A DNA stretch of 51,836 nucleotides from the NCBI GenBank assembly GCA_018608435.1, contig JABAZV010000007.1, forward strand, positions 13,946 through 65,781, given 5' to 3'. Source of the stretch: Patescibacteria group bacterium (GTDB lineage: Bacteria > Patescibacteriota > Minisyncoccia > Phycocordibacterales > UBA918). Numbering within the stretch: position 1 is the stretch's first letter; each line of letters starts with the position of its first letter. The position numbers and the translations under genes were made by a program. Below are positions 1 through 51,836 of the stretch, piece after piece. Below the pieces are notes generated by a model. That model saw only the letters and a program-made list of their open reading frames with translations. It was not told where the DNA came from and searched no databases.

Positions 1-303
1 ATCTTCAGCAAAGAAACTCGTGAAAATCATAACTGGAATATCGCGCGTTCTTTCATCTTTTTTTAATAATTCGAGTGCGGCAAATCCATCGCGTTCTGGC
101 AATCTTTCTCCATTACCAATCATTAAATCCATCGAGATTATATCTGGCTCGGCTGCAACCACATCGGCAATTAAATCACCATCGGCATCAGCACGCAGTG
201 TGAGAGAAAAACCAGCATCACCAAAAGTCTTTTCGTACAAAGCACGGTTTGATTCGCTATCTTCTACAATGAAAATCTTTGGTTGTTTGTTTTTACCCCA
301 CAT
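1..303 (-). CDS. Response regulator receiver domain protein (3' end runs off the window)
   Basis: Not in the ORF track. Manual translation from ATG 303: MWGKNKQPKIFIVEDSESNRALYEKTF...EPDIISMDLMI...DGFAALELLKKDERTRDIPVMIFTS, with the receiver ED, phospho-Asp and T/S motifs. Confidence 0.9.
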   Translation of the reverse strand, partial: MWGKNKQPKIFIVEDSESNRALYEKTFGDAGFSLTLRADADGDLIADVVAAEPDIISMDLMIGNGERLPERDGFAALELLKKDERTRDIPVMIFTSFFAED

Positions 304-315
304 GATGTTTGCAAA

Positions 316-2427
316 TTAATCTACCTCACCATCTTCGCTCACCATTTGTGTTTCTATTTCGGTTTCAACTGGTGATTCAATCTCAGGTTCGGCTACTTGT
401 ACTTTCGTCTTGGTAGACTTTTTAACTCTGACAGCTTCTTCCTCTATTATCTCTTCGTATTCTTCGATTGCATCAACCGTTTCTTTTTCGGTTTCAGCTG
501 CTTGCTCTCTTTCTTCTTTTTCTATTTCTGCATTTTCTTCAGGAGCATCATCTGTTGCAAATTCTTCAAACATTGCAGATCCTGCAACGTCGACTAATTC
601 AGTATCGGTTGTTGTGCCTACAGCTTCCGCTTCTACGATTTCATAAGCAGCGACCAAAACTGTTGTGCTTGCTGTCGAAGTAGCCTTATTTTCAGACTCG
701 CTTTCTATATCGTTGTCAGTAGATGTGGTTGAGGCCGTAGAAGTTTCAGTGGTCGTTCCGCTAATTAGAGCAAATGCTGTAGTCGCTGTGGAAGTTGCTG
801 GCAAGAGAGTTGAGAGTGACGAAGCACCTGTCGCTGCTCGACAAGTTTCGCAAACAAACTCAACGACTGCACTCGCTGCCACATCAACCAAACCACTGAC
901 AAACCGAGTATTCAAGAGTGGGTTTTCAGGTCCAGTGGCAACCAGCTTGAATCTTATTTCACCAGCGATGTTTGCTGGTACGATAAATTCATAGAAACCA
1001 TCGTTTGGAACATTTAATTCAATCAGATGGATTTGGTTGTCACTACCATAATAGTAAAGATCTATATGTAATTCTTCATCGGCGCCGTTTAGATTATTAG
1101 CTTCCCATTCGATTGTAATAGTATCTCCAGCAGCAACAAACGCAGTGGCTCCAGAAGGAGAAATTACTGCTGCTGTTGGCAAGCCTAGCTGCTGCCAATC
1201 GTCTGCCGTGTTGGTATCAACATCGTATGGTAAGCGCGCTAGCAAGCGACCAGAAGAAGCGGTCAAAGAATCTGCAGCCCACGGTGATTCGGTATCACCC
1301 CAGTTAAGTGAGTCGACGGTTGCGCCGAGACTGTCGACAAGATGTAGACTATCTCCGAGTGTGCGCAATCCATTTCCAATTAATTCATCTTCTACTAGGA
1401 TAAGTGGAATTCCCCAAGGGATAGAGATTTCTGTATGAATTGTTGGTTTGGTTGCGATTAAGGCAAAGCCTCCAGACGAAACAGTTGTAGTAGAAAGATA
1501 GTCACAAACAGCAGCGTCGCAAATCTGCCAGCCAGCCAAATCAATATCGTCTTCCGTGCGATTGTATAACTCAACCCATTCTTGCGCCTCTGATACTTCG
1601 CTACAAAGCGGGAGTTCGTTGTTGACTACTTGAATCTGCAAATCACCTGAAGAAAGTTGGGCACTAGTACTACCGGTTGCACTACGACAAGTTTCATCAA
1701 CATCATAATCAAAGTAAATTTTACTGATAAGAAGACTTGGTACAGTGATGGAATACTCAACCCTTTCAGTATCATTGTAACCGCCTTCATTGTAGCCATG
1801 GCGGGTTTGCCAGCCGTTATATTCTATAGCGAAATTACAAGTTTCTCCGACAAAAGCTTCCATACCTGAAAAAGAAAACTGCCATGTATCGAGCACAGTA
1901 GTGCTAGCGGTGTAAAGTTCTTTAAGCAAACCTTCGTACATAACTTCCTCATCCAAAGTCGCTGTCACATTTAAAGCCGCACACAGTGCCTCGCTCCCAG
2001 AAAATGCCGTGGAAGAAGCATGATAATAAAATGGGTTACTGAATTCTTCAGGAGTAATGTCGACTGACCAGGTATCTGTAGTAGTTCCTATAAATGGTGT
2101 GTGTTCAAGAATAAAATCAACTCCCCCAGTTGCGATCACGTTCTGCTCACTGCGCTCGATGTCATTATAGAAAGAAACTGTACTACCAACAGTCGATACA
2201 CCAAGCAAAACAATGGCAACAAAGAGAGACAGAGAAAACTGCCACCACGTCCGTGATGAAGACATAGACTTGCTGTCTGCGCAAAAAGAGTGGACAGATG
2301 TTTTTCTGCCTTCAGTTTTTTCTTTCGAAGTGTAAGCAGCAGCACTCGTTGCCTGAATAATTTGTGGACCAACGTTTACTGGCTTGGTCCGAACTATATC
2401 GTGTTTTTGTTTTGTTGCTGTATTCAT
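316..2427 (-). CDS. SipW-cognate exported protein with lamin-tail domain, Ig-like domain and Ser/Thr/acidic tail (accessory fibre subunit or adhesin)
   Basis: Hydrophobic stretch followed by TVSFYNDIERSEQNVIATG (SipW-type signal); LLISKIYFD...EWVELYN...IDLAGWQI is lamin-tail-like; lies directly after sipW; true start may be an internal Met. Confidence 0.75.
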   Translation of the reverse strand: MNTATKQKHDIVRTKPVNVGPQIIQATSAAAYTSKEKTEGRKTSVHSFCADSKSMSSSRTWWQFSLSLFVAIVLLGVSTVGSTVSFYNDIERSEQNVIATGGVDFILEHTPFIGTTTDTWSVDITPEEFSNPFYYHASSTAFSGSEALCAALNVTATLDEEVMYEGLLKELYTASTTVLDTWQFSFSGMEAFVGETCNFAIEYNGWQTRHGYNEGGYNDTERVEYSITVPSLLISKIYFDYDVDETCRSATGSTSAQLSSGDLQIQVVNNELPLCSEVSEAQEWVELYNRTEDDIDLAGWQICDAAVCDYLSTTTVSSGGFALIATKPTIHTEISIPWGIPLILVEDELIGNGLRTLGDSLHLVDSLGATVDSLNWGDTESPWAADSLTASSGRLLARLPYDVDTNTADDWQQLGLPTAAVISPSGATAFVAAGDTITIEWEANNLNGADEELHIDLYYYGSDNQIHLIELNVPNDGFYEFIVPANIAGEIRFKLVATGPENPLLNTRFVSGLVDVAASAVVEFVCETCRAATGASSLSTLLPATSTATTAFALISGTTTETSTASTTSTDNDIESESENKATSTASTTVLVAAYEIVEAEAVGTTTDTELVDVAGSAMFEEFATDDAPEENAEIEKEEREQAAETEKETVDAIEEYEEIIEEEAVRVKKSTKTKVQVAEPEIESPVETEIETQMVSEDGEVD

Positions 2428-2432
2428 GCACC

Positions 2433-3005
2433 TTAATTACTCTCTGTATCGTCAATCTGTTCGGCACTAACTTTTGTTTGTCTTCTCCTCTTTTCCGCTC
2501 TAATCCGTCGCATTTCTTTTATTATATTGACTATTTCTCCCACCATTATCACCACGGCCGGACCTATGACTAAGAACATGAAGCCTATCTTGGTCTTGGC
2601 GAAAGTAAGGACGTATCCTACGTATGGTATAGAAAAAGAAACTTTTCCAATAATGTCTGACCTGCGTACACTGCCAGAATCATTGTCACCATTTGCGTCG
2701 CCTTTAGTGATGAATACTTTCTGAGTTCCTGAAAGATCTTCTGCCACAATTCTGTGCGTCACCGGCACTTGATCGCGAGTGTCTCTACCGAAAGTGATTA
2801 CGTCACCAACAACGTAGTTGTCAGCTGGTTTTATAACAACCACGCTACCCGTATGGATAGATGGTTCCATTGAACCAGAAAGAACTACCTTTACTTGATA
2901 CCAATTATCGATCGGAAAAAGTGACGATACCAGTAGCGCAATAAGCGCTACTAGAATGGTAAAAAAAATGTAGTGAAGGATGTTTAGGATAATTTTCATG
3001 CGCAA
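2433..3005 (-). CDS. sipW: Signal peptidase I, SipW/ER-type (S26B)
   Basis: VVLSGSMEP (catalytic Ser), GDVITF, VTHRIV (His), FITKGDAN; N- and C-terminal TM helices. Confidence 0.93.
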   Translation of the reverse strand: MRMKIILNILHYIFFTILVALIALLVSSLFPIDNWYQVKVVLSGSMEPSIHTGSVVVIKPADNYVVGDVITFGRDTRDQVPVTHRIVAEDLSGTQKVFITKGDANGDNDSGSVRRSDIIGKVSFSIPYVGYVLTFAKTKIGFMFLVIGPAVVIMVGEIVNIIKEMRRIRAEKRRRQTKVSAEQIDDTESN

Positions 3006-3090
3006 CGATGTACAAAACTGTGGCTATAAAATGTGGTTGGGGGTGCTTGATTGAACTGTATGATTATAAATAAGATTATTTTGTAAGGCT

Positions 3091-3144
3091 TTGAAGCCTT
3101 TGTGGGTGGGCGAAGCTTTGCTTCGCCCACCGCAAAGGCATCAA
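3091..3144 (-). terminator. GC-rich intra-operon hairpin between the tasA genes and sipW
   Basis: gcctttgtgggtgggcgaagc-ttt-gcttcgcccaccgcaaaggc imperfect inverted repeat about 20 nt after the stop of 3166..4590; no long U tract. Confidence 0.6.
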
Positions 3145-3165
3145 TGAATTTTTAGATACTTAAAC

Positions 3166-4590
3166 TTAGTCGATTAAGTTCTCGGAAATTACATTGAATA
3201 CTTGACACGCGGCCACATCACCTTCTCCAACTGTGATTGTAGCTGTATCGGTAGTACCAATTTCACTACAGTCACCAGAGTAGGTTGCTTCGAAAGTTAT
3301 GTTCTGTGCGCCAACGTAGCTTTCGGAGATAGTATATGTACCAGGAGCAAGGTTCCCTGCCACTTCATCTGAGAAAGCGGTTTCTTCCAAAGTAGAATCG
3401 TTTGTTACAACAAACGGGAAGTCGCTCGGGCTAGCCGTGAGGCCTGGCGAAGTGAAAGTAACCAACTTATCAATCGTTAGTTCCGCTTCTCCGACATCGT
3501 CGTTAGTGATAGTACACACTGCTTGGTCAAATTCAGCTACTGTCACACTTCCGTTTGCGTCACAGTCGCCACCGAAAGTAGCGTTGTAGCCATCTGGACC
3601 AGTTTCAGAAATCTGATAAGTTCCACTAGTAACTAACAACGCTTCTCCGCTAAGCACTTCTACGTCTTCAACAAAGTAAGAAAAGTCTTCCACAGCTGAA
3701 GTTCCGTTGTCGTCGTTAGTAACTTCTTTTACTACTGTAATAGTAGTTCGTTCCGGCAATGGCTCACAAGTGAATTCACCATTGTGTCGCGCTTGTTCTG
3801 CATGGAAAGCAATGTCTGCTGTCATGCTGTCAGTTTGCGTCACGTTATCTACTGGTGCACCGTCACAAGTAAATCCAGTTCCTCGGTCGAGCGGACCATT
3901 GTCACCAGTTTTACCAAGACCGTCTTGATCTACAGCGTCATCTTCCATAACACCGAGACACCAAGCCTTGCCGATGAAACGAGTTTCGTCACCAGGCATA
4001 GGACCGTCATCGCCCCAAATGTTTCCTTGTGAATCAGCTAGAGCGATTGTTACCGGTTCGTCGATAGTCATGTCGCCAAAGTTTCCAGCTGGCAAAAGCG
4101 TTTCGTCGTCCTCGTACACATTGTCTCCATCATCTGCCCACCACATGAAGTTGATAGCTTCTGCAAGTTCACCTTCGCCGACTCCGTCTGTAACGTCTCC
4201 GTCACCAGCTTCTGGCTCAGTAAGACCATTATCATCGTTACTTCGAAGTGTCACATCAACACAAAGCCATGATGGATTGTCGTTGATATGTAGAGAGATA
4301 GTATCTTCTCCCCAGTCCCCTGGCTTAACGTCACCGAAATTGAAGAACAGGTATGAGCCGTCACCTGAAGGCCCTTCTCCATCATCAAGGTTGCGTGCTT
4401 CAAGCCAGGTTGTACTATCGTACAGCTCGCCGTTGTAGTAGCTCTCGTTGTCGATGGTAAGATCAACAGCTCCAGCAGTGAAGGTGTTTCCGGTAGACGC
4501 TTCATCATCTGAGAAGATGGCTGAAGTTGCGCCAACACTAAGCGAACCAACTACCGCAAGGACTCCTAAACTAAGTAGAATTTTTTTCAT
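3166..4590 (-). CDS. TasA/camelysin-family SipW-processed protein with two C-terminal Ig/SpaA-like domains
   Basis: MKKILLSLGVLAVVGSLSVGATSA-IFSDDEASTGNTFTAGAVDL signal and donor strand; FNFGDVKPGDWGEDTISL core; TITVVKEV...CTITND and LTIDKLV...CQVFN repeats. Confidence 0.85.
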   Translation of the reverse strand: MKKILLSLGVLAVVGSLSVGATSAIFSDDEASTGNTFTAGAVDLTIDNESYYNGELYDSTTWLEARNLDDGEGPSGDGSYLFFNFGDVKPGDWGEDTISLHINDNPSWLCVDVTLRSNDDNGLTEPEAGDGDVTDGVGEGELAEAINFMWWADDGDNVYEDDETLLPAGNFGDMTIDEPVTIALADSQGNIWGDDGPMPGDETRFIGKAWCLGVMEDDAVDQDGLGKTGDNGPLDRGTGFTCDGAPVDNVTQTDSMTADIAFHAEQARHNGEFTCEPLPERTTITVVKEVTNDDNGTSAVEDFSYFVEDVEVLSGEALLVTSGTYQISETGPDGYNATFGGDCDANGSVTVAEFDQAVCTITNDDVGEAELTIDKLVTFTSPGLTASPSDFPFVVTNDSTLEETAFSDEVAGNLAPGTYTISESYVGAQNITFEATYSGDCSEIGTTDTATITVGEGDVAACQVFNVISENLID

Positions 4591-4595
4591 ATTAA

Positions 4596-5912
4596 TTAGA
4601 CAGGATTAGCCACTGTTACTGTTAAATCAACCGGAGTGCCGACCACACTACCGCCAGTTTCATCGAGCACGCTTACCGTAATGACATGCGCACCTTCTGC
4701 TGCATTTTGGTAACAAACGCCACGGTTTAAGTTGATATCAAACTCATTGTCAGCGTCAACTGTGTCGCTGTTACATTCACCTCCCGTAGTACCGAGGAAG
4801 AATGAACCACCTGCTGCAGCATCATCTACCATGATTACTCGACCAGGAAAATCATCAAGGTCACCAGACACACTAGCAACAAAGTTTGCTTTCTCGGTAG
4901 ATGTAGCCATGGTTGATGTTGGCGCTACTGTCAACATCATTGTTGGATCTGCTACTACTACTGCACCAGCAAATGGATTTGGATTGTTTCGGTGCTGTTC
5001 TACTCGGAAGATCATGTCAGCTCCGAAAGTGTCTGTCTGGGCGTCATTGCCAGTCTCTAAGAGGGGTAATTCCCAAGCCAAACCAAAGTAATAAGTCACA
5101 CTTGGTACCATACGACCATCTTCAGCAAAACCATGACATTCTTCGTAAGCTGTATCACCATCCCCTTCTGTACAACTTTCTAGTTCGTAGGCAGCAGATA
5201 GCACTGGAGCCAAATCAAACGGACCAATATCACCAATCAACACTTCGTCCCAGAACTTAGGACCTTCGTAATCTTGGTAAACATTGTCTCCTTCTGTTGG
5301 ATCAGTGTCACACATTGCATTGTCTGGTCCAGCTTCTCCACACTGGAAACCAGTAACTCTTCCCTGATCAACCCAACCGGTAAATACAAGGTAGTTGTCA
5401 ATTTCACCATCTCCGTCAGGATCAGAACAATCTCCTTCTTCCATGCTTTGTTCAGGATCAGTACAAGTATTGTCTACGTCAATTACGTTATCAAGCAAAA
5501 ACTGACCCCAAGCTGGGTTGTCGTATACATGAAGACTGATTGTGTCTTCACCCATATCTCCCGGCTTCAAGTCTAAGAAATTGAAAAATTTATGAACTCC
5601 AGCTTCAAGGTCAGTTTCAGCCCATGTTCCATCACAAGCGCTTCCTGTTGCTGGATAATAACCTTCACCTGGCACAAAACCATCTTCTGGCTGCCACTGA
5701 TATATTCCTTCATCCACCTCCGTACAGATCATCTGATTATAGTGCGAAACACTATCTACCCGCAGCTCTACAGCTCCAGCAGTAAAAGTATTCCCTGTCG
5801 ATCGTTCTACGTCTCCATAGAACGCAACAGTCGCACCTCCCACCAAAGCGCCAACTACACCGAGTGCAGCTACACCGAGTGCGATACCACGATATTGCAA
5901 CATATTTGTCAT
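4596..5912 (-). CDS. TasA/camelysin-family SipW-processed protein (paralog)
   Basis: GATVA-FYGDVERSTGNTFTAGAVEL; FNFLDLKPGDMGEDTISL; clear similarity to the neighbouring gene. Confidence 0.85.
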   Translation of the reverse strand: MTNMLQYRGIALGVAALGVVGALVGGATVAFYGDVERSTGNTFTAGAVELRVDSVSHYNQMICTEVDEGIYQWQPEDGFVPGEGYYPATGSACDGTWAETDLEAGVHKFFNFLDLKPGDMGEDTISLHVYDNPAWGQFLLDNVIDVDNTCTDPEQSMEEGDCSDPDGDGEIDNYLVFTGWVDQGRVTGFQCGEAGPDNAMCDTDPTEGDNVYQDYEGPKFWDEVLIGDIGPFDLAPVLSAAYELESCTEGDGDTAYEECHGFAEDGRMVPSVTYYFGLAWELPLLETGNDAQTDTFGADMIFRVEQHRNNPNPFAGAVVVADPTMMLTVAPTSTMATSTEKANFVASVSGDLDDFPGRVIMVDDAAAGGSFFLGTTGGECNSDTVDADNEFDINLNRGVCYQNAAEGAHVITVSVLDETGGSVVGTPVDLTVTVANPV

Positions 5913-5995
5913 ACGTCGAAAGTTATTCTGTTAAATAAATGCATAATCACGTTAGGTTCGCGGAACTACCACACCACAACCTTCGCTTAAATTGG

Positions 5996-6004
5996 AGTAT
6001 ACCA
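5996..6004 (-). promoter_or_regulatory. Extended -10 promoter of the tasA operon
   Basis: Minus strand TG-G-TATACT about 85 nt upstream of the 5912 start. Confidence 0.5.
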
Positions 6005-6198
6005 ACAAAAGCTAATCTGTGATTTCTGTTGATAACTGACTGAATAGTGTGCACAAGTTAATTAGAACAAGTATTTAAAGCGTATTTTAAAGTGCAGAAG
6101 CTGTGCATATTGATATGGATAAAGATTGCAAAACTTTTACACCACACTCTTCCACAGCATGGTTAATAGTTGGTCAAAAATGCGCTACACTATAGTAC

Positions 6199-6588
6199 AT
6201 GGAACAAAAAACCGTTCTCGTCATTGAAGATTCTCAGTATTTAGCTGATTCGTTAGTAGACATGCTCAAAATAAGCAACTACAAACCCACAACAGCAAAC
6301 ACAGGTCGGACAGGAATCAGTAAAGCAATCGAGCAAAAACCAGATTTAATCCTGCTAGATATTCGCCTACCTGACATTGATGGGTACGAAGTGTATAAAC
6401 AAGTAAGATCTAATGACTGGGGTAAGAATGCTAGAGTAATAATTTTAACAGCCTCAGAATCCATCGACAACATTTCCAAAAACGTCGACCTTCCACTTGA
6501 ATGGGTGTTATTTAAACCAGACTGGAGCATTCCAGACTTACTGGCAAAGATTAAAGAGAGACTAGAAATACCTCTTGTGCAAGAATAA
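6199..6588 (+). CDS. Single-domain response regulator (receiver)
   Basis: VLVIED, PDLILLDIRLPDIDG, VIILTA, FKP. Confidence 0.92.
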   Translation: MEQKTVLVIEDSQYLADSLVDMLKISNYKPTTANTGRTGISKAIEQKPDLILLDIRLPDIDGYEVYKQVRSNDWGKNARVIILTASESIDNISKNVDLPLEWVLFKPDWSIPDLLAKIKERLEIPLVQE

Positions 6589-6681
6589 AGATTAATTGTT
6601 TGATGTCTCACTTTGAAAATCAGCAACAAAATAAAATCCGCCTTTCTAGATTAGTTGTATAAAAATTACTTTAGTATAAAT

Positions 6682-6717
6682 AAAAAACTTGTGTACCCTA
6701 GGGTACACAAGTTTTTT
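6682..6717. terminator. Bidirectional intrinsic terminator (perfect 36-bp palindrome)
   Basis: aaaaaacttgtgtaccctagggtacacaagtttttt between convergent genes. Confidence 0.85.
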
Positions 6718-6719
6718 GA

Positions 6720-8042
6720 CTAATTCATGTTAAGAGGAAGGTTCAACGGTAGCATAACTTCAAAAGTGGCGCCCATTTTTTCAGTGGAAGTAAAAGATAC
6801 ACTTCCGTCAAGAACCGCTACCGCTTCGCGCACAATATAAAGCCCTAAGCCAGTACCATCCGGAACATCACGCACTGCATTGGATGCTCTAAAGAGTTTT
6901 GAGAAAACCTCATCCTGATCCTGAAAAGGAATTCCAATACCATTATCAGCTACCGACAAAATAATTTTATCTTCTTTTACTTTATAGCCAACATGAATTG
7001 TTCCTTTGTCGTATGAATATTTGATTGCATTGGACAACAAATTAGCAACCACCATTCTTAGTAAGTTTGCATCGGAAACAATAGAATCAACAGATTCATC
7101 ATAAAAAGTTTTTATTTGTAGATTGCGCTGCTTGGAATGATAATTTTGTTCAGTCAAAATGTCTTTAAACAATTCCTGCACATTGACTGTCTTATATTCT
7201 GGCTGAAATGTGCCCAACTCGAAACGAGACACACGCAAGAAATCATCAACCAAAAGTGCCATGCGCCTAACACTAACGAGCAGACGATCGATGTATTTGC
7301 GCTGGTTTTCGGACAAGCTTTCTGGATTATCCACCAAAAGAAGTTCAGCACTCCATTTCATTCCAGCAATTGGAGTACGCAGCTGGTGCGATGCTAGAGA
7401 GACAAACTCTGACTTTGCATCTTCGGCTTTCTTTTGCTTCGTTATGTCCACCAAAGTAAGAAGACCTAATTGCTCACTGTCTGTTCCCAAACCAAACAAA
7501 GACATCAGTGCCCAAGATTCTCTATGGTCCGCTCGTTTAACACGCACCAACTCATCACTGATCGAGACCCCACTTTGGTATTTATATACCAGCATATTTA
7601 AGTGATCAATTTGATCACAGTTAACACGATCGAATATATTAATTCCCGCTACCTGACGCTTAGAAACACCCAACAAGCGCGAAGCAGCAATGTTTGAAGA
7701 GCGAACTAATCCATCATGTTCAATAATAAAATAAGGGACAGGGCTATTCATGTACAACTGTGCATACATACCCTGTGCGCCATACGCTGGAAAAATATCA
7801 CTTGCAATTTCGGGTCCGCTAAGATTTTTTAACACTGAGCGAGCCTCACTTATCTGTATCCGATCAAATATGTACAGCGACGCCAAAGAGCAACACAACA
7901 GTGCAAAAACAAAAGAAAGTGCTTCAACGTCTAAACCGTAATTAACACTAAATTTAACGACCAAAAAAACAAAAGAGACTAGCACAAAAAAGACGCCTAG
8001 CGCTTGTAGAAGTGGTATTTTGTTACGTTTAATCCAGTACAT
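6720..8042 (-). CDS. Membrane PAS-domain sensor histidine kinase
   Basis: 2 TM helices, PAS-like region, H-box ASHQLRTP, N-box NLLSNAIKY, DNGIGI, GTGLGL. Confidence 0.95.
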   Translation of the reverse strand: MYWIKRNKIPLLQALGVFFVLVSFVFLVVKFSVNYGLDVEALSFVFALLCCSLASLYIFDRIQISEARSVLKNLSGPEIASDIFPAYGAQGMYAQLYMNSPVPYFIIEHDGLVRSSNIAASRLLGVSKRQVAGINIFDRVNCDQIDHLNMLVYKYQSGVSISDELVRVKRADHRESWALMSLFGLGTDSEQLGLLTLVDITKQKKAEDAKSEFVSLASHQLRTPIAGMKWSAELLLVDNPESLSENQRKYIDRLLVSVRRMALLVDDFLRVSRFELGTFQPEYKTVNVQELFKDILTEQNYHSKQRNLQIKTFYDESVDSIVSDANLLRMVVANLLSNAIKYSYDKGTIHVGYKVKEDKIILSVADNGIGIPFQDQDEVFSKLFRASNAVRDVPDGTGLGLYIVREAVAVLDGSVSFTSTEKMGATFEVMLPLNLPLNMN

Positions 8043-8102
8043 AAAGTAAAACTTGCTTTTCTTTCACATTATTGTCTATCTCAATTTTATTGAGACCATA
8101 TT

Positions 8103-9284
8103 TCATGTTAGCAAATCAGCTACATAGGCCATTTCACCCATTTCGTCAGTGCGCATCACCACAACCTTTACTGCGCTATTGCGAACACTTATAACACCTT
8201 CTTTGCTTACCAGCACTTCATTTCTTTCACGACTAATTTCAACTCCAAGTGGTGACAAGCCAGACAGAATAATTTCACGCAGAGCCGAACTTCGCACAGC
8301 TGCCGTAGCAGTCAAAACCAAAACATCGAGTCCTCCAAGAGCAACTGCTTGAGCAGCAATTGCTCTTTGTAAGTGATAAGCAAAAACATCAAGGGCCTGA
8401 ACAGCTTCTTCGTCATGCTGCGCTCGGCGATCTAACAATCGTCTGATATCAGCATCTCCTGCTAAGCCGGCTAAGCCACACTTGCTATTAAGGTACATCT
8501 GAGCATCGATCGGACGCCAGTGTTTTACTCGCATCAGCTCAAGCAAAGCTGCTGTATCCACATCTCCACCTCGACTACTCATTACTACACCAGTAGCTGG
8601 CGAAAAACCCATAGTAGTATCAATACTCTTTCCATTCTTAACCGCAGTAACACTAGCGCCGTTACCCACATGGCAGACAACTAATCTCTCTGGATCTATT
8701 CCTATAAGAGGATGTATGCGACGAAGAATAGAAGCAACCGACAATCCATGGTAACCAAAACGATGCAAATCATACTCAGCCACATCTGCTCTATGAATGG
8801 AGTAATTTCTTGCCCGCGGTGGCATGGTTGCATGGAAAGCACTGTCTGAAGCAGCTACAATGCGCTGATTTTTAAAACCTTTCCTCGCGTTACTTATTTC
8901 TCTAAGTATTATTGGTATATGAAGAGGAGAAAATGTTTTTCGACTCTCTAACTCTGCTACGAATGCATCGTCGATCAGTCTATGCTGCTGAAAAAAAGTC
9001 CCTGGCGCTACAATGCGCACCACTATTTTATCAAGCTTGCAGCCAGGTGAATTGCGGTGCAAATATTCATTTACTTCAGTTTTTACACGATCAAAGGAAT
9101 CTGTAAATTCTCGCTTCGTTACCGGCTCACATATTTGTTTTGTGCCATTAATGTTTGTGCACACCTCAAAACCATTGTCAGTCGACTCGAAACGCAACTC
9201 CAACACTACTCGCGCATCAACAAAAAGAGCGTATTTACGTGAGGAGCTACCCGGATTTATGACTAACGTCGATGCCATGTCCAA
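8103..9284 (-). CDS. ackA: Acetate kinase (divergent)
   Basis: LVINPGSSSRKY, PLH, RFGYHGLS, CHVGNGASV, DTTMGFSP; follows phosphoketolase. Confidence 0.88.
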   Translation of the reverse strand: MDMASTLVINPGSSSRKYALFVDARVVLELRFESTDNGFEVCTNINGTKQICEPVTKREFTDSFDRVKTEVNEYLHRNSPGCKLDKIVVRIVAPGTFFQQHRLIDDAFVAELESRKTFSPLHIPIILREISNARKGFKNQRIVAASDSAFHATMPPRARNYSIHRADVAEYDLHRFGYHGLSVASILRRIHPLIGIDPERLVVCHVGNGASVTAVKNGKSIDTTMGFSPATGVVMSSRGGDVDTAALLELMRVKHWRPIDAQMYLNSKCGLAGLAGDADIRRLLDRRAQHDEEAVQALDVFAYHLQRAIAAQAVALGGLDVLVLTATAAVRSSALREIILSGLSPLGVEISRERNEVLVSKEGVISVRNSAVKVVVMRTDEMGEMAYVADLLT

Positions 9285-11629
9285 TTAGTTATCTCTTCCT
9301 TGTCTTCACCATGATCAATGGCATATTGTCGGTTTTCATCTAGCTTCTCTTGATACTCGGTCACCAGTGCGTTAGCTTCTTGCTCAGAAATTACACCCTG
9401 CTTGGCAGCGCTTACAAAAGCTTCCATCGCCAAGTGAAAACGATCTACGTGGTTGCGCACCAGCATATCAAACGGGGTAGTAGTAGAACCGCTCTCTTCA
9501 TAACCATGCACATAAAATCGTTTTGGGTTTTGTGCGTAATCAAACAGTACTTGCTTGATAGTTTGCGGATATCCATGGAAATTGATAATTACTGGTTTTT
9601 CCTCAGTAAAGTAATGTTCGAAGTCATGACGCATTACGCTACAAGCCGAATGTCCAATACCCATACCTGAAAGTGATGTAATATTTACAAACCGCAAGCG
9701 CAACTCTGGCACTCGTTTGCGCAAGATACTGATGGCCGCCAGTGCTTCCATAGTTGGATAATCGCCAGCTGCTGCAAAAACGACATGAGGATCTTCATCA
9801 CTGGCAAAATCCCAAATTGATACACCTTCAATCACATCTTGTTTAGCTTCTTCAAGCGTGCGCCAAATTGGGAGCGGTCTCTTAGAAGCAACAATTACAT
9901 TTATTTCTTTTTTTGACGCCATCACGCGGTTGAATACAGCCAAAGAAGTATTAGCATCGGCTGGGAAGTAAACATTGGTGAAACATCCTTGGCGCTGCAG
10001 AATTCCATCAATAAAGCCTGGGTTCTGATGAGAAAAACCATTATGCTCTTGTCGCCATGCTCCTGAAGTTAAGATGTAATTGAGTGACGGAATATCACCG
10101 CGGAATTCAACTTCGCGTGCAATCTTAAGAAATTTAGCGTATTGGTCGGCCATACTAGCCACAATCTGCACGAACGCCTCATATGAGACAAATAATCCAT
10201 GACGTCCTGTAAGCACGTAGCCTTGCAATAAACCCTGCAAGCTGTGTTCTGAAAGCATTTCCAGCACGCGACCATCCCATACCAAATCTTTATCCCACTC
10301 CTTGTGTGGCCAAACAAAAGAACGGCCGGTAATTTCAAATACTGGATGCAGCTTATTGGAATAGGTTTCATCAGGTGACATCAAGCGGACGTTGCGATTA
10401 GCTTCATTAGCCTTCATGATATCGCGCAAGTAGAAACCAATGCGCTCCATGCTGCTCTCTACTCCACAAATCACATTATCTTGACTATCGTTTAGGTCAC
10501 AGGTATTGGGCACAGCGTACTGATCAATGTCTGGCAATATTAAAGGCTTAAAGGCAGGGTCTCCACCATGAGCGTGTGGACTATCCCCCATGCGCCTGCC
10601 CTCGCGCGGAATAAGACTTTGAATGTCATCATCAAATTTTGTGCCGTCAAACAAATCGTGGAATCGATATGATCGCAACCATTCTTCTAGTGCTTTTAGA
10701 TGAGTTTCATCAGTCTTAGCTTTTTCAGCAATTACTTGATGAGAATAATGATTGTCTTCAATCTTCTTTCCATCAAGTGTATCGATGCTACCCCAGCCTT
10801 TTGGTGTGCGCAGCACGATCATCGGGAAACGTGGATTTTCATGGAGAGTTTTTTCTCGTGCACAGTGCTGGGTAAAACGAATGGCTTCAATTGCATCATC
10901 CATGACTTTCATCATGCGCGCGTGCGCGTCCTCCTCAACATAAGCATCAACAAAGTGTGGTTCATAACCATAACCCCAAAATAGTGCACGAAGTTCTTCA
11001 TCGCTCATTCGGCCAGGGAAAGTTGGACCTGAAATCTTATAGCCATTTACATGAAGAATCGGTAATACCGCGCCATTGGTAGCTGGATCAATGAGCTTAT
11101 TAATATGCCATGCGGTGGCAGTCGGACCTGTTTCAAATTCACCATCACCAATCAAGCATGGAACAATCAAATCAGGATTATCCAAAATTGCACCATAGGC
11201 GGTTGAGAGAGCATAACCGAGCTCACCTCCTTCAAGAATTACACCAGGCGCTTCAGGATTGCTATGACTAGGACACCCATAAGGCCAGCTAAACTGCTTC
11301 GTCATATGCGAAATACCAGCTGTTGTTTGAGGAATTTTATCAAAATACTTTGACAAAGTTCCTTCCATAAATAAGTTTGACTGCACAGCAGGGAAACCGT
11401 GTCCAGGGCCAAGCACAAAAAGCATCTTAGCATCATGCGCAATGATGGCACGGTTGAGATGGGCGTAAGTAAAATTAATACCCGGGCAGGTCCCCCAATG
11501 TCCTAACAAACGGGACTTGATATGCTCAGGCTTTAATGGCTCTTCTAATAAAGTATTACTTTGTAAATATATTTGGGTGGCAGATAGATAATTAGCTGCC
11601 TTAATGAACTTATCAAGAACTATACTCAT
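9263..11629 (-). CDS. xfp: Xylulose-5-phosphate/fructose-6-phosphate phosphoketolase
   Basis: LLGHWGTCPG, GPGHG, EGGELGY, ThDP motif GDGEFETG, LSEH, QEHNGFSHQNPG; start placed at ATG 11629 because of the -10 box just upstream. Confidence 0.96.
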   Translation of the reverse strand: MSIVLDKFIKAANYLSATQIYLQSNTLLEEPLKPEHIKSRLLGHWGTCPGINFTYAHLNRAIIAHDAKMLFVLGPGHGFPAVQSNLFMEGTLSKYFDKIPQTTAGISHMTKQFSWPYGCPSHSNPEAPGVILEGGELGYALSTAYGAILDNPDLIVPCLIGDGEFETGPTATAWHINKLIDPATNGAVLPILHVNGYKISGPTFPGRMSDEELRALFWGYGYEPHFVDAYVEEDAHARMMKVMDDAIEAIRFTQHCAREKTLHENPRFPMIVLRTPKGWGSIDTLDGKKIEDNHYSHQVIAEKAKTDETHLKALEEWLRSYRFHDLFDGTKFDDDIQSLIPREGRRMGDSPHAHGGDPAFKPLILPDIDQYAVPNTCDLNDSQDNVICGVESSMERIGFYLRDIMKANEANRNVRLMSPDETYSNKLHPVFEITGRSFVWPHKEWDKDLVWDGRVLEMLSEHSLQGLLQGYVLTGRHGLFVSYEAFVQIVASMADQYAKFLKIAREVEFRGDIPSLNYILTSGAWRQEHNGFSHQNPGFIDGILQRQGCFTNVYFPADANTSLAVFNRVMASKKEINVIVASKRPLPIWRTLEEAKQDVIEGVSIWDFASDEDPHVVFAAAGDYPTMEALAAISILRKRVPELRLRFVNITSLSGMGIGHSACSVMRHDFEHYFTEEKPVIINFHGYPQTIKQVLFDYAQNPKRFYVHGYEESGSTTTPFDMLVRNHVDRFHLAMEAFVSAAKQGVISEQEANALVTEYQEKLDENRQYAIDHGEDKEEITNWTWHRR

Positions 11630-11774
11630 AACTATCATTCTATCAGGTTATGCTTCTCTGTGCTTAACAAGCTGTGATTAGTAAAACACTAACAACAGGA
11701 GAACTAACGAGTGCAGGTTGTATGTTTGAACCAATGCAAAAGCTATAGCTACACACTTTTGTTATAATTCCGGC

Positions 11775-12170
11775 ATGAAACTTCTATCCGATCAGCTCAA
11801 AGTTAAGCGCGGTCTGGCTGGCTTAGGTTTATTCACCAATAAAATTATTGCTCGAGAAGAATACATCCTCGAATACACTGGTGAAGTAATCACTGAAGAA
11901 GAAGCAAATCGCCGCGGCGGAAAGTATCTATTTACTCTGAACGAAAAATACGTGATCGATGGCAAAGGGAGAAGCAATATCGCTCGCTACATAAACCACA
12001 GCTGCAAACCCAACTGCTACGCCGAGCTGAGTCATGATGAGAAACAAGTATTTTTTCGTGCCGAAAGAGAGATTGATAGCGACGAAGAACTTACCTGTGA
12101 TTACGGAGAGGTTTACTTCGAAGATATAATCAAACCCATTGGCTGCCGTTGCTCGGAGTGTTCAAGATAA
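11775..12170 (+). CDS. SET domain protein (lysine methyltransferase) with post-SET cysteines
   Basis: GLGLF, EYTGEVI, RYINHSCKPN, EELTCDYG, CRCSEC. Confidence 0.93.
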   Translation: MKLLSDQLKVKRGLAGLGLFTNKIIAREEYILEYTGEVITEEEANRRGGKYLFTLNEKYVIDGKGRSNIARYINHSCKPNCYAELSHDEKQVFFRAEREIDSDEELTCDYGEVYFEDIIKPIGCRCSECSR

Positions 12171-12199
12171 TTCAACTTCTTTCAAGCGCTAGATAAAAC

Positions 12200-12245
12200 A
12201 AATATAAAAGCCGTGCACTTCCTTAATGCGCGGCTTTTTATATTT
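12200..12245. terminator. Bidirectional terminator
   Basis: aaaagccgtgca...tgcgcggctttt between convergent genes. Confidence 0.65.
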
Positions 12246-13038
12246 GCTCTTCAGCCAAATCTGCACTTTCTTCTACTTCGTCCTCAGGAGGAACATCAGC
12301 TTCGCTTTCTTCAGACTCATTTACTCCAGAGTTTTCTTGAACTTCTTCATCCTCATCAGTTACGTCAGGATCCTCAGCATTAATTTGGTTAGATTCAGAT
12401 TCTAATTCATCACCAATAATCGCTGTAGTCGAAGCGGTCGAAGTAGCTAAAAAATCTAATGTCGAAGTTGCTGTGTTGGTAGCAATCGGTTTTGGCTTTG
12501 GTGGTTCTGGCACGCTGCCGTCTGCATTTCTTGCTGGAATCAGACCACCATCAACTTTCCTCTCGGTAGTATCTTGCACTTCAAGAACATTACCGCCAGA
12601 CAACATATCGTTTTCGCTAGCTTGCCCGTTTCTAATTCGTTCGTTGCGTTCTTCAATAGTTTGGTAAACGTCGATCCGCCCCGGATCAGAAAAGCCAACT
12701 GCTGCAGATGCGCTCGTGCCAGCCAGCAAAAGAATTGTCACGGTTATATAGCGGTTACGCTTACGTTTGAACAGAACCTGATTTGCACCAATTTTAGTTG
12801 GAGCTTTTCTAGCAGCAGCAATGTCTTCACTAGACATTTTTACCTCTTCTTGTTTTTTTACTTCTTTAACGTCAGCTATTTTATCTTCTCTGTCGTCAGC
12901 AACTCTTCTTGCCGGCGCTTTTCTGGCAGCACGTTTAGTGGTTGCTTTCTTTGCAACTTTTCTTGTCGCCCTATTTCTGGCGGTGCGTTTTTTTGGCGCA
13001 GTTTCAGCCTGCGCCTGCTCCTTAGAAGAAACAGACAT
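12238..13038 (-). CDS. Hypothetical single-pass membrane protein with K/R/A-rich N-terminus and acidic C-terminus
   Basis: Basic low-complexity N-terminus, one hydrophobic segment (YITVTILLLAGTSASAAVGF), ATST repeats, D/E tail. Confidence 0.75.
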   Translation of the reverse strand: MSVSSKEQAQAETAPKKRTARNRATRKVAKKATTKRAARKAPARRVADDREDKIADVKEVKKQEEVKMSSEDIAAARKAPTKIGANQVLFKRKRNRYITVTILLLAGTSASAAVGFSDPGRIDVYQTIEERNERIRNGQASENDMLSGGNVLEVQDTTERKVDGGLIPARNADGSVPEPPKPKPIATNTATSTLDFLATSTASTTAIIGDELESESNQINAEDPDVTDEDEEVQENSGVNESEESEADVPPEDEVEESADLAEEQI

Positions 13039-13333
13039 AAATTATACTTGAATTGTAACACTCTGTAGCACAGAACCACAAACAAACCCACAGCTATCTA
13101 CTGAAAAATAAAGGCCGTAAATATTTGTACAAAATCATATTGTTCCGCAGGGCAGCAGTGATACTTGCCACTAATAACAAACACAATGAGACTCAATACT
13201 AACCACTTCTCAAAGCTTGTTTTATGTGCTAAAGTTTTGCTTAATGTTGTATTAAGCCGTATTTTGTTGCTATTTACATTTTTAAACAGCCACGAATACC
13301 AGCCACAACTCTTATCCCATAATCAAAATAACT

Positions 13334-14026
13334 TTGCGACCACCAAACAAACCATATCACCGAAAAGACACCCGAACCAAAATTAATCAGGCAATTCGTG
13401 CGCCTGAACTACGCGTACTTGGTCCGGAAGGTGAAAACCTCGGCACACTCTCTCTCGTCGATGCTCGCAAAGCAGCTGAAAAATTAAAACTCGACCTCAT
13501 CGAGATTTCTCCTAAAGCGAAACCGCCAGTGGCCCGCATTACTGACTTTGGTCAATACCGTTATGAAACAAAGCGTAAAGCAAGCGCCGTCAAAGCCAAA
13601 GCACACGTAACAGAAACAAAAAGCGCCCAAGTAAAGATCGGCACCGGAGAACACGACCAACAACTAAAGGCCAAGCGCATCGCTGGTTGGCTGGAGGAAG
13701 GTCACCGTGTAAAAGTAGATCTGTTTCTCTGGGGACGTTACAAATACATGGAACCAAACTTCCTTAAAGAAAGGCTAGAACGTTTCCTCAAGATAATCCC
13801 TACCGAATACAAGATCGCTGACCCGATTAAGAAGAGTCCTAAAGGGTTTACCTCCACTCTTGAGCGCGGCACCACCGCCAAAAAAACACAAAAGCCAGAA
13901 GTCATAGCTGAAGAAAAACCAGTTGCCAAAGACAAGCAGAAAAAAGATTCTAAAAAGGCTAAAAAAGATGAGAACAAGTCTAAGAAAAAATCTCTAGACG
14001 AGTTGTTAGAAGGAGGAATGGTTTAA
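13334..14026 (+). CDS. infC: Translation initiation factor IF-3 (TTG start, Lys-rich C-terminal extension)
   Basis: INQAIRAPELRV, LDLIEISPKAKPPVARITDFGQYRYE; upstream of rpmI-rplT. Confidence 0.96.
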   Translation: MRPPNKPYHRKDTRTKINQAIRAPELRVLGPEGENLGTLSLVDARKAAEKLKLDLIEISPKAKPPVARITDFGQYRYETKRKASAVKAKAHVTETKSAQVKIGTGEHDQQLKAKRIAGWLEEGHRVKVDLFLWGRYKYMEPNFLKERLERFLKIIPTEYKIADPIKKSPKGFTSTLERGTTAKKTQKPEVIAEEKPVAKDKQKKDSKKAKKDENKSKKKSLDELLEGGMV

Positions 14027-14107
14027 AAACAGTAACTTTAAACGAGCAGGAGCCGTTTATTTTCTTTGGAAACATCGATCAATCAGCCGCAACTCACGAA
14101 AGAACAC

Positions 14108-14136
14108 TGGACTTTTTGCCTCAAATGCGTTATATT
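14108..14136 (+). promoter_or_regulatory. Internal promoter for rpmI-rplT
   Basis: TGGACT-17-TATATT followed by a leader of about 130 nt with hairpins. Confidence 0.5.
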
Positions 14137-14268
14137 TTGCCCACTTTGTCGCGATTCCCAAGCGTCTGAAGCCCGATCAAATACTTAAAACCAAACAAGT
14201 CTAAACTTAGACTTTTTACTGGTAAAATGCACTTCTTTGCAATTTTACAGCTACACTGAATTATTCTT

Positions 14269-14460
14269 ATGAAAACTAACAAATCATTCACTAAGCGGAT
14301 CAAAGTTTCCAAAAACGGAAAACTGATCGCTCGAAAGCCCGGACAAAACCACTTCAACGCAAGACAAAGTGGTCGAGCGCGCTTAGCACGCAAACGAACG
14401 CAGTTGCTCACAATGAGCAAACGAATTACCCGCCGCTTCCTCCCTAAGAGTGGAGCATAA
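14269..14460 (+). CDS. rpmI: 50S ribosomal protein L35
   Basis: MKTNKSFTKRIKVSKNGK...HFN; synteny. Confidence 0.95.
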   Translation: MKTNKSFTKRIKVSKNGKLIARKPGQNHFNARQSGRARLARKRTQLLTMSKRITRRFLPKSGA

Positions 14461-14477
14461 TCACCTAATATAGAAAT

Positions 14478-14825
14478 ATGGCACGTGTAAAAGGAGGTCT
14501 GATGTCGCAAAAGCGACGCCGCAATATTCTTGACGAAGTGAAAGGTTATCGTTTCGCCCGCTCAAAGAAAAAGGCTGCTGCCCGTGAAGCTATTTATCAC
14601 GCACAGCTACATGCATTTGATCATCGCAAAGACAAGAAAGGAGACTTTCGTCGCTTGTGGACAGTTCGCATTAATGCAGCACTCAAGCCACACAGCATCA
14701 AATACAGCCACTTCATTAATATGCTGAATGTTAAAAACATCGAGCTAGATCGCAAAATTCTTGCAACACTCGCTGTCGAAAACCCCGAAGCTTTCAATCG
14801 AGTGGTTGCTGAAGCGAGTAAGTAG
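14478..14825 (+). CDS. rplT: 50S ribosomal protein L20
   Basis: MARVKGG...RKDKKGDFRRLWTVRINAA...LDRKILA. Confidence 0.98.
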   Translation: MARVKGGLMSQKRRRNILDEVKGYRFARSKKKAAAREAIYHAQLHAFDHRKDKKGDFRRLWTVRINAALKPHSIKYSHFINMLNVKNIELDRKILATLAVENPEAFNRVVAEASK

Positions 14826-14835
14826 CTTACTCAAC

Positions 14836-14873
14836 ATAAAAATACCAGTGCTCTAGAGCACTGGTATTTTTAT
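14836..14873. terminator. Bidirectional terminator (perfect 38-bp palindrome)
   Basis: ataaaaataccagtgctctagagcactggtatttttat. Confidence 0.85.
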
Positions 14874-14924
14874 TGAAGTATCTATTAAGAATAAGTTCAG
14901 GAAGAGGAGATTTGTTTATTTCAT

Positions 14925-16292
14925 TTAGAAGTCTATCTCTACCTCCGCGTTCTCTTCAGGTGCGATTGCGTTAATTCCCAAGTAATCACGTAATCTTTGA
15001 GTAAGGAAAAGACTTGCTCGTTCTTCACCCATCGCTACAAAAACTTGCTTTGGTTGATACTCTTGTGTTCCGCCGTAAACCAAATCAATCAGCTGGTTGC
15101 GGTCTGCGTGGCCTGAGTAGCCTCTAATGGTTTCAACCTGAGCCTTTACCGCCACTTGCATGCCATCTATCCATACTTGCTTAGCGCCGTCTTGCAACAA
15201 CCGACCAAGGCTTCCTACTGTTTGATAACCGACCAACAGAAGCGTGGTATTTGTATCACCCAAAAATTTCTTTTCGTGTCGCCGGATACGCCCGCCATGA
15301 CTCATGCCGGCTCCAGCAATAATTATCTTTGCTCCATGCGTACGAGCGATCTGCGATGATTCTTTTACTGTTTCAGTAAAAGATAAACCTTCAAATGAAA
15401 AGATATCGTCACCGGCTTTTATTTGTTCTTGAATTTCAGACTTTAAGTATTCTGGAAAATCACGATATATATCAGTCACCTTGATAGCTAGCGGGGAATC
15501 AAGGAAAGTTTTAATTGGTGGAATTTTACCAGCTTCTACCATGTTATTTATTTCATATAAAATACCTTGCGTTCTTTCAAGAGAGAAAGCAGGAATGATA
15601 AGCGTACCTTCACGTGCAATGGTTGATTCAATATGCTGCTTGAGGATCGCTGTTCGCTCTTCTACTTCTTCATGCACCCGATCACCATAAACACTTTCCA
15701 TGACCAAGTAATCGTATTTCTCTGGGACTTCAGGTGGTGACAAAAGAGGCTGAGGAACATTGCCAATGTCGCCGGTAAATACAATCTTTTTACCGTGACG
15801 AGTAAACTGAACCATGGCCGAACCAAGAATATGCCCTACGTCTGTGAACTCAACCGTGACGTCATCTTCGAGCTTTATGGTTTCGTGGTAACCAGCAGTT
15901 TTCCAGAGGGACAACGCCAAGTCGATATCTTTTTCACTATAAAGAGGCTTACGTCCTTCCTGCTCTGCCTCGCGCTCCATGATGTGAAGAGAATCACCAA
16001 ACATAATGCGCGTGAGCTCTTTGGTTGGCTCGGTTGAATAAATCGTTCCTCTAAAACCATCGCGCACCAACTTTGGAATACGACCAATGTGATCAGCGTG
16101 GGCGTGAGTAACAAACAACACATCTACTTTTGAAGGATCGTAAACAAACGGACGAGCGTTTATTTCGTCAGCATTTTTATCTCCTTGCACTAAGCCGCAG
16201 TCGACCAGCACAGCCAACTTACCTGTATCCAGCATAAAGTTTGCTCCCGTCACCGAACCGACTCCTCCATAAAAACCCAAAGTTGAACTCAT
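14925..16292 (-). CDS. MBL-fold beta-CASP ribonuclease family protein
   Basis: DCG, THAHADHIG, GHILG, FTGD, MESVYGDRVH, YSGHAD. Confidence 0.93.
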   Translation of the reverse strand: MSSTLGFYGGVGSVTGANFMLDTGKLAVLVDCGLVQGDKNADEINARPFVYDPSKVDVLFVTHAHADHIGRIPKLVRDGFRGTIYSTEPTKELTRIMFGDSLHIMEREAEQEGRKPLYSEKDIDLALSLWKTAGYHETIKLEDDVTVEFTDVGHILGSAMVQFTRHGKKIVFTGDIGNVPQPLLSPPEVPEKYDYLVMESVYGDRVHEEVEERTAILKQHIESTIAREGTLIIPAFSLERTQGILYEINNMVEAGKIPPIKTFLDSPLAIKVTDIYRDFPEYLKSEIQEQIKAGDDIFSFEGLSFTETVKESSQIARTHGAKIIIAGAGMSHGGRIRRHEKKFLGDTNTTLLLVGYQTVGSLGRLLQDGAKQVWIDGMQVAVKAQVETIRGYSGHADRNQLIDLVYGGTQEYQPKQVFVAMGEERASLFLTQRLRDYLGINAIAPEENAEVEIDF

Positions 16293-16315
16293 AATGATTG
16301 TTTGTTTTTCTTATG

Positions 16316-16720
16316 TTATCTATCCATTCTAAAGCTTTGCAAAGTGAAGAATGCGAGTAATCCCCCACAGAAGCCAATCAGAACATCTTGCACAGTATCA
16401 ACAATATAGACTCCTTGGCTAAGTACTCCAATAGAGTACTCAAAAACCTCCCACAAGCCCGTAGTGAGAGCCAGAACAATTAGCATAAGCGCAAGACTGG
16501 GGCGTACATTAATTTTCTTGAAGCTAGTCAAAACAAAAAAACTAATTGCAACCAGTATACCTCCCCAGAAATGCATCATAATATCAAACCACCAGTAAAA
16601 CCAATATAGTGACGCGGCCACAGCAAAAGAGTGCACACCAGCAAAAAGGGTTCCGCCTACAAACAATATAATTGGCAGTATTGTTTTATTCACAGTATTC
16701 ATGATAGCAGCGCGTGTCAA
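16316..16720 (-). CDS. Small integral membrane protein (DUF2238/VanZ-like)
   Basis: WWFDIMMHFWGG, LWEVFEY, DTVQDVLIG; 4 TM helices; true start is probably internal. Confidence 0.7.
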   Translation of the reverse strand: MTRAAIMNTVNKTILPIILFVGGTLFAGVHSFAVAASLYWFYWWFDIMMHFWGGILVAISFFVLTSFKKINVRPSLALMLIVLALTTGLWEVFEYSIGVLSQGVYIVDTVQDVLIGFCGGLLAFFTLQSFRMDR

Positions 16721-16807
16721 CTTGAGCTATTGAAACTTATGGTGTAGTGATTAGGAATAGATTAAAAAAACGGAGCATATCTGCCAACAAAGCGAAATTT
16801 TGACAAG

Positions 16808-16839
16808 AAAAAAGCCAGCCCGGAAGGCTGGCTTTTTTA
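16808..16839 (-). terminator. Intrinsic terminator of the ncRNA
   Basis: aaaaaagccagcc-cggaa-ggctggcttttt right after the predicted RNA 3' end. Confidence 0.85.
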
Positions 16840-16841
16840 TA

Positions 16842-16990
16842 GGAACCACAAGCGTATGCTCCTGATATTAATATCAGGTGGGCGCCTTCTCTGTTTAGAT
16901 TATTCGAAATTCCTAAATGATTCTCGGCACCAAACGTGACTTCAGACAGCCCTTACATTACGTAATCGGAACATACGTTATTGTGGCTCC
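16842..16990 (-). ncRNA. ssrS: Probable 6S RNA (rod with central bubble)
   Basis: 5' GGAGCCACAA..CGUAUGUUCC pairs with 3' GGAGCAUACG..UUGUGGUUCC (G-U wobbles only on the minus strand); central bubble; inner stems GGGCUGUCU/AGGCGCCC and GUUUGG/CUAAAC; TG-A-TAACAT box 6 nt upstream and a terminator directly downstream. Confidence 0.8.
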
Positions 16991-17078
16991 TTCATTATGT
17001 TATCACAAAAAATAGAAAAGTGTTGAATAATGTGAGTGGATAGAACTAAAATTAAGCCCAGCTCACAACAGTCACTTA

Positions 17079-17119
17079 AAAATAAAACCGGTACATTAAT
17101 TATGTGCCGGTTTATTTTT
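17079..17119 (-). terminator. ndk terminator
   Basis: aaaataaaaccggtacat...atgtgccggttttatttt. Confidence 0.7.
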
Positions 17120-17121
17120 AC

Positions 17122-17727
17122 CTATTCTCCTTTTCCATCCAAATTTACATCGTACAGAATTCTTTCCTGAGCAGTGGTGTAATCAATTATCTCTTCTTTG
17201 GCGAACCAGATTTTGATTTCTCGCTCAGCTTCTTCTGGTGACTCAGACTGATGAACTAGGTTGCGCACAGCTCGATTTTCGTAAGTTGCGTGTCCGTACG
17301 AATCAACAGTATAGTCACCACGAATTGTTCCAACGTCTGAACTAGAAGGTTCTGTTGAGCCAACTATCTTTGTTACCACTGAAGTAGCTTGGTTACCTTC
17401 GATAACCATCGCCAAAACAGGACCAGCAGTCATATACTTAACCACAGTGCGAATGATGTCTTTCCCATATTCAATCGGTTCTTTTTCAATTTCTATCTCT
17501 TGCCCTTTCAACTCTTCCACGACACCTTCACCTTTCTTTTGGTACCAAGCGTCATCTTTGTTGTAGTGATCAAGAAGCTGAGCTTCTGTTGCTTCAATCA
17601 ACTTAAGAGCGCTTATTTTAAGACCTGTTTGTTCAAATCGCTTGATGATTTCTCCGACAAGACTGCGTTGCACAGCATCTGGCTTAAGTAGCACAAGCGA
17701 CCGTTCTTTGTGATAATTGTTTGACAT
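17122..17727 (-). CDS. ndk: Nucleoside diphosphate kinase
   Basis: ERSLVLLKPDAVQR, GTIRGDY, RNLVH; start placed at MSNNYHK. Confidence 0.95.
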   Translation of the reverse strand: MSNNYHKERSLVLLKPDAVQRSLVGEIIKRFEQTGLKISALKLIEATEAQLLDHYNKDDAWYQKKGEGVVEELKGQEIEIEKEPIEYGKDIIRTVVKYMTAGPVLAMVIEGNQATSVVTKIVGSTEPSSSDVGTIRGDYTVDSYGHATYENRAVRNLVHQSESPEEAEREIKIWFAKEEIIDYTTAQERILYDVNLDGKGE

Positions 17728-17796
17728 AAAAATTAGTATTTGATTACAATGTTTTCGCTGTGAGTATAACAGGACAAACAAAAAAAACAAAGCGCA

Positions 17797-18084
17797 TCAA
17801 TTATTAATCAATGAAAATAATATTAGCAGAATACAGAGAGCTGTTAGAGGAATCATGACATAACAACTAAGTTGTTCAGCATCGCTGTATGCTATCTTTC
17901 TCCGCAAAACAAAATACATGATGATTCGCGACAAAGACAATGGCACTATAAAATATAAAAAACCAATAACAAATGACGCTTCAAAACTCTCAGCATCATC
18001 CATCACTGAAAGAATAGAACTGCCCATAACAAATATGAGGAACAAATTGAGAATCAAACCAACAGCATCTAGAGCTTCTTTCAT
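17797..18084 (-). CDS. Hypothetical 3-TM membrane protein
   Basis: Hydrophobic 95-aa ORF with an extended -10 box 7 nt upstream. Confidence 0.65.
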   Translation of the reverse strand: MKEALDAVGLILNLFLIFVMGSSILSVMDDAESFEASFVIGFLYFIVPLSLSRIIMYFVLRRKIAYSDAEQLSCYVMIPLTALCILLILFSLINN

Positions 18085-18145
18085 ACAATTTATAGTATCA
18101 TATTGCCAAAACGACTGAAGATTCTGTTTTATAATATGTCCTATA

Positions 18146-18925
18146 TCACTTACGAACCTGCGTCAAAATAACTGGACCAGCTTCGGTAATCGCCACGCTA
18201 TGTTCGAAGTGCGCACTCCAGCTGCCATCTTCGGTATAAACACTATAGCCGTCGCCATCGTCATCAAACCACACATCGGAATCACCAATATTAACAATCG
18301 GCTCGATGGCGTATACGTGCCCCACTTCAATCAACGGTCCAGAGCCAGCTTTGCCGTGGTTTGGAATATTAGGTTCTTCGTGCACTGAATAACCAACTCC
18401 ATGACCACACAAAACTTCTACTACAGAAAAGCCTGCTTTCTCTACACATGCCTGCACAGCTGCACTTATATCACCAATATGATTTCCTGGCTTAGCCTGC
18501 TTAATACCGAGAGACAAAGCTTCTTTTGTAACACTCAGTAGTTTGCTTGCTTCTTGGCTTATCTCGCCCACTCCAACCGTAATACCAGAATCAACAACCA
18601 TATTTTTATATGACAAAGACATGTCGATATTGACAGTGTCACCTTCTTTTAGAACAATCTCTTTAGACGGAATGCCATGCTGGACACAATCATTTACCGA
18701 GACACAAATGGCAGCCGGAAAAGGCCTGTCAGTAAATTCCGGATGATAACCCAAAAGCACTGGCACAACATTATACTTTTCGGCTAACTCCATAGCACGA
18801 TCATCAATATCTAAAGTAGTATTGCCAGGGATTGCAACCGTTGCCAATTCCTTGAGGATACCAGCCAGAATACTTCCTGCTTCTTTCAAGATTTCTATTT
18901 CTGTTGTGGTCTTTTTTTGTATCAT
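18146..18925 (-). CDS. map: Methionine aminopeptidase type I
   Basis: CVSVNDCVQHGIP, NIDMS, DSG, GHGVG..HEEP, AIEP, SAHFEH. Confidence 0.97.
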   Translation of the reverse strand: MIQKKTTTEIEILKEAGSILAGILKELATVAIPGNTTLDIDDRAMELAEKYNVVPVLLGYHPEFTDRPFPAAICVSVNDCVQHGIPSKEIVLKEGDTVNIDMSLSYKNMVVDSGITVGVGEISQEASKLLSVTKEALSLGIKQAKPGNHIGDISAAVQACVEKAGFSVVEVLCGHGVGYSVHEEPNIPNHGKAGSGPLIEVGHVYAIEPIVNIGDSDVWFDDDGDGYSVYTEDGSWSAHFEHSVAITEAGPVILTQVRK

Positions 18926-18945
18926 GCTTATAGAGTTTAAAAGAC

Positions 18946-19542
18946 TTATGCTAAGCCCAGAGCTTTCAACACTTGCTGATGAACACCTTCTATTGTATCC
19001 GTACCGACCAAATCATGCACCGTAGAACCTTCGCGCTCACGATAAAAATCAAGTACAGGCAGAGTGTCTTCTCGATACCAGCGTAAACGTGTTTCGATAG
19101 ATTCTGCTGTATCATCGTCACGCGCACGACCAACCATTCTTTCTCGCACAATCTCTTCTGGTGTATCAAGATTAATAACTTCTACTTCAGGACGCTCAAA
19201 AAAACTCAAAGCATTATCTAGCACTCTTGCTTGATGTGTCGTGCGCGGAAAACCGTCAATTAGCAAATGGCACTTTGGATCAAGCTGATCGATCATTGCC
19301 TGCCCCCACAAAACGTGAGTCAGGAAGTCAGGCTGTAACTCACCAGAGTCTAAGGTTTCGCTTATTTTTCTCTCAGCAAAAGTTTCATGCTTAGATGCTA
19401 GGGCGCGGAAACGACGACCAGTTTGAATATCAACAATCCTGCGAGAAGGATCTTTTTCTGAAATGACCTGATAAAGCTTTTCAATTTGGGTTCCTTTTCC
19501 ACTGCCTTGTGGACCGACAAAGATTACTGTTTTGGGTTGCAT
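18946..19542 (-). CDS. adk: Adenylate kinase (short LID)
   Basis: GPQGSGKGTQ, LIDGFPRT, RARDDD..ETRL; adjacent to map. Confidence 0.9.
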   Translation of the reverse strand: MQPKTVIFVGPQGSGKGTQIEKLYQVISEKDPSRRIVDIQTGRRFRALASKHETFAERKISETLDSGELQPDFLTHVLWGQAMIDQLDPKCHLLIDGFPRTTHQARVLDNALSFFERPEVEVINLDTPEEIVRERMVGRARDDDTAESIETRLRWYREDTLPVLDFYREREGSTVHDLVGTDTIEGVHQQVLKALGLA

Positions 19543-19547
19543 GATTA

Positions 19548-20144
19548 TTATTTACATTTACTAAGCGCTTTTATGACTGTCTTCCTAAGATCAGCGTAAG
19601 CTTCTTCTAGCCCTTCTCTATTGTCGATAATAACGTCGGCAGAAGGCTTAACTTCCTGTTCTATCAAGTAACGTTCGTACCTCTTTTTCAAATCTTCTTC
19701 ACTGATATCTGCTCTAGCAATCGCTCTTGCCTTTAAAACATCCCAGCCACCTGATTCTATATAAGCTATGGTTATGTGTTTACGAGGCAAAAGCTGAAGC
19801 AGGTTTTCAACACCTTGCAGCTCGATCTCAAGCAGAACCAAATTGTTTTCACTAAGATGTGGAATTATTTCACTTTTAAGTGTGCCATACAAATTTCCAG
19901 CAAACTCTGCCCACTCTAGAAAATCACCCTGCGCAATTTTATCCTCAAATTCTGTGCGAGATAAAAAATAATAATCTTTACCCTCAACATCATTCGGACG
20001 CATGGCTCGTGAAGTGCAAGAAACTGACATTTTAATATCGGTATATTCTGCTAGCAAGCGCTTAATTAAAGTCCCTTTCCCGCTGCCTGTCGGTGCCATC
20101 ACCACTAACACATGACCCTTAATATTATTATTGACGGCTTCCAT
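19548..20144 (-). CDS. gmk: Guanylate kinase
   Basis: APTGSGKGT, SVSCTSRAMRP, GKDYYF, FLEWAEFAGNLYGT. Confidence 0.95.
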   Translation of the reverse strand: MEAVNNNIKGHVLVVMAPTGSGKGTLIKRLLAEYTDIKMSVSCTSRAMRPNDVEGKDYYFLSRTEFEDKIAQGDFLEWAEFAGNLYGTLKSEIIPHLSENNLVLLEIELQGVENLLQLLPRKHITIAYIESGGWDVLKARAIARADISEEDLKKRYERYLIEQEVKPSADVIIDNREGLEEAYADLRKTVIKALSKCK

Positions 20145-20223
20145 AATGTAGGGAGAATAGCAGCTTTTTTGCGCAACCGCAACGTGTTATGCTGATAGCA
20201 ATTCATTACACAATCATATAAAT

Positions 20224-20856
20224 ATGCAGCGTAAGCACATTATTACAATTTCCGGGAAGCCGGGTAGCGGCAAGTCTTCTACATCCGATAAAGTGTCGGA
20301 GCTACTCGGATATACTCGTCATTCCTCTGGTGACATGGTACGTAATGCTCTAAAGAAACACAAAATGTCGCTAGCCGAATACAACGACGAGACCAACACC
20401 GAATTTAGCCTTGACGAAGAAGTTGACGAGGCACTACGAGAACTCCGCATCCAAAAAGATGTGGTCGTCGATTCTAGACTAGGGTTTTATTGGCTACCAG
20501 AATCATTTAAAGTATATTTGGACCTCGACTTAGAAATCGCCACCGCCCGAATCTTTAAAGACACTGTCAGCAATCAGATGCGACGAGATGTTGGAACCAG
20601 CTCCTCTTCACTCGCTGGCGTTACTCGCCAAGTGCGCGAACGAATGCTGGCTGAGCAAAATCGTTTTCGCAACCTGTACGGCGTTGACCCTTACAACAAA
20701 AATCACTTTGATTTAGTAATTGACACCTCCAGACAAAATCCTCAATCTGTAGCAATCGCTGTTTTTGACTCCTATCGTAAATGGCTAGACTCTGAAGTCT
20801 GGGAACCAAAACATAACTCTGTGCCTCTGCGTTATTCGTTTAAAAATCAGTACTAA
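20224..20856 (+). CDS. cmk: Cytidylate kinase, archaeal-type (d)CMP kinase family
   Basis: IITISGKPGSGKS, VVDSRLG, RFRNLYGVD, FDLVIDTS. Confidence 0.8.
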   Translation: MQRKHIITISGKPGSGKSSTSDKVSELLGYTRHSSGDMVRNALKKHKMSLAEYNDETNTEFSLDEEVDEALRELRIQKDVVVDSRLGFYWLPESFKVYLDLDLEIATARIFKDTVSNQMRRDVGTSSSSLAGVTRQVRERMLAEQNRFRNLYGVDPYNKNHFDLVIDTSRQNPQSVAIAVFDSYRKWLDSEVWEPKHNSVPLRYSFKNQY

Positions 20857-20875
20857 GTTACCGAAAGATCGGAGT

Positions 20876-20923
20876 GACAATGAAAAAGAATGACGCCTAA
20901 AGGCGTCATTCTTTTTCATTGTC
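20876..20923. terminator. Bidirectional terminator
   Basis: gacaatgaaaaagaatgacgcct-aa-aggcgtcattctttttcattgtc. Confidence 0.85.
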
Positions 20924-20941
20924 CTCTACCTAAACTTCTCT

Positions 20942-22222
20942 CTACTTTTCAGCTGAATCATTCTTATCGCTCGACGCTTCATTTTCTTCTGACACCTCAC
21001 CTTTTTCGTTCATTCTCTGCGGACGTGGACCTTTGGCCACTAAAGCAAACAGCACTAACAAAACCAAAGCGGCTGTTCCCATACCAACCCAAGGAATCCA
21101 AGGATTTGCTTCAGTTAAACGACTTTCTTCCTCGTCACACTCATCACCAATACCATCAAGGTCTACATCAGACTGATTGCGATTGGGATAATTGACACAA
21201 TTATCATCAACATTGAGCACTCCATCATTGTCAAAATCATCACATACATCACCACGGCCATTATTGTTTATATCTGCCTGATCGACGTTTTCCACCCGCA
21301 CGCAGTTATCAAACAAATCTCTAACGCCGTCTCCATCAACGTCAGCTGGTATATAACGGGGATTGTTCACCGCGCTAAGCGGAGTGACTGTTAGAACTTC
21401 TTCATCAGAACGCAAGTTACCAGCCTCTGATGTACTAACTATAACTGGGCGATCTGCGTCAAAATATATTTCATAGGTTTCTTCTGGCTGCGCCAAGAAT
21501 CGTACAAAGTGCTGAGCTGCACTGGGATCAACCTCCTCTCTAAAATCAATCTCTGTAATTCTAAGCGGCTGTGCATAAGTAAATGTAACTTCAAAATAAT
21601 TCGCCGTCACTTCAGGGAAAGTAACTCTTGTGCCGGTCATTTCTTTTTTTGCAACAATAGTTTGCAGACCGCTGCCTTCCAGAAGTTGATTTTTTTTATC
21701 TATGACTCTTCTTGGTGAATATTTGACTTCAACCGTACGCGGCAGTGCTACATACCTGTCTAACTGTAACTGCAATTCACTGGTGACAATAGAGTCACCA
21801 AAAGAAAGCTTAAGCGTCACCTCACCCTTTCCTTCTGTGGGCATAAGAAACTGCGTAGCTGTATCTATCCTGCCGTCTACCAAGTAATGCAAAGAAGGCG
21901 CGCTGGGATCACTTTTAACTGAGACAGCTTTTTTTTCTTGATTAGTTTGATACAGGATAGAGCCAATATTATTGACACTTCCAAGCTCTCGCACCAAGCG
22001 TTGCTCGTACTGAGATTTAGGACCATAGAGCGGTACCGATACTACAGTCGGAACAAGCACGTCAATTGTCTCAATTTTCATTACGTACTCAAAAGTAGTT
22101 ATTTCATCATTTCCATTTACAGCCTGAGTATCAGTTACTGCCTGCGCAACAAACACCTGAGCTACGAACAGAAATAAAACTGTGCAAGCTATTTTATGTG
22201 CCTTAGATAAAATTGTATTCAT
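20942..22222 (-). CDS. Exported, C-terminally anchored protein with thrombospondin type 3 Ca-binding repeats
   Basis: Signal peptide; DVDGDGVRDLFDNC..NVDQAD..GRGDVCD repeats; C-terminal TM helix; start placed at MNTILS. Confidence 0.85.
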   Translation of the reverse strand: MNTILSKAHKIACTVLFLFVAQVFVAQAVTDTQAVNGNDEITTFEYVMKIETIDVLVPTVVSVPLYGPKSQYEQRLVRELGSVNNIGSILYQTNQEKKAVSVKSDPSAPSLHYLVDGRIDTATQFLMPTEGKGEVTLKLSFGDSIVTSELQLQLDRYVALPRTVEVKYSPRRVIDKKNQLLEGSGLQTIVAKKEMTGTRVTFPEVTANYFEVTFTYAQPLRITEIDFREEVDPSAAQHFVRFLAQPEETYEIYFDADRPVIVSTSEAGNLRSDEEVLTVTPLSAVNNPRYIPADVDGDGVRDLFDNCVRVENVDQADINNNGRGDVCDDFDNDGVLNVDDNCVNYPNRNQSDVDLDGIGDECDEEESRLTEANPWIPWVGMGTAALVLLVLFALVAKGPRPQRMNEKGEVSEENEASSDKNDSAEK

Positions 22223-22229
22223 AGTGTGG

Positions 22230-24005
22230 TTAATTAATTTCTGTTTCTTTATGATGTAACTTGCGTACAAAAGCAGTCGATATCAGCATCACTCCAATAA
22301 TTAGGAATGTAACAATTCTTCCTTCCAAGCTCATCTCCCAGACATCAATGAACAACAATCGCAGAACAACCAGACCGATCATAACTGAACCAGAAAGGCG
22401 AGCTCCTTTGCTAGCGCGAGCAGTACCAATAACGAATAATGAAATACCAACAATTGTATAGATAATCAAAGAAATAGTCGTGGCAACATCATATGCCAAA
22501 AGAGCATGCGTCACTAGCCATACCAGTGATACTGAAAAGAAACTTCCTACCATCAAAGCTACTTTATCTATCACTGAAGACAGACCATTCTTTTCAGAAC
22601 GCTCTCGCATGCTCCATAAATAGGCAAAACCAAATAAAGTAACAATCGCTACAATTACAACGACAAAATCATTGTGCCAAATTCCATCTCTCCAACTTCG
22701 TGAATCCAAGCTTCCAACTGAGAGCAGAGCTGGGACAGCAAACAACAAACCAATGTATGACAATGAGCGAGAAGAAACACCCAATTTGCCAGCAGCCACA
22801 AGCACCGCTGCAATTTCAAACCAATACGCTAGCGTGAGCGTTGGACCACTCAATTCAGCAGCCGTTGCAACACCAACCAGCGCCACACTAGTAGCACCGT
22901 AAATGTAAAATGCGATACGATTGGCGGTGTAGATGTAAACCACGTAAGCACCAAAAGCAAAGATGATTGCCCACGCTGAATATATCAAACTGCGCCACTC
23001 TTCCGACACTCCAGCTTCAACCCAGACAAACAGAAATACTGCAATTCCAATAGCAATCGCCGCATGCACTGGCATATGATGCTCCCCTTGTCCGTGGCGG
23101 CGCAGTAAACTCACCATATTGGCGCCGAAGTATAGCGCAATGAAAATAAATGAGAACATTAGCACTGCCTGCGTATCAGCAGATGATGACGTAAGCATAA
23201 AGAAAAGAGAATAGGTAAATGTTATTAGCAGCGAAGCTAATATTAACTTAGTCCAACCTGTCTGCCACACAACCCAAAGTGTTCCAGCCGCCACTAAAAG
23301 TAAGTACAAGAAAAGCCCAACCGTATCTGGCGCAGGCGAGTTAGTGAAGAGAGGAGCGATGCTACCAAGAAACAAACCAGCTCCAGCCAGATTTTTACTA
23401 TTGTAACGAACCGCCACAAAAGATACAAAAACAACCGTCATGAACATCATGATCAACGCTGACAACGGAGTGAACAGATAATATATCTCACGCGCAGCAA
23501 AAGTAGTCAGCAAAATAATAGTTGAACCGAGCACGGTAAATATTCCTCCTTGGTGCTTGTGGGTACCAATCCGCCAAATACCAAGCACCATGACAGCAGC
23601 ACCAGCGAGCAAGCCGATAGTAATTTGTCCGAGTGGACCAATCCATTCATTTATCACTGCGTAACTAGCGAGCCAGCCGAACGCAAGCAAGAGCAAGAAA
23701 GCTCCCAGCTTCATTAAGAAATCTTCTTTTAGCCAATCAAAGAAACGCTCTGCTGCAGATGGTTCTGTGGCAACTGCAAATGTACTAGCTGTTTTTATAA
23801 AAGGATTAGGTGGTGGAACAGGATTCGTCGTAGACAGAGGCACTGCCTGAGACAGATCATAAACTTCAGAACCAACCTGCCCTTCATTAGATTGACTCGG
23901 CTGATAATTTGAAGTGAGCGAGTTGATGCGCTCTTCTAACTTGGTAATTCTTTGCCCCAAATAAAAGAAGCCTATGATTGCAAAAATTGTAAATAAGAAA
24001 TACAT
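22230..24005 (-). CDS. DUF2339 family polytopic membrane protein
   Basis: MKLGAFLLLLAFGWL..WIGPLGQITIG, LLFIDVW..GRIVTF; many TM helices; ATG 24005 preferred over GTG 24023. Confidence 0.85.
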   Translation of the reverse strand: MYFLFTIFAIIGFFYLGQRITKLEERINSLTSNYQPSQSNEGQVGSEVYDLSQAVPLSTTNPVPPPNPFIKTASTFAVATEPSAAERFFDWLKEDFLMKLGAFLLLLAFGWLASYAVINEWIGPLGQITIGLLAGAAVMVLGIWRIGTHKHQGGIFTVLGSTIILLTTFAAREIYYLFTPLSALIMMFMTVVFVSFVAVRYNSKNLAGAGLFLGSIAPLFTNSPAPDTVGLFLYLLLVAAGTLWVVWQTGWTKLILASLLITFTYSLFFMLTSSSADTQAVLMFSFIFIALYFGANMVSLLRRHGQGEHHMPVHAAIAIGIAVFLFVWVEAGVSEEWRSLIYSAWAIIFAFGAYVVYIYTANRIAFYIYGATSVALVGVATAAELSGPTLTLAYWFEIAAVLVAAGKLGVSSRSLSYIGLLFAVPALLSVGSLDSRSWRDGIWHNDFVVVIVAIVTLFGFAYLWSMRERSEKNGLSSVIDKVALMVGSFFSVSLVWLVTHALLAYDVATTISLIIYTIVGISLFVIGTARASKGARLSGSVMIGLVVLRLLFIDVWEMSLEGRIVTFLIIGVMLISTAFVRKLHHKETEIN

Positions 24006-24099
24006 ATAAAATAATTTTAGCACGCAGGAAGGAAAAGAAATTCACTAAACACATGAGAATAAAATTTTATATAAGTTGCGCTCAAAACGCTAATCAAAC

Positions 24100-24132
24100 A
24101 AAATCACTTGCCGCAAGGCAAGTGATTTTTTT
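24100..24132 (-). terminator. secY terminator
   Basis: aaaatcacttgcc-gcaa-ggcaagtgatttt. Confidence 0.85.
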
Positions 24133-24159
24133 GGTTTGATTGAGTGAAATTAACTTGTG

Positions 24160-25440
24160 TTAGTACTCTCTCATCGAGACCTGAGCATCAAGTCGACGGA
24201 TAAGGTCAAGCACTACATTAACCACAATCAAGACAGCCGTACCACCAATAGCAAGAGCAGCTATACCAGTGATTATTTGCATCCCTACCGGCAACACAGC
24301 TATAACTCCTAGGAACAAAGCTCCAACAAGAGTAAGTCTAGTTACCAAGTTTCCAAGGTATTCCGCTGTGTGAGCACCTGGACGAATACCAGGAATGAAT
24401 CCTCCACTGCGTTGCAAGTTCTTTGAAACTGCATCAGGATCAAACGTAACAGCTGTGTAAAAGTAAGTGAAAAGAAACACTAGCAAGAAATACACACCAC
24501 CGTACGCCCATTGATTAGCAAGGAAAGCAGTCACCTGTTCGCTTGCTTGCGGCACCCAAGGCAAGTCAAATGCCGAAAGAATGTTTAGTACCATTTGCGG
24601 GAAAAGCAAGATAGAGAGAGCGAAAATAATCGGAATCACTCCAGCCTGGTTAAGACGCATCGGCAAATAAGATTGGCTGGAGCCGTAAGTAGAGCCAGCT
24701 CGACTTTGCTTTGCGTAAGTAATTGGCACCGGTCGTTCTGCCTCAGTCATTACTACCACGGCGTAGATAATACCGATTGCAGCAACCGTAACGCCCAGAT
24801 ACAAAGGCAGCTGAGAGAGGTCTGAGAAGTCATATGAGAACAACAGTTGATTCAGCGTCGCAGGCAAAGTAGCTACAATACCAGCAAAGATTATGATGGA
24901 AACACCGTTTCCAATACCATATTCCGTCACCAGCTCACCGATCCAGATAAGAAGAATGGAGCCAGCTACAATCAACACGACATTTACCGCGAACTCAAAG
25001 GTAGAAAGACCGACAATAACTCCTTGGCTTTTGAGCAAAGTAAGGAAACCAAAACCTTGCAAAATTGCGAGCGGAAGCGTAAGCATGCGGCTGTACTGCG
25101 TAAATTTAGCTCGCCCCGCCTCACCCTCTTCGGTGTAAAGGCTTTTGACCTTGGGCGACATAACCGTCATAAGCTGCATGATGATAGACGCAGTAATAAA
25201 TGGACCAACACCCAACATAACAATTGAGAGATTAGCCAATCCACCACCTGAGAATATATTCAGCAATCCTAAGAACTGATTATCTGCGAAAAATTGATCA
25301 AGCACATTTACATCTACTCCCGGAATTGGAATCGCTGCCAAAGCACGGAAGATGATCAACGCACCAAGTACAAACAATACTCGATTGCGAATAGTTGGAT
25401 CTGTAAAGATTACTTTTAGTTTTTGAAGGAAAGTTTGCAT
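24160..25440 (-). CDS. secY: Preprotein translocase SecY
   Basis: LGVGPFITASIIMQL, GIGNGVS, AGVIPIIFA, FIPGIRPG. Confidence 0.99.
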   Translation of the reverse strand: MQTFLQKLKVIFTDPTIRNRVLFVLGALIIFRALAAIPIPGVDVNVLDQFFADNQFLGLLNIFSGGGLANLSIVMLGVGPFITASIIMQLMTVMSPKVKSLYTEEGEAGRAKFTQYSRMLTLPLAILQGFGFLTLLKSQGVIVGLSTFEFAVNVVLIVAGSILLIWIGELVTEYGIGNGVSIIIFAGIVATLPATLNQLLFSYDFSDLSQLPLYLGVTVAAIGIIYAVVVMTEAERPVPITYAKQSRAGSTYGSSQSYLPMRLNQAGVIPIIFALSILLFPQMVLNILSAFDLPWVPQASEQVTAFLANQWAYGGVYFLLVFLFTYFYTAVTFDPDAVSKNLQRSGGFIPGIRPGAHTAEYLGNLVTRLTLVGALFLGVIAVLPVGMQIITGIAALAIGGTAVLIVVNVVLDLIRRLDAQVSMREY

Positions 25441-25675
25441 AAGTCCTATAATATCGTTTATTTGAGAAACTGTCTAAACTTCGTAGCAATAACAATTCAT
25501 AAAAGTCACTTGAACTTAGTGAAAAAGTAAAAACTTTATAACTGAATATCTTTTGCCTCCTAAGACATATTCATACATATGACTTGGACACAAAATGCTT
25601 CAGTTCAAATATTTTTATTTTGCTAAGCTTGTTACTTACGACACTGCGCAAAACAAAGCAGACAGAATCTACAAT

Positions 25676-26146
25676 TTAACGTTTTGTTTTAAGCTCATTG
25701 CTAACGCTTCCACCAGCTGCTTCGATCTTTTCTTGGGCTGACTTTGAAACTTCACACTTTTCTATTGTGAGTTTTTTAGTCAACTCTCCGTTACCGAGAA
25801 TTTTTACCGCCGGCGCGCGCTTTGCGCGTGTCGCCAAAACACCAGCCCCAACGAGAGACTTTGGTGAAACAACTGCTCCAGCTTCAAAGGCTGCTTCTAG
25901 CGCTGCAACATTAACAACCACAGGACGAATCCGTTCTGAGTTAACTGTCTTAGCTCGGTTAACACCATGACCACGAAGCTTTGGTATCTTCTTGATGATG
26001 TCGCGCATTTCTGGACGAGTACTGTTACCAGCTCGTGCCTTTTGCCCTTTATGTCCTTTGCCTGAAGTTTTACCTCGCTTCCCGCCTCGACCAATCCGCT
26101 TAGCGCTTTTGCGCGGTGTAGTTGGTTTTAATTCATGAAGTTGCAT
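25676..26146 (-). CDS. rplO: 50S ribosomal protein L15
   Basis: RIGRGG..GKTSGKGHKGQKAR, VKILGNG. Confidence 0.97.
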   Translation of the reverse strand: MQLHELKPTTPRKSAKRIGRGGKRGKTSGKGHKGQKARAGNSTRPEMRDIIKKIPKLRGHGVNRAKTVNSERIRPVVVNVAALEAAFEAGAVVSPKSLVGAGVLATRAKRAPAVKILGNGELTKKLTIEKCEVSKSAQEKIEAAGGSVSNELKTKR

Positions 26147-26149
26147 AGG

Positions 26150-26797
26150 CTATTTAACATTAAGTTGCTTAAGCGCTTCGACAGCGGCGCGAGCATTATT
26201 AAGCTTGTTCTTTGATCGAGAAAAGATTTTTGCAGTAACGTCTTTCACTCCAGCAATCTCGAGCACTGTTCGTACTGATGAACCAGCCACTAGTCCACGA
26301 CCAGGTGCAGGCATAATCATTACTTCACTTGAAGCATACTTAACGTGTACGTCGTGTGGAATACGAGCGTCTTTGTCCATCAGCACGGTAATCATATGCT
26401 TCTTAGCGTCACGGATAGCTTTTTCGATGGCAAGCTGAGTGTCTCCGGCTTTACCGACTCCAACTCCAACCTTTCCTTTTTTGTCTCCAATAACCATAGA
26501 AACAGAGAATGAGAAACGGCGACCACCAGCCATCACACGCGTAACGCGGCGAATACTAACAATCTTTTGATCAAACTCTGGACGAGGTCGTTCTTGACGA
26601 CCGCCACGACGGGTACGACGACGATCATTGGTGCCACCTGCGCGACGTGGACGACGCGCATCACGAGCCGGTCGTCTTGTGCCAGCGGGTGCATCGGTAG
26701 CTGCGCCGGCTGCTGCCGGTGCAACTGCTGCTGCTTCTTTGTTTGCAGCGTCTGACTTTACGTCAGTTGTAGCTTCCTGCTGTTTTTCTTCTGACAT
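26150..26797 (-). CDS. rpsE: 30S ribosomal protein S5 (long N-terminal extension)
   Basis: RRVTRVMAGGRRFSFS, PAPGRGLVAG. Confidence 0.98.
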   Translation of the reverse strand: MSEEKQQEATTDVKSDAANKEAAAVAPAAAGAATDAPAGTRRPARDARRPRRAGGTNDRRRTRRGGRQERPRPEFDQKIVSIRRVTRVMAGGRRFSFSVSMVIGDKKGKVGVGVGKAGDTQLAIEKAIRDAKKHMITVLMDKDARIPHDVHVKYASSEVMIMPAPGRGLVAGSSVRTVLEIAGVKDVTAKIFSRSKNKLNNARAAVEALKQLNVK

Positions 26798-26846
26798 TAT
26801 AAAATGTTTAGTTTAGTAAAATTTTGTTTACTTCTTTCGCTCTCGC

Positions 26847-27197
26847 TTAGAACTTCAGTCCTCCTTCTCGTGCTCCATCAGCCAAAGCAGCCACTACTCC
26901 CATGTAACGGAAACCGCCGCGGTCAAAAACAACTTCAGTTATTTTCAGATCAGCTGCTTTTTTAGCAATCGCTGTTCCAACTACTTTAGCCGATTCTAAA
27001 CGAACACCTTTTTCTTTACGAGAATCTGAAGCAGCAATTGTCTTACCGGCTTCATCATCTATCAGCTGAGCATACACAGATTGGTTACTCTTGAAGACAG
27101 CCAATCGTGGTCGCGTTGCTGTTCCTGACACTTTGTGTCGCAAGCGGTTATGTCGCTTAGAGCGAGCAGCCGTCTTGGATTGTGATTTGTTTGTCAT
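26847..27197 (-). CDS. rplR: 50S ribosomal protein L18
   Basis: [28 protein letters not shown]. Confidence 0.98.
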
Positions 27198-27368
27198 GTT
27201 TATGTGATTACAAATCTAAAGTTATATACCATCATTTTATTCTGACATCTAAAGTTAAAAATTGCTTTAGATGTGCGGCGCATGAGGCAAAATTTGTGAG
27301 GTGTACTGTTTTGTACATTGAACAAATTTTTCCGAAATGCAACAAAGCAGATAAAATAATTTTTAACT

Positions 27369-27899
27369 TTAGACGGCTTTCTTACCTTGCTTACGAATAA
27401 TATGTTCCCCTTGATACCGAATACCCTTACCTTTATATGGCTCTGGCTTCTTAACCTTGCGCACGTTGGCTGCAAATTGCCCCAGCGCGTCTTTGTCATA
27501 ACCAGAAAGAGTAATAACGTTTTTCTGTACATCAGCAGAAATTCCTTCTGGAATCTCCAAGTTAACAGGGTGAGAAAATCCTACGTTTAGTACGATTTCA
27601 TTTCCCTTTACTTCAGCTCTATACCCCACTCCTTCAATCTCAAGCAAACGAGTAAAGCCTTCTGTTACTCCCGTAATCATATTACGTAAATGAGCAGCAT
27701 AAGTTCCCCACATTGCTGGTGCATTTGAAGTTTTGTTTGGTACAAGAGTAACAGCATCACTTTCAATCGTGAAAGAAACATCGTCTTTTACTTCTCGTGA
27801 AAGAGTCGCTTTGGGACCTTTCACCGTCAGCACGCCGTCCACCAATGTCACATCGACACCGCTTGGAATGACTACTGGTTGTTTTCCTAATCGACTCAT
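27369..27899 (-). CDS. rplF: 50S ribosomal protein L6
   Basis: MSRLGKQPV, GVGYRA, PEPYKGKGIRY. Confidence 0.98.
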   Translation of the reverse strand: MSRLGKQPVVIPSGVDVTLVDGVLTVKGPKATLSREVKDDVSFTIESDAVTLVPNKTSNAPAMWGTYAAHLRNMITGVTEGFTRLLEIEGVGYRAEVKGNEIVLNVGFSHPVNLEIPEGISADVQKNVITLSGYDKDALGQFAANVRKVKKPEPYKGKGIRYQGEHIIRKQGKKAV

Positions 27900-27900
27900 A

Positions 27901-28296
27901 TTACCAAATGATGAAAAGTTGCTCACCTCCTACATTCTTCTCCTTAGCTTCCTCACCTGTGAGAATGCCTGCTGGAGTAGATAGGATCATGTGCCCCTTT
28001 CCAAACTTAACCGGATGAATATCCGCCACTCCCGAATAAAGACGTCGACCTGGTTTTGAAACACGCTTTACACCAATGATTCGGTGCTTGCCTTGTTCAT
28101 AACTTAGTGTCACTTCGAGAGTTTTTTCTTGTACTGCTTTTCCTTTTGTTACTGCTGATTCAACATAACCAGCCTCAACCAACTTGCTTATAACTGAATG
28201 ACGGAGTTTTGAATACGGTACAGAAACCGTTTCTTTTCCAACCATACCAGCGTTTTTAAGACGAATTATGAGATCGCCAATAGTGTCGCCTACCAT
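27901..28296 (-). CDS. rpsH: 30S ribosomal protein S8
   Basis: [34 protein letters not shown]. Confidence 0.97.
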
Positions 28297-28475
28297 GATG
28301 ATTTTCTTATGCCTGGTATTTGTCCTTCGTGTGCGAGTTCGCGGAAGCAAATTCGACACATGTCGAAGTCACGCATGTAACCGTGTGGACGTCCACACAG
28401 TGTGCAGCGTCGCACGACCCTTGATTTGAACTTCGGCGGTCGCTGCGCCTTTATGATCATTGCTTTTCTTGCCAT
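28290..28475 (-). CDS. rpsN: 30S ribosomal protein S14 (Zn-binding type); possible UUG start at 28520
   Basis: [31 protein letters not shown]. Confidence 0.97.
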
Positions 28476-28850
28476 AAATGAAGAAATGAGCGTAGCGATT
28501 ATTCTGAATTTACGTCTCAATTTCAGGCTTTCGGCACAAATATATATCAGTTTTTATAGTCGAGTAAATCTCTTCCTAAAAACCAAGCAACCTGCCTGAA
28601 ATTGCTAGACGCCGTACACAGCATGTACCGCTACAACTTTATGATTATTTTTTTGGAGCCGTCTCACCAAGATATCGGTGACTGCACTCCCTGATAATTC
28701 TGGCTTGTGTTCGTCAGTTTAAAGTAAATAAACTGGCAATTTTGGGCACGAACTGTATTACAATTAGCAATCTGCTCGCACCTCACTCGCCTTCAACGAT
28801 TGGCTCGCTTATGAACAAAATACGTTCAAAAACAAAGCCGCTCGCTTCGC
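28476..28850 (-). promoter_or_regulatory. Structured 5' leader (about 375 nt) of the rpsN-secY unit, with motif shared with the rpsS leader
   Basis: Several hairpins; stem GCGUCU(AG)CAAUUUCAGGC/GCCUGAAAUUGAGACGU at 28505-28612; promoter TTGCTA-16-TATGGT at 28883-28856. Confidence 0.75.
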
Positions 28851-28979
28851 CAGCAACCATACCAGAACCAGCTAAAATAGCAACTAAATAATACGAAATG
28901 TACAAACATTAATTGTTTACATGCTTCAGAGCGAGAAATGACAGAATTTATACTGGTTCGCAATTTTGCGAGTGAGGCT

Positions 28980-29864
28980 TTAGAAAGGGATTTTTCTTAG
29001 TGATTTATCCATCAGCTCAATTTTTGTAGTTTTATACTCGAAAGTTGCTGTTTTGTTTTGTTGACAGACTGTGTTGGCACGTAGATAGTCTTTTGTTTCA
29101 GTAGAAGATAGTTTGTATGAGTATTCATGATTAATAAAGACTTCTTTAAAAACAAAAAGCTCAAAACTACTACTCAAAAAGAAGTTGAGACAATGGTCAT
29201 TAGGTATTCCGGTATACGTCAAAATCACATCTTCTCCATCTGTCCGCATAGAAATTTCACCGTTATATCCATTTAGAATTCTTCCTTCTTGCACGTCTAC
29301 ATCGTAGTATTTTTTTGCTATTCCTGATTCAATCAAATCTTCCGTAGTAAAATCCTTCATAACACCTTCCTCAGCAGCAATGCTAATTTTTTCAATCAAA
29401 TATCTTCTTTTCTCAGTTTCATCGTCCTCTTTTTGTGTATCTGCTGTATTCACTCCTGCTATTACAATAATTGCAACGATTGTTCCCCATAATACATATT
29501 CAATAATATTGTCAAAAGGTTTAATGAGAGCCGTCAGCACTAATCCGATGACAATTCCAATTGAAACAGTTTTTGCTATCATCGGAATAAGTATTGATGC
29601 AAAGAGGGGCGCCCAACCGCCCATCAAAAATATGATAACGGCTGCTCCTACGAGTAAGATCATAAACGATATGACAATGTAAGCCGTTTTTCTAAGTAGT
29701 ACCATTGTGATCGTGGTGAGAATAACTAGCCCAACATGACTAATATGATACGAATCATCTACCGACGAGATAGAAAAAATAAGTAACCCAACATAACTAA
29801 AACCTAGAACAACAGAAACTACAAATGGCAATAATTTTTTGTCACTTTTATATATATCAAACAT
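28980..29864 (-). CDS. Multi-TM membrane protein with C-terminal type IVb pilin (PilS)-like domain
   Basis: About 5 TM helices, then LIESG..ILNGYNGEISM..VILTYTGIPNDHCLNF..VFIN..ANTVC..TFEY; AT-rich. Confidence 0.55.
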   Translation of the reverse strand: MFDIYKSDKKLLPFVVSVVLGFSYVGLLIFSISSVDDSYHISHVGLVILTTITMVLLRKTAYIVISFMILLVGAAVIIFLMGGWAPLFASILIPMIAKTVSIGIVIGLVLTALIKPFDNIIEYVLWGTIVAIIVIAGVNTADTQKEDDETEKRRYLIEKISIAAEEGVMKDFTTEDLIESGIAKKYYDVDVQEGRILNGYNGEISMRTDGEDVILTYTGIPNDHCLNFFLSSSFELFVFKEVFINHEYSYKLSSTETKDYLRANTVCQQNKTATFEYKTTKIELMDKSLRKIPF

Positions 29865-30046
29865 ATATTTATTCTATCAATTATATTTATTTTTTGCTCA
29901 ATAATTGTACTAGTTGATTTGGAAAAATACTTCGTACAATACGTATGCTCGAAAATGCTAGAATAATTGAGCAAATTATTAAATCAAAAATGGCTGATGG
30001 TTAGTAAGCCACTTTATTCTCCTGCTGAGCACAGGCTTACTCAAAC

Positions 30047-30080
30047 ATAAAAACACGACGCCTTGGCGTCGTGTTTTTAT
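30047..30080 (-). terminator. Terminator after rplE
   Basis: ataaaaacacgacgcc-tt-ggcgtcgtgtttttat. Confidence 0.85.
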
Positions 30081-30095
30081 CATCACTTTTAGAAC

Positions 30096-30653
30096 CTAGT
30101 CTTTTGCTTCCTCATTCTTCTTCAACGGAAAACTAATGTGACGCAAGAGCGCTTCCGCCTCTTTTTTTGTTGAAGCTGAAGTTACAAGCGTGATTGACAT
30201 ACCAAAAACATCTTTGATGTCTTCATCCTGTGTCTCTGGAAAAATAGTGTGTTCTTTAACACCAAAAGTGTAATTTCCCATTTCATCAATAGACGAAGTC
30301 TTCAAGCCTCTGAAGTCGCGTGTTTGTGGAATCGCTACGTGAATTAGCTTGTTAAGGAAATCATCACGACGCGCCCCACGCAACGTTACTTGATAACCAA
30401 CAATATCTCCTTCACGCAATTTAAAGGCTGCAATAGATAGCTTTGCTGGCCTGGCCGAAGCTTTTTGCCCGGTAATTTTAGCTAGACGATCTTGGATAAG
30501 AGCGATCATGGCCTTATCTTCTATGCGACCGGTTCCAACCGAAACAACGACCTTTTGCACCCGTGGTGCTTGATTAACATTTGTATAGCCAAACTCCTCT
30601 TTCATGGCTTCAAATATCGTTTTCATTTGAGTCTGTACTGTTTCCATACTCAT
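30096..30653 (-). CDS. rplE: 50S ribosomal protein L5
   Basis: ITGQK, SIAAFKLREG, VTLRG, RDFRGL, GNYTFG. Confidence 0.98.
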   Translation of the reverse strand: MSMETVQTQMKTIFEAMKEEFGYTNVNQAPRVQKVVVSVGTGRIEDKAMIALIQDRLAKITGQKASARPAKLSIAAFKLREGDIVGYQVTLRGARRDDFLNKLIHVAIPQTRDFRGLKTSSIDEMGNYTFGVKEHTIFPETQDEDIKDVFGMSITLVTSASTKKEAEALLRHISFPLKKNEEAKD

Positions 30654-30775
30654 TTTGTGAGTTTAATTAGTTTATATAAACCAATGTTTGAACTCCTTAT
30701 TATTTATTTATAAGTGGGTTTTATGTTTGTGGTGTGTTTAGTGGCGACTCCGCCTTCACTCAACACATCATCTCA

Positions 30776-31087
30776 TTACACCTGCTTTCCGCTTGCCTTC
30801 GACACACGTACTTTCTTACGTTTATCTCCTTCACCTTCAAAGGCATAACCAACTCGAACAGCCTTGTCGCCTTCCATAAGTCCTACGTTTGAAACATGAA
30901 TCGGCATGCTCTTTTCAATGATTTGTCCTTGTGAACGAGTGCGCCGGTTTTTTTGATGTCGCTTAACAACATTGATTCCTTCGATCACAACTTGCTCTTT
31001 TTCTTTGATAGTTGTAAGCACTGTACCGGTTTTACCTTTGTCCTTACCCGCTAGTACTTTTACCGTATCTCCTTGTCGAATTTTCAT
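30776..31087 (-). CDS. rplX: 50S ribosomal protein L24
   Basis: MKIRQGDTVKVLAGKDKGK, PIHVSNV. Confidence 0.98.
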   Translation of the reverse strand: MKIRQGDTVKVLAGKDKGKTGTVLTTIKEKEQVVIEGINVVKRHQKNRRTRSQGQIIEKSMPIHVSNVGLMEGDKAVRVGYAFEGEGDKRKKVRVSKASGKQV

Positions 31088-31102
31088 ATCTGATTAATTT
31101 GA

Positions 31103-31474
31103 TTACACGACTTCCGGCGCGAGGCTGACAATCTTCTGGTATCCAGCTTCAGACAATTCACGAGGAATCGGTCCAAATACTCGGTTTGCACGTGGTTCTC
31201 GCTTTTCTTTGTCGATAAGCACTACTGCGTTATCGTCAAAACTTACGTACGAACCATCTTTACGACGAAACGGCTTTCGCTGCCTAACAACTACACCGTA
31301 CACAACATCCTTCTTCTTTACTTGCTTGCGCGGTTCAGCGGATTGCACTGCAAGCACAACCATTTCCCCAAGCTCAGCATATCGCTTCTTAGAGCCACCA
31401 AGTACTTTAAAGACTCGGCCGACTTTACCACCAGAGTTATCGGTGATTTTTACAATTGTTTGTGGCTGAATCAT
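31103..31474 (-). CDS. rplN: 50S ribosomal protein L14
   Basis: MIQPQT..DNSG..FDDNAVVL..SLAPEVV. Confidence 0.98.
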   Translation of the reverse strand: MIQPQTIVKITDNSGGKVGRVFKVLGGSKKRYAELGEMVVLAVQSAEPRKQVKKKDVVYGVVVRQRKPFRRKDGSYVSFDDNAVVLIDKEKREPRANRVFGPIPRELSEAGYQKIVSLAPEVV

Positions 31475-31475
31475 G

Positions 31476-31730
31476 TTACTTGTTGGTTACGAGCGCAAAA
31501 CTTTTTCGTTTTGAGATCGGCTTTACTTCTTTTATTTCGACCTTGTCACCAATAACAGCGACGTTTCCTGCATCATGCACCAAGTATTTCTTTGTGCGGC
31601 GCAAGAACTTTTTGTATTTTGGGTGTTTTACGTATCGCTCAACAGCAACAGTACACGTGTCTTTCATTTTGCTAGACACTACTGTACCGCGCAAAGTGCG
31701 ACCACCAGTTTTTTTAGTTTCAGTACTCAT
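31476..31730 (-). CDS. rpsQ: 30S ribosomal protein S17
   Basis: GTVVSSKMKDT..HPKYKK..PISKRK. Confidence 0.98.
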   Translation of the reverse strand: MSTETKKTGGRTLRGTVVSSKMKDTCTVAVERYVKHPKYKKFLRRTKKYLVHDAGNVAVIGDKVEIKEVKPISKRKSFALVTNK

Positions 31731-31733
31731 ACA

Positions 31734-31934
31734 CTATTTAGTATCAACATTACGACGACGTGTGCTCAGCTCAGTGAGAGCGCGGGCGATTTCGGTCTTA
31801 GCATTTCTCACTGTACTAGCTTTGCGGCTAAACTTGTCCTTGAAACGTTCTTCACGAACAGCTTGTCGTGCGTCTTGAACGAGCTTTGAAAGCTCTGCTT
31901 CAGACTTTTTACGAATATCTTGCATTTGTGTCAT
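31734..31934 (-). CDS. rpmC: 50S ribosomal protein L29
   Basis: Position between rplP and rpsQ; VRNAKTEIARALT. Confidence 0.9.
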   Translation of the reverse strand: MTQMQDIRKKSEAELSKLVQDARQAVREERFKDKFSRKASTVRNAKTEIARALTELSTRRRNVDTK

Positions 31935-31952
31935 ACGAATTGATTAAATGAA

Positions 31953-32387
31953 TTATACTCGTGTGTCTTCACGACGTACGAATTTGGCTTGTAATGGTAG
32001 TTTGGCAGTGGCTTTACGTAGTGCTTCGCGCGCTACTTCTTCGGGAACACCCTCGATTTCAAATAGGATTCGGCCCGGGCGAACTTCGAATACAAAGTAT
32101 TCTGGATCACCTTTACCTTTACCCATTGGTACTTCGGCAGCTTTTTTCGTTACTGGTCGGTCAGGAAAAATTCGGATCCAGCTTTTCCCAGCCTTTCCCA
32201 TAGTTCGAGAAATTACCCGCCTAGCTGCTTCAATCTGATTTGATTTTACTCGAGCTGGTGACATAGCTTTAAGACCATACTCACCATAAGACACGGTGAT
32301 GCCACGAGTGTCTGGACGATTACGCTTTTCTTTGCTCATTCGACCAACTTGCCACTTGCGGTGTTTTACTTTTTTTGGAAACAACAT
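31953..32387 (-). CDS. rplP: 50S ribosomal protein L16
   Basis: MLFPKKVKHRK, QIEAAR, RIFPDRP, MGKGKG. Confidence 0.98.
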   Translation of the reverse strand: MLFPKKVKHRKWQVGRMSKEKRNRPDTRGITVSYGEYGLKAMSPARVKSNQIEAARRVISRTMGKAGKSWIRIFPDRPVTKKAAEVPMGKGKGDPEYFVFEVRPGRILFEIEGVPEEVAREALRKATAKLPLQAKFVRREDTRV

Positions 32388-32393
32388 AGGCAA

Positions 32394-33113
32394 TTAGTTA
32401 GTGCGGCGATTATTTCTTGGTGAGTGAGTTGGTCGTTCTGTTTGACCAGCAGTTCGGTCTTCAAAGACCTCACCACGATAGATCCAAACTTTGATACCAA
32501 GCACACCGTAAGGAAGATTGGCACGTACACGAGCAAAATCGATATTTGCGCGTAGAGTTTGAAGTGGTACTCGTCCTCGCTTGATCTCTTCTTTACGGGC
32601 CATATCAGCTCCACCAAGACGACCAGATAGAATGATACGCACACCTTCAACGTCGTGATTAGCCATTACCTTCTCGGCTGTTTGTTTCATTACTCGCCTA
32701 AAAGTGAAACGCTTCTCAAGACCTTCAGAAATCATCTGTCCAACGATACGAGCTGATGATTCAGGTGAACGTACTTCTTCAATATCAATCTTGATTTCTG
32801 GTTTTTCGCTCATCTTTTGCTTGCGCAAAAATAGGTCAATTTCTTTCTTAAGAGCGTTGATGCCTTCACCTCCTCGACCAATCACTAGTCCTGGTCGAGC
32901 AGTTTTGATAATAATCCGAATACTTTTTTGGTTTCGTTCGATTTCGATTGTGTCTACTGACATTCCTTTCAAACGTGTTTCAAGCCAACGACGCAAAAGC
33001 GTATCGACGCGCAAGAATTCACGGAATTTTTTTGGATTGGTGGTAAACCAGCGACTCTTCCAGTCACGGTTAATGCCAATTCGTTGTATGTATGGATGGG
33101 CTACGTGTGTCAT
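32394..33113 (-). CDS. rpsC: 30S ribosomal protein S3
   Basis: WKSRWF, RPGLVIGRGG, GRLGGA, PLQTLRANIDF, GIKVWI. Confidence 0.98.
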   Translation of the reverse strand: MTHVAHPYIQRIGINRDWKSRWFTTNPKKFREFLRVDTLLRRWLETRLKGMSVDTIEIERNQKSIRIIIKTARPGLVIGRGGEGINALKKEIDLFLRKQKMSEKPEIKIDIEEVRSPESSARIVGQMISEGLEKRFTFRRVMKQTAEKVMANHDVEGVRIILSGRLGGADMARKEEIKRGRVPLQTLRANIDFARVRANLPYGVLGIKVWIYRGEVFEDRTAGQTERPTHSPRNNRRTN

Positions 33114-33117
33114 ATCC

Positions 33118-33444
33118 TTACTTTTTAACGCCTAACTCAAGTGAGATATGGCTATTACGCTTGTTAATTCGTGACGCTGAACCACGCGCGCGTGGGATAA
33201 AGCGTTTGTGGGTTGGTGCTTTGTTTACCTCAACTGTTTTTATAAACAGACGTTCAATGTCAGCACCATGTTCTTTTGCATTTGCTACCGCTGAAGAAAT
33301 CAACTTTGCAAATGGGCCAGATGCTCGCTTGTCGACAAAGTTAAGAGTCGTGAGCGCTTCCTTGGTTTTTTTGCCTCGAACAAGATCGGCAATAAGACGA
33401 ACCTTGCGGGGAGACTGACGGTAATTTTTGAGAATTGCTTTCAT
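33118..33444 (-). CDS. rplV: 50S ribosomal protein L22
   Basis: RQSPRKVRLIADLVRG, PRARG, SHI. Confidence 0.98.
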   Translation of the reverse strand: MKAILKNYRQSPRKVRLIADLVRGKKTKEALTTLNFVDKRASGPFAKLISSAVANAKEHGADIERLFIKTVEVNKAPTHKRFIPRARGSASRINKRNSHISLELGVKK

Positions 33445-33498
33445 GTGTGTTTCTCGAGACTAATAATTAATAGATTATTTACAGCAGTGAGACACTGT

Positions 33499-33825
33499 CT
33501 ACACTGACTTCGCAGCCTTGGCTGCTGAAATTTCTGCCTCCTTTTTCTTCTGATCGAGATCCTTCTGCATCTTACCGCCGTGACGCCAGAACTTTTTAGT
33601 TGGTGAAAACTCACCAAGTTTGTGTCCCACCATTTCTTCGGCAACTCTTACTTCAATGTGATCGCGACCGTTATGTACACCAAATGCAAATCCAACCATT
33701 TCTGGTGAAATAACTGAGCCTCGCGCCCATGTCTTTATGGTGTCCATATCCTCCGGCTTTTTCCCGGCGATCTTTTTGAGTAGACCTTCGTCTACGTATG
33801 GTCCTTTATATAGTGATCGTGACAT
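33499..33825 (-). CDS. rpsS: 30S ribosomal protein S19 (C-terminal extension); possible UUG start at 33870
   Basis: [30 protein letters not shown]. Confidence 0.98.
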
Positions 33826-34155
33826 GAATGAAACAAGGAGTGTAACGACTATGTTGAATTTACGTCTCAATTTTGGGCTTTTTCCTGCCCAAAATTGCTA
33901 GACGCTGATGTAACACAATAGCCACAGCCCTAAATTATTTTGAATAAAAGAGATTTTGCGTTTATACAAAGCCGTACAAACACGAGCGCGTCCAAGACGC
34001 GCTTAGTGACAACCTCTAGGAAATACAGGGTAACGGCCCAGCCTTCCAAGAGGTTCTCACGATTTTGATTGTCCATCATCCCCACCACTGCCAAGCAGTA
34101 GAGTTAATCACACAAACAAAACCAGATAGAGCTTTGTTTGCTTATTGATTAGAAC
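33826..34155 (-). promoter_or_regulatory. Structured 5' leader (about 330 nt) of the rpsS-rplE unit, with motif shared with the rpsN leader
   Basis: Stem GCGUCU(AG)CAAUUUUGGGC/GCCCAAAAUUGAGACGU at 33855-33905; promoter TTGACT-17-TATTCT at 34190-34162. Confidence 0.75.
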
Positions 34156-34324
34156 GAGGTAAGAATACAGAAATTGGATGACAAAGTCAATGGCAAAAAT
34201 GGTTCAGACTTTCCTATTGAAATTTGACTAAATACTCACAGAAAACATAACTTATGGGGTATTATACTATTGAGTAATTATTTATACGTGAACAATACCA
34301 CCCTAGTGCTTTATAATATATTTT

Positions 34325-35026
34325 ATGGATAGAAAAATTGTAGTCTATGTTGTAATTTTGTTTTTAATCTCTTTGTTGATTGTAATCTTTTGGCTCAGAG
34401 GAAATACTCCTGCTCTTTCACCTAACGAGGAGAAAGATGCGACACCAAACAGTGCGCTGTCTAATGATGTTCATGATAATAATCAGATTATGGATAAACC
34501 TGCTGAAACACCATCTGACTGGTCAGTCGTTGATTCAGCTGGATTGTCGGGGGTAACATTTGCCTATCCAAATTTCGGACTGGAAAATGAATACCGAGTA
34601 GATGTCATAAATGAAAATTATCGAATTGTTAGAACAATAACTGAATTGGTACATTATCCTAAACAATCAGTTGAACAGACAAGTGTCGGAATAAGAGACA
34701 ACATATCAAACCTGACTTTTGACGAATGGTTAGCCGAAAGGGTTCCTAATGCTCAAAAACTGATCGCCGACAACATCCTCGAGCCAGTTTCCACCGAAAA
34801 CGGGATCTCTGGGTATATTCTGGGGAACAAACCTCTACCAAGCTACGCACTAGAAACCGAACCCATAACATCAGTTGTCTTTTTGACTGATGAGCAGAAT
34901 ACCGTCTTTATTTCCATTGGACCCAGTCACGAAAATCAGTGGTCTATCTTTACAGGTCGAGAACCTACAGCGCGCACAAATCTTATGATGTCTATGGTAA
35001 ATACCATATCAGTGAATTCAAACTAA
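34325..35026 (+). CDS. Membrane-anchored hypothetical protein (possibly PsbP/Mog1-like fold)
   Basis: N-terminal TM helix, linker, W...GVTFAYP motif. Confidence 0.65.
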   Translation: MDRKIVVYVVILFLISLLIVIFWLRGNTPALSPNEEKDATPNSALSNDVHDNNQIMDKPAETPSDWSVVDSAGLSGVTFAYPNFGLENEYRVDVINENYRIVRTITELVHYPKQSVEQTSVGIRDNISNLTFDEWLAERVPNAQKLIADNILEPVSTENGISGYILGNKPLPSYALETEPITSVVFLTDEQNTVFISIGPSHENQWSIFTGREPTARTNLMMSMVNTISVNSN

Positions 35027-35074
35027 ATGCCTGACTGTTGCCAATAACATCTTGTTTTATCTCCCCAAAGATGT

Positions 35075-35335
35075 TTGGATATGGTTATGTTACAAAACGC
35101 ACCAGACTCAAATATTGAAGAGAATATTAAAACTGAGAATAATCCAGTACCAGCGCCACAAAAAACAAAGCGGCGTTGGCGACTAAAACTCTTTCTTATA
35201 ACTTCGCTTATTATGCTGGGCGCGGGGATTTATATTGGTATGGAGTGGAAACAATATCGTCACATCAGCGATTGTTTAGAACTAGGCGGTAGCTTGCAAG
35301 CTGAAACGAGTGACGTTTGTATTGTTAATCGCTAA
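35075..35335 (+). CDS. Small single-TM hypothetical protein
   Basis: TM helix followed by CLELGG...C; true start is probably an internal ATG. Confidence 0.6.
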   Translation: MDMVMLQNAPDSNIEENIKTENNPVPAPQKTKRRWRLKLFLITSLIMLGAGIYIGMEWKQYRHISDCLELGGSLQAETSDVCIVNR

Positions 35336-35341
35336 GCCTTT

Positions 35342-35659
35342 ATGCCAAAAAACCGCGGACGAGAACACACAACTTTGACTGAAACCGCTGCTATCGTGGC
35401 GCATGAATTAAAAGGAATCGCTGGAATAAAAATGATCGCGCCGGGTGAAATTCGCTCCAATAAACGTAGCGCGAGCGTCCGTTTTATTACTTGTGTTTAT
35501 ACAAACGCTGGTTTTGAGCTTATTGTTAGCGGTCAAAGTGCTCAGAAGATCGCAGTACACACCGACTCTGATCCGCGAAGAATCTTTGCCACTTTAAAGA
35601 GCAGCAAGAAATTGCGAGAGTTCATATTTAAAGAACGCGAACGAATACCGGGAGAGTGA
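35342..35659 (+). CDS. DUF2103-like protein
   Basis: GREHTT, IKMIAPGEI, GFELIVSGQSAQKIAVHT resemble DUF2103. Confidence 0.6.
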   Translation: MPKNRGREHTTLTETAAIVAHELKGIAGIKMIAPGEIRSNKRSASVRFITCVYTNAGFELIVSGQSAQKIAVHTDSDPRRIFATLKSSKKLREFIFKERERIPGE

Positions 35660-35665
35660 GATAGC

Positions 35666-35708
35666 TTAATTAAAAAGGCGGGCGCTAAGCGCCCGCCTTT
35701 TTAATTAA
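35666..35708. terminator. Bidirectional terminator
   Basis: ttaattaaaaaggcgggcgc-taa-gcgcccgcctttttaattaa. Confidence 0.88.
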
Positions 35709-35750
35709 ACTTTTTCTGTTTGTGACCAAGTATTAGGTAAGATTATATTG

Positions 35751-36041
35751 CTACGCTTCTTCACTAGCAAACAAATCCAGAAAAGCCCGCGGTGAAACTG
35801 CTATTCCATATCCACTGAGTGCATCCGCCGAAAGCTTAGCTGCAGCTTTTACCTTTTCGTCATTCTCAGAATCGCCAGTAAATCCTAGCGGAGAAACAGC
35901 TGAAACTTTGTTCTCGAACTGATTAAGTTCTGCCGCGACTATCTCATTTGAAGCTGCCAAGCCCAGCAGTTCGTCACTGGTCTGAATAAACTCTCCTACA
36001 AAATCTCTTTGTCCACCAAACAGTCTCTTAAGCCACTGCAT
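35751..36041 (-). CDS. Hypothetical protein
   Basis: 96-aa ORF 15 nt downstream of 36057..37556. Confidence 0.65.
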   Translation of the reverse strand: MQWLKRLFGGQRDFVGEFIQTSDELLGLAASNEIVAAELNQFENKVSAVSPLGFTGDSENDEKVKAAAKLSADALSGYGIAVSPRAFLDLFASEEA

Positions 36042-36056
36042 AATTACAATGAATTA

Positions 36057-37556
36057 CTACAGCTCGTCCAATGCTTCATCGATCAAGTCTTCAACCTCTT
36101 CTACCAGATCTAATACATCATCGTAGTCATTGTCATCGAGTGCTTCTTCAGCCTCGTCTAGTTCGTCTTCAGCTTCGTTAAGCAGGTTTTCCGCATCTCG
36201 TGTGCTCTTACCATCATCTTCTGCTTCGTACACCTCATCCCATGCATCTTCAAGTTCATCTTTAGCATCTTCATAAGCGTCTTCGGCTTCTTCTTTTTCT
36301 TCCTCATCTTCATCATCGTCGTCGTCCTTAGAACTATCGAGCTCGTCGTACGCATCGTCGATCAAATCTTCTGCTTCCTCAGCGTATTCCATAGCTTCTT
36401 CAAACTCTTCTTCATCAATGGCAATATCTGCTTTCTTCAAACGGCGCTCGGCTTTACTAAGCAAATCCTCAGCTTCTTCAACGTCATCACCGTCGTCTTT
36501 AGCTTCATCCACTTCGTCTTCAGCGTCAGACAGGTCATCCCATATATCTGCTACAAATTTTTCAGCGTCATCGTCTGATACAAGGTCAATTTCATCTTGT
36601 GCTTCTTCTAGCAACTCTTCTGCATCAAGCGCATCGCTTTTGGCTTGACGATAAATTCGATCTTCAAATGAATCGCGCGCGTCGCTTAGCAAATCTTCCG
36701 CTTCGTCGATAAGATCTTCTGCGTCACCAGTGTCAGCGTCGCGATCTTCTGCTTCTTCAAATAATTCAAGTACATCTTCGTACAAATCTTCAATGTCTTC
36801 GAGCTCATCTTCTGTTTCACTTTCTTCAGACTCGCCGCCAGCGTCTTCAAACGAATCGGTGGCGTCGTCTAGTGTTTCGATTGCGAGTGTTTCCGCCTCT
36901 TTAAAGTCTCCGTCGAGGTAGCTTTCGATGATAGAGAAAAGATCTTCCAGAGTGTCGCGCATGTCTTCTTCAATCTCAGCTACTTCTTCAGGATCATCTT
37001 CGCGCATGTCTTCAAGCAATTCGTATGTGTCGAGAATTACCTTCATCGCGTCACCAACTGTCCGTTCGACGTCTTTTTGTGCTTCGCTTTTTGCAACACT
37101 TGAAACACCAGCCACTAAAGGAGCAGGCTGAACTGGAGCTACAGCAACAACCGCTACTTCCTCAGCCTCCTCAACAACGGTGTCAGCCTTCATGGTTTCA
37201 AGCTTCTCCACCAAATCAAGCAAATATGCCGCTCGTGACTTTGGTCCAAAATTACCAGTCGCCGGAAGAACTTCTTTTGCGACTTGCCACTTTATCACAG
37301 CCGCCTTGGTTAGCGAGCCATATTTGTTAGTTTCATTCCCCGCAGAACCGGGTCCTTCGGTTGCTACAGTGAAGCCAGATTCATTTAAATAAACCTGCAA
37401 ACAGCGCACTGTCTCGTCGACCACATTTAGCTCCAAAGTCTCACCGAAACCGCACTCATTGGACTGCGCTCCTGCTGTATAAGGCAGTAATAAAATGGCT
37501 AAAAATAAGGCTATTATCGAAGCGATGATAAAGTTTGGCCGAGAAATTGTGTTCAT
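36057..37556 (-). CDS. Exported peptidoglycan-binding-domain protein with highly acidic helical repeats
   Basis: Signal peptide; VRCLQVYLN..YGSLTKAAVIKWQ..TGNFGPKSRA (PG_binding_1-like); D/E/A-rich repeats. Confidence 0.8.
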   Translation of the reverse strand: MNTISRPNFIIASIIALFLAILLLPYTAGAQSNECGFGETLELNVVDETVRCLQVYLNESGFTVATEGPGSAGNETNKYGSLTKAAVIKWQVAKEVLPATGNFGPKSRAAYLLDLVEKLETMKADTVVEEAEEVAVVAVAPVQPAPLVAGVSSVAKSEAQKDVERTVGDAMKVILDTYELLEDMREDDPEEVAEIEEDMRDTLEDLFSIIESYLDGDFKEAETLAIETLDDATDSFEDAGGESEESETEDELEDIEDLYEDVLELFEEAEDRDADTGDAEDLIDEAEDLLSDARDSFEDRIYRQAKSDALDAEELLEEAQDEIDLVSDDDAEKFVADIWDDLSDAEDEVDEAKDDGDDVEEAEDLLSKAERRLKKADIAIDEEEFEEAMEYAEEAEDLIDDAYDELDSSKDDDDDEDEEEKEEAEDAYEDAKDELEDAWDEVYEAEDDGKSTRDAENLLNEAEDELDEAEEALDDNDYDDVLDLVEEVEDLIDEALDEL

Positions 37557-37664
37557 AAATAAGCGATTAACCGTGTTAAGTAATTGGGCTTATTGTAACA
37601 CTATGTGCCAATTGATTGCAGTACTCATTTTGCATAAAACTGGACAGTAGAAAAACTGGCAACA

Positions 37665-37704
37665 AAACATAAAAAAACTGACCAAAGTCAGTTTTTTTAT
37701 GTTT
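37665..37704 (-). terminator. Terminator after rplB
   Basis: aaacataaaaaaactgac-caaa-gtcagtttttttatgttt. Confidence 0.85.
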
Positions 37705-37713
37705 CTTCTTAGC

Positions 37714-38574
37714 TTATCGCTTGCCGCCCATGATGCGTCCTGGCTTGCGCCTTGATACAATGAGTTTGTTTGAGTATTTCTTTGGTGATCTTGTCTTCTG
37801 ACCTTTTCCAGTCGGACGACCCTGCTTGGTTCGTTGGCGACGGTGTCCCCGTGGAGACTTACCTTCACCACCACCATGCGGGTGATCGACAGCGTTCTTA
37901 GCAGCACCACGAGTCTTCGGACGAAGTCCCATATGCCTAGCTCGTCCCGCTTTACCGATACTAACAAGTCGATACTCTTCGTTTGACACTTCACCGACCG
38001 ATGCCCACGCAGAGTTTAGTACTTTACGAATTTCGGACGACGGCATTTTTAGTGTCGTGTGCTTGCTGTCTTGCGCTACCACTTCGATCGAGTTTCCAGC
38101 ACTACGACCAAGCTTCGCTCCAGCTCCAGGGTTGATTTCAACGTTGTAAACAACAGTACCAACCGGAATAGCTGAAAGAGGCAAACGGTTACCAGTCTTC
38201 ACCTTCGCCGTTTCCGACACAACAACTTCATCTCCAGCAGCCAACTTTTGTGGCGCAAGGATGTAACGACGTTCACCATCTAAGTAACAAATAAGCGCGA
38301 TGAAACCAGAACGGTTTGGATCATACTCGATTGTTTCTACTTTAGCTGGCACTTCTTTCTTATCGTACTTGAAGTCGATCAAACGATACGTGCGCTTGTT
38401 TCCACCTCCACGATAATGAACTGTAATGCGTCCTGAGCTGTTACGACCACCTGTACTCCGCTTTCCTTTCGTGAGTTTCTTGTGCGGATTACTTTGGGTA
38501 GAAGTGAGTTTTTTCTTATACTCCACCACCGAGCCGTCGCGACGTCCGGGGGAAGTTGGTTTATACTTTTTCAT
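37714..38574 (-). CDS. rplB: 50S ribosomal protein L2
   Basis: GRNSSGRIT, IEYDPNRS, NAVDHPHGGGEG. Confidence 0.99.
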   Translation of the reverse strand: MKKYKPTSPGRRDGSVVEYKKKLTSTQSNPHKKLTKGKRSTGGRNSSGRITVHYRGGGNKRTYRLIDFKYDKKEVPAKVETIEYDPNRSGFIALICYLDGERRYILAPQKLAAGDEVVVSETAKVKTGNRLPLSAIPVGTVVYNVEINPGAGAKLGRSAGNSIEVVAQDSKHTTLKMPSSEIRKVLNSAWASVGEVSNEEYRLVSIGKAGRARHMGLRPKTRGAAKNAVDHPHGGGEGKSPRGHRRQRTKQGRPTGKGQKTRSPKKYSNKLIVSRRKPGRIMGGKR

Positions 38575-38684
38575 ATTTTAATTTAGAAACTAGTGGTGAG
38601 GAGTTTGCGTGGTGCAAGCTTCGCTTGCACCACCTCCAACCTTATCTTCCTAATATATTTTGCCCGATAATTTTGACCAGACTA

Positions 38685-39065
38685 TTAGATCAAGTTGATC
38701 GTGTCACCTTTTTTAAGGTAGACATACGCCTTCTTTTCACCCTTCACATGCTTCATGCGATTGCGGCTACCGATAAGACGCTTGGCTGGTTTTTTATTAA
38801 CGATGTTTACCTTCACCGGCGTCACATTGTAAAGAGATATTATTGCATCACGCACTTGATACTTAGTGGCTGAACGCTTCACATTAAATGTGTACACGTT
38901 CTTCTCACCTTGAGCTACTGATTTCTCAGTAATACGTGGAGAAATAATTATCGAGTCAAGATTGTAGTCAGTACTCAGTGCCTTTTGCGCTGGAGCCTGC
39001 TTCTTCTCAACTTCCTCTTTCGTGATGTCTTTCTTGGTGTCTTTTTTCTTTCCGAAGAGAGCCAT
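38685..39065 (-). CDS. rplW: 50S ribosomal protein L23 (N-terminal extension)
   Basis: PRITEKS, YTF, KVNIVN, KKAYVYL. Confidence 0.96.
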   Translation of the reverse strand: MALFGKKKDTKKDITKEEVEKKQAPAQKALSTDYNLDSIIISPRITEKSVAQGEKNVYTFNVKRSATKYQVRDAIISLYNVTPVKVNIVNKKPAKRLIGSRNRMKHVKGEKKAYVYLKKGDTINLI

Positions 39066-39066
39066 A

Positions 39067-39747
39067 CTACTTTGACTTAGGTGCTGGTGTCACACGATGC
39101 TCAAACACTTCAACCGAAGCTGGCGCATCAGACACCACCACATACTTATAAGTGAGAAGATCAACTGGGTTGATATCCTTTGCTTGCATTACTTCGATAT
39201 TACCGAAGTTACGAAAGCTTTTCTCGGTGGCGAGATTACGCTCTGCGAGCACAACCAACGCTGCGTTCTTGCGCTTGTTTACAATCATATCTTCGCCCAC
39301 TCCTTTGGCAAAATTTGCGATTGTTACTTTTGCGTCTTTAGTTTTTGGTTCTTCCATAGCCAACGTGTCAACAAAGAATACTTCACCGTCAACCAACTTT
39401 TTAGACAAGACTGAAGCGAGTGCTTTAGCTTTTGCCTTTTTGTTGATTTTAACTGAGAAGTCTTTTTCGTTTCGTGGACCAAAAGTTACACCACCTCCAG
39501 TCCAAATCGGACTACGACGTGAACCGTGACGAGCACGACCGGTACCTTTTTGCTTCCATGGCTTGCGTCCTCCACCGCGTACTTCACTACGGTCTTTAGT
39601 GTGTGCGTTGCCTTCGCGTGCATTGGCCTGCATTCCAACCACGACTTCATGCACGAGGTTAGGATTCCAAGCAACGTTGAACACTGTCTCTGGCAAAGTT
39701 ACTGTGCCAGATTCTTTTCCATCTTTAGAAAATAGTTTTGCATCCAT
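39067..39747 (-). CDS. rplD: 50S ribosomal protein L4
   Basis: TKDRSEVRGGGRKPWKQKGTGRARHGS. Confidence 0.99.
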   Translation of the reverse strand: MDAKLFSKDGKESGTVTLPETVFNVAWNPNLVHEVVVGMQANAREGNAHTKDRSEVRGGGRKPWKQKGTGRARHGSRRSPIWTGGGVTFGPRNEKDFSVKINKKAKAKALASVLSKKLVDGEVFFVDTLAMEEPKTKDAKVTIANFAKGVGEDMIVNKRKNAALVVLAERNLATEKSFRNFGNIEVMQAKDINPVDLLTYKYVVVSDAPASVEVFEHRVTPAPKSK

Positions 39748-39751
39748 ACGA

Positions 39752-40378
39752 TTATTTTACTTGGGCCCCGTAGACCTCTACTAATGTTCCCTTTCGACCT
39801 GGGACGGCTCCTGACACGACGAGAATATTTTCGTCGGCATTCACCTGAAGGACTTTAAGTCCTTTAACGGTAACGCGATCGCTACCCATACGACCACCCA
39901 TGCGTGTGCCTTTAAGAACACGCGCAACTCCGGTCGCACCAATTGATCCTGGTTCACGCTCAGAGTGCTTCTGACCGTGTGAGCGTCGTCCACCCTTAAA
40001 GCTGTAACGCTTCACAACACCTTGGAATCCTTTACCTTTTGAGATCGCAGCGACGATAATTTCGTCACCGGGCTCAAAAGTTGCTACATCACGCGCAGCT
40101 CCAGCTTCGACACCGTCGATACTTTCACCGTACACAGCTCGCGGTCGAAACTCACGTGCTGCAGCCGTGTCACCTCTGTGACCTTTGTTTGCTTTGTTAA
40201 CTCGGTGCTCCTTTTGCTTACCAAAAGCAAGCTGGACTGCAGCGTACCCATCCTTTTCAGAGGTTTTTACCTGCGACACAGTCGCGGGGGTAACCTTAAG
40301 AACGGTCGCTGCTCGACACACGCCTTCGGCATCGAAGACTTGTGTCATACCGGTTTTGGTTCCTACAATGAATTTCAT
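39752..40378 (-). CDS. rplC: 50S ribosomal protein L3
   Basis: MKFIVGTKTGMTQVF, SKGKGFQGVVKR, PGSIG, GAVPG. Confidence 0.98.
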   Translation of the reverse strand: MKFIVGTKTGMTQVFDAEGVCRAATVLKVTPATVSQVKTSEKDGYAAVQLAFGKQKEHRVNKANKGHRGDTAAAREFRPRAVYGESIDGVEAGAARDVATFEPGDEIIVAAISKGKGFQGVVKRYSFKGGRRSHGQKHSEREPGSIGATGVARVLKGTRMGGRMGSDRVTVKGLKVLQVNADENILVVSGAVPGRKGTLVEVYGAQVK

Positions 40379-40606
40379 TTGTATGAATCTAGGTTGATAA
40401 ATAAAGCTTTTTGAAGCGATCTGAAACATCTTCAGAAAACTTCCAAGACCCATACAACAAATCGCGTCTTTTTCACGCGAGCACAAGCTCGACGTACAAA
40501 AGACGCGATTTGTGCCCATTGGTCCGCACCGCAAGAAATACTTGCAAACACGTACATAGGTCTTTTAAAGCTAGGCTCAGTATACGAAAATATTGAGTAA
40601 TTGCAA
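40379..40606 (-). promoter_or_regulatory. Promoter and structured leader (about 190 nt) of rplC-rplD-rplW-rplB
   Basis: TTGCAA-16-TATACT (40606-40579); stem acaaatcgcgtctttt/aaaagacgcgatttgt plus flanking helices. Confidence 0.65.
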
Positions 40607-40655
40607 GTTTAACGATACGAAAATTGCTACTGTGAGCATGATATTATTCTGATAT

Positions 40656-42611
40656 ATGATAAATGCATGCAACACCAAACACAGTTATTTTACAAGCAAA
40701 TTATTTTTATTACTCGCAGTTTTTCTTTTCAGCTTCGCTCAAGTTCACGCAAATGAAATAGAGTACGAAAAAACCGATATACTTACCGGAGCAATCATAA
40801 ACAAAGTTGTTCTAGATGAATCCGGCGCAACCTATGCTGCCGGAACCATAAGAAACTCGAGTCATTATGGCAGCGATAGTCTGTACGGTGTTATTATTAT
40901 TAAGTACGACAAAAATAACAAATTTGAGTGGCTAAAAAAAATAGCAGACAAAGGTGAAGAAGGCTACGGTGACATTGTGACAGATTTAATGATCAGTAAT
41001 GGCAAAGTATACGTATCTGGTGCTGTTACCGACGAAGCAATACTAGAGACCAACAGCTCTTACATAGTGAACGATCACGATTTCAGCGAGCACCATCCAT
41101 TTACAGCAATTTACGATTTGGAGGGAAATTATATTGATGCTTGGCCAGGAATAAGCGGTCACATGTCCACTGACTCAGAAGGGAGCATCTATTTTGCGAG
41201 CATGCTAAAAGAAACTCGAGACCTTGATATTTCAGCGAACAAAGATATTTACGAAGCAAGCTCTGGACAAAGACGAGGACATATCACTAAATACAACAAA
41301 GACGGTACTTACGAATGGACCAGGGTATTTGGTGCTCAGACTGACCCAGACAGTCAAGCAGTCACCAATGTTTTCTTTGATGTTAGCGATATGGTAATCG
41401 ATGATAATGACAATGTATATATTACGGGCAAACGAAACAGCGAATTTGTGATATTTGATGAAAACGGCGCAGTTAGCAAAACGCTTGAAGCCCGAGCTCC
41501 ATCTAACATATCACTCTATGTGTCCAAGTACGATAAAAATGGAGAGTATAAATGGACGAAAGAAATAAAAAGAGATCTCGGTTACGTAGAAGGATTTGGA
41601 CTGGCCGTGGACAAGCAGCAGAATATACTTGTTATTGGCAGGCTGACCGGCTATCCCATAACCATTGAAACAACTACTGGCAATACTGAATTGAACATTA
41701 TGGCTAGCTTGGACTCAAACAGTACAGGCAGCATCTTGCTTAATCTTGAAACCGATAACGGAGACATTGTTTGGGCAAAGACCATTCGTAATTCACGTGA
41801 AATGCCAGACGGATTCTACGAAAGAGTGATAGCTCATGAAGTTGCGGTCGGGCCAGACAATGGTGACATCTATGTGACTGGAGAGTTTACCGGATATAGT
41901 TATTTGGGTGGAAGCAGTCTGAAAGACAATGAGCTCAGAGCCAATGATACAATGGCTTTCTTGAGCATCTTTGATAAGAATGGAAATTTTAAAAAAGCTC
42001 TTACTCCGGAAGCAAAGACAGCAAATGTGTATACCACAGGCCAATCTGTTGCAGCCGGCAATGACGGATCTTTGGTGTATGCTGGAAAATTATTCGGTAC
42101 TGATGGAGGGAAAATTGACTTTGATCATAGTCAAGGAATCGACACAAAAACTGAAAATGGTAACTTCTCTAGTTTCTTAACCCAACTAAATACTGGGGCA
42201 GTAAGCCGGGTTGATGAGGAAGTAAAAGAAGGTGAACCAGAAGAAAATAAACGAGCAGTTATGATGGCGAAGATTAACGAGCTGCTTAGTCTCATTGAAA
42301 ATCTACAACAGCAATTAAAAGAAAAACAAAATGGAAAAGTTCCGTTTGGTGCTTACGTTAGTGAAATCGCTAAAACCATAGGCAAAGGTGACAATGGTCA
42401 AGACGTGAGAAGTCTACAGGAGTTTTTGGCAAAAAACCCAGCCTTTTATCCTGAAGGAGAAGTGACAGGATATTATGGAGAAATGACTGAAAAAGCCGTG
42501 CGCCGCTATCAGTGCGCGAACAACATTGTTTGCACCGGCTCTGCACTCACAACTGGATATGGTTATGTTGGCCCAACTACAAAAGCTAAAATGAATGAGG
42601 AAATTAAATAG
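40656..42611 (+). CDS. Exported beta-propeller (SBBP-like) protein with C-terminal peptidoglycan-binding domain
   Basis: Signal peptide; repeated KYDKNG.Y.W.K and D..NVYITG; coiled coil; DVRSLQEFL..TGYYGEMTEKAVRRYQ..GYVGPTTKA. Confidence 0.8.
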   Translation: MINACNTKHSYFTSKLFLLLAVFLFSFAQVHANEIEYEKTDILTGAIINKVVLDESGATYAAGTIRNSSHYGSDSLYGVIIIKYDKNNKFEWLKKIADKGEEGYGDIVTDLMISNGKVYVSGAVTDEAILETNSSYIVNDHDFSEHHPFTAIYDLEGNYIDAWPGISGHMSTDSEGSIYFASMLKETRDLDISANKDIYEASSGQRRGHITKYNKDGTYEWTRVFGAQTDPDSQAVTNVFFDVSDMVIDDNDNVYITGKRNSEFVIFDENGAVSKTLEARAPSNISLYVSKYDKNGEYKWTKEIKRDLGYVEGFGLAVDKQQNILVIGRLTGYPITIETTTGNTELNIMASLDSNSTGSILLNLETDNGDIVWAKTIRNSREMPDGFYERVIAHEVAVGPDNGDIYVTGEFTGYSYLGGSSLKDNELRANDTMAFLSIFDKNGNFKKALTPEAKTANVYTTGQSVAAGNDGSLVYAGKLFGTDGGKIDFDHSQGIDTKTENGNFSSFLTQLNTGAVSRVDEEVKEGEPEENKRAVMMAKINELLSLIENLQQQLKEKQNGKVPFGAYVSEIAKTIGKGDNGQDVRSLQEFLAKNPAFYPEGEVTGYYGEMTEKAVRRYQCANNIVCTGSALTTGYGYVGPTTKAKMNEEIK

Positions 42612-42624
42612 AGTCAATACTGGT

Positions 42625-42662
42625 AAAACAAAAAATCTGTCTAATGACAGATTTTTTGTTTT
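42625..42662. terminator. Bidirectional terminator
   Basis: aaaacaaaaaatctgtc-taat-gacagattttttgtttt. Confidence 0.85.
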
Positions 42663-42698
42663 GACCTAATAAATAACGCTTGTTTTGTTGGTTGTTTT

Positions 42699-42821
42699 CT
42701 ATGCTACCAAAGGTGCAATGTGAAAGTAAGTCAACGCTCCGAGAGTAGACAGGGTCAAACATTGAACCATCCAACTATCTTCGGACTGAAAGGTCATTTT
42801 ATTGTCTTCTAAGTTTTGCAT
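42699..42821 (-). CDS. Putative 40-aa small protein with hydrophobic C-terminus
   Basis: MQNLEDNKMTFQSEDSWMVQCLTLSTLGALTYFHIAPLVA, between a promoter/structured leader and a terminator. Confidence 0.4.
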   Translation of the reverse strand: MQNLEDNKMTFQSEDSWMVQCLTLSTLGALTYFHIAPLVA

Positions 42822-43450
42822 AAAAATAAACTTGAAGTTATAAAGAACATAATAGAGAGAATCCGTCGCACAGCCAATCGCTAGTACGCTAATTTTATTC
42901 GCCACAGACTGGGCGACAGATTCCTCTGAAGAACTAAAGAACTGATTCTTGTAATTTCAGCAATTAATGCTATTGCACATTGCTGAAGTAACAAAGATTG
43001 GGCGAACCGACTCAGTCGATTCGCCCTCCTTATTACTTATTTAATATAAACCTTTAGCTAACTTTAAGCAATGAGCGAGTGGGGATAACTTTTAAGTTTA
43101 CTTCAAGGAAGTAAGTGCTATGGCTTCACAACTAAAATCAATATGATACTCTTTCAAAGGATTTGAAACTAAGGTGTAACTCAATGAAAGTTCCTACTGT
43201 TAAAATGCCAGTTGTTGTGTACGGCTTACTGCCGGCACAAATAATATTTGTCGATTCGACCATGAAACTATATAAAACTCACGAGCGAGATACCTGTCGT
43301 CAAATACAAATAAATCAAGCAAGCAAATCAAATAACAAACTACACAGGCAATCCACAAATAGACACAAATAGAAGTCCTGCATTTTACCACCCTCTTCGG
43401 GTGGTACTTTTACACTAAGCACTTTGACTAACTTGTTTATCAACCAAAAC

Positions 43451-43485
43451 AAAACACCTACCAATTGCTTGGTAGGTGTTTTTTT
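43451..43485 (-). terminator. Terminator after rpsJ
   Basis: aaaacacctaccaa-ttgc-ttggtaggtgtttt. Confidence 0.85.
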
Positions 43486-43495
43486 GCTAACAGTA

Positions 43496-43840
43496 TTAGC
43501 CCATCATTTTTACATCAATGTTCACGCCGGACGGTAGAGAAAGGTTCGTAAGAGCCTCTACTACTTTAGGACCAGGGTTGAGAATATCGATCACACGCTT
43601 GTGTGTTCGCATTTCAAATTGTTCTCGCGCGTCCTTGTGTACGAAAGTTGAACGGTTGACTGTATACTTCTTAATTTCAGTTGGAAGCGGAATCGGGCCA
43701 ACAACATTTGCGTCAAAACGCATTGCAGTATCCATAATTTGCTTAACTGAGTTATCAAGAATTTTATGCTCGTAAGCACGCACTCGAATACGAAGTTTAC
43801 CGATTGAACCAGATGCTTTTTCTGCTGTAGTGTCTGCCAT
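43496..43840 (-). CDS. rpsJ: 30S ribosomal protein S10 (NusE)
   Basis: LRIRVRAYEH, GPIPLPT, REQFEMRTHKR. Confidence 0.99.
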   Translation of the reverse strand: MADTTAEKASGSIGKLRIRVRAYEHKILDNSVKQIMDTAMRFDANVVGPIPLPTEIKKYTVNRSTFVHKDAREQFEMRTHKRVIDILNPGPKVVEALTNLSLPSGVNIDVKMMG

Positions 43841-43989
43841 AGTGATAATTTTGATTTCTTCACATCTACAAGCAAGCTTGAGAATGCTTTATCTGTGAGA
43901 CAGAGAGCGAATCTCCGAATTGAGCCGAAGCACAAGGAAGGGAGATTTGCTTACTCTACCAAAGCAGATGAAGTGCTGTGAAGCTTCGT

Positions 43990-45180
43990 TTAAGCGATGA
44001 TTTTAGTTACCACACCAGCACCTACGGTTTTACCGCCTTCACGAATAGCGAAGTTTGTTTGCACTTCGAGTGCTACTGGTTGTACCAATTTAACTTTGAA
44101 AGTTGCTGTGTCCCCCGGCATAACCATCTCAGTTCCTTCGGCTAGAGTCACGTCTCCTGTTACGTCAGTTGTACGAACGTAGAACTGTGGCTTGTAACCT
44201 GAAAAGAATGGAGTGTGTCGTCCACCTTCGTCTTTAGATAGAACGTATACCTCAGCTTCAAATTCCAAGTGAGGTGTTACTGAACCTTTTGCTGCCAACA
44301 CTTGACCACGGTGAACGTCTTCTTTCTTAGTACCACGTAGTAAGATTCCAGCGTTGTCACCAGCTTGTGCCTGGTCGAGCTGCTTGTTGAACATCTCAAC
44401 TCCTGTCACAGTAGTGTTAGCAGTGTTGTCGATACCAACAATTTCGATTTCTTCACCTACTTTCACCTTACCTCGTTCTACTCGACCAGTAACCACTGTG
44501 CCGCGTCCTTCAATTGAGAAGATATCTTCGATTGGCATAAGGAAAGGCTTGTCCATATCTCGTTCTGGTGTTGGGAAGTATTCATCCATCGCGTTTACAA
44601 GCTCAAGGATTTTAGCTTGGTAGTCTGCATCACCTTCAAGTGCTTTAAGAGCTGAACCTTGGATAATCGGTGCTCCTTCGCCGTCGAATCCGCCAGCAGT
44701 AAGCATCTCACGCAATTCTTCTTCCACGAGCATAAGCATTTCTTCGTCTTCTACCATGTCACACTTGTTCATGAATACAAGCATCTTTGGTACACCAACT
44801 TGCTTAGCAAGCAGAACGTGCTCACGAGTTTGTGGCATAGCTCCGTCTGTAGCTGCCACCACGAGGATAGCGCCGTCCATTTGGGCAGCACCAGTAATCA
44901 TGTTTTTGATGTAGTCGGCGTGACCTGGAGCATCAATGTGAGCGTAGTGTCGCTTGGGAGTTTCGTACTCAGAGTGAGAAAGTGAAATAGTAATTCCACG
45001 CGCTTTTTCTTCTGGAGCTTTATCGATATCAGCAACATCCTTTACGTTTGCTGTGTACCCTTCGCCTTCATTAGCTTTAAGAGTAGTAAGGATTGCAGCA
45101 GTCAAAGTAGTCTTACCGTGGTCAACGTGACCGATAGTACCTACGTTGATGTGTTCTTTTGAGCGATCAAATTCTGCCAT
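43990..45180 (-). CDS. tuf: Elongation factor Tu
   Basis: [36 protein letters not shown]. Confidence 0.99.
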
Positions 45181-45368
45181 GTTAGTAGATTAATTTACTA
45201 TAAATAATTTTAATATTCCCACACTTGTTCGGAAGTATTACAAATAGAAAAAGCCTTGTTTGTGGCCCTGCATTGCAGCAGTGTCCAAACAGGCTCTTTC
45301 GCAGCGTTTATTTCCGTGTACAAGCAAAGCGGCGCGAGAACGCCGCGCTTCGTTTGTAAACGAAACGG

Positions 45369-45380
45369 TGTGAAAGAGCA
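45369..45380 (-). promoter_or_regulatory. boxA-like NusB/NusE site in the tuf-rpsJ leader
   Basis: TGCTCTTTCACA versus E. coli rrn boxA TGCTCTTTAACA (one mismatch). Confidence 0.5.
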
Positions 45381-45447
45381 CTATCTTTAATACCCCCTAC
45401 GCAAACATCCAAAGAGACATCCGTGTGTGGTGTGGCTATGGTATCAG

Positions 45448-45514
45448 AGCAGCCAGAAAATGCAAGACGGGTGGGGCGCTTCGCACCCCACCCGTCTTGC
45501 ATTTTCTGGCTGCT
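45448..45514. repeat. 67-bp near-perfect inverted repeat overlapping the tuf promoter
   Basis: agcagccagaaaatgcaagacgggtggggcgc-ttc-gcaccccacccgtcttgcattttctggctgct. Confidence 0.9.
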
Positions 45515-45567
45515 TCTCTCACTATTATTTTCACTACTCTTTATTTTCTACACCTTGACCACAATCC

Positions 45568-46407
45568 TTAAGCAACAAACGTTTTATCAGCAATCAAATT
45601 AAGCGACACCTTCGTTATATTCTGAATCTCAAGTCCTGGTGAACTGTTAACCTCCAGCACGCGCCAAGAGTCACGCTGATCGAGCACAAAATCAACTCCA
45701 ATAAAAGCAAGTTCGGTCACTTCTGAACATTTAATTGCCGCTGCCATAGCCTGATCCCAATGCGGCAATCTTGCCCTGGGCTGTATGCCAATTTCAGACA
45801 GAGGTATTTCCTTTTTTGCACCTGGATCATAAACACGATACATCTCTCCGTCGACAGCAGACACAGCAATACCGAGCGCACCCTTGGCTAAGTTCGCCTT
45901 TCCGTCTGAAGCATGAGTTGGGTAGCGAATCATTGCAGCGTAGGGAGAAAATGGTGAAATAATTATCCTTATATCGGGTAAGCTAATAGCATCCTTAAAT
46001 TTAATATGTTCAGAAGCATACAAGACTTCTTCAATCAAAACCTGATCACTAAACCGTGAACCGCTAAACTCGCCGCCTAAAATACGATGAACATGACGCA
46101 ACAAATCATCGGCTGAAAAAATCTTTCCAGACGGACTGCTCCACTCATTGTCACCGTGTTGTTTTAAAACTAAAATTCCTGACCCTTTTGCTCCATGATT
46201 TGGTTTAATAACAAAGTCATTTGGCAAACTCGAGAAAAAATGCAGCTGTGGTCGAATATCTAAAACAGCGTAAGTGTGTGGCACAGGAATATCGTTATCG
46301 GCCAACAACTCTTTAGTCTTGGCTTTATCTTTTGCCAAACGACACGCGTTAGGATGATTCGCTCGTCGAATTAGATGATTGCGAAAGTTCATGCCGAGGA
46401 TATTCAT
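45568..46407 (-). CDS. Alpha-L-glutamate ligase-like (sugar-transfer-associated) ATP-grasp protein
   Basis: ILGMNFRN, DKAKTK, FVIKPNHG..GSGI, DIRII, AMIRYPT..SDGKANLAKG, GVDFV, LEVNSSPGLEIQ. Confidence 0.88.
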   Translation of the reverse strand: MNILGMNFRNHLIRRANHPNACRLAKDKAKTKELLADNDIPVPHTYAVLDIRPQLHFFSSLPNDFVIKPNHGAKGSGILVLKQHGDNEWSSPSGKIFSADDLLRHVHRILGGEFSGSRFSDQVLIEEVLYASEHIKFKDAISLPDIRIIISPFSPYAAMIRYPTHASDGKANLAKGALGIAVSAVDGEMYRVYDPGAKKEIPLSEIGIQPRARLPHWDQAMAAAIKCSEVTELAFIGVDFVLDQRDSWRVLEVNSSPGLEIQNITKVSLNLIADKTFVA

Positions 46408-46417
46408 ACAAATGTGA

Positions 46418-47260
46418 TTAGCTTTGCACCGATGTATCAATCACGTTCTGCTTTGCTTGTTCTGACATTTTGCGTAAGGCCGAAAAACGACGAAGCTCGA
46501 ACAAGCGAAGCCCCATATACTGGCTGAAAGCATAAATCAGGACAAAGCTCAAAAGTGCCACTCCCCAAAGCGTAGGCAGAGAAAGTACAGGCATATAAGT
46601 GAACATTCCATAACACAGAACAGCTAAAAATAGTGTACTTCCAAGTGAAGATAATGAATCTGTGATGCCATGATCCGTAATATACTCAGCCGATCGCTCA
46701 ATCAAGAATGAGGTTATAACTACCAGGAAAAACAATCCTGCGACTGAGAACAAATCTGGCAAAGTCATTACCAAAACACCAGACAGCAATGAAACAAACC
46801 ATAAAATGATTGCCGCTTCAGATATGTTTGGTAGCGATATGTACTGCGAAGCGATAATAGTAAGGAAAATTCCAATGCCAATCAAAATCGCAAAAACAGC
46901 CAAACCTGACAATAGGTTTGGAAATTGAGACAGAGAAATACCTACCACCAAAGGTCCAAACACTCCAAACGTACGCATACCGACAACTAGTCTGGCGAAG
47001 ACGATAAGCGATGCCGCCAATGGAATAATAAGAAGTAAAGACGATATTTCACGAGACCCTTCGCTTGGAACAGACAAAGTTGGCAAATAACCAACCGCGG
47101 CTATTTGCTGCTCGGCACCAGTTGAAACCGTTGACTGTGTAATTAGATCAGGAGCAGTAAAAACAGTGACTAATCCAGCTACAGTTACCAGCAACGCTAC
47201 CAAAAGACCAACTACAAGCGAGTTCTTGGTGTCATATTTTATATTATCAATTTTGCTCAT
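46418..47260 (-). CDS. 7TM membrane protein of the inactive-transglutaminase-associated family
   Basis: LLIIPLAA..ARLVVGMRTFGVFGP, VITSFLIER, YMGLRLFELRRF; paired with the ATP-grasp gene. Confidence 0.82.
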   Translation of the reverse strand: MSKIDNIKYDTKNSLVVGLLVALLVTVAGLVTVFTAPDLITQSTVSTGAEQQIAAVGYLPTLSVPSEGSREISSLLLIIPLAASLIVFARLVVGMRTFGVFGPLVVGISLSQFPNLLSGLAVFAILIGIGIFLTIIASQYISLPNISEAAIILWFVSLLSGVLVMTLPDLFSVAGLFFLVVITSFLIERSAEYITDHGITDSLSSLGSTLFLAVLCYGMFTYMPVLSLPTLWGVALLSFVLIYAFSQYMGLRLFELRRFSALRKMSEQAKQNVIDTSVQS

Positions 47261-47375
47261 AAACTTTTATTTATTAGAGAAATAGTATCACACGAATAAA
47301 ATTATATTGTTGCTGCGCTACAAAGCCAAATTACTTAGCATCGGCCAAAAGCCATTATTTTTATTTTTTTGTCCT

Positions 47376-47413
47376 AAAAAACAGCTGACGCCTTCGGGCG
47401 TCAGCTGTTTTTT
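47376..47413 (-). terminator. Terminator after fusA
   Basis: aaaaaacagctgacgcc-ttcg-ggcgtcagctgtttttt. Confidence 0.88.
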
Positions 47414-47435
47414 TAACTTAATCCTAAACTCAAAA

Positions 47436-49610
47436 TTAAGAATCAACTCCGCGAGCTTTCTTAATGTCTTCAGCCACGTTTGGTGGAACCACTTCGTAGT
47501 GATCAAATTCCATCGTCATGCTCGCTCGTCCTTGTGTCATTGAACGTAGAGTGTTGGTGTAACCAAACATTTCTGACAACGGGATCTTAGAGTTAACGAT
47601 TGTCTTGCCGCCGATTTCTTCAGTTGCTTCAAGCGTACCACGCTTAGAAGAAATATTTCCTTGAATGTCTCCCATGTATTCTTCTGGCGTACGTACTTCA
47701 ACCTTCATGACCGGCTCAAGGATAACAGCTTTGGCCAGCTGCGCTGCTTTCTTGAAGGCGTTAATACCAGCCAGTTTGAAAGCGATCTCTGATGAGTCGA
47801 CATCATGGAAAGAACCATCATAAAGCTCAACTGAAACATCCTCCATTTTGTAACCAGCCACAAATCCTCGACCCATCGCCTCTCTACATCCCTTCATCAC
47901 GGCTGGAATGTATTCCTGTGGAATAACTCCACCCTTGATGCTGTTGATGAATTCGAAGTGATCTTCGCGTGTAATGTTCTTGGGAATCTTCACCACTTCT
48001 CCTTCTGCTACTTCAGGCAAAGCCTCGAGCGGCTTGATGCGGATTTTCACATGACCATACTGACCACGACCACCAGACTGCTTAACATATTTCTCTTCCC
48101 CTTCAGCTTCACGCTGAATAGTTTCACGATACGCTACTTGTGGTGCGCCGATATTAGCTTCCACTCCAAACTCTCGCTTCATACGGTCAACCAAAATATC
48201 GAGGTGAAGCTCACCCATTCCGGCGATGATAGTTTCAAGTGTTTCTTCATCAGTCGACACTGTAAATGTCGGATCTTCATCAGCCAAGCGCTTCAAAGCG
48301 ACCCCCATTTTTTCTTGGTCATTCTTCGTCTTCGGCTCTACTCGCACAGCTACCACTGGCGCTGGGAAAGTAATTTGTTCGAGAATGATTTGACTGTCGA
48401 CAGCACAAAGAGTGTGTGAAGTTTTTACTTCTTTAAGACCTACCATCGCGGCGATCTCTCCAGCAAACACTTCATCAACCTCAGTTCGCTTGTCGGCCAT
48501 CAGACGAACGATTCGTCCAACACGCTCTTTGTTTCCGGTTGATGAGTTAATGATGTACGAACCAGCTTTCACTGTTCCAGAATAAACTCGGAAGAAAGCT
48601 AACTGCCCCACAAACTTATCGTCCTGAAGTTTAAAGGCGAGCGCAGAAAATGATTCCTCATCCGACGGATTTCGTTCTACTACCGTTTCTTCGTCTTTAG
48701 GATCAACTCCTTGCACTGGCGGCAAGTCGGTTGGCGACGGAAGATAGTCAACCACAGCATCAAGCACGAGCTGTACACCAATATTCTTTAGCGCTGTACC
48801 AGTCATGATTGGGAAGATAGCATTTGCAAGCACGGCTTTACGCAAAGTTTTCTTGAGGTCTTCGAGTGAAGGTTCATCGCCACCAAGATAAGCTTCCATG
48901 AGATCGTCGTCGTGCTCTACGACTTTTTCGATCAGTTCGCCGCGCCACTTTTGCGCCGTTTCCACAAGGTCTGTAGGAATCTCTTCTTCTGTAACATCCA
49001 TTCCCATTGTTCCACCAAAGCGATAAGCCTTCATAGTAACGAGATCAACCACTCCGCTGATGTCGTCTTCAGCACCAATCGGGATTTGGATACGTACAGC
49101 TTTGGGAGACAGTCGTTCGTGAATTGATTTCACAGAAGCGTCGAAGTCCGCACCGAGCTTGTCCATTTTGTTGATGAAACAAATACGCGGAACGTTAGCC
49201 TCGTCAGCGTAACCCCAGTTGGTTTCAGTTTGCGGCTCAACACCGGCTGCACCATCAAACACAACCACTGCACCGTCGAGCACACGCATAGAACGCTTTA
49301 CTTCAGCGGTAAAGTCGATGTGTCCTGGAGTATCAATAATATTGAAAGTGAACATCTTGCTCTTGTCTTCTCGATCTTCTTCGAGGGTTTTTGACCAATT
49401 ACAAGAAATAGCCGCTGCAGTAATAGTGATACCGCGCTCTCGCTCTTGATCCATCCAGTCAGTAACAGTTGCACCGTCGTGAACTTCGCCAATCTTGTGA
49501 CTCATGCCAGTGTAAAAAAGCACACGCTCAGAAGTAGTAGTTTTGCCAGCGTCAACGTGTGCTACGATACCGAAGTTTCGTAGTTTTTCGAGTGGAAATT
49601 CTCGTGCCAT
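47436..49610 (-). CDS. fusA: Elongation factor G
   Basis: [41 protein letters not shown]. Confidence 0.99.
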
Positions 49611-49735
49611 AAATAAGTAATATAATAAAAGATTTAATAAGATTCCTCCCTAAGTGTAACTGCTTCTGCGGCGCGCTTACAGGCGCACCGCCACAATAAC
49701 TACATAGAAAACATGCCATAAGGCAAGGTGGCGAT

Positions 49736-49764
49736 ACTATACTGCATTGTGGTAAATACGGCAA
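49736..49764 (-). promoter_or_regulatory. fusA promoter
   Basis: TTGCCG-17-TATAGT about 125 nt upstream of the fusA start. Confidence 0.6.
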
Positions 49765-49884
49765 CTGATTTCTGGGCAATTAAGCAATTTAATAAAACCG
49801 CCGCTTAAAATAAAGCGGCGGCAATAATCGCATGAAGAACTGGGAACTGATGTTAACAAACAGCAAGTTATTCTTTCAGAAAGA

Positions 49885-50292
49885 CTACATAAGTTTGATT
49901 TCCTGAAGATAGAGGCAGAGCGCTATTTCCTTGCTTGTTGAAGCGCTATCATTATTAAGCAAAAAAGATTCTACAGGAGTTACTCCCGGCTTTTCTTTTA
50001 CAAGCATAACCTGATCCACTCTAAGACCTGTAACCTTAGACAGCAAGGCATAGAAGCAGCCGCAATTTGATGTCACTACTTTACTCGAATCAAAAACGCC
50101 TTTTTCTCCATAAGTATTTCCGTAGTTGCCTCCGTCCAGATTCCCTGCCTCGATTTCTCCAATTAAAGCGGCAACAAAATCATAGCCATTTTGCTGAAGA
50201 GCTCTGCCGACCCGCTCAAAAGCTTCGCGAATCTCCTGCCTTACTTCTGGAGTAACTGGCGGAACAACATCTCTAACCACTCTACTGTTCAT
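49885..50292 (-). CDS. Hypothetical protein
   Basis: ORF with GAGGAG Shine-Dalgarno motif before ATG 50292; no recognised motif. Confidence 0.6.
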   Translation of the reverse strand: MNSRVVRDVVPPVTPEVRQEIREAFERVGRALQQNGYDFVAALIGEIEAGNLDGGNYGNTYGEKGVFDSSKVVTSNCGCFYALLSKVTGLRVDQVMLVKEKPGVTPVESFLLNNDSASTSKEIALCLYLQEIKLM

Positions 50293-50735
50293 GATAATCT
50301 CCTCTAAAAAAGAAAAGCTCCCAATCAGGAGCACTTAGAACAAACAATTATTGTGTGTTCTATAGTGATCCCAATAATTGAGTTTTAAAGAGAGTTATTA
50401 TATATACTATTTCTGCGCTTATAAAACCATGGATTAAGGAGGCTGTAAATGAAATGTTCATATTTGGTGACTCTATGAAGGATGTATATGTGTGACTTCT
50501 CCTGTTATTGGAAGCCTTGTTACATTTAATTTAACGTGATTTATTAGAAGCTGTCCCGAGAGAATTACTTTTTTAGTTACCCTCCGCTGGTGGGACAGAG
50601 ATGACAGCATGAGTAAAGAGAATAAATCACAGAATTAACTTGGCAATTACGAACAATATTTTCAGAACCTTTAGTACTAAAGCAAACTAACAACCGTTCC
50701 TACTAATAACCCCGCCAAACTGGTGGGTGTTTTCT

Positions 50736-51086
50736 TTAACTGTCTTTATTCCGTACCGACTTCTTTTTACTCCCAGCTCCTTCTCCTCCTACCTGCAAAG
50801 TAAATTCAACTTCATCATCGGCAAACAATCCTTCTGCCTTACGCACCGCAGCTTTAAACGGCAGGATATAAGAACCCGAACTCTTCTCAGGAAAAATAGA
50901 AGTTTTCCAAACGGTTTTTCCAATCTTTACTTCAACCGGTAAAGAACCAAATCCGCGACTGCTGCTGGCATACTTTTCTTTAATCTCTTTTCCTGCTGCT
51001 TTTGCGATCGACAAAAAGTACCAATTAGCTGCTTCGGCCGGCCAGATATACAACTTTTGTTTTAGCTTAAACTTTTGTTGTTTCAT
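50736..51086 (-). CDS. DUF1905 family protein
   Basis: ANWYFL, RGFGSLPVEVKIGKTVWKTSIFP, YILPFKAAVRKAEG. Confidence 0.88.
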   Translation of the reverse strand: MKQQKFKLKQKLYIWPAEAANWYFLSIAKAAGKEIKEKYASSSRGFGSLPVEVKIGKTVWKTSIFPEKSSGSYILPFKAAVRKAEGLFADDEVEFTLQVGGEGAGSKKKSVRNKDS

Positions 51087-51111
51087 ATTTTATTTACATC
51101 TCTCTTGCTTG

Positions 51112-51327
51112 TTACAATCCCAAGCTCTGCAAATCACCCATAGTCGACGAGAAAGAGCTAATGATCGCTGGTATAGCAAACACAGCAATTAGAAGCGGCA
51201 ACGCAAAAACAACGATCGTCGTCCAGAACGTAAAACGCATGTAACGCTCTGTTTTCATTACCGATTCGTGAATCTGATTAATTTTAATTTCCTGCTCGTC
51301 TAGTTGTTCTTGTAGTTTTGAATCCAT
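51112..51327 (-). CDS. Small single-TM hypothetical protein
   Basis: Coiled-coil N-terminus plus a hydrophobic segment. Confidence 0.7.
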   Translation of the reverse strand: MDSKLQEQLDEQEIKINQIHESVMKTERYMRFTFWTTIVVFALPLLIAVFAIPAIISSFSSTMGDLQSLGL

Positions 51328-51418
51328 GTAGATTTATAGTAACAGATTATTATGTGAAAATGTTAGAATGTACATAATTTAACAACAGCGCAATTGTTTA
51401 ACTTTCTCATAATTACTT

Positions 51419-51836
51419 ATGTCAAAATCTGAAAACAAAACCAAACCAACAAACCAAACTGCAAGCGCTTTTATAAAAAACCTCGATCCAGTAAAGAAGG
51501 CTGACGCGAAGGCTCTAGCAAAAATATTTACCGACACAACCAAAACCAAGTGCGTCATGTGGGGCAACATTTTTGGCTTTGGTTCTTATCATTATAAGTA
51601 TGATTCAGGGCGCGAAGGTGATTACATCGCGACCGGATTCGCCCTACGCAAAAGCGGACCAACTATTTATATAATGCCTGGGTACGAAGACTACAGCGCT
51701 ATCCTTAAAACCATCGGTCCACACAAGCTCGGCAAGTCTTGCGTATACTTTAAAAAAGTTGAAGACATTCATCTGCCGACTTTGCAAAAGCTAATCAAAG
51801 CTGGGCTACGCGATTTGAAGAAAAAATATCCAGTTA
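51419..51836 (+). CDS. DUF1801 (YdhG-like) protein (3' end runs off the window)
   Basis: Not in the ORF track. Manual translation MSKSENKTKPT...MWGNIFGFGSYHYKYDSGREGD..TGF..HKLGKSCVY. Confidence 0.9.
   Translation, partial: MSKSENKTKPTNQTASAFIKNLDPVKKADAKALAKIFTDTTKTKCVMWGNIFGFGSYHYKYDSGREGDYIATGFALRKSGPTIYIMPGYEDYSAILKTIGPHKLGKSCVYFKKVEDIHLPTLQKLIKAGLRDLKKKYPV

Follow-up and report, generated by a model that had tools for sequence, protein, structure and literature searches.

A family of two-hairpin elements with copies abutting the S14 and S19 genes of a Patescibacteria genome

The REP, BIME, and REPIN sequences of proteobacteria are mobilized by RAYT Y1 transposases and are transcribed with neighboring genes, and the Correia elements of Neisseria and MITEs are gene-adjacent sequences of about 100 nt that are co-transcribed and form long RNA stems able to change expression of the gene behind them. 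The autoregulatory leaders of ribosomal proteins, such as the S10 leader with L4 and the S8 site of the spc operon, are each specific to one operon. At the protein level, bL27 of Firmicutes has an N-terminal extension that is cleaved by Prp. Finally, the Ssn-related motifs (NTS/SRM), as described in PMC11893778, are single hairpins of 20 to 50 nt that flank the gene for the ssDNA nuclease SsnA.

The locus described here lies in a window of 51,836 nt (the whole stretch of DNA that we analyzed; GenBank assembly GCA_018608435.1, contig JABAZV010000007.1, positions 13,946 to 65,781) from a Patescibacteria genome of 949 kb and 97.9% completeness. It resembles the bL27/Prp case in that a short stretch precedes the mature N terminus of a ribosomal protein, and the autoregulatory leaders in that structured RNA precedes a ribosomal protein operon. 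The initial annotation had proposed a conserved, UUG-initiated extension of 15 codons on both S14 and S19. As framed, that proposal is refuted: the 45 nt in question are almost certainly noncoding and add nothing to either protein, and they belong to a family of elements whose stems are kept by compensatory change, with no conservation of the spacing to the AUG or of the frame.

Two copies in front of S14 and S19

The minus-strand ribosomal protein cluster of the window has two interruptions: L2 (37714-38574) is followed by 3.9 kb with four other open reading frames and then S19, and L5 (30096-30653) is followed by a 294-aa open reading frame with a weak pilin-type match and then S14. A Pfam search of the window found no L30 gene between S5 and L15, a feature that, like the small genome, is in keeping with a Patescibacteria (CPR) bacterium. 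Both genes behind the interruptions start at ATG. For rpsN (S14, zinc-type, 61 aa; 28290..28475, minus strand; PF00253, E = 2.5e-25), the protein aligns from residue 1 or 2 in 39 of 40 relatives, and for rpsS (S19, 108 aa; 33499..33825, minus strand; PF00203, E = 1e-30), alignment with the relatives' proteins begins at residue 1.

The minus-strand segments 28520-28476 and 33870-33826, directly in front of these genes, align without gaps with 36 of 45 bases identical. Each opens with TTG (28520 and 33870), is in frame with the ATG directly 3' of it (S14, 28475; S19, 33825), and translates into 15 residues, so the alignment, the triplets, and the frame reported in the initial annotation are all confirmed. 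The two segments have a 19-mer in common, AAATTGAGACGTAAATTCA, which occurs at exactly two sites in the window (0.04 expected, from 100 shuffles) and at just the same two sites in the whole genome. Their likeness is thus not due to chance, and it reaches further in the 5' direction, where the TTG forms part of the 3' strand of a long stem, as had also been noticed before and as the folds of both copies bear out.

Seen in full, the S19 copy is a two-hairpin repeat of 79 nt (33826..33904, minus strand) whose last base directly precedes the S19 ATG and which scores 93 bits (E = 2.7e-17) with our covariance model, R1. It folds at -25.6 kcal/mol (z = -4.29; equaled by 0 of 200 shuffles), and nearly all of this energy is contributed by the first hairpin, P1 (33863..33904, minus strand), which has 16 pairs and one two-base bulge. 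P1 reads CGUCU-AG-CAAUUUUGGGC on its 5' side, AGGAAAAA in its loop, and GCCCAAAAUUG-AGACG on its 3' side, and it holds the "UUG" at 33870-33868. The second hairpin, P2 (33826..33861, minus strand), reads AAAU-UC-AACA-U-AG..GU-UAC-AC..CU-UGUU-UC-AUUC, and its apical core, ATAGTCGTTACACTCCTT, fits the phylum-wide core pattern described below. The supposed 15 codons are thus the last 8 nt of the P1 3' strand, one joining U, and the whole of P2.

The S14 copy (28476..28611, minus strand; R1, 69 to 75 bits) likewise runs up to the base directly preceding its ATG and is 136 nt long because of an insert in the P1 loop. Its P1 (28513..28611, minus strand) has the stem CAAUUUCAGGC/GCCUGAAAUUG, with the "UUG" at 28520-28518, and differs from P1 of the S19 copy by two compensated pairs (CA/UG versus UG/CA). 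The insert in the apical loop (28529..28590, minus strand) is 62 nt long, matches itself alone in BLAST searches, and is unique in the genome. For P2 of this copy (28476..28511, minus strand), the consensus structure is the minimum-energy fold, at a weak -1.8 kcal/mol; taken in isolation, P2 is marginally stable in both copies (-1.8 and -0.6 kcal/mol) and P1 is strong. Beyond these two strong R1 copies, the genome has up to five weak ones. Metagenome contigs of low likeness, which are weak evidence, gave two side observations at the S14 site: one contig has three other letters in place of 28531-28590, and the alignments of two contigs from relatives to S14 stop at 28475, one of them then jumping into L5.

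Each repeat has an older, gene-specific leader on its 5' side. The one belonging to S19 (33985..34060, minus strand) consists of a hairpin with GGCCGUUACC followed by a terminator-like hairpin (site 34003-33985), and a hairpin of this type was found before S19 at 7 or more of the 29 relatives' loci. The one belonging to S14 (28655..28690, minus strand; GGAGUGCAGUCACC...GGUGAGACGGCUCC) has counterparts, as judged by eye, immediately 5' of the S14 start at 12 or more of 30 relatives' loci. In the relatives, these older leaders stand directly before S14 and shortly before S19, and in the window the repeat lies between leader and AUG, which suggests that it was added where a leader already stood. 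Promoter scans place the likely S19 promoter about 250 nt upstream, before the older leader. A promoter within the element itself was considered and rejected: the sequences 5' of P1 in 34 copies share no -35/-10 at a constant position, and the scans give weak sites only.

Coding potential of the 45-nt segments

The case for coding had been made from synonymous and conservative differences between the two segments, a pattern that does not hold up on closer analysis. The nine differences are spread 3/3/3 over the codon positions, and Nei-Gojobori pN/pS is 1.16 in the proposed frame and 0.77 and 0.39 in the other two. When nine changes were placed at random, the frame stayed open and two or more of the changes were synonymous in 50% of 20,000 trials. 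All nine differences occupy paired positions of P2, and six of them form three compensatory pairs (offsets 16/37, 17/36, and 25/29). At offsets 21/33 an A.A mismatch is replaced by G-C, and at offset 44 an A-U pair is replaced by A.C. The apparent conservative amino acid replacement is base-pair compensation. Together with the changes of the UUG, which are compensated in the P1 5' arm, these positions bear out the fallback reading of the initial annotation, in which the open frame is a by-product of constraint at the RNA level.

Orthologous leaders give the same answer to the question, raised with the original claim, of whether frame and length are always kept. Among the S19-linked copies from nine relatives, TTC or TCG takes the place of the UUG in eight, an in-frame stop (TGA or TAA) stands at codon 6 in seven, and the length is 46 or 47, not divisible by 3, in seven. 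Start, open frame, and right frame occur together in 1 of 10 S19-linked copies, that of the window, and in none of the nine relatives; stops and frame-breaking lengths in relatives are the outcome that the initial annotation had named as refuting its structure-gated UUG start with a propeptide of the Prp-cleaved L27 type. Even the relative with the closest S19 protein among those searched (89% identity) has an S19-linked copy that fails on start, open frame, and frame alike. The sole point in favor of the coding reading is the S14-linked copies, three of four of which keep TTG, open frame, and frame (two of three if relatives alone are counted; one fails).

Placement relative to start codons is likewise indifferent to frame. 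The 30 copies that abut a start codon have spacers of 0 to 9 nt (0 nt in 4 copies, 1 in 12, 2 in 4, 3 in 2, 6 in 3, 7 in 2, 8 in 1, and 9 in 2), three of these starts being doubtful GTG frames that overlap an antisense gene; 11 copies are in frame and 19 are out of frame, as chance predicts. The proposed propeptide would have called for a Prp-like protease, and the Prp family (PF04327) has no match in the 97.9%-complete genome, in a search whose control was positive in 3 of 14 genomes, including that of B. subtilis. For annotation, this means that S14 and S19 begin at the AUG and that the open frame preceding them is not to be annotated as coding. Such a miscall is a risk wherever the repeat ends in frame with a gene, as it does in those 11 of 30 abutting copies.

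A repeat family with covarying stems

Sequences similar to the 85 nt before S19 occur, at a loose threshold, in 92 of 121 genomes of the genus. With R1 we found about 1,080 copies in 108 of 128 genus genomes (E <= 0.001; 150 matches listed individually and a further 933, no more than 33 candidates being scored in any one genome); one complete 1.2-Mb genome has 34 copies. Most copies are about 76 to 81 nt long. The family is apparently undescribed: Rfam 15 gave no match at gathering score in the window, a search of six loci with copies at E <= 1 returned just an unrelated sub-threshold match to a DnaX frameshift element elsewhere in one locus, and no published description was found in the literature on Patescibacteria/CPR RNA motifs, translation initiation, leaderless mRNAs, and inverted repeats.

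A MAFFT alignment of 31 copies gives the consensus CGUCY-AG-CAAUUU-variable stem, loop yAGGAAAg, AAAUUG-RGACG for P1 and AAAU-UC-NNNA-U-AG..GY-UAC-RC..CU-UNNN-UC-AUUY for P2. In this alignment, 88.2% of cells are paired, compared with 74.3% after shuffling (reached in 0 of 500 shuffles) and 24 to 47% in slid controls, and both sides change in 18 of 26 pairs. Model-fitted alignments, which are biased towards structure, yield 96% of cells paired and double changes in 18 of 24 pairs for 55 distinct genus copies, with both-side changes in 9 of 12 pairs of P1 alone. In these 55 copies, the second letter of the UUG is paired as A-U in 44 and as G-C in 8, and the third as C-G in 41 and as G-C in 10; over 78 copies, the triplet itself is TTG in 41, TTC in 18, TCG in 13, and something else in 6. 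The UUG is a stem triplet that mutates jointly with its pairing partner.

Several unpaired letters are invariant (the AG bulge, GG in the loop, UAAAUUC, AUA, UC..UU, and UCAUU). The genus stems hold 6 G.U and 1,218 Watson-Crick pairs, along with 25 A.C, 19 of which are in the two end pairs. A strand test across the phylum counted 37 G.U and 26 A.C, with no clear bias, so the element may fold in RNA, in single-stranded DNA, or on each of its two strands. We also considered two pseudoknots, one joining AGGA of the P1 loop to UCCU of P2 and the other joining GUA of the junction to UAC of a loop, and rejected both, as the partners do not covary when the alignment is inspected by eye.

The surroundings of the copies are varied. 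We sorted 83 distinct copies by their neighbors: in 30, an ATG or GTG on the sense strand follows within 12 nt; in 11, the nearest sense gene is 13 to 150 nt away; in 12, an antisense gene ends (3') within 60 nt; and the remaining 30 have no gene nearby. Several of the antisense copies overlap the gene by 6 nt, the TGA of the gene being the complement of the element's UCA. The genes directly behind copies include those for S19, S14, S6, EF-P, AlaRS, RecR, PilB-type ATPases, MacB/FtsX, an ABC ATPase, an ECF sigma factor, and G6PD, as well as small unknowns, and in one relative (G102) the 16S rRNA gene has a copy 114 nt upstream on the same strand. Another relative (G065) has single gaps in a surface-protein/ABC-transporter cluster that are filled with whole and partial copies in tandem arrays. 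At the relatives' own loci, R1 finds 0 of 29 for S14 and, for S19, 4 strong and 1 weak of 29, so occupancy is patchy; no empty and filled sites were similar enough to each other for the exact borders of the repeat to be read. Where S19 is occupied, the stems are upheld at apparently one orthologous site across 10 species with differing stem sequences. The nearest relative of 76 of 81 copies sits in another genome, often before other genes, and there is therefore no sign of recent bursts within genomes, though the comparison is of low resolution (about 35 of 50 compared bases hardly vary).

Beyond the genus, the 18-nt tip of P2 is found again in hairpins of numerous other Patescibacteria. In 149 genomes from other families of the order, R1 gave weak matches only, in 11 genomes, and these keep the tip AUAGUCGCUUCGCUCCUU between unrelated complementary arms. 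A degenerate 18-mer of the P2 core, ATAGTCGYTWCRCTCCTT, occurs at 121 or more loci in the genome collection. Among the matches listed, 54 of 80 are in records whose titles name a lineage of Patescibacteria (Saccharibacteria, Paceibacterota, Nomura-, Kaiser-, and Taylorbacteria, and others), 76 of 121 core loci have at least four consecutive flanking pairs (about 2% by chance, on our own rough estimate), and the first ATG most often follows the core at a distance of 11 nt (19 loci) or 10 nt (6 loci). Some core copies abut the 3' ends of tRNAs in antisense, and strong matches to the full-length element occur in records named for Patescibacteria lineages. The 43 phylum matches that we aligned by model, again with a bias towards structure, have 95% of cells paired and double changes in 21 of 24 pairs. 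Viral contigs gave 10 core matches, one with at least four flanking pairs, which is near our rough chance estimate.

Two enzymes were considered as possible partners of the repeat and set aside. Y1 transposase genes are present in 80 of 128 genus genomes, but also in at least 11 of 20 genomes free of the motif; PF01797 has no match in the genome of the window or in three other genomes with copies (G018, G053, and G114), and no motif lies within 1.5 kb of the Y1 genes at the five best loci. A small single-domain GIY-YIG gene is located just past the end of the window (contig positions 65815-66051, open frame of 116 aa, E = 2.4e-16), and genes of this kind (about 85 to 145 aa) occur in 115 of 128 genus genomes. 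Their flanks (within 1.5 kb) have no strong copies at five loci (four genes and one fragment), with one 31-bit match 1.3 kb away in G065, and their presence does not track the motif: 98 genomes have both, 10 the motif alone, 17 the GIY-YIG gene alone, and 3 neither, without co-occurrence. Searches for target-site duplications found none (the best 3-mer flank offset is shared by 8 of 81 copies), nor are there terminal inverted repeats, as the ends are unlike (CGTCC... versus ...CATTT).

Candidate roles and known systems

The genome in which these copies abut start codons has no Shine-Dalgarno (SD) signal: SD-like 4-mers precede 35 of 528 long open reading frames, and the control window holds them for 39 of 528. 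Upstream of starts there is an enrichment of T at -12, A at -11, and T at -7, which is the signature of leaderless promoters and is exemplified by the divergent gene at 34325. The 16S rRNA of three relatives ends in GGAUUAAUUCCAAU, without CCUCC; the statement on the anti-SD rests on these three because the 16S rRNA gene of the genome itself is not in the assembly. The P1 3' arm (AAAUUGGGA) can pair with the relatives' 16S tail (UUCCAAUU), but a role as a replacement "neo-SD" was rejected: copies of a single genome differ there (UUG, UCG, and UUC), and what compensates these differences is the opposite arm of P1 rather than the rRNA. The 16S tail moreover holds a palindrome, CCAAUUGG, and the sequences before starts are depleted in G.

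The reading we favor, and consider probable, is that of a hairpin repeat dispersed in the manner of REP sequences and MITEs, which is or once was mobile, and not of a regulator dedicated to S14 and S19. The 3' end of the repeat would dock on gene boundaries, above all at start codons, and a docked repeat would then be carried within the 5' UTR of S19 and S14, where the bases immediately 5' of the AUG would be tied up in its weak P2 helix, in an organism without SD sites and with relatives without an anti-SD tail. The absence of any mobilizing enzyme in our searches, of target-site duplications, of terminal inverted repeats, and of recent bursts counts against this reading. A purely selfish insert is also hard to square with the upkeep of the stems at the S19 site, the 18-nt core kept across the phylum, and the core-to-ATG distance of 10 to 11 nt, which point to a function.

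That the UUG is a real, species-specific start after all, used when P1 melts and yielding a 15-residue basic-hydrophobic N-terminal peptide that is perhaps later removed, is scarcely credible. In its favor, TTG, open frame, and correct frame coincide in both window copies, three of four S14-linked copies in the genus agree, and the frame is stop-free in 67 of 78 family copies, although this last count follows from the conserved sequence itself. Set against these points are the pN/pS of 1.16 with its 3/3/3 differences, the S19-linked copies of the relatives, nine of nine of which lack one or more of these three features, and the position of the triplet in the 16-pair P1 stem, where its letters change with their partners. 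The relatives' S14 and S19 align from residue 1 or 2, Prp has no match, and the same sequence is found before a 16S rRNA gene and antisense after stop codons. A dedicated cis-regulatory RNA, in which a ligand or protein at the P2 tip would switch the AUG-proximal helix of a translation-rich regulon (S19, S14, S6, EF-P, AlaRS, and rRNA), would account for the strong covariation, the invariant unpaired letters, the tandem copies, and the many downstream genes of the translation apparatus; a P2 core kept across Patescibacteria at a fixed 10 to 11 nt from the ATG and a P2 that is marginally stable alone, as expected of a partner-dependent helix, fit it as well. We nevertheless regard it as unlikely. 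The other downstream genes (pilus ATPase, RecR, ABC transporters, sigma factor, and G6PD) are unrelated and do not make up the coherent controlled gene set of a riboswitch, 12 of 83 copies face stop codons in antisense and a further 30 are without a nearby gene, and whether a given gene has a copy varies from species to species. The number of copies in a single 1.2-Mb genome (up to 34), arrays of partial copies, stems almost free of G.U (6 versus 1,218), the lack of a phylum strand bias (37 G.U versus 26 A.C), and the lack of an Rfam family match all weigh in the same direction.

Two further proposals give the P2 tip a role in preparing the message. If the element were an RNA maturation signal, a nuclease would read the tip and cut at the foot of the helix, and the mRNA would then start at or near the AUG, which would suit an SD-less ribosome working on largely leaderless mRNAs. 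The sharp 3' edge (0 to 3 nt from the AUG in 22 of 30 abutting copies), the core-to-ATG distance fixed across the phylum, a genome without SD but with the T-12/A-11/T-7 leaderless signal, the relatives' 16S rRNA without anti-SD, and a copy in an rRNA leader, where processing is normal, are consistent with this. We find it very doubtful all the same, as it leaves the antisense and gene-less copies unexplained and the searches of Rfam gave no match to self-cleaving ribozyme families. Somewhat broader, and in our judgment quite improbable, is the proposal that the P2 hairpin, with the invariant tip AUAGUCGYUWCRCUCCUU and a start codon 10 to 11 nt behind it, is a phylum-wide part for gene expression whose tip is read by a conserved factor; acting at a set distance, at the helix foot, this factor would either cut the RNA and so free leaderless mRNAs or load the ribosome on the AUG. 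Were it true, the P2-tip module would stand in for the lost Shine-Dalgarno system, and the other copies would represent its spread and decay. On the favored reading of a dispersed repeat, too, the repeat abuts the start codons of essential genes in organisms without SD sites and an anti-SD tail. Either these tiny genomes may tolerate a start-codon hairpin on ribosomal protein operons, or the hairpin may aid translation start or mRNA trimming.

Set beside the described systems, the repeat parts company with bL27 and Prp in having no conserved frame, no coding-type substitution, and no Prp family match, and with the autoregulatory leaders in preceding at least 11 other kinds of genes; the window moreover has separate, older gene-specific leaders upstream of it. 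Like the Correia elements and MITEs, it is a repeat of roughly 100 nt beside genes, but one without terminal inverted repeats or target-site duplications. With the Ssn-related motifs, as PMC11893778 describes them, it shares the form of dispersed hairpin repeats that cluster around certain genes, and a small GIY-YIG gene is present here as well; the published description and our flank scan set it apart from the SRM as a two-hairpin repeat without strong copies beside such genes at the five loci scanned. The REP, BIME, and REPIN sequences resemble it in being short, hairpin-forming, many-copy, intergenic, present in both orientations, and clustered, and its strictly Watson-Crick stems are a further likeness. 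It differs from REP in having no Y1 transposase link, and it is distinguished by a build of two dissimilar hairpins whose conserved tip is asymmetric and by a 3' end that lies 0 to 12 nt before starts.

Repeat arrays, GIY-YIG and Y1 transposase genes, and distant core matches

In another genome of the same genus (G065), intergenic gaps within a surface-protein and ABC-transporter gene cluster (locus L166, positions 6260-7100 and 14050-14840) are filled by three to four whole copies of the two-hairpin repeat, together with recombined partial copies. These arrays contain 148-nt tandem duplications that include the end of the upstream gene. We looked for an association between the repeat and small GIY-YIG genes and found none. 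Such genes occur in 115 of the 128 genomes of the genus, with at most 7 per genome; one, a single-domain ORF with an open frame of 116 aa, lies on the minus strand 34 nt beyond the window end (contig C18 of the window's own genome, G000:C18:65815-66051). IS200/IS605-type Y1 transposase genes are also frequent genus-wide (80/128 genomes, maximum of 17 matches per genome), and a second, weaker-scoring Y1 class has open frames of 220 to 260 aa.

Among the matches listed, the 18-nt core of hairpin P2 is also present in Bacteroidaceae-titled records, where it adjoins ...GGGAGATAAAGGCCGA and lacks flanking stems; in records with Poriferihabitaceae or Gammaproteobacteria in the title it lies within hairpins (loci L191, L210, L235, L264, and L273; L189, L252, L293, and L304). 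These occurrences may represent other elements or chance.

A split ribosomal protein cluster and its start signals

The ribosomal protein cluster is interrupted twice in the window. L5 is separated from S14 by an ORF of 294 aa that weakly matches PilS/pilin (28980-29864, minus strand), and L2 is separated from S19 by 3.9 kb with four ORFs (33905-37713), one encoding peptidoglycan-binding and DUF4398 domains. In relatives, L2 is likewise more than 600 nt from S19 or not within the locus.

Across the whole genome G000, the regions upstream of 528 long ORFs carry no Shine-Dalgarno signal and show T at -12, A at -11 and T at -7, a pattern typical for leaderless promoters; in one example (34289-34327, plus strand), TGAACA-17-TATAAT ends 7 nt upstream of the ATG at 34325. 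In three species of the genus, the 3′ end of the 16S rRNA gene reads GGAUUAAUUCCAAUUGGACACG (L188:1500-1530, minus strand; likewise L186 and L187), and the canonical CCUCC anti-Shine-Dalgarno sequence is missing from these ends.

Gene-specific leaders of S14 and S19

The minus-strand S14 leader forms a hairpin, GGAGUGCAGUCACC...GGUGAGACGGCUCC (28655-28690, flank to 28704), for which Rfam gives no match. Judged by eye, similar hairpins stand about 20 nt upstream of the S14 start in at least 12 of 30 relatives' loci, and their stems covary. The S19 operon leader (33985-34060, minus strand) consists of a hairpin, GAGAACCUCU...GGGCCGUUACC...AGAGGUUGUC, followed on its 3′ side by a terminator-like hairpin (34003-33985). 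Comparison of the window with Rfam matched no family to this leader; at least 7 of the 29 loci from relatives likewise carry its GGCCGTTACC hairpin in front of S19. The S19 leader looks like an attenuator-type ribosomal-protein leader.
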